Origin: an uncultured virus (IMG/VR IMGVR_UViG_3300045119_000323)
Lineage: Duplodnaviria; Heunggongvirae; Uroviricota; Caudoviricetes
Strand: one strand, 5' to 3'
IMG/VR virus record: IMGVR_UViG_3300045119_000323
Length of the DNA stretch: 20,000 bases
The translations under genes were made by a program, and so were the position numbers. Positions 1-20,000 of this stretch are shown piece by piece; the first letter of the stretch is position 1, and each line of letters opens with the position of its first letter. Below the pieces are notes generated by a model. The model was not told where the DNA came from. It ran no database searches and saw only the letters and a list, made by a program, of their open reading frames with translations.

Positions 1-96
1 CCACAGCCCCGGCTGCGCGTGGATGACGGGCGCGTTGCGCCACTGGAAGTGATCGGGCAACTGAACACCCGGCGTGATGACGTAGGCGGTTTTCAT
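1..96 (-). CDS. Hypothetical protein, 5' part only (MKTAYVITPGVQLPDHFQWRNAPVIHAQPGLW...), runs off the window
   Basis: ATG at 96-94 preceded by a GGAGA RBS; frame open to base 1; mostly GC-ending codons. Confidence 0.75.
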   Translation of the reverse strand, partial: MKTAYVITPGVQLPDHFQWRNAPVIHAQPGLW

Positions 97-269
97 TGGT
101 GCAGTCTCCGGTAATTACGCCAGCTTCCGCGCATCACGTTCTTGTAGCGCGGCAGGCGTTTCTTCTTGGCAACGACTCGCTTGGGCAGCCATTTCCTGTC
201 GAGCGGTATGACATGCCGCAATCGAAGACAGAACCTGATCGGTCCGGTGTACGGTGGCGGCCGTATCAC
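93..269 (-). CDS. Small very basic hypothetical protein, 58 aa (MIRPPPYTGPIRFCLRLRHVIPLDRKWLPKRVVAKKKRLPRYKNVMRGSWRNYRRLHQ)
   Basis: Translated by hand (below the ORF-track cutoff). GTG start at 269; TGA overlaps the next ATG (ATGA 96-93); fills the gap between genes. Start uncertain, no clear RBS. Confidence 0.45.
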   Translation of the reverse strand: MIRPPPYTGPIRFCLRLRHVIPLDRKWLPKRVVAKKKRLPRYKNVMRGSWRNYRRLHQ

Positions 270-286
270 CGCGACCGGTGATACGG
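261..286. other. Perfect hairpin CCGTATCACCG-cgac-CGGTGATACGG (11-bp stem) just downstream of the SSB-like gene
   Basis: Inverted repeat read directly; no U-tract, so not a canonical intrinsic terminator. Confidence 0.6.
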
Positions 287-293
287 TATCCCT

Positions 294-1097
294 TCAAAAC
301 GGAATCGAATCGTCTCCGCGTGCGTCGGTGTCCATCGTGCGCTGCACGGTTGCCGTGGTCGGGGCGGAGCGCGCCGTGCCGGCCTCGATCTGCTCGCGCA
401 GCTTGGCGGCCTTGGTGTAGATCGCCTTGCCGCCCGTGACCTGCAGCACCATCGCGCCGGGCTCGATTTTCCAGCCGAACCAGTTGCCCTGATCGTTCGA
501 CTCGCCGACCGTGGTGAGCGCATAGAACCGGCTGTAGATCGGCGGGTTGAAGCGGCTGCCGTCCGGCTTGGGCAGCTCCAGCATGTTGATCAGCGTGTTG
601 AGCCGGCGGCTCTTCTTGTACTGCGCGCCGCTCATTTTCAGCGTCACCGGCATGGTCGCGCCGTCCTCGAACACGATCAGGCCGTAGTAGGTGGCGCTCG
701 GCACGATGTCGTTGCCCTCGGCGGTCCGGTGCGTGCCGTAGTCACCCTGCGCGGCGTCGTAGCCGCTGGCGTCGGTGCCCCACTGCTTGACCATGCCGCC
801 CCGGTTGGGCTTCCATTCGGTGTAGGTCACCTCGTACTTGACCGGCACGAACGCCACCTTCTGGCGGGTCTCCATGGTCAGCGTGTCGAGGATGTCGCCC
901 GGCCGCGCGCTCTCGATGAACTCCGGCTCGTTGCGCATGATGTAGGCCGACGTCGCCTGCACGATCAGCAGGTACGGGATCAGCAGGTCTTCCTGCTTGA
1001 AGTCCTGCGTCGGTGCCGATGCGCCCATCAGGGCGAGGTCTTCGGCGGTCAGGGCGACTGCGCCGTTGGGCTGGGTCACGGGGACGTTCTCGGTCAT
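294..1097 (-). CDS. Putative phage single-stranded DNA-binding protein
   Basis: Acidic C-terminal tail DDSIPF resembling the bacterial SSB DDDIPF tip; aromatic OB-like segments (YTEWKP, ESNDQGNWFGWKI); GGAGA RBS; replication context. Confidence 0.65.
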   Translation of the reverse strand: MTENVPVTQPNGAVALTAEDLALMGASAPTQDFKQEDLLIPYLLIVQATSAYIMRNEPEFIESARPGDILDTLTMETRQKVAFVPVKYEVTYTEWKPNRGGMVKQWGTDASGYDAAQGDYGTHRTAEGNDIVPSATYYGLIVFEDGATMPVTLKMSGAQYKKSRRLNTLINMLELPKPDGSRFNPPIYSRFYALTTVGESNDQGNWFGWKIEPGAMVLQVTGGKAIYTKAAKLREQIEAGTARSAPTTATVQRTMDTDARGDDSIPF

Positions 1098-1630
1098 GTC
1101 TGTTCTCCGTTGGTGGTCTTGGTGAAGCGGGCGCGCGGGAACACCGTGATGCCCAAAAGCGTGAGCGGTGTCGGCCGGCCCTCGACGACGCGGTCACGCA
1201 TGCGCGCCCCCAGCGTGCGCGGGTGGATGCCCTCCTCGAAGGCGACCTTGGCGTTGCCGAGCGCCGCCAGCCGGCGCGCCTCGGCCTCGGCGACCGTGCG
1301 GTCACCGCGCGCCCACGACGAGACGACCTTGCATTCGATCAGCTCCTCGTAGCCGTTGGCGACCAGCCATTCGATGGCTTCGGCGCGCTGCGCCGGGTCC
1401 TTGGGCAGCGAGCCTTCGGCCAGCGTCGTCAGGGTGACCACGCTGCCGTCGCGCAGCACGAGCTGCCGGATGCCGGCCTCGTGGAACAGTTCCGGCAGCA
1501 CGCTGCGTTCGAGTCGTTTGCGACTGTCTTCCAGAGTTTCCAGCATCTTGTTGGTCTGCTCGATGTGCATCATCACCTGATGCAGCTCCTCGCAGGCGAC
1601 GCTGAGTCGTTGGTTTGAAATCTCCGGCAT
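1094..1630 (-). CDS. Phage protein of unknown function (coiled-coil N-terminus; LPELF...AIEWLVANG...IHPRTL), of a type usually adjacent to the SSB-like gene
   Basis: 178-aa ORF with ATGA coupling to the downstream gene; motif pattern recalled from phage replication modules. Confidence 0.75.
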   Translation of the reverse strand: MPEISNQRLSVACEELHQVMMHIEQTNKMLETLEDSRKRLERSVLPELFHEAGIRQLVLRDGSVVTLTTLAEGSLPKDPAQRAEAIEWLVANGYEELIECKVVSSWARGDRTVAEAEARRLAALGNAKVAFEEGIHPRTLGARMRDRVVEGRPTPLTLLGITVFPRARFTKTTNGEQT

Positions 1631-1631
1631 G

Positions 1632-1982
1632 TCACGCCCCTCCCCGAATTCTCCCAGTGTTCATCTCGACGCTGACCGCGCGGTCGTCCCACAGCTCGAT
1701 CATTGCGAAGTCCTTGATGTTGGTGACGGCGAGGCGCGGCAGGTCGCACTCGGCCTCTAGCCAGTCCTGAATGATGCGCGTGATCGCCGCGACGTCGCGG
1801 GTGTGGCGGCCATCGCCGGGATAGACCCGCGCGGTGAAGATACGGACCTCGACGCCGTTCCTGAGCCAGACGTGGATGCGCTCAAGCATGGCCGGGACGG
1901 GAGGGCCGATGTGGCCCTCCCCCTGCCAGCCCTCGTAGTGGGCCAGCGTGCCATCGAGATCGACGCCAATCCAGCCGGCCAT
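1632..1982 (-). CDS. Capless HAD-superfamily phosphatase (polynucleotide kinase/phosphatase-like), 116 aa
   Basis: Motif I IGVDLDGTLA, motif II IFTAR, motif III/IV K...LWDDRA; true start ATG 1982 in a TGATG overlap. Confidence 0.85.
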   Translation of the reverse strand: MAGWIGVDLDGTLAHYEGWQGEGHIGPPVPAMLERIHVWLRNGVEVRIFTARVYPGDGRHTRDVAAITRIIQDWLEAECDLPRLAVTNIKDFAMIELWDDRAVSVEMNTGRIRGGA

Positions 1983-2521
1983 CAGGCGTCCTGCGCCTCG
2001 GGCTCGACCGGGGTCGGGATGCCGATGCGGTCGTCGCCGTCGATCCGGCCGCACACGAAGACGGCATGATACTTGCCGGCCTCGTCCTTGCCGATGCGGA
2101 CCTCGAAGAGGTCTTCCGGCTTGCCGCCGGGGCAGACACCGGCAAAGGTCACGCCGCCCATCTTCACCAGCATGATGTCGCCCGGCAGGGTGGTGACGCA
2201 CTCCTTGTCGAACGTGCCGATGTCGCCATCGTCGACCGTCGGGAAGTCGGCGCGGGTCTTGTTGATCTCGGCGTAGGCCGCCCAGTTGACCAGCGAGCCC
2301 GGCACGGTGCGCGGCAGGCGGAAGCCCTTGGCCGCCCCGGCGAAGGTCAGGCTGAACCGCCTGAGCGCGGTCTGCTTGTCGATGCCGGCATCCTCGGCCC
2401 GGCTCAGGGCGAGCGCGACGCGGCTGCGCAGGAAGTCGACGACGGCGGCCCGCATGTCGAAGGCCAGCGAGGCGCGCTCATTGTCGACCTCGACCGGGAA
2501 GACCTTTGAAGTCATTGCCAT
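1982..2521 (-). CDS. Hypothetical protein, 179 aa, first gene of the leftward operon
   Basis: ATG 2521 with GAAAGGA RBS; strong GC3 bias; TGATG coupling to the HAD gene. Confidence 0.8.
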   Translation of the reverse strand: MAMTSKVFPVEVDNERASLAFDMRAAVVDFLRSRVALALSRAEDAGIDKQTALRRFSLTFAGAAKGFRLPRTVPGSLVNWAAYAEINKTRADFPTVDDGDIGTFDKECVTTLPGDIMLVKMGGVTFAGVCPGGKPEDLFEVRIGKDEAGKYHAVFVCGRIDGDDRIGIPTPVEPEAQDA

Positions 2522-2585
2522 AGTATGTCCTTTCCAAAAATGGCCTATTTGTTGGGTGCCGCCGGCCAGTAAGGCGGCATCGACC

Positions 2586-2614
2586 TTTATGGACCCCTTC
2601 CTGTCCACAGTCAA
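2586..2614 (-). promoter_or_regulatory. Leftward sigma70-type promoter TTGACT-N17-CATAAA
   Basis: -35 at 2614-2609, 17-nt spacer, -10 at 2591-2586; same pattern as the promoters at 2660 and 7310. Confidence 0.7.
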
Positions 2615-2618
2615 CGAA

Positions 2619-2644
2619 ATCGACAGGACAAAATTCGACAGGAT
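2619..2644. repeat. Direct repeat TCGACAGGA x2 (2620-2628, 2635-2643); putative operator pair between divergent promoters
   Basis: Reverse complement of the core of the ATCCTGTCGAT motif found at 6812 and 12109. Confidence 0.65.
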
Positions 2645-2659
2645 AATGTGATTCGGCTG

Positions 2660-2688
2660 TTGACCCTGCGTCCTGAGTCGTTCATAAC
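2660..2688 (+). promoter_or_regulatory. Rightward sigma70-type promoter TTGACC-N17-CATAAC for the amidoligase-GGCT-polA operon
   Basis: -35 at 2660-2665, -10 at 2683-2688, followed by a leader with AAAGAGG RBS. Confidence 0.7.
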
Positions 2689-2731
2689 GATCTCACGGCC
2701 GCCGGCCGCCAACCCAAAGAGGTTCCGCAGA

Positions 2732-3994
2732 ATGACTGTGCTTCGCAAATTCGGTGTCGAGATGGAGTGCTTCCACCCGACGCATTCCTCGTCCACCAGC
2801 CACCGCAACCTGCCGGTCGCAATCCGCGCCATGGGCTTCCAGTCGGTCGGTGCCAACTACAGCGGACGCGACTACGACGTCTGGCAGGTCAAGCCCGATG
2901 GCTCGCTACGTCGTTCTGCGCGCGACGACGACGGCGGCATCGAGATCGTCGCCCCGACGCTGCCGGCCACGCAGGCCTCGTTCGACCAGATCACCAAGGT
3001 CGCCAACTACCTCGGCGCGAACGGCTACGACGTCAACGTCTACTGCGGCATGCACATCCACATCGACGCCGCCGACCTCACGCTGCAGGAAGCCTCGGCC
3101 GTGGCGCTGCGCTACCACCACTGCCAGTCGCAGATCGACGAGATCATGGCGCGCAGCCGGCGCGGCGGAACGTGGTCGAACCGCCTCGACAGCGGCGCAC
3201 TGCGCAAGGTCGTCGAGGCGGTGACCGCCAGCAACGCCCGCGTCGTGTGGGGCCACCACGAGCGTCGCGTCGCCGTCAACCTTGAGCACGTCCACAAGGG
3301 CCGCCCCGACAAGCGCATCGAATTCCGCCAGCATCAGGGGACGCTGAACGCCGCCAAGATTCTCGGCTGGTACAAGTTCCTCTGCGGCTTCGTTGCCGAG
3401 ACCGTCCGCCTCGTGCGGCAGGGCGGCAACCTCGCCCAGCCGACCGCAGTCGTGCCGGTTCCGCACGCTGTTCCCGCCCTCGTGCGCCGCCAGCGCACCC
3501 GTCGCGGCACCACCCGCTCGGTGGTGGTCGGAACGACTCCACCGACCATCCCGCAGATCGACGTCGGCACCGACTACGACCTGTTCCTCAACCGCATGGC
3601 CAACGAGGGCGTGGTCACCCAGCAGGATGCGCGCAGCTTCGGCTGGCCGGAGACCCGCCTGCGCGTCACCGCCCACTGGCTGCGCCGCCATGGTGCCGAG
3701 CTGATCACGACGCAGCGCAACGGCGAGTTGGCCTATGTCGGCGGCAACGGCGCGCGCACCCGCGCGGAAATCTTCGCCAACCCGGCGCAGATTCGCCAGC
3801 GCATCGAGGCCGCCCCGCTGGCGTCGGCCACGTTCTCGACCATCGCGGCGACTGCGCCGCAGCGCGCCGCCGGCCGCGATCTGGCCGACCTGCTGACGCG
3901 CACCAATGCGCTCGACGGTCTCGATGACGAGACCAAGGCGTGGTTCAACATCCGCCGCTCTGAGATCGCAGCGGCCTCCGCAGGGAGGCCGTAA
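2732..3994 (+). CDS. Amidoligase (Amidoligase_2 / COOH-NH2 ligase, glutamine synthetase/glutamate-cysteine ligase fold) with a probable winged-helix insertion, 420 aa
   Basis: Motifs FGVEME, WQVKPDGSL, GIEIVAP, CGMHIHID, RIEFRQHQGTLN; start reassigned to ATG 2732 (RBS AAAGAGG). Confidence 0.9.
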   Translation: MTVLRKFGVEMECFHPTHSSSTSHRNLPVAIRAMGFQSVGANYSGRDYDVWQVKPDGSLRRSARDDDGGIEIVAPTLPATQASFDQITKVANYLGANGYDVNVYCGMHIHIDAADLTLQEASAVALRYHHCQSQIDEIMARSRRGGTWSNRLDSGALRKVVEAVTASNARVVWGHHERRVAVNLEHVHKGRPDKRIEFRQHQGTLNAAKILGWYKFLCGFVAETVRLVRQGGNLAQPTAVVPVPHAVPALVRRQRTRRGTTRSVVVGTTPPTIPQIDVGTDYDLFLNRMANEGVVTQQDARSFGWPETRLRVTAHWLRRHGAELITTQRNGELAYVGGNGARTRAEIFANPAQIRQRIEAAPLASATFSTIAATAPQRAAGRDLADLLTRTNALDGLDDETKAWFNIRRSEIAAASAGRP

Positions 3995-4851
3995 TGCCCG
4001 ACGCAGTCCCCATGACCGTCCTCAAGGTCAGTCATCACAACGCGCAGCACATCGCGACGCGCTACCCCTACGCCGCCTACGGATCGAACCTGATGATGGC
4101 GCAGATCAACGAGCGCTGCCCGCGCGTCGAGCTGGTCACCGCCGGCTCGCTGATTGGCCACCGCCTCGACTTCGCGAAAGTCGCGACGATCACGGCCGAC
4201 AGGGAGTCGTCGGTCCCGGTCGGCATCTACGCGCTGAACGCCACCGACATCGAACGCCTCGACAAGAAAGAGGGCATGGGCCGCGTCTATGACCGCTTTC
4301 TCGTGACGCCGATCACCGACGACAACCGGGCGCTGCGCTGCTTCACCTACATCAAGCGCGACCACGTTCTGGAGCCGCCGACGCCGGAGTATTTCGGCAA
4401 GCTGCTGCACGGCTATCGCGACTGGCACTTCGACGACCGCCGGCTGCGCCGGGCGCGCGAGCGCGCCGTCGAGGCGTGGGATGCGGCGGCTCCGGCGCGC
4501 GCCGCCGCCGACCGGATGCTGCACAAGATGGGCTTCCGGCATGGCGACAAGTCGGGCGTGCGCTGGCAGTCGGCCGGTGAGGCGTGGCGGCAGGGCGACA
4601 TGTGGGAGCCCGAGGGCAGCAACGTCGTGCCGCTGCACCACGCAGCCAAGCGCTACGTCACGCTGCGCCACGATCAGGTTGAATGGGGCCAGCGCGGCGA
4701 GGATTTCTACTTCCGCCAGAAGGGCACGCGCGTGTGGTACAAAGACGTCTCCGGCCACGAGCATGTCAGCGCCGGCATGGTGTGCGGCGAGCTGGCGACC
4801 AACCTGCCGGGGGCGGGAGCCTACAAACCCATCGAGAAGGGCAAGGGCTGA
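3994..4851 (+). CDS. Gamma-glutamylcyclotransferase (AIG2-like) with a C-terminal extension of unknown function
   Basis: YAAYGSNL...RCP, LDKKEG (catalytic Glu), PTPEYFGKLLHGY motifs; TAATG coupling to the amidoligase. Confidence 0.88.
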   Translation: MPDAVPMTVLKVSHHNAQHIATRYPYAAYGSNLMMAQINERCPRVELVTAGSLIGHRLDFAKVATITADRESSVPVGIYALNATDIERLDKKEGMGRVYDRFLVTPITDDNRALRCFTYIKRDHVLEPPTPEYFGKLLHGYRDWHFDDRRLRRARERAVEAWDAAAPARAAADRMLHKMGFRHGDKSGVRWQSAGEAWRQGDMWEPEGSNVVPLHHAAKRYVTLRHDQVEWGQRGEDFYFRQKGTRVWYKDVSGHEHVSAGMVCGELATNLPGAGAYKPIEKGKG

Positions 4852-6809
4852 TGGTCCGCCGCATCGACGACTCGCGACAGGACGAGCTGGGGCTGATCGA
4901 GGTGCCACGCACCTTCCATGCCCCGGCCGACTGGGTGCCGCCGTCGTTCATGCCGGAGCTGTCGGGCATGGTGGCGCTCGACGTCGAGACCAAGGACCCC
5001 GGCATCAGCGAGGGCCGGGGATCATGCTGGCCGCTGGCAGGGCAGGGCTTCGTCTGCGGCGTCGCACTGTGTTCGCGCGACTTCAAGGTCTACTATCCGC
5101 TGGCCCACGCTGCCGGCAACATCGTGCATTCGCACATCGTCTTCTGGTGCTGGTTGCGCGAGCAGGCGGCCAAGCCTGACGTCACCTTCGTCATGGCCAA
5201 CGCGGCCTACGACACCGGCTGGCTCAAGCGCCACGGAATCGTTCTCGCCAATCCACCGCGCGATGTGCAGGTCATGGCTTTCCTGCTCGACGAGCATCGC
5301 AAGAGCTACGCCCTGTCGGCGCTGGCGCGGGACAATCTTGGCCGTGACAAGCAGACCCTGCTGCTGGTCGACATGGCGCGCGCGCTGCATATCGCCAATC
5401 CGATGGCGAACATGGACAAGCTGCCGGCGTGGATCGTGTCGCCCTACGCGGTCGAAGACGCCGTGCTGACCTACGATCTCTATCACAAGCTGTTGCCCAA
5501 GCTGGAAGCCGAGGAGCTGGGACGTGCCTTCGATCTCGAATCACAATGCACGCTGGTCACGGTCGACATGCGCTGGGAGGGCGTGCGGATTGATTCGACA
5601 CTGCTCGAAGGCACCGGATTGCTGTTCGATAACTGCTGCGAACGTGCGCTCAAGACGGTTCGGGACATTACCGGCGTCCACATGCAGCCGTTCGAGAACG
5701 ACTCGGCCATGAAGGCGCTCAAGATCGAGAACAGCGGCGTCGTCTTCGGCACCACCGCGACCGGGCGCGACAGCGTCGCCAAGGCGGTCCTGCAGGGCAT
5801 CGGCTCGCCCGTCGCCAAGGCGATCCTCGAAGCCCGCATGTACGACAAGTACAAGTCGACCTTCGTCGACAGCATGCAGAATTTCATCCATCGCGGCCGG
5901 GTCCACGCCGAATTCCATTCAACGCGAAATTCTTCCTCGAACGACGAGTACCTCGACGACGACTCGGTGTTCGGTGCGAGCAGCGGACGCTTCGCCTCGT
6001 CGCATCCCAACTTGCAGAACATTCCGGTGCGGACCGAGGAGGGCCGCATGATCAGGGATTGCTTCATTCCCGATGACCGCGACAGCATGTGGGCCAAGCT
6101 TGACTATGCTTCGCAGGAGCCGCGCCTGACCGTTCACTTCGCCAACCTTGCGAGGATCAGCGGCCGGCCGCTGCGCGGCGCGGCCGACATGGTCGCGCGC
6201 TTCAACGCCAATCCCCTGCTCGACCTGCACGGTGAGACGGCGCTGCTGATGGGCGTGCCGCGCCAGCACGCCAAGGTGATCAACCTCGCGCTGGCCTACG
6301 GCATGCAGGGCGCGTCGCTCTGCCGCTCGCTCGGCCTGTCGACCAAGTGGATCACGTCGCGCCGAACCGGCCAGCTCGTCGAGGTGGCCGGCGACGAAGG
6401 CCAACGACTCATCAACAAGCACAGCGCGGAGGTGCCCTTCATCAAGGGCATCTTCGATCTGGCCAAGGAGACCGCGCAGTCGCGCGGCTACGTCAAGACC
6501 ATCATCGGCCAGCGCATCCGCTTCGAGCGCTACGGCGACGGCAACTACGCGCGTGTCCACAAGGCGCTCAACGGCGTCATTCAGGGTTCTGCCGGCAACC
6601 AGATGAAGATGGCGCTGGTCGCGCTCAGACGTGAAGGCCTGCCGAGCAACCTGACGGTGCACGACGAAGCCAACAAGTCGGTGCCCAAGGGCGAGGCGGG
6701 CGAGCGCATGATCGACCGCATGGTCGAGATCATGGAAGATGTCCTGCCGCTCGCCGTTCCCGTCATCGCCGAAGCCAAGACCGGATCGTCGTGGGGCGCT
6801 TGCCGTTGA
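4851..6809 (+). CDS. polA: Phage family A DNA polymerase (3'-5' exonuclease plus polymerase, no 5'-3' exonuclease), 652 aa
   Basis: ExoI LDVET, ExoII NAAYD, ExoIII YAVED; GRFASSHPNLQNIP; motif A DYASQEPR; motif B RQHAKVINLALAYG; motif C VHDE; start ATG 4851 in a TGATG overlap. Confidence 0.97.
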   Translation: MVRRIDDSRQDELGLIEVPRTFHAPADWVPPSFMPELSGMVALDVETKDPGISEGRGSCWPLAGQGFVCGVALCSRDFKVYYPLAHAAGNIVHSHIVFWCWLREQAAKPDVTFVMANAAYDTGWLKRHGIVLANPPRDVQVMAFLLDEHRKSYALSALARDNLGRDKQTLLLVDMARALHIANPMANMDKLPAWIVSPYAVEDAVLTYDLYHKLLPKLEAEELGRAFDLESQCTLVTVDMRWEGVRIDSTLLEGTGLLFDNCCERALKTVRDITGVHMQPFENDSAMKALKIENSGVVFGTTATGRDSVAKAVLQGIGSPVAKAILEARMYDKYKSTFVDSMQNFIHRGRVHAEFHSTRNSSSNDEYLDDDSVFGASSGRFASSHPNLQNIPVRTEEGRMIRDCFIPDDRDSMWAKLDYASQEPRLTVHFANLARISGRPLRGAADMVARFNANPLLDLHGETALLMGVPRQHAKVINLALAYGMQGASLCRSLGLSTKWITSRRTGQLVEVAGDEGQRLINKHSAEVPFIKGIFDLAKETAQSRGYVKTIIGQRIRFERYGDGNYARVHKALNGVIQGSAGNQMKMALVALRREGLPSNLTVHDEANKSVPKGEAGERMIDRMVEIMEDVLPLAVPVIAEAKTGSSWGACR

Positions 6810-6834
6810 CAATCCTGTCGATAAATGAGAGACT
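6806..6834 (+). promoter_or_regulatory. Promoter TTGACA-N17-GAGACT with ATCCTGTCGAT in the spacer; likely gives a leaderless mRNA for 6841
   Basis: Consensus -35 overlapping the polA stop; ATG 6 nt after the -10; no SD. Confidence 0.6.
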
Positions 6835-6840
6835 GACGCC

Positions 6841-7026
6841 ATGATCAAACCCATCCGTATCACCCACGAATCGCTCGACCGGCAGGAGGCTCTCCTGCTG
6901 GCATCCCTCGAACGCACCGCGAAGATCAGCGACGTCATGGTCTACGCACGGGCCAAGGCTGCTGCGGCGACCCGGCTAAAGATCATCGACGACCAGAGGA
7001 TCGAGCTGCTGGCGGGCGTCAAGTGA
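6841..7026 (+). CDS. Small helical hypothetical protein, 61 aa
   Basis: ORF directly after the promoter; GTGA overlap with the next gene. Confidence 0.7.
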   Translation: MIKPIRITHESLDRQEALLLASLERTAKISDVMVYARAKAAAATRLKIIDDQRIELLAGVK

Positions 7027-7295
7027 CCGCCCGCTTCGACCCGTGGAATTGCCCACACTGCGGCTACCTGATGGACTCCGCATCGCATGCCGCCGACGGT
7101 GACGTGGTGCCGGCCGAGGGCGACGTAGCGGTCTGCATCAACTGCGCCGAGCCGCATACGCTGGCCGGCGGCACATGGCGGGCGCTCACCGACGACGAGC
7201 TGATCGACATGACGCTGGAGGAGAAACAGGCCCTGTCGCGCGTCCAGCAGACGATCCGCAGGCTGAACGAGGCCGGCCACGAGCCTGAAAAATAA
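7023..7295 (+). CDS. Small zinc-ribbon protein (CPHC...CINC), 90 aa
   Basis: Two CxxC pairs; coupled GTG start. Confidence 0.75.
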   Translation: MTARFDPWNCPHCGYLMDSASHAADGDVVPAEGDVAVCINCAEPHTLAGGTWRALTDDELIDMTLEEKQALSRVQQTIRRLNEAGHEPEK

Positions 7296-7309
7296 TCGTC
7301 AGGATGGTG

Positions 7310-7338
7310 TTGACAGCATCTGTCAATGGGCCCATAAA
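7310..7338 (+). promoter_or_regulatory. Promoter TTGACA-N17-CATAAA; its -35 is one arm of the palindrome TTGACAG-cat-CTGTCAA
   Basis: -35 at 7310-7315, -10 at 7333-7338; GAGGAG RBS downstream; motif ATCGTCAGGAT at 7295-7305. Confidence 0.75.
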
Positions 7339-7380
7339 CCGGTCCTCGGCCAATACCGGCCGCCAAAGAGGAGTCTCAAA

Positions 7381-8151
7381 ATGTCTGGTTTTTACAATCG
7401 TCGTTTCGCCCGTACCGGTGGCTACAATGTGCAGGGCTACAGCGCCAATGCCGACTACCGCCGCTACAACGACGGCGGCAACTCCGGCCGGCCGGCCGTG
7501 ACCTGCGACTTCACCGACCGCAAGTGGGCCGCCTTCGCCGAGGTCCAGCCGGCCCGCGCCGCGTGGGTCGTCGCCAAGGCAGGCTCGCCCAACTTCGACT
7601 TCCCCGAGAAGATGTACGCAGCCGTCGTGCGTTTCGGCGACCTGACCGAAAATCAAGGCAACGCCATCGACCGCATGATCGCCCGCGACGCCGAGAGGGC
7701 CTCGCAGCGGGCCACAGTTGCCCCGCAGGCGGCCTCGGCGGCCTTCCCCCGTATCGTGGCCGCCTTCGCGGCGGTGGCGGCTGGCGGGGGCCGCAAGCCC
7801 GTCACCATCGGCGACGTCACCCTGTCGATGGCCGGTGCCAACAGCGCCAACCCCGGCTGCGTCTACGTCAAGGTCGGCGGCACCTACTGCGGCAAGATCA
7901 CCCCGCAGGGCATCTTCCGCGCCGGCCGCGACGCCCCGGCCGATCTGGTCGGCAAGCTGGTCGTGATCGAGGCCGACGTGCAGGGCGCGGTGCGCGCCCA
8001 CGCCGAGCGCATCGCCGCCCAGATCGCCGCCGCGCTGGCCGCCGGCCAGCCCATCGACGTGCCGTGCGGCTGCTGCGGCATCCTGCTGACCGACCCGGTG
8101 AGCCGGGCCCGTGGCATCGGCCCGATCTGCGCCGGACGGTGGGGGTTCTGA
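7381..8151 (+). CDS. DUF6011 domain phage protein
   Basis: C-terminal CGCCGILLTDPVSRARGIGPICAGRWG matches the DUF6011 pattern CxxCGrxLtdpxSxxxGiGPxC; strong RBS. Confidence 0.85.
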   Translation: MSGFYNRRFARTGGYNVQGYSANADYRRYNDGGNSGRPAVTCDFTDRKWAAFAEVQPARAAWVVAKAGSPNFDFPEKMYAAVVRFGDLTENQGNAIDRMIARDAERASQRATVAPQAASAAFPRIVAAFAAVAAGGGRKPVTIGDVTLSMAGANSANPGCVYVKVGGTYCGKITPQGIFRAGRDAPADLVGKLVVIEADVQGAVRAHAERIAAQIAAALAAGQPIDVPCGCCGILLTDPVSRARGIGPICAGRWGF

Positions 8152-8390
8152 TGCCCCTCACCCTGTCGTTCACCGACATCGAGGTCCGCGTCCTGCGACG
8201 CGGCCTCAAGCGGCTGACCTACGAGGTCAAGAGCAACATCCGGCGCAACGAGCGCGCCGGGTGGACGCCCGAGCCGGGCAAGCTGGACGTGGCGCGCGAA
8301 ATGCTGGGGACCATCGATTCGCTGCTTGACCGGCTGCCCTTCCCTGACTATCCTGACGATATCGAACCGCCCAAGGAGGCAGAGCAATGA
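8151..8390 (+). CDS. Hypothetical protein, 79 aa (MPLTLSFTDIEVRVLRRGLK...)
   Basis: TGATG coupling upstream and ATGA coupling downstream; 3' part of ORF 7524..8390. Confidence 0.75.
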   Translation: MPLTLSFTDIEVRVLRRGLKRLTYEVKSNIRRNERAGWTPEPGKLDVAREMLGTIDSLLDRLPFPDYPDDIEPPKEAEQ

Positions 8391-10123
8391 TTACTTTCGA
8401 CGTCAATCAGGCCACCATCGAAGTCATCGGGGGCCTGCTCATAGAGCGCCTCGATATTTCGGCCGCCGTGCCGGAGACCATCGATGGCGGCGGTATCCGG
8501 GCCAGCCACGCCAACATTAGCTGGCTGCTCGATCATTACCCCGAAGCGCTGTGGATCGACCGCCACAGCCGCCTGATGGAGGTCCGCGCGGCACGCGAGA
8601 TCGCCGCGCAGGCCCGACCAACGGCCGGCGACTACGAGCGCAACTGGCCGTTCAAGATGCAGCCGCTGCCGTTCCAGATCGACATCTTCGCCGCCGCCCG
8701 GCTGATGACCGAATTCGCGCTTGCCCCGGTCGCCACCGGCACCGGCAAGACCAAGATGACGCTCGACATCATGGCCGACAAGTTCATGCGCGACGAGATC
8801 GACTGCGTCTGCATCATCGCCCCCAACGGCGTCCAGCGGCAGTGGATCAGGCGCGCCATCCCCGATCATATGACGGCCGCCATCCGCGTCCGCGCCGACG
8901 TATGGAAGCCCAACATCAAGAGCCCGCTGCCCAAGGCGGTGACCGAACCCAATTTCGACGGCACCCGCGCGCTGCGCATCGCCGCCTTCAACGTCGAGGC
9001 GTTCTCGGCCGAATCCGGCAAGGCCTTCATGGCCGCACGCGCTTTCATGGCGTCGGGCCGCTGCATGCTGGTGATCGACGAGTCGTCGCGCATCAAGTCG
9101 TTCAAGGCGATCCGCACCAAGACCATCAGCAAGCTCCGCCAGTACTCCAAGGTCCGCTGCAACCTCTCCGGCACGCCCATCACCAAGGGCCTCGAAGACC
9201 TGTTCACGCAGTACGCCATGCTCAACCCGAACATCCTCGGCCTGACCAACTATTACGCCTTCCGCAACCGCTACTGCATCACCGCGCCGATCCCCGGCGC
9301 ACCGAGCGGCGCGGTCAAGATCACCGGCTACCGCAACGTGGCGGAATTCGTCCGCATGATCGCCCCGGTGACCTTCGTCGTGCCGAAGAGCGTGCTGGGC
9401 CTGCCCGAGAAGACCTACGAGCAGCGCGAGGTCGAGATGACCCCCGAGCAGAAGCGGCTCTACAAGGCCCTCGTAAACGACCTTGTGGCCGATCTGCGGG
9501 CCCGCCGGGTGGAGACCCCCGCCAACGCCGCCGTGCGTCTGGTGAGGCTCCAGCAGGCGCTGTGCGGCCATCAGGTCGAGGTCGAGGAAGGGGTCGATCA
9601 GTACGGTGATGACGTCAGAATCCTGAGCAGCGTACCGATCCCCAGCCGACGACTCGAAGTGCTGTACGACACGCTGGTCGAGCACGACGGCCCGGCGGTG
9701 ATCTGGGCGCGCTTCACCAGCGACATCGAGGATATCGCCTCGTTCCTGCGCGAGCAGGATCACAAGGTCGCGACCTACTACGGCAATACCAGCCCGGCCG
9801 ACCGCGACGAGGCGGTACGCGCCTTCAAGGCCGGCGAGATCGACTACTTCGTCGCCAATCCTGACGCCGCCGGCACCGGGCTGGACGGCCTGCAGGTGGC
9901 CCAGCTCGCGGTCTATTACTCCAACAGCTTCCGCGCCGAGTCGCGCTGGCAGTCCGAGGATCGCCTGCACCGCCTCGGCATGGCCGGAAGCTGCCACATC
10001 GTCGATCTGGTTGTGCCGGCCAGCGTCGACACGTTAGTCTTGAAAAATCTGCAGGATAAGTCCAGCATAGCCCGCGCCGTCTTCGAGAACCCCTCGGTTC
10101 TCGAAGACATGGAGGAGGATTGA
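8387..10123 (+). CDS. SNF2-family (SF2) helicase/ATPase
   Basis: Walker A ATGTGKT, motif II VIDESS, motif III SGTP, motif VI QSEDRLHRLG; AAGGAGG RBS. Confidence 0.95.
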   Translation: MITFDVNQATIEVIGGLLIERLDISAAVPETIDGGGIRASHANISWLLDHYPEALWIDRHSRLMEVRAAREIAAQARPTAGDYERNWPFKMQPLPFQIDIFAAARLMTEFALAPVATGTGKTKMTLDIMADKFMRDEIDCVCIIAPNGVQRQWIRRAIPDHMTAAIRVRADVWKPNIKSPLPKAVTEPNFDGTRALRIAAFNVEAFSAESGKAFMAARAFMASGRCMLVIDESSRIKSFKAIRTKTISKLRQYSKVRCNLSGTPITKGLEDLFTQYAMLNPNILGLTNYYAFRNRYCITAPIPGAPSGAVKITGYRNVAEFVRMIAPVTFVVPKSVLGLPEKTYEQREVEMTPEQKRLYKALVNDLVADLRARRVETPANAAVRLVRLQQALCGHQVEVEEGVDQYGDDVRILSSVPIPSRRLEVLYDTLVEHDGPAVIWARFTSDIEDIASFLREQDHKVATYYGNTSPADRDEAVRAFKAGEIDYFVANPDAAGTGLDGLQVAQLAVYYSNSFRAESRWQSEDRLHRLGMAGSCHIVDLVVPASVDTLVLKNLQDKSSIARAVFENPSVLEDMEED

Positions 10124-10344
10124 TGGCCCACACGATCAAGCGAACAAAACGCGAGTTGTCCGTCTATCTCGAACCAATGGGCTTCGTCTACGAGGGACTG
10201 ACCCGCAACATGCACCTGCGCTGGCGACACCAAGAGACTGGCGCGATGCTCGTGACGGTCTCCGACATGGGCAACCGTCGCAATCTCAACAACGTACTTT
10301 GCGACGCCAGAAACGTCATCAGGAGGTCTGATTGTTCAAAATAG
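10123..10344 (+). CDS. HicA-like (dsRBD-fold) small protein, 73 aa
   Basis: Helix-GF-strand-H-strand-HxxxG-strand-helix pattern (LEPMGFVYEGLTRNMHLRWRHQETGAMLVTV); TGATG start; lacks the canonical GSH. Confidence 0.5.
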   Translation: MAHTIKRTKRELSVYLEPMGFVYEGLTRNMHLRWRHQETGAMLVTVSDMGNRRNLNNVLCDARNVIRRSDCSK

Positions 10345-10688
10345 ACTGCTTCGTGGAAGACAAGCATCTCGCGACAGCGCTGCGAGGTCTCAGTGGTCTC
10401 GCCATCGACCTCAAGGTCCTGCCGGTCGTCAACGCCACCGTCAAAAACGGCACGATGGAAGGCCAGCACGGCACCATGATCGAGCGCTTCGTCGCTGAAT
10501 GGAAGAACCGCAAGCTGGGCAAGATCGCCGCTGGCGAAGCCCGCGATCTGGCCAAGGCCGTCGGCCTGTCGCCGACCAGCTACGGACACATCCTGCACAA
10601 CGCAGTGAAGGGTGGTTATGTCACCAAGGTCGGAAAGGCTGGCAGGGGCGGCACCGGATACTTCTACGCGCTGCGGGAGACCAAGTGA
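10332..10688 (+). CDS. Putative DNA-binding protein with a C-terminal winged helix-turn-helix
   Basis: ARDLAKAVGLSPTSYGHILHNAVKGGYVTKVG...YFYAL; TTG start after AGGAGG. Confidence 0.65.
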   Translation: MFKIDCFVEDKHLATALRGLSGLAIDLKVLPVVNATVKNGTMEGQHGTMIERFVAEWKNRKLGKIAAGEARDLAKAVGLSPTSYGHILHNAVKGGYVTKVGKAGRGGTGYFYALRETK

Positions 10689-10945
10689 TGCGTCTCTACA
10701 AGAGCTACGTTTTCAGAAACAAGGACCCGGTGATAGATGAACTGCGGACGATCATTCAGGACGCGACCGGCGACAAACGACTCGAATCCAAGACGCTCAA
10801 GGCCATCGAGGAAGACGGCGGCCCGACTGTCGCCTGCATGCAGGGCTGGTTTCGCGGCAAGACCAAGAGGCCGCAGTCGGCGTCGCTGGAGGCCTGCGGC
10901 CGGGCCGTCGGCTACAAGCGCGGCTGGATACGCATGAAGCTCTAG
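10688..10945 (+). CDS. XRE/Cro-like HTH transcriptional regulator, 85 aa
   Basis: LKAIEEDGGPTVACMQGWFRGKTKRPQSASLEACGRAVGY fits an XRE HTH with the W..G.t..P motif; TGATG start at 10688. Confidence 0.7.
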   Translation: MRLYKSYVFRNKDPVIDELRTIIQDATGDKRLESKTLKAIEEDGGPTVACMQGWFRGKTKRPQSASLEACGRAVGYKRGWIRMKL

Positions 10946-11265
10946 GGCCGATAAAACGGCGGCGGCTCGCAGGGGTCTCCTGTCGGGAGACCCCTGAACC
11001 ACGCCAGCGACCCCCGGTAGTTGAACAGGCACCACACCGGGCCGCCCTGCCGCAGCGCCTCCAAGATCAGGTCGTGCTGGCCGGAGCGCAGCCGGTGGAT
11101 GCCCGGCTTGCCGATTTTAAGCTCGATGATGTGGGTCTCGCCTTTATAAAATCCGAGGACGTCGGGCAGGCCGCGCAGGGTGCGCGTCTCGATTCGCCAC
11201 CAGCGGCCCACAAGGTGACTCGACAGGTGGTTCTCCCACAGGAGTCGTTCGGTGCGGAAACGCAT
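10942..11265 (-). CDS. VRR-NUC / PD-(D/E)xK nuclease (putative junction resolvase), 107 aa
   Basis: RIE...GLPDV...IIELK...LRSGQ...GG motifs; ATG 11265 after AGGGG. Confidence 0.85.
   Translation of the reverse strand: MRFRTERLLWENHLSSHLVGRWWRIETRTLRGLPDVLGFYKGETHIIELKIGKPGIHRLRSGQHDLILEALRQGGPVWCLFNYRGSLAWFRGLPTGDPCEPPPFYRP
10970..10996. terminator. Hairpin CAGGGGTCTCC-tgtcg-GGAGACCCCTG near the convergence of the two operons (possible terminator or processing site)
   Basis: Perfect 11-bp stem about 25 nt past the end of the + operon, inside the 3' end of VRR-NUC; no U-tract. Confidence 0.4.
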
Positions 11266-11278
11266 ATCTGGACCCCTG

Positions 11279-12046
11279 TCAGGGGCGGATGAGACGCTCC
11301 CCGAGAGGCTCAAAATTGACCGCCACGGGTACCTTGCGGTGGCGCTGGGCAAAGGCCAGCAGCAGGTCGAAAGCCACCATGCCGGCGTGAAACAGGCCGT
11401 CCGGACGCCTTACCCGTTTGATACGCCGGCCGCCCGCCGTGCCGGCGGTAAGGTTGCCGTCGCGCATCCGGCCGATGATGAAGTAGCCGACGTCGAGGCC
11501 GTTCTGGCTGGTCAGGCCGTCGATCAGCGCCTTGGGCGCGGGCCGCGCCTCGATGGTCTTGAGGTAGCCCTGCTTGGCCATGGCACGGGCGAAGGCATAA
11601 ATTTCCCGGTCGGTGAGCCGCAGTTGTCCGAAACCGGTGACAGCGCGGAATACGCCGCCAAAACGACTCGCGAGCTGGGCGACCGGCTCCTCGAAGCCCT
11701 TCCAGCGCTGGATCGCCATGGTCGGCCCGATCAGGAACGACTCGCCGCGCCGGACACCCACGCCAATATGCGCCCGGCGATCCTTGAAGTGTGAATTCAA
11801 CAGGAAGAACGTCAGGCCGTCAGGCGAACTGGCGGCCACCAGATGGCGGCCGTCGTGGGCCTTGGTCTTGGGCGAGGCGTCCTCGTGACGCTTGCCCTGC
11901 ACGGCGACACCGGCAGTCATGCCATAGGCCGTGCGGATATGCTTGAGGAATGCCGTGGTGTCGATCAGGCCTTCCTTGCCGGCATTGCGGCGCGATGCTG
12001 CGGCCGGGGCCACCGCCGTGACCCGGTTCAAGCTGAGTGTATTCAT
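11279..12046 (-). CDS. Divergent DUF932 (YafZ-like) family protein
   Basis: Order of motifs IDT...AVQ...RHLV...LLNSH...GVRR...LTDREIYAFA...GRR.KRV follows DUF932, but NSHDG reads NSHFK and CxNG is absent. Confidence 0.5.
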   Translation of the reverse strand: MNTLSLNRVTAVAPAAASRRNAGKEGLIDTTAFLKHIRTAYGMTAGVAVQGKRHEDASPKTKAHDGRHLVAASSPDGLTFFLLNSHFKDRRAHIGVGVRRGESFLIGPTMAIQRWKGFEEPVAQLASRFGGVFRAVTGFGQLRLTDREIYAFARAMAKQGYLKTIEARPAPKALIDGLTSQNGLDVGYFIIGRMRDGNLTAGTAGGRRIKRVRRPDGLFHAGMVAFDLLLAFAQRHRKVPVAVNFEPLGERLIRP

Positions 12047-12052
12047 GTCGAT

Positions 12053-12081
12053 AAAATAACGGGTTAGGCGCGCCGGATCAA
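12053..12081 (-). promoter_or_regulatory. Promoter TTGATC-N17-TATTTT; leaderless start of the DUF932-like gene
   Basis: ATG 12046 lies 6 nt after the -10; no SD. Confidence 0.6.
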
Positions 12082-12084
12082 TCC

Positions 12085-12113
12085 TTGCTTTATTTTGGTC
12101 TCCCGGCTATCCT
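12085..12113 (+). promoter_or_regulatory. Promoter TTGCTT-N17-TATCCT; leaderless start of GGCT2; -10 overlapped by ATCCTGTCGAT
   Basis: ATG 12121 lies 7 nt after the -10; no SD; back-to-back with the leftward promoter. Confidence 0.65.
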
Positions 12114-12120
12114 GTCGATT

Positions 12121-12582
12121 ATGAAAACACATACGCATCTCGTCCTCGTCTACGGCACCTTGATGAAGGATAACCCCAACAACCACGTCATCGTTGGCCG
12201 CAAGGGCAGCGACGCGGTTCTGCTGGGCGAGGCCTACACTCTGCAGAAATTCTTCATGTCGGGCGGCGGCTTCCCGCGCGTGTCGCGCAAGGTCCTGCGT
12301 GACTTCCCGGCCAGCGTCAAGGCCAGCGACTACTGTTCGCAGGTCTCCGGCGAGCTGTGGCGGGTCAACGACGAGTCGTTGACCAACTGCGACCGCCTCG
12401 AAGGCCATCCGACCTTTTACCGCCGCGAGCAGGTCCCGGTCGTGATGAAGACCAGCCGGGCGCGCCATCTGGCGTGGATGTATATCATCACCGAGCCGCC
12501 CGAGGCGCTGCAGTGCCTGCCCAAGAACAAGGCAGGCGTGCTGCGCTGGGAATCGCCATGGAAGGAGTCGCGCGATGCCTGA
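12121..12582 (+). CDS. Gamma-glutamylcyclotransferase, GGACT/YtfP-like, 153 aa
   Basis: VLVYGTLMK, VSGELWRV, CDRLEGHPTFYRR, AWMY motifs; start ATG 12121. Confidence 0.9.
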   Translation: MKTHTHLVLVYGTLMKDNPNNHVIVGRKGSDAVLLGEAYTLQKFFMSGGGFPRVSRKVLRDFPASVKASDYCSQVSGELWRVNDESLTNCDRLEGHPTFYRREQVPVVMKTSRARHLAWMYIITEPPEALQCLPKNKAGVLRWESPWKESRDA

Positions 12583-12754
12583 GCCCCTGTCGGAGACCTT
12601 TTTCCGCAACGCCATCGCCAGCGGCGCTATCGTGCCGCCGCCCGGCGAGGGCCGGCGGTCCACGACGACTCGCGGCCTCGCGGTCGCCGGCTGGTGCCTC
12701 GCCGTGCTGGGCGCATTGGCACTGGCGGTGGCCTACGCGGTCAACTGGCTGTAG
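12575..12754 (+). CDS. Small membrane protein, 59 aa, single C-terminal TM helix (MPEPLSETFFRNAIASG...GLAVAGWCLAVLGALALAVAYAVNWL)
   Basis: Translated by hand; AAGGAG RBS; 8-nt overlap with GGCT2; hydrophobic stretch of about 24 aa. Confidence 0.7.
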   Translation: MPEPLSETFFRNAIASGAIVPPPGEGRRSTTTRGLAVAGWCLAVLGALALAVAYAVNWL

Positions 12755-12784
12755 CCTCTCCCCCCGACTGCACGAGGGAGAGGC
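12754..12784 (+). promoter_or_regulatory. Hairpin GCCTCTCCC...GGGAGAGGC that sequesters the RBS of the next gene (or a weak terminator)
   Basis: 9-bp inverted repeat from the upstream stop codon to just before TTG 12787. Confidence 0.5.
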
Positions 12785-12786
12785 CT

Positions 12787-13098
12787 TTGAAAATCGTCAA
12801 TAGCGCGCTGGTCGACATGACCGGCAATGTCATCAAGTCGGGCGACGTCGACCTGACCGTGGCGATTGTTCTCGTCAACTGCGCCCTGTCACCGACGCCC
12901 GACGGCAAGACACGCTCGAAATCGGAGGTCGCGAGTCGTTACGATCTCGCTTTGCGGCTCAATGCCCTCAAGCTCGGCGAGAGCATCGACATCCCGGTCG
13001 AAATGGTCGCCCAGTTCACCGACGACGTCCTACGGGTCTACACCACCATCATCGCCGGCCAGATGCTGCCCATCCTCGACGGCCAGACCGTCAACTGA
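12787..13098 (+). CDS. Small phage protein, 103 aa (possible tail-fibre chaperone-like)
   Basis: TTG start after GGGAGAGG; pattern L.D..G...LT...VNCAL...RYDLAL.L...IDI...YTTIIAGQ recalled from fibre-adjacent phage proteins; function not established. Confidence 0.65.
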   Translation: MKIVNSALVDMTGNVIKSGDVDLTVAIVLVNCALSPTPDGKTRSKSEVASRYDLALRLNALKLGESIDIPVEMVAQFTDDVLRVYTTIIAGQMLPILDGQTVN

Positions 13099-13290
13099 AG
13101 CGACCGGCACCAGCTCATCACTGAAGTAGAGCGACGACTCGGAATGCTTGGTCAGCAGAAGTCGATCCTCGATCTCGTAGCGCACGAGGTACAGAACGAC
13201 TCCGCTTCGCCCGGTGCTCTGCGATCCGATGACCCGACCGAGCTTGTTGAGCGGCTTGATCCGGACATGCTGGCCCGAAGCGAATTCCAT
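13030..13290 (-). CDS. Small SH3/KOW-like beta-barrel hypothetical protein
   Basis: F..GQHVRI....GRVIG...YLVRY...FSDELVP pattern; GGGAGA RBS; 3' end overlaps the convergent gene by 69 nt. Confidence 0.65.
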   Translation of the reverse strand: MEFASGQHVRIKPLNKLGRVIGSQSTGRSGVVLYLVRYEIEDRLLLTKHSESSLYFSDELVPVASVDGLAVEDGQHLAGDDGGVDP

Positions 13291-13306
13291 CAGTCGTGTC
13301 TCCCTC

Positions 13307-14581
13307 TCATGGCGTTACTTCTTGAATGGTCATGCTGGAACACATGACGAAGCCGAACGTGGTGCCGGAATTGAACGACGTGGTCCCGGCAGCGCCGCCG
13401 CCCGCCCGGACCCTGAAGGTCGTCGCCGCTGTCGAGCCGCTGACCATAATGTACTTGAACTTGATGTTCACCGTTGCGTTAGCGGCAGTCACGGTCGCGG
13501 CGGCAGCGGTCAGGGCACTGGCCGTTGAATCCTTGAACAGCGCCACGCCCATATTGTTGACCGCGCTGTTGCTGCCGATCCACACAACGTCAACGATCAG
13601 CAGCGACGTGGCACTGGTCGGCGTAACCGCCAACGTCATGTACTCGTCACCCTCGGTGATCTGCGGGATGGTGGTGTCGAAGGGAATGAGCGTCGTGCCG
13701 GTCGCGCCTGTGCCGGTGCGGTTGTAGACAGTTTGCAGCAGCTTGCCGCTGCTCCCGCCGCCGCTGATGTTGGCCCGCACCCACGCCGTCGTCGGCACCG
13801 TCGTGTCGTTGCTGCCTGCCGCAATCGCCGTGCTCAACGTCGCCGTCGTGCCGCTGAGCGGCGCAGCGATGTTCACAACAGAGCCACTAATCGTCAGCGG
13901 CTGGTACGACCCGACACCCGTATTGTCGACACCTTCAATAGCAGTGTAAGCCGCATTTGGAACAATGCGAACGCCTTTGGTCGCACCGGCAAACAACCCG
14001 CCAATAATGCTGTCGTTGGTCGTCACCTTCAACGCGCCGTTAACACCGCCACCATTGAACGTCGCCGTCGTGCCGGTGAGCGTGCCAGCGAACGTCGCCG
14101 TATTGGCTTGCACGTCGAGCCAGCGGTTCGACGGCCCGCCGAGCCTCAGACCGAGATCGACGGACGGTATCAGGTAGCCACTGAGATGCTGCAACGTGGC
14201 AACGCCGTTGACGCGCCAGACGTAATTGAAGCCGGTCGGCACGTTGGCGTAGAGATTGCCGTCGCCCGTTCCGCCGCCAATGAAGCCGATGGACCCGGCT
14301 TCGGTGGTGACGCCGTTGAGCGAGATCATGTTGTAGTGGAAGTTGGACGTGTCGCCGGTGAGCTTAAGAGCGGTGTCCGCCCCCGTGTTGAACGTCGCCG
14401 TCGTGCCGGTGAGCGTCCCCGGTCCAGCGAGCGTGCCGCCCGTCAGCGGCAGATAAGGTCCCACGCCCGGCGCGGCGCTCTGCGCCAGCCACGACGAGTA
14501 GGTCGCGTTGTACTGGTAGGCGACGCCGTTCGGGGCGTTGAACACCTGACCGTCGGTTGGCGAGGCGGGGAAGTCGATCAC
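13307..14581 (-). CDS. Tail fibre / receptor-binding protein 2, 424 aa
   Basis: True start GTG 14581 (GTGA overlap, GAGG RBS); IDFPASPTDGQ N-terminus, YLPLTGGTL, LTGTTATF repeats, G/T/S/N-rich, beta-rich C-terminal head. Confidence 0.85.
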   Translation of the reverse strand: MIDFPASPTDGQVFNAPNGVAYQYNATYSSWLAQSAAPGVGPYLPLTGGTLAGPGTLTGTTATFNTGADTALKLTGDTSNFHYNMISLNGVTTEAGSIGFIGGGTGDGNLYANVPTGFNYVWRVNGVATLQHLSGYLIPSVDLGLRLGGPSNRWLDVQANTATFAGTLTGTTATFNGGGVNGALKVTTNDSIIGGLFAGATKGVRIVPNAAYTAIEGVDNTGVGSYQPLTISGSVVNIAAPLSGTTATLSTAIAAGSNDTTVPTTAWVRANISGGGSSGKLLQTVYNRTGTGATGTTLIPFDTTIPQITEGDEYMTLAVTPTSATSLLIVDVVWIGSNSAVNNMGVALFKDSTASALTAAAATVTAANATVNIKFKYIMVSGSTAATTFRVRAGGGAAGTTSFNSGTTFGFVMCSSMTIQEVTP

Positions 14582-16340
14582 GGCGCGACCTCGCGGATGA
14601 CGATGCTGCTGGCCGCGACGCCACCGAACAGGCCGTTGAAGCTCACTGACGCCGCCGCACTGGGACCGGCCCGCAGGCGAAACGTGATGGGGCTCGTCCC
14701 ACCGCTCGTCATCGTGTGGGTGAAGGTCAGGGCTTGGTATGTATTGGCGGTCGGGATGAAAGCCACCGAAGCAGCAAGGGCTGCGGCCACGGCATCGCGG
14801 AACAGCGCGGCAGAGACATCGTAGCCGCTGGTGTTGCACGACAGTATGGCGTTCACGGTGATGATCAGGTTCGACGTGGCGAGCTTGGGCGTGATCGCCA
14901 GCGTCATGAACTGCGTGCCCTCGCTGATCTGCGGAATGGTGTTGTCGTCGGGCATGATCGTGGTGCCGGTCGCCGGCGCGCCGGTCTCGACGCTCACCAT
15001 CTGGATTTGCGCGCCGGGGGCGATGACGGTGCCTACAGCAGTAAATCCGCCTGATATGGCAAGGTTGCCCGCGTCCGACATCGAGAACGGCACTGCGCTG
15101 TAGCCGCTGTTGATGATCTGGAAGTTGCCGCCGTTGACGCGAATGAATTTGGACGGGGTGGTCGCTCCGTCGCCCGTCAGCTTGATGGCGACGCCGTTTG
15201 CTCCCGGATTGCTGACGGCAAATGTATTCTGTGTTGAATTATTCTCGCTGAACGTCGCATTCGTGCCGGTGAGCGGTGCCGACACCTGCACAGCCGCAGT
15301 CGGGCCAATCGTTATCATTGGCGTCGTCTGCAAATTGAGAGCCATCGTGCCAGACGCACGATCAATGGTTATGGGGGTTCCTAGAACCGCACCGCCATCG
15401 GCTTGCGAATAGAAAAAGAAATTGCTGCCAGCATTTCCACCTGTCTCGGGATCAGCCGTGGCTCTTATTCCCCAGCGTGTGGTGCCCGCAGTCTGGAGCT
15501 TAAGTGTTCTATTCGTACCTGCTGCGCCGGAAGTATTTATATCTCCGTTGAACAGCGCCGACGTGCCGGTGAGCGGGCCGGTGAGCGTTCCCCCCGCGAG
15601 CGGCAGATACGATCCGGCCATCGTCGGCGTCGCGGGCACCCACTGCGAGGAATTGCCGTCGTTGTAGTAGACCATCAGCGTGCCCAGCACGCTGTTCCAC
15701 CACATCGCCCCGGCGGTCGGTGAACCCGGTGGCGTGTCGCTGATGGTGAGCGACGCACCGCCGCCGCCACCACCCATCACTGCCCACGTCGTCGCGCCGT
15801 CAGTGTTGACGTAGGGGCCGCCGCCATCGCTGCGCAGGTAGAGCGTGCCACGCGCTTGGCTGGCAGTAGGCACACCAGAACCGAAGGTGATGCCGAAGTT
15901 GCTGGTAGTGGACAGGTAGACGCCACCTGCTCCCACGCCGCCTGCGGGCACTGCCGTCGTGTTTCTTGCGAAAACATTGCCCGCAAAAAAACCACCGCCG
16001 CTGAACGTCGCCGTCGTGCCGGTGAGCGCGCCAGTCGATGAGATGCTGACCCCGAGTGTACCCGCGCTGTTACGAAAATTGTGCGTGTCGAAGTCGCTGT
16101 AGCGAGTTGGGATCGCTACTGCATTTTCAAGCAAATACTGCCCCGTGTAGTTCACGACGCGGTCAACCCGCCTCCCACCGGTGTCCTGCCGAAAGATCGT
16201 CGCCGCCGTCGCTCCCGTGCTGACGTTTTGAAAATAGAGAAATTCGTTGCTATTGACGTTGTCCTGCACATGGAGACGTGCAGCCGGTGCACCGCCAACA
16301 CCAACGTTGCTACTGAACGTCGCCGTCGTGCCGGTGAGCG
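13836..16340. repeat. Dispersed 27-bp direct repeat TGAACGTCGCCGTCGTGCCGGTGAGCG (encodes LTGTTATF on the - strand), 7 copies across both fibre genes
   Basis: Identical copies at 14056-14082, 14389-14415, 16002-16028 and 16314-16340; variants at 13836-13860, 15249-15275 (2 mismatches) and 15549-15575 (3 mismatches); partial copy at 14090-14101. Confidence 0.92.
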
Positions 16341-16839
16341 GTCCAGTCAGCGTACCGCCGACGAGAGGCAGGTACAGCCCGGCCGCCCCGGTGCCCGTCA
16401 GGTAACCCTGATCGTTGACCCACTTCGTGGTCGCCGCCAGCGTCGAGCTGTCGGCCGGCGGGATCGTGCCGCCGATGTTCAGCAGGTTGGCGACGTGAAG
16501 GTTGCCGGGGTGGTCGAACGACGCCAGCAGCGCACGCGACGACTCATCGCCGTTGGTGCCGACCAGAGAGATGTTGCCGGGGCCGGTCGAATAGAGCCCC
16601 GGTGTCTTGGAGTTGTCTGCCGTGAACTGCAGCGACGGGTTATAGAAATCACCGCCGGGCAGCTTGATGACGTCGAACGTGATCAGCGGGTTGAGCAGTA
16701 TCGCGTCGATCAGCGTCGGCCCGGTGTTGAACACCAGCGCACCGAATCCGGTCGTCGGATAGGGCGCACCCTTCTGGTCGCAAAGCTGCATCGGGGTGCC
16801 GCCCGACGAGACGATGGTGATCGGCTGGATCGGGATCAC
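14578..16839 (-). CDS. Tail fibre / receptor-binding protein 1, 753 aa
   Basis: GTG start overlapping the GH73 stop; YLPLxGGTLTGPL x2, VGVGGAPAARLHV, SDTPPGSPTAGAMWW motifs; C-terminal head paralogous to fibre 2. Confidence 0.9.
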   Translation of the reverse strand: MIPIQPITIVSSGGTPMQLCDQKGAPYPTTGFGALVFNTGPTLIDAILLNPLITFDVIKLPGGDFYNPSLQFTADNSKTPGLYSTGPGNISLVGTNGDESSRALLASFDHPGNLHVANLLNIGGTIPPADSSTLAATTKWVNDQGYLTGTGAAGLYLPLVGGTLTGPLTGTTATFSSNVGVGGAPAARLHVQDNVNSNEFLYFQNVSTGATAATIFRQDTGGRRVDRVVNYTGQYLLENAVAIPTRYSDFDTHNFRNSAGTLGVSISSTGALTGTTATFSGGGFFAGNVFARNTTAVPAGGVGAGGVYLSTTSNFGITFGSGVPTASQARGTLYLRSDGGGPYVNTDGATTWAVMGGGGGGASLTISDTPPGSPTAGAMWWNSVLGTLMVYYNDGNSSQWVPATPTMAGSYLPLAGGTLTGPLTGTSALFNGDINTSGAAGTNRTLKLQTAGTTRWGIRATADPETGGNAGSNFFFYSQADGGAVLGTPITIDRASGTMALNLQTTPMITIGPTAAVQVSAPLTGTNATFSENNSTQNTFAVSNPGANGVAIKLTGDGATTPSKFIRVNGGNFQIINSGYSAVPFSMSDAGNLAISGGFTAVGTVIAPGAQIQMVSVETGAPATGTTIMPDDNTIPQISEGTQFMTLAITPKLATSNLIITVNAILSCNTSGYDVSAALFRDAVAAALAASVAFIPTANTYQALTFTHTMTSGGTSPITFRLRAGPSAAASVSFNGLFGGVAASSIVIREVAP

Positions 16840-17900
16840 TTGTAATTCCTCGAATACGCCAGAAGGTCGCGGATCGCGCCGCCGCGTGCGCGTGTGTCGG
16901 GTTCAGGCTCCGGCGCGGGAGGCGGAGCATTGCCGGCGTTCAGTTGCGCCAGAACTTCCGGTGGCAACGACTCGATGGTCTTGACCAGCTTGGGAAGATA
17001 GCTGGTATCGGTCGCGTATCCCGACTTGCCGAGCGCGATGAGCTGCTCCGGATAGCTCTTGGCGGCGACGACTCCGGGGAACTTGCTCTTCAGCGTCTCG
17101 CCGTAGTGCTGGAAGCTCTCCTGCGGGGTCTGGTACGTCCTGAACTTGGCCTGCGTCGGTACCAGCTTGCCGTCGACCATCTCCTTGGTCGCCAAGGTCT
17201 GGCCGGGCTCGTTGGGCCCCGCCTTGACGCCGAAGTAGTTGTAGCCCGGTGCCGCCGTGCCCCACGCGCTCTCGTGCGCCGCCTGTGCGAGGACGATGCG
17301 CGGATCGATGCCGGTCTGCTTGCTGACCTCCAGCGCGTAGGGCACCGCCATCTTGAGGAAGGCCTGCCGCCGCACCGGGTCGGCGTTGGGGTTAGGCTCG
17401 CCCGTGTCGGGGCCCTGCGTCGGTGTCATCGCCGGCTTGGGTGTCGCGCCCGGTGCGCCCGGTGCCGGAGGAGTCGTCGGCGCGGTCGCCGCCTGCGCGC
17501 GCAGCTTCTCCACGGCGATGCGGGCGATGCGCTCGGCTTCGGTTTCCTTCTCCTTGTCCTTCGCCTTGTCGGCGACGTAGTCCTTGAACTTGAACATGTC
17601 CTCGTCGGCCGCGCTGCCCTTCAGGATCGGGGACGGCTGCAGGTCGAACCTGAGCGGCGAGACCGGTTGGCGTTGCGCGGCACCGCCGGACGAGTCGTCG
17701 GCTCCGAGGCCGGGCGCAATTCCCGACGTCGACTTGCCGACGTAATTCGGGTCGAGCGCGGCGGCCCGCAGCTTGGCCACCGGGTCGAGCATCTTGGCCC
17801 GCATGTCGCCCATGCCTTCGGGCACCGGCAGGGCTCCTGCCCCGGCCCCGGTCGCCTGCGCGAGGTAGGCCCGTACCAGCTCGGAGGGATCGTAGGCCAT
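16836..17900 (-). CDS. Virion-associated peptidoglycan hydrolase, GH73 glucosaminidase (FlgJ-like) domain with a low-complexity N-terminus
   Basis: LAQAAHESAWG (catalytic Glu), NYFGVKA, TKE, FRTY, GYATD motifs; lies between the ejection-like gene and the fibres. Confidence 0.9.
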   Translation of the reverse strand: MAYDPSELVRAYLAQATGAGAGALPVPEGMGDMRAKMLDPVAKLRAAALDPNYVGKSTSGIAPGLGADDSSGGAAQRQPVSPLRFDLQPSPILKGSAADEDMFKFKDYVADKAKDKEKETEAERIARIAVEKLRAQAATAPTTPPAPGAPGATPKPAMTPTQGPDTGEPNPNADPVRRQAFLKMAVPYALEVSKQTGIDPRIVLAQAAHESAWGTAAPGYNYFGVKAGPNEPGQTLATKEMVDGKLVPTQAKFRTYQTPQESFQHYGETLKSKFPGVVAAKSYPEQLIALGKSGYATDTSYLPKLVKTIESLPPEVLAQLNAGNAPPPAPEPEPDTRARGGAIRDLLAYSRNYK

Positions 17901-17903
17901 CGC

Positions 17904-20000
17904 TCACCCCACCGTGCGCAGGTAGCCGCCGGCCGCGCGCTGGTCAGGCGGCACGTTGGACAGCACGTTGGACAGCGCGCCGGCCTTGACCGGCCACGGC
18001 GTGTAGTTGACGGGCGGCCCGCGTGGCGCGGCGGGCAGCGGTGGATTGATCAGGGACTGCGCGCGCGCCGCCTCCTCGGCGTCGGCGGCCGACTGCATCC
18101 TGCGCCCCACCTTGGGGCCCAGCCACTCGTTGAACAGCCGGCCCGGCCCGTAGTGCGTGCCCATACCGCCCAGTGTCATGCCGCCGCCGATTCCTCCGGC
18201 CGTGCCCATGGGCCCCGCCCCGTGGCCGGCGATGCCGCCCGCGATGGAACCGAGCAGGCTGCCTATCGTATCGGTAACCGCCGCGACCCGGCTGCTGCCC
18301 TTTTTCTCGAAATCCTTGGTGCGCTGCCCCGTCAGCTCGACTTGACCGGAACGCGGCGGGTTGGTCGGCTTGGTGTAGTCCCCGACAGTGTTCAGCACCT
18401 CCTGATGACGCTCCAACCGGGCGATCTGCTCCGGCGTGAACAGCGACCGGTAGATGTCTCCCTGCGGTCCGTTGAGCGCCGCCTTGATGGCGTTGGCGGA
18501 AATCTTGGGTGACAGCGGATCGTAGGTCTTGCCCTCGAACAGGTTCTGCAGCGCGCCTTCCCTCATCGCCGCCATCGCGTCGGGGTCGTTGGCGAATATG
18601 GTCTTCAGGCGGGCAATGGCCGGCTCGGCTTCGCCGCTCTTGAAGGCCGAGCCGAATACCTTGTTGAACTGGGCAAGGCCGCTCTCGCCTTCGTTCTGCA
18701 TCACCTTGAGCGCGGCGTTGAGACTGGTCGCCTTGGCCCGGTCAGGCTCGAACGTTCTGACCCGGTCGCTGTGCATCTTGCGCGCGTCGTTGAGCAGGAC
18801 GTTGCCCTTGCCCATCGTCTCGTCGAATGCATCCAGCACCTGACGCATGGCGTAGAGATCGGTGCCGTTGGCGCGTGCCGACTCGCGCAAGCCATTGAGG
18901 TACTTGCGCATCAGATCGACCGACTGCCACGACGTCCCGGCTGCGCCACCGGGAGGCACGACCTCGCCCGGAATCGCCCCACTGGGGAGACGCCCGGTCT
19001 TGGCGAACTCCTCCAAGTCCTTCATCGCCCGTGCCGCGTTGGGCGCGGTCTCCGGCGTCGCGACAAATCCGTTGCCCAGCATCTTGCTATGCGCGTTGCT
19101 GGCCACGCTGCGCACGTCGTTTTCCGGAACGAATTCAGGAACCCCGGCCGCCTTCTGCGCCGCTGGATCGAAGGCCTTCTCGTAGGCCCCCTTGACCTTG
19201 TCCTTGGCGGCATCGCGGGCGATGTTGTAGCGCTCGGTCAGCGTTTCGCCTACCTGCTTGGGCGTCAGTTGGGTCGAGGTGCCGGTCAGCTCCTCGCGCA
19301 CCTTGGTGCCCGACGTCTCAAGGGCGGCACGGCGTTCCATGTCGGCATCGTTGATGAATTCCGCCGCGCGCTCGCCGTGAACGCCCTCGCGCATGTTGTC
19401 TTCCAGCTTGCGCTTGTTGAGGTCCTTGGTCGCCATGCTCTCGGTCGGCTTCGATCCGGTCTCGTCGAACAAAGTGTGCGTGTACTCCCGCTGCATCGCC
19501 TCCTTGTCCCAGCCGACTTCGTTGCCCTTGAGCCTGAGTCGTTCGATCATGTCGGGCGTCAGATGACTGGTCTTGATGCCGAGGTCGGTCAGCCGCTGCG
19601 TTGCCGCTGCCGCATCGGCCGCCTCGATGGCCTTGGGAATGATCCCGACCGCCTTGCCGGCGGTCGTGACCCCGGCCTCGATGGCGGCCTTGCTCCCCTT
19701 GAGCGCCGGGAGCGCCGTCGTCACGATGTCGGTGCCGGCGCTGATCGGCCGCTCGGCGAGAGTGCGCCCGAGGTTCTGAATGCCTTCCTTGGGCGTCCAT
19801 CCCCACGGCTTGTCCTTGCCGCCGAGGAAGTTGCCGTACTTGTCCTGCAGGTCGTCGGCGACCCCTACCCCCATCTGGAGACCGGGCTTGATGACGGCAT
19901 CCGCAAATGCCTTGGCGGTTTCCGGTGCGACCATGTTCAACGCGCTGTGGATCACCCCGCTGTACGGCAGTCCCGCCGCACTCAGCAGAGCCTTGCCGAT
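17904..20000 (-). CDS. Large helical internal virion / DNA ejection protein (5' end outside the window)
   Basis: Frame open to base 20000 (IGKALLSAAGLPYSGVIH...); Ala/Gly/charged helical content with a Gly-rich membrane-like segment (IGSLLGSIAGGIAGHGAG...) near the C-terminus; podovirus-like gene position. Confidence 0.65.
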   Translation of the reverse strand: MGKALLSAAGLPYSGVIHSALNMVAPETAKAFADAVIKPGLQMGVGVADDLQDKYGNFLGGKDKPWGWTPKEGIQNLGRTLAERPISAGTDIVTTALPALKGSKAAIEAGVTTAGKAVGIIPKAIEAADAAAATQRLTDLGIKTSHLTPDMIERLRLKGNEVGWDKEAMQREYTHTLFDETGSKPTESMATKDLNKRKLEDNMREGVHGERAAEFINDADMERRAALETSGTKVREELTGTSTQLTPKQVGETLTERYNIARDAAKDKVKGAYEKAFDPAAQKAAGVPEFVPENDVRSVASNAHSKMLGNGFVATPETAPNAARAMKDLEEFAKTGRLPSGAIPGEVVPPGGAAGTSWQSVDLMRKYLNGLRESARANGTDLYAMRQVLDAFDETMGKGNVLLNDARKMHSDRVRTFEPDRAKATSLNAALKVMQNEGESGLAQFNKVFGSAFKSGEAEPAIARLKTIFANDPDAMAAMREGALQNLFEGKTYDPLSPKISANAIKAALNGPQGDIYRSLFTPEQIARLERHQEVLNTVGDYTKPTNPPRSGQVELTGQRTKDFEKKGSSRVAAVTDTIGSLLGSIAGGIAGHGAGPMGTAGGIGGGMTLGGMGTHYGPGRLFNEWLGPKVGRRMQSAADAEEAARAQSLINPPLPAAPRGPPVNYTPWPVKAGALSNVLSNVPPDQRAAGGYLRTVG

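Follow-up and report, generated by a model that had tools for sequence, protein, structure and literature searches.

Two tail-fibre genes of an uncultured soil phage consist mostly of unrelated modules joined by one short, codon-frozen peptide-coding string

Fibre genes and their repeated joints

The window, the whole stretch of 20,000 nucleotides analysed here (IMG/VR record IMGVR_UViG_3300045119_000323), is part of a 68,072-bp contig and contains two adjacent tail-fibre genes on the minus strand, the stop codon of fibre gene 1 overlapping the start codon of fibre gene 2 (GTGA). Both genes are made up of mostly unrelated modules that are joined by one short peptide-coding string (table 1). 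Read on the plus strand, this 27-nt string matches the window at seven positions, all copies being direct and lying within the two fibre genes as claimed in the initial annotation. Four of the seven copies are nucleotide-identical and the other three carry two, two, and three mismatches; the first copy starts at 13834, not at 13836. The spacings reported earlier (312, 453, and 300 nt in fibre 1; 333 and 222 nt in fibre 2) were also right, with both genes running on the minus strand. None of 200 dinucleotide shuffles contained any match to the string (0 expected by chance). All seven copies share the same codon phase and encode the peptide (P/A/T)LTGTTATF(S/N) or variants of it that differ by one or two residues. 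The joint, together with weaker flanks of up to 71 nt, is the sole repeat family in the fibres. Near joint m6, a 12-nt partial copy that covers the TATF codons is found at 14090–14101.

Table 1. Tail-fibre genes, joints, and modules in the window
Feature	Coordinates	Strand	Description
Fibre gene 1	14578..16839	-	753 aa, GTG start; order N1-joint-A-joint-B-joint-C-joint-D-tip T1
Module N1	16342..16839	-	aa 1-166; N-terminal anchor ending YLPLVGGTLTG; GC3 0.87
Joint m1	16314..16340	-	exact 27-mer; P-LTGTTATF-S
Module A	16030..16314	-	aa 176-270; segment GC3 0.66
Joint m2	16002..16028	-	exact 27-mer; A-LTGTTATF-S
Module B	15577..16002	-	aa 280-421; ends in "collar" SDTPPGSP..MWWNS..YLPLAGGTLTG
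Joint m3	15549..15575	-	3 mismatches; LTGTSALF
Module C	15277..15549	-	aa 431-521; putative shaft module of the trimeric beta-helix type; GC3 0.53
Joint m4	15249..15275	-	2 mismatches; LTGTNATF
Module D	15010..15249	-	aa 531-610
Tip T1	14581..15009	-	aa 611-753; putatively Pgp3 C-terminal-like (PF05475)
Fibre gene 2	13307..14581	-	424 aa, GTG start; order N2-joint-E-joint-F-joint-G-tip T2
Module N2	14417..14581	-	aa 1-55; resembles collar ending module B
Joint m5	14389..14415	-	exact 27-mer; T-LTGTTATF-N
Module E	14084..14389	-	aa 65-166
Joint m6	14056..14082	-	exact 27-mer; T-LTGTTATF-N
Module F	13862..14056	-	aa 176-240 plus preceding residue, 66 aa; GC3 0.64; most mobile module
Joint m7	13834..13860	-	2 mismatches; LSGTTATL
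Module G + tip T2	13310..13834	-	G aa 250-276, ending TTVPTTAWVRAN; T2 aa 277-424

The segments between the joints had been described as unrelated to one another, which holds for the larger part, except that N1, B, and N2 share a YLPLxGGTLxGP tail and three other similarities exist. The collars of B and N2 are similar (41% over 51 aa), modules D and E match weakly (E = 7e-4), and the tips T1 and T2 are 46.5% identical. Module C (aa 430–517) matches chain residues 54–140 of PDB entry 8ojn (Bd3182) with an E-value of 7.6e-9, or 3.6e-10 with a shorter query, and the PDB search returned no match for the other fibre 1 modules or for fibre 2. In sequence, module C thus resembles the trimeric beta-helix shaft modules of the Bd3182 / T5 L-shaped fibre type. 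The alignment of 8ojn to module C ends just past the joint.

Fibre 1 matches the PHROG families phrog_30299 and phrog_9729 (tail fibre) and fibre 2 has 144 database relatives. Searches against Pfam and PHROGs gave the generic families phrog_30299, phrog_9729, and phrog_3304 and a sub-threshold hit to PF05475 (21.6 bits on fibre 1, cut-off 25), with no match to the gp37 or gp38 families. PF05475 reaches 29.3 bits on one relative (L003) and is a precomputed annotation on several database relatives. A protein atlas yielded unnamed viral clusters and a PF26696 lead, nothing more. Rfam and tRNA scans of the window returned nothing, no promoter-like sites were found in it, and terminator-like sites occurred at chance level.

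Codon usage in and around the joint

The codons of the joint are locked. Given the peptide, the probability of the codon string is 0.0018 under the codon usage of the non-fibre genes and 0.0035 under that of the fibres. Preferred codons alone do not account for the synonymous identity, as second-choice codons occupy five of the eight positions of the string. Pairwise comparison of the codons in the seven copies gave 139 identical pairs, no synonymous differences, and 29 amino-acid differences, compared with 15 identical, 16 synonymous, and 5 amino-acid pairs in the adjacent YLPLxGGTLxGP motif upstream of the string (Fisher P = 2.7e-14). Over 29 non-redundant sites, the joint is always eight codons long and in phase, and the codon at position -1 is NCG in 26 of them, with the encoded residue varying between P, A, and T. 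At position +1 serine is encoded by both AGY and TCN codons, so that the edge of the lock is sharp.

The LTGTTATF peptide recurs in fibre-like ORFs of phages with a GC content of 0.30–0.68, where its codons track the GC content; because it is present in fibre-like genes of every GC content, the peptide appears to be held by selection at the protein level. Codon locking of the peptide is confined to high-GC soil clades. In a second soil phage clade, CTG together with the same 21 nt occurs two to three times per gene between other modules, and in AT-rich and mid-GC phages the lock is weak or unsupported (observed/expected 2.0; 1/372 identical pairs). Elsewhere, the exact 24-mer has four chance matches in a 596-Gb genome collection and four in a metagenome collection; all eight fall in unrelated proteins or non-coding frames, none in a fibre, and they identified no host. 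A search of 185,579 species genomes yielded no prophage copy, and a literature search for "LTGTTATF" returned no mention.

Such a lock could arise if the string were selected as a DNA signal, either as a host recombination hot spot or as the target of a phage nuclease or recombinase. Its sharp edges, which take in the second and third bases of the -1 codon irrespective of the amino acid encoded, and the recurrence of the same 21 nt in another clade whose fibres are otherwise different are in line with this explanation. However, no site-specific recombinase was detected among the 29 ORFs scanned in the window, no such enzyme family turned up there, and Resolvase, RVT_1, and RecT were each absent from the records of five relatives (0/5). 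A tyrosine integrase is present in one of these five records, ~14 kb from the fibre gene, and a gene for an Erf-type annealing protein is present in one complete relative. Moreover, concerted evolution through crossovers in the string would produce the lock in the absence of any signal, and selection of the string as a DNA signal is regarded as improbable.

The initial annotation had noted a switch to A/T-ending codons after most repeats. In fibre 1 this was true of each of the four copies, the next 20 codons having a GC3 of 0.35–0.50 compared with 0.84–0.94 in the non-fibre genes; in fibre 2 it applied weakly to one of the three copies (GC3 0.70) and not to the other two (0.90). A GC3 step at the repeats was likewise found in part: the strongest changepoint (codon 431) falls next to a boundary at codon 430, but the others are displaced by 17–18 codons or lie inside a module, and those of fibre 2 are inside module F. 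Across 39 non-redundant sites, five of which are non-fibre chance sites, the dip in GC3 after the joint is modest (0.66–0.69 vs. about 0.75). The low GC3 of some modules points to lower-GC donors, and since lower-GC phages encode the peptide differently, first acquisition of these modules would not have proceeded via the exact string. Overall, the GC3 steps back a recombination junction only partly.

Breakpoints at the string in related fibres

The fibre genes were compared with IMG/VR contigs (L), database proteins (P), and contigs of sequencing runs X1–X4, with three other soil studies included. Among the internal blastn HSP ends, 10 out of 33 were located at most 6 nt from a copy of the string compared with 7.7% expected (binomial P = 1.3e-4). 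The same applied to 16 out of 30 ends of contig joints in X1–X4 (7.7% expected, P = 7.6e-11), and both ends were near a copy in 4 out of 15 joints. The remaining 23 HSP ends and 14 joint ends are away from the string, and additional breakpoint hot spots lie at 15031–15033, at 13769–13794, and at the YLPL motif. The relatives are not collinear with the window and have breakpoints at the repeat. Among them are cases in which a module was inserted or deleted, cases of replacement, and cases in which modules passed from one fibre gene to the other, in support of the recombination junction that had been proposed.

Several losses of whole modules are bounded by the string. The contig joint 13835>14058 is an exact loss of module F with 18 ambiguous letters, the joint 15276>15546 removes module C, and in L001 and L004 a single joint replaces m3, module C, and m4, with module E missing from fibre 2. 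Exchange between the two genes is represented by L009, in which the fibre 1 collar (87.5% identical) is joined to the fibre 2 module F (99%) at the string, and by the contig joint 14068>15562, which connects module F to the collar with 14 ambiguous letters. A further joint, 15033>13839, ends at m7. In the IMG/VR relatives, flank identity drops across the string (56/60 to 15/60) or rises (26/60 to 51/60). Joint m3 is a switch point relative to both L001 and L009, homology to L001 and L004 picks up at 15276 (m4), an L001 HSP stops at 14388 (m5), and a 99% block common to L001 and L009 begins at 14086/14082 (m6). Homology to L001 stops at 13769 in module G/T2, and a contig joint is found at 13794. 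Contig joints lie near m2 (15996/15997 and 16032, from other runs), m3 (15545, 15546, 15549, 15556, and 15562), and m6 (14058, 14068, and 14098). Relatives also contain the hybrid joints LSGTTATF and LAGTTATL, which place crossovers inside the string.

At the protein level, individual modules recur in different surroundings. P0002 and P0003 both carry N1 at 99% identity but diverge past the joint, and B is 72–82% identical in P0002, P0003, P0004, and P0006 in differing contexts. D is 96% identical in P0004 and 84% in P0006, and E is 94–100% identical in P0078 and P0081. Module F, with 99% DNA identity to L001 and L009, is found at 97–100% amino acid identity in P0004, P0030, P0079, P0080, P0081, and P0084, its upstream contexts numbering seven and its downstream contexts four. 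P0078 (a fibre 2 without F) and one X4 contig lack it. The joint was absent from all 28 tip-domain relatives (L019–L046) and therefore does not travel with the tip. A blastn search of 50,697 records of named phages gave no match, and tblastn gave only short motif or module matches with 29–60% identity. The 14 non-fibre proteins of the window had no tblastn match in seven related loci, and the neighbouring glucosaminidase gene used as a query retrieved no related viral locus.

Because the relatives are all metagenome contigs, and the source-run contigs break at several joints, the mosaics might be assembly artefacts in which contigs were misjoined at the repeat. The repeat (27 nt) is however exceeded in length both by the 31-letter words used in the run index and by the reads, and long open frames are kept in all chimeras. 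Furthermore, the same events recur independently: the loss of C in L001, L004, and X4, the collar-F join in L009/P0004 and X3, and the loss of F in P0078 (five contigs) and X4. Misassembly is therefore considered extremely improbable. On the side against exchange at the string, no repeat-to-repeat deletion appears in contigs from the probable source run, although contigs drop rare variants. The A-m2-B and F-m7-G joins of the window are unbridged by the listed X1 pieces, and part of the region is uncovered in X1, gaps that carry little weight in either direction.

Invertible segments of the Gin/Cin/Min type, shufflons, and diversity-generating retroelements (DGRs) diversify phage host-recognition proteins through repeated sequences. 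Shufflons need inverted crossover sites and an invertase, and DGRs need a reverse transcriptase and a template repeat. Programmed switching of one of these kinds, or from silent cassettes, could vary the fibres within one phage population, and many direct repeats in host-recognition genes as well as the co-occurrence of variant joins in single soil samples would fit such a process. Against it, the seven copies all have the same orientation, with no inverted copy anywhere in the 20 kb, so that the inverted crossover repeats of a shufflon are missing around the segments. The fibres lack the pair of long template and variable repeats (~100 nt, differing specifically at adenines) that marks a DGR, and neither an invertase nor a reverse transcriptase (RVT family) was found in the window ORFs or in the five relatives' records. 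The earlier statement that the locus is neither a shufflon nor a DGR is borne out by these results. All copies are inside two expressed-looking ORFs and there are therefore no silent cassettes in the 20 kb, and the variant joins come from phages with different neighbouring genes. Programmed switching is accordingly very improbable.

A further explanation assigns the string a role as a structural linker only: illegitimate recombination would occur rarely near domain borders, selection would keep the chimeras that are joined by the linker, and the DNA identity would reflect recent spread. The conservation of the peptide across a GC content of 0.30–0.68, with codons following GC, argues for this explanation, and selection for working chimeras could alone position the junctions at so strongly conserved a peptide. 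The low-GC3 modules, which imply donors with a different linker DNA, and the further breakpoints at other conserved peptides point the same way. On the other hand, the joint retains its length of eight codons and its phase at all 29 non-redundant sites, the crossovers map inside the string (14–18 ambiguous letters, hybrid motifs), and no synonymous change has accumulated in it while the flanking codons, including both serine codon families at +1, have diverged, which does not fit simple recency. A linker without exchange at the DNA level is thus an unlikely account of the locus.

Probable exchange at the linker and its relation to known systems

Ordinary homologous recombination at the codon-frozen linker string probably explains the module mosaics (probability of about 0.7, judged from sequence comparisons). 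The 24–27-nt string encodes LTGTTATF, which would serve as a linker joining successive shaft modules of trimeric tail fibres. In this group of high-GC soil phages the linker codons are frozen as well, and each module boundary therefore has the same in-phase DNA. Against this reading, a length of 27 nt is close to the lower limit for efficient homologous recombination. Crossovers inside the string may be carried out by general homologous recombination, with host RecA or a phage single-strand-annealing protein as candidate enzymes, and the partners may be co-infecting phages or prophages or copies within one genome. Each crossover would leave the frame intact and insert, delete, or replace a whole module or move it between the two fibre genes, and repeated crossovers in the string would keep the copies alike by concerted evolution while the flanking modules stay unrelated. 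The repeats, their phase, the locked codons, and the breakpoints at the string in relatives are observations; which enzyme acts, how often exchange takes place, what structural role the peptide has, and what follows for host range are matters that we infer. LTGTTATF is a widespread structural fibre motif, and protein constraint and DNA-level exchange would therefore act jointly. The evidence is evolutionary and lies between genomes, and a programmed "system" is thus not demonstrated.

A more far-reaching suggestion, which we consider rather unlikely, is that the frozen string is a shared "adaptor" of a high-GC soil phage gene pool, lytic as well as temperate, with its identity kept by selection for exchangeability or by the recognition of a recombination factor. 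If this were true, any module flanked by the string could be built into any other fibre gene without loss of the reading frame, and the string would be a natural standard connector for host-recognition parts, beyond a passive by-product of a conserved peptide.

Exchange through short homologies has a parallel in the relaxed homologous recombination by which phage Rad52-like recombinases generate mosaics (De Paepe et al. 2014, PMC3945230); in the parts of that study considered here, Rad52-like annealing proteins recombine short and diverged homologies and leave traces at fragment borders. An Erf-family protein in one complete relative adds to the likeness. The system of De Paepe et al. is that of E. 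coli lambdoid phages and prophages with homologies of tens to hundreds of bases according to the same passages, whereas the shared stretch in the window is 24–27 nt long and lies within genes, with no recombinase seen in the window. At the protein level, the match of module C to the beta-helix segment of Bd3182 (8ojn) links the fibres to the Mosaic adhesive trimer (MAT) fibres of Bdellovibrio bacteriovorus (Caulton et al. 2024, PMC10769870), and both are chimeric with interchangeable modules as far as the passages considered describe them. According to these passages, MAT fibres are located on the bacterial surface and many terminate in an S74 chaperone domain that the window fibres do not have; a repeated joint at the DNA level is not described in those passages of PMC10769870.

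Tail fibres set which bacteria a phage attacks. For their diversification in soil, the locus provides an unusually clean natural record in which one eight-codon linker is frozen while the adjoining motif drifted freely, at least three kinds of events (loss, replacement, and transfer between paralogues) can be placed with a precision of a few bases, and one 66-aa module has recently spread over many fibre architectures with differing neighbouring genes. Linker and module form a testable unit for the homology needed by phage recombination and for the shaping of codon choice by evolvability.

In 1998, Tetart, Desplats and Krisch (J Mol Biol 282:543) reportedly described recombination at conserved motifs of T-even distal tail-fibre and adhesin genes (the His boxes of gp37 and the glycine-rich motifs of gp38). 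The introduction of PMC12032242 repeats this claim. As in the window fibres, short conserved motifs of the T-even proteins part variable host-recognition segments and have been proposed as recombination hot spots for module shuffling, and the breakpoints of the relatives falling on the motifs add to the likeness. The window fibres differ in belonging to another protein family and in repeating a single eight-residue linker seven times across two genes. This linker parts whole shaft modules of 66–143 aa, whereas the T-even motifs part adhesin loops, and its codons are fully frozen, unlike in the T-even case. On the best reading, the locus adds no new principle but extends that of the T-even His boxes and glycine-rich motifs to an unrelated fibre family and habitat.

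The repeated joint and its codons

The initial annotation had described seven direct copies of a 27-bp repeat across two adjacent fibre genes, and a search at up to 3 mismatches recovered seven, all on a single strand, whereas 0 of 200 shuffled sequences matched; the identity of four copies and the spacings, multiples of three within each gene, were likewise confirmed. Both fibre genes belong to a run of four consecutive genes in the right part of the window, the stop of fibre 1 overlapping the start of fibre 2, and the fibre proteins are encoded on a 68,072-bp contig. The window comes from an uncultured soil phage, and the sequencing runs that contain its DNA are soil and rhizosphere metagenomes. 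The left part carries replication and modification functions, two gamma-glutamyl-cyclotransferase-like proteins among them, and the closest named relatives of its polymerase are PaMx11/Ab18-like Pseudomonas siphophages at only ~37% identity. The amidoligase and the two gamma-glutamyl-cyclotransferase-like genes adjoin the DNA polymerase and the SNF2 helicase; such enzyme sets are known from phage DNA base-hypermodification clusters.

Features of the fibre region and its surroundings, in window coordinates
Feature	Coordinates	Strand	Remarks
Two genes in cyanophage Pam3 families	294-1630		gp34-like (PF23977, E 3.8e-46) and gp33-like (PF23984, E 1.1e-15)
Amidoligase	2648-3994
Amidoligase with two gamma-glutamyl-cyclotransferase-like genes	2648-4851, 12085-12582
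Family A DNA polymerase	4683-6809
SNF2-type helicase	8387-10123
Fibre 2	13307-14581	-	424 aa
Joint copies m7, m6, m5	13834, 14056, 14389		in fibre 2
Module F	13862-14056		in fibre 2
Partial joint copy, 12 nt	14090-14101		ACG GCG ACG TTC, peptide TATF; 8 nt upstream of m6
Start of fibre 2	14417-14581		DFPASPTDGQVF...W...YLPLTGGTLAGP
Fibre 1	14578-16839	-	753 aa
Joint copies m4, m3, m2, m1	15249, 15549, 16002, 16314		in fibre 1
Collar ending module B	15577-15730		in fibre 1
Glucosaminidase-domain protein	16836-17900	-
683-aa protein		-	weak tape-measure match

All seven copies, here called joints, are read in one codon phase as CTC ACC GGC ACG ACG GCG ACG TTC (LTGTTATF), and their agreement extends to positions 2 and 3 of the codon before and to position 1 of the codon after. 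Every substitution in the three variant copies (LTGTSALF, LTGTNATF, and LSGTTATL) changes an amino acid. The suspicion that the synonymous identity of the joint exceeds codon bias was borne out: for a fixed peptide, the string has a probability of 0.0018 under the codon usage of ten non-fibre genes and of 0.0035 under that of the fibre genes themselves, copies included, and the second-choice codon is used at five of the eight positions. Comparisons among the seven copies gave 139 identical codon pairs for the same residue, no synonymous differences and 29 amino-acid differences, whereas the YLPLxGGTLxGP motif immediately upstream of three copies gave 15 identical and 16 synonymous pairs (Fisher P 2.7e-14 for the synonymous contrast). 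Of 29 non-redundant sites from the window's phage and its relatives, 26 have NCG as the -1 codon despite a residue that varies between P, A, and T, and codons -2, +1, and +2 vary freely, the +1 serine being drawn from both codon families. The codon lock is sharp-edged, and a lock with free flanks does not fit a simple recent duplication but does fit homogenisation confined to the string. A DNA-level signal was also weighed as a rival explanation.

Junctions at the joint in relatives and metagenomes

The exact 27-mer is present in six IMG/VR contigs. The expectation that relatives would carry junctions at the repeat held, in that they are non-collinear with the window and their blastn blocks begin or end at copies. 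Two related loci (L001 and L004) match window positions 15801-15546 (91% and 88%) and resume at 15276 (84%), with a single joint in place of m3, m4, and the 300-nt module C that lies between them; their fibre 2 matches 14628-14388 (89%) and then 14086-13769 (99% and 96.5%), so that module E is absent. In a third locus (L009) a match to the fibre-1 collar (15801-15545, 87.5%) gives way, at the joint's first base, to fibre-2 module F (14082-13883, 99%). Ungapped three-way alignments place the switch point inside or adjoining the 24-mer core; the upstream flank of L001 is identical to that of m3 at 56 of 60 positions and to that of m4 at 26, the downstream flank at 15 and 51 of 60, respectively. 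Overall, 10 of 33 ends of matches of at least 100 nt (leaving out the near-duplicate L004 and one contig end) lie within 6 nt of a copy, against an expected share of 7.7% (binomial P 1.3e-4), and the remaining 23 lie mostly within tip domains.

Both fibre proteins were cut at the joints into modules (N1, A, B, C, D, and tip T1 in fibre 1; N2, E, F, G, and tip T2 in fibre 2), which were mapped onto database relatives. Two proteins (P0002 and P0003) have N1 in common with the window at 99%, followed by other modules past the joint. Another (P0004) consists of B (72%), a joint, F (98%), LSGTTATF, D (96%), and T1 (96%), module F of the window's fibre 2 thus occupying the slot that C has in fibre 1. 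P0078 is a fibre 2 without F. In five further proteins (P0079, P0030, P0080, P0084, and P0081) F is present at 97-100% and follows modules that differ, and in two of them a different tip comes after it; with L001 and L004 included, the contexts of module F number seven on its upstream side and four on its downstream side. LSGTTATF and LAGTTATL are hybrid joints, each beginning like one window copy and ending like another, which puts the crossovers within the string. None of 14 non-fibre window proteins has a counterpart in the flanks of seven related loci, so phages with differing neighbouring genes have these fibres in common.

Two further features of the modules were observed. Over 51 aa, the start of fibre 2 and the collar that ends module B are 41% identical, so the second fibre opens with what resembles a segment from the middle of the first. 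Module F is 66 aa long (222 nt from joint to joint), as are all the sequence-unrelated modules of another related locus (L003, 4558-5025, minus strand), a hint that the size of such shaft modules is constrained.

Contigs from four metagenome runs of four studies (X1-X4) were placed on the fibre region; X1 may be the run from which the window came. Among the 15 contig junctions listed of 18, 16 of the 30 ends fall no more than 6 nt from a copy (P 7.6e-11), and both ends do so in four. One X4 junction (13835>14058) leaves out module F precisely, all 222 nt of it, and 18 letters there fit either side; a second (15276>15546) skips module C. In an X3 junction (14068>15562) F meets the fibre-1 collar, and 14 letters are ambiguous. 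An assembly artefact was weighed as a rival explanation; the loss of C (L001, L004, and X4), the collar-F junction (L009/P0004 and X3) and the loss of F (P0078, in 5 contigs, and X4) each come from several sources, so that three key junctions recur across independent assemblies. No repeat-to-repeat deletion was found in the X1 contigs, a result that is uninformative because contigs drop rare variants. Additional junction clusters at 15031-15033 (tip start, APGAQIQMVS), at 13769-13794 (TTAWVRAN), and at the YLPL motif show that conserved stretches other than the joint also act as borders.

Three contig junctions meet at the tip start (15031-15033). The L001 homology end and one contig junction fall at the TTVPTTAWVRAN stretch (13769-13794), beyond which L001 and L004 have a different C-terminal domain. 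The contig junction 14098>15549 falls within the 12-nt partial joint copy.

Composition of the modules and spread of the peptide

The proposal of GC3 breakpoints at the repeats stood in part: the modules differ in composition and one sharp step coincides with a joint, but not every joint has a step. GC3 is 0.84-0.94 in non-fibre genes, 0.76 in fibre 1 (N1 0.87, A 0.66, B 0.78, C 0.53, D+T1 0.81), and 0.81 in fibre 2 (N2 0.89, E 0.86, F 0.64, G+T2 0.83). Likelihood segmentation placed changepoints at codons 157, 373, 431, and 547 of fibre 1 (module borders 175, 279, 430, and 530) and at codons 191 and 222 of fibre 2, both within F. The low-GC3 tract around m4 continues through the joint, which is an island of the standard string there. 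These data suggest that the low-GC3 modules are imports from lower-GC phages. Since the linker DNA differs in lower-GC phages, this string cannot have served for the first import; the problem counts against a purely homology-driven history. Illegitimate joining followed by selection was weighed as a rival. Over a set of 39 non-redundant joint sites from window and loci together, five of them non-fibre chance sites, GC3 peaks at 0.86 in the 5 codons before the joint and is lowest, 0.65-0.69, in the 15 codons after it, compared with ~0.75 elsewhere in these fibre genes, a mild asymmetry.

Module C matches a trimeric beta-helix fibre segment of Bdellovibrio Bd3182 (PDB 8ojn, E 7.6e-9 and 3.6e-10), and the alignment ends just past the joint. 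The authors of that structure compare the segment with the K1F stalk and the L-shaped fibre of T5 and place it in a family of fibres that are chimeric (PMC10769870). A resemblance of the tips to the C-terminal domain of Pgp3 scores below threshold in the window and above it in L003. From its placement between modules and its breadth of occurrence we infer that LTGTTATF is a linker.

A degenerate scan of IMG/VR for any DNA encoding LTGTTATF found at least 138 sites in at least 125 stretches. Among the matches listed, the peptide, usually as G-(A/G/S/P)-LTGTTATF-(S/T)-G, occurs in long fibre-like ORFs of phages of GC 0.30 to 0.68 with codons that track phage GC content, and is therefore a widespread protein-level fibre feature; the literature searched does not mention it. 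The codon lock is narrower in range than the peptide. CTC plus 21 fixed bases is found in 14 of 15 non-redundant copies in the window's clade, and CTG plus the same 21 bases in 14 of 14 copies, two to three per gene, in a second soil-phage clade with quite different small fibres; one L003 copy bears the version of the other clade. AT-rich phages display little excess codon identity (observed/expected 2.0). The exact 24-mer is rare elsewhere, with four matches in genomes totalling 596 Gb and another four in a metagenome collection, none of these eight in a fibre, and the joint is absent from all 28 further loci that have only the tip domain in common. Two AT-rich contigs (L064 67-441 and L153 300-990) contain tandem arrays of 33-45-aa units, each with LTGTTATF or FTGTTATF, and the peptide therefore also occurs within a simple tandem repeat.

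Mechanism and known systems

A programmed switch was weighed as a further rival. Neither an inverted copy of the joint nor a long template-like repeat was found, every copy being direct, and the 29 window ORFs include no invertase, integrase, reverse transcriptase, or annealing-protein family; the view that this is neither a Gin/Cin shufflon nor a DGR, based on direct copies and the lack of an invertase or reverse transcriptase in these ORFs, is upheld. In a family search of five relatives' records, two of them complete, RecT, Resolvase, and RVT_1 were each found in none, ERF in one, and a tyrosine integrase in one, distant from the fibre gene. General homologous recombination at a structural linker with frozen codons is the preferred interpretation.

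Exchange at conserved motifs, as proposed for T-even gp37/gp38 and restated in an excerpt of PMC12032242, would work likewise here, and the relaxed, short-homology recombination of phage Rad52-like proteins, as described in part of PMC3945230, is compatible with this reading. The underlying principle is already known; new are this particular linker, the clean internal control for codon locking, module transfer between two paralogous fibre genes, and the breadth of module F contexts.
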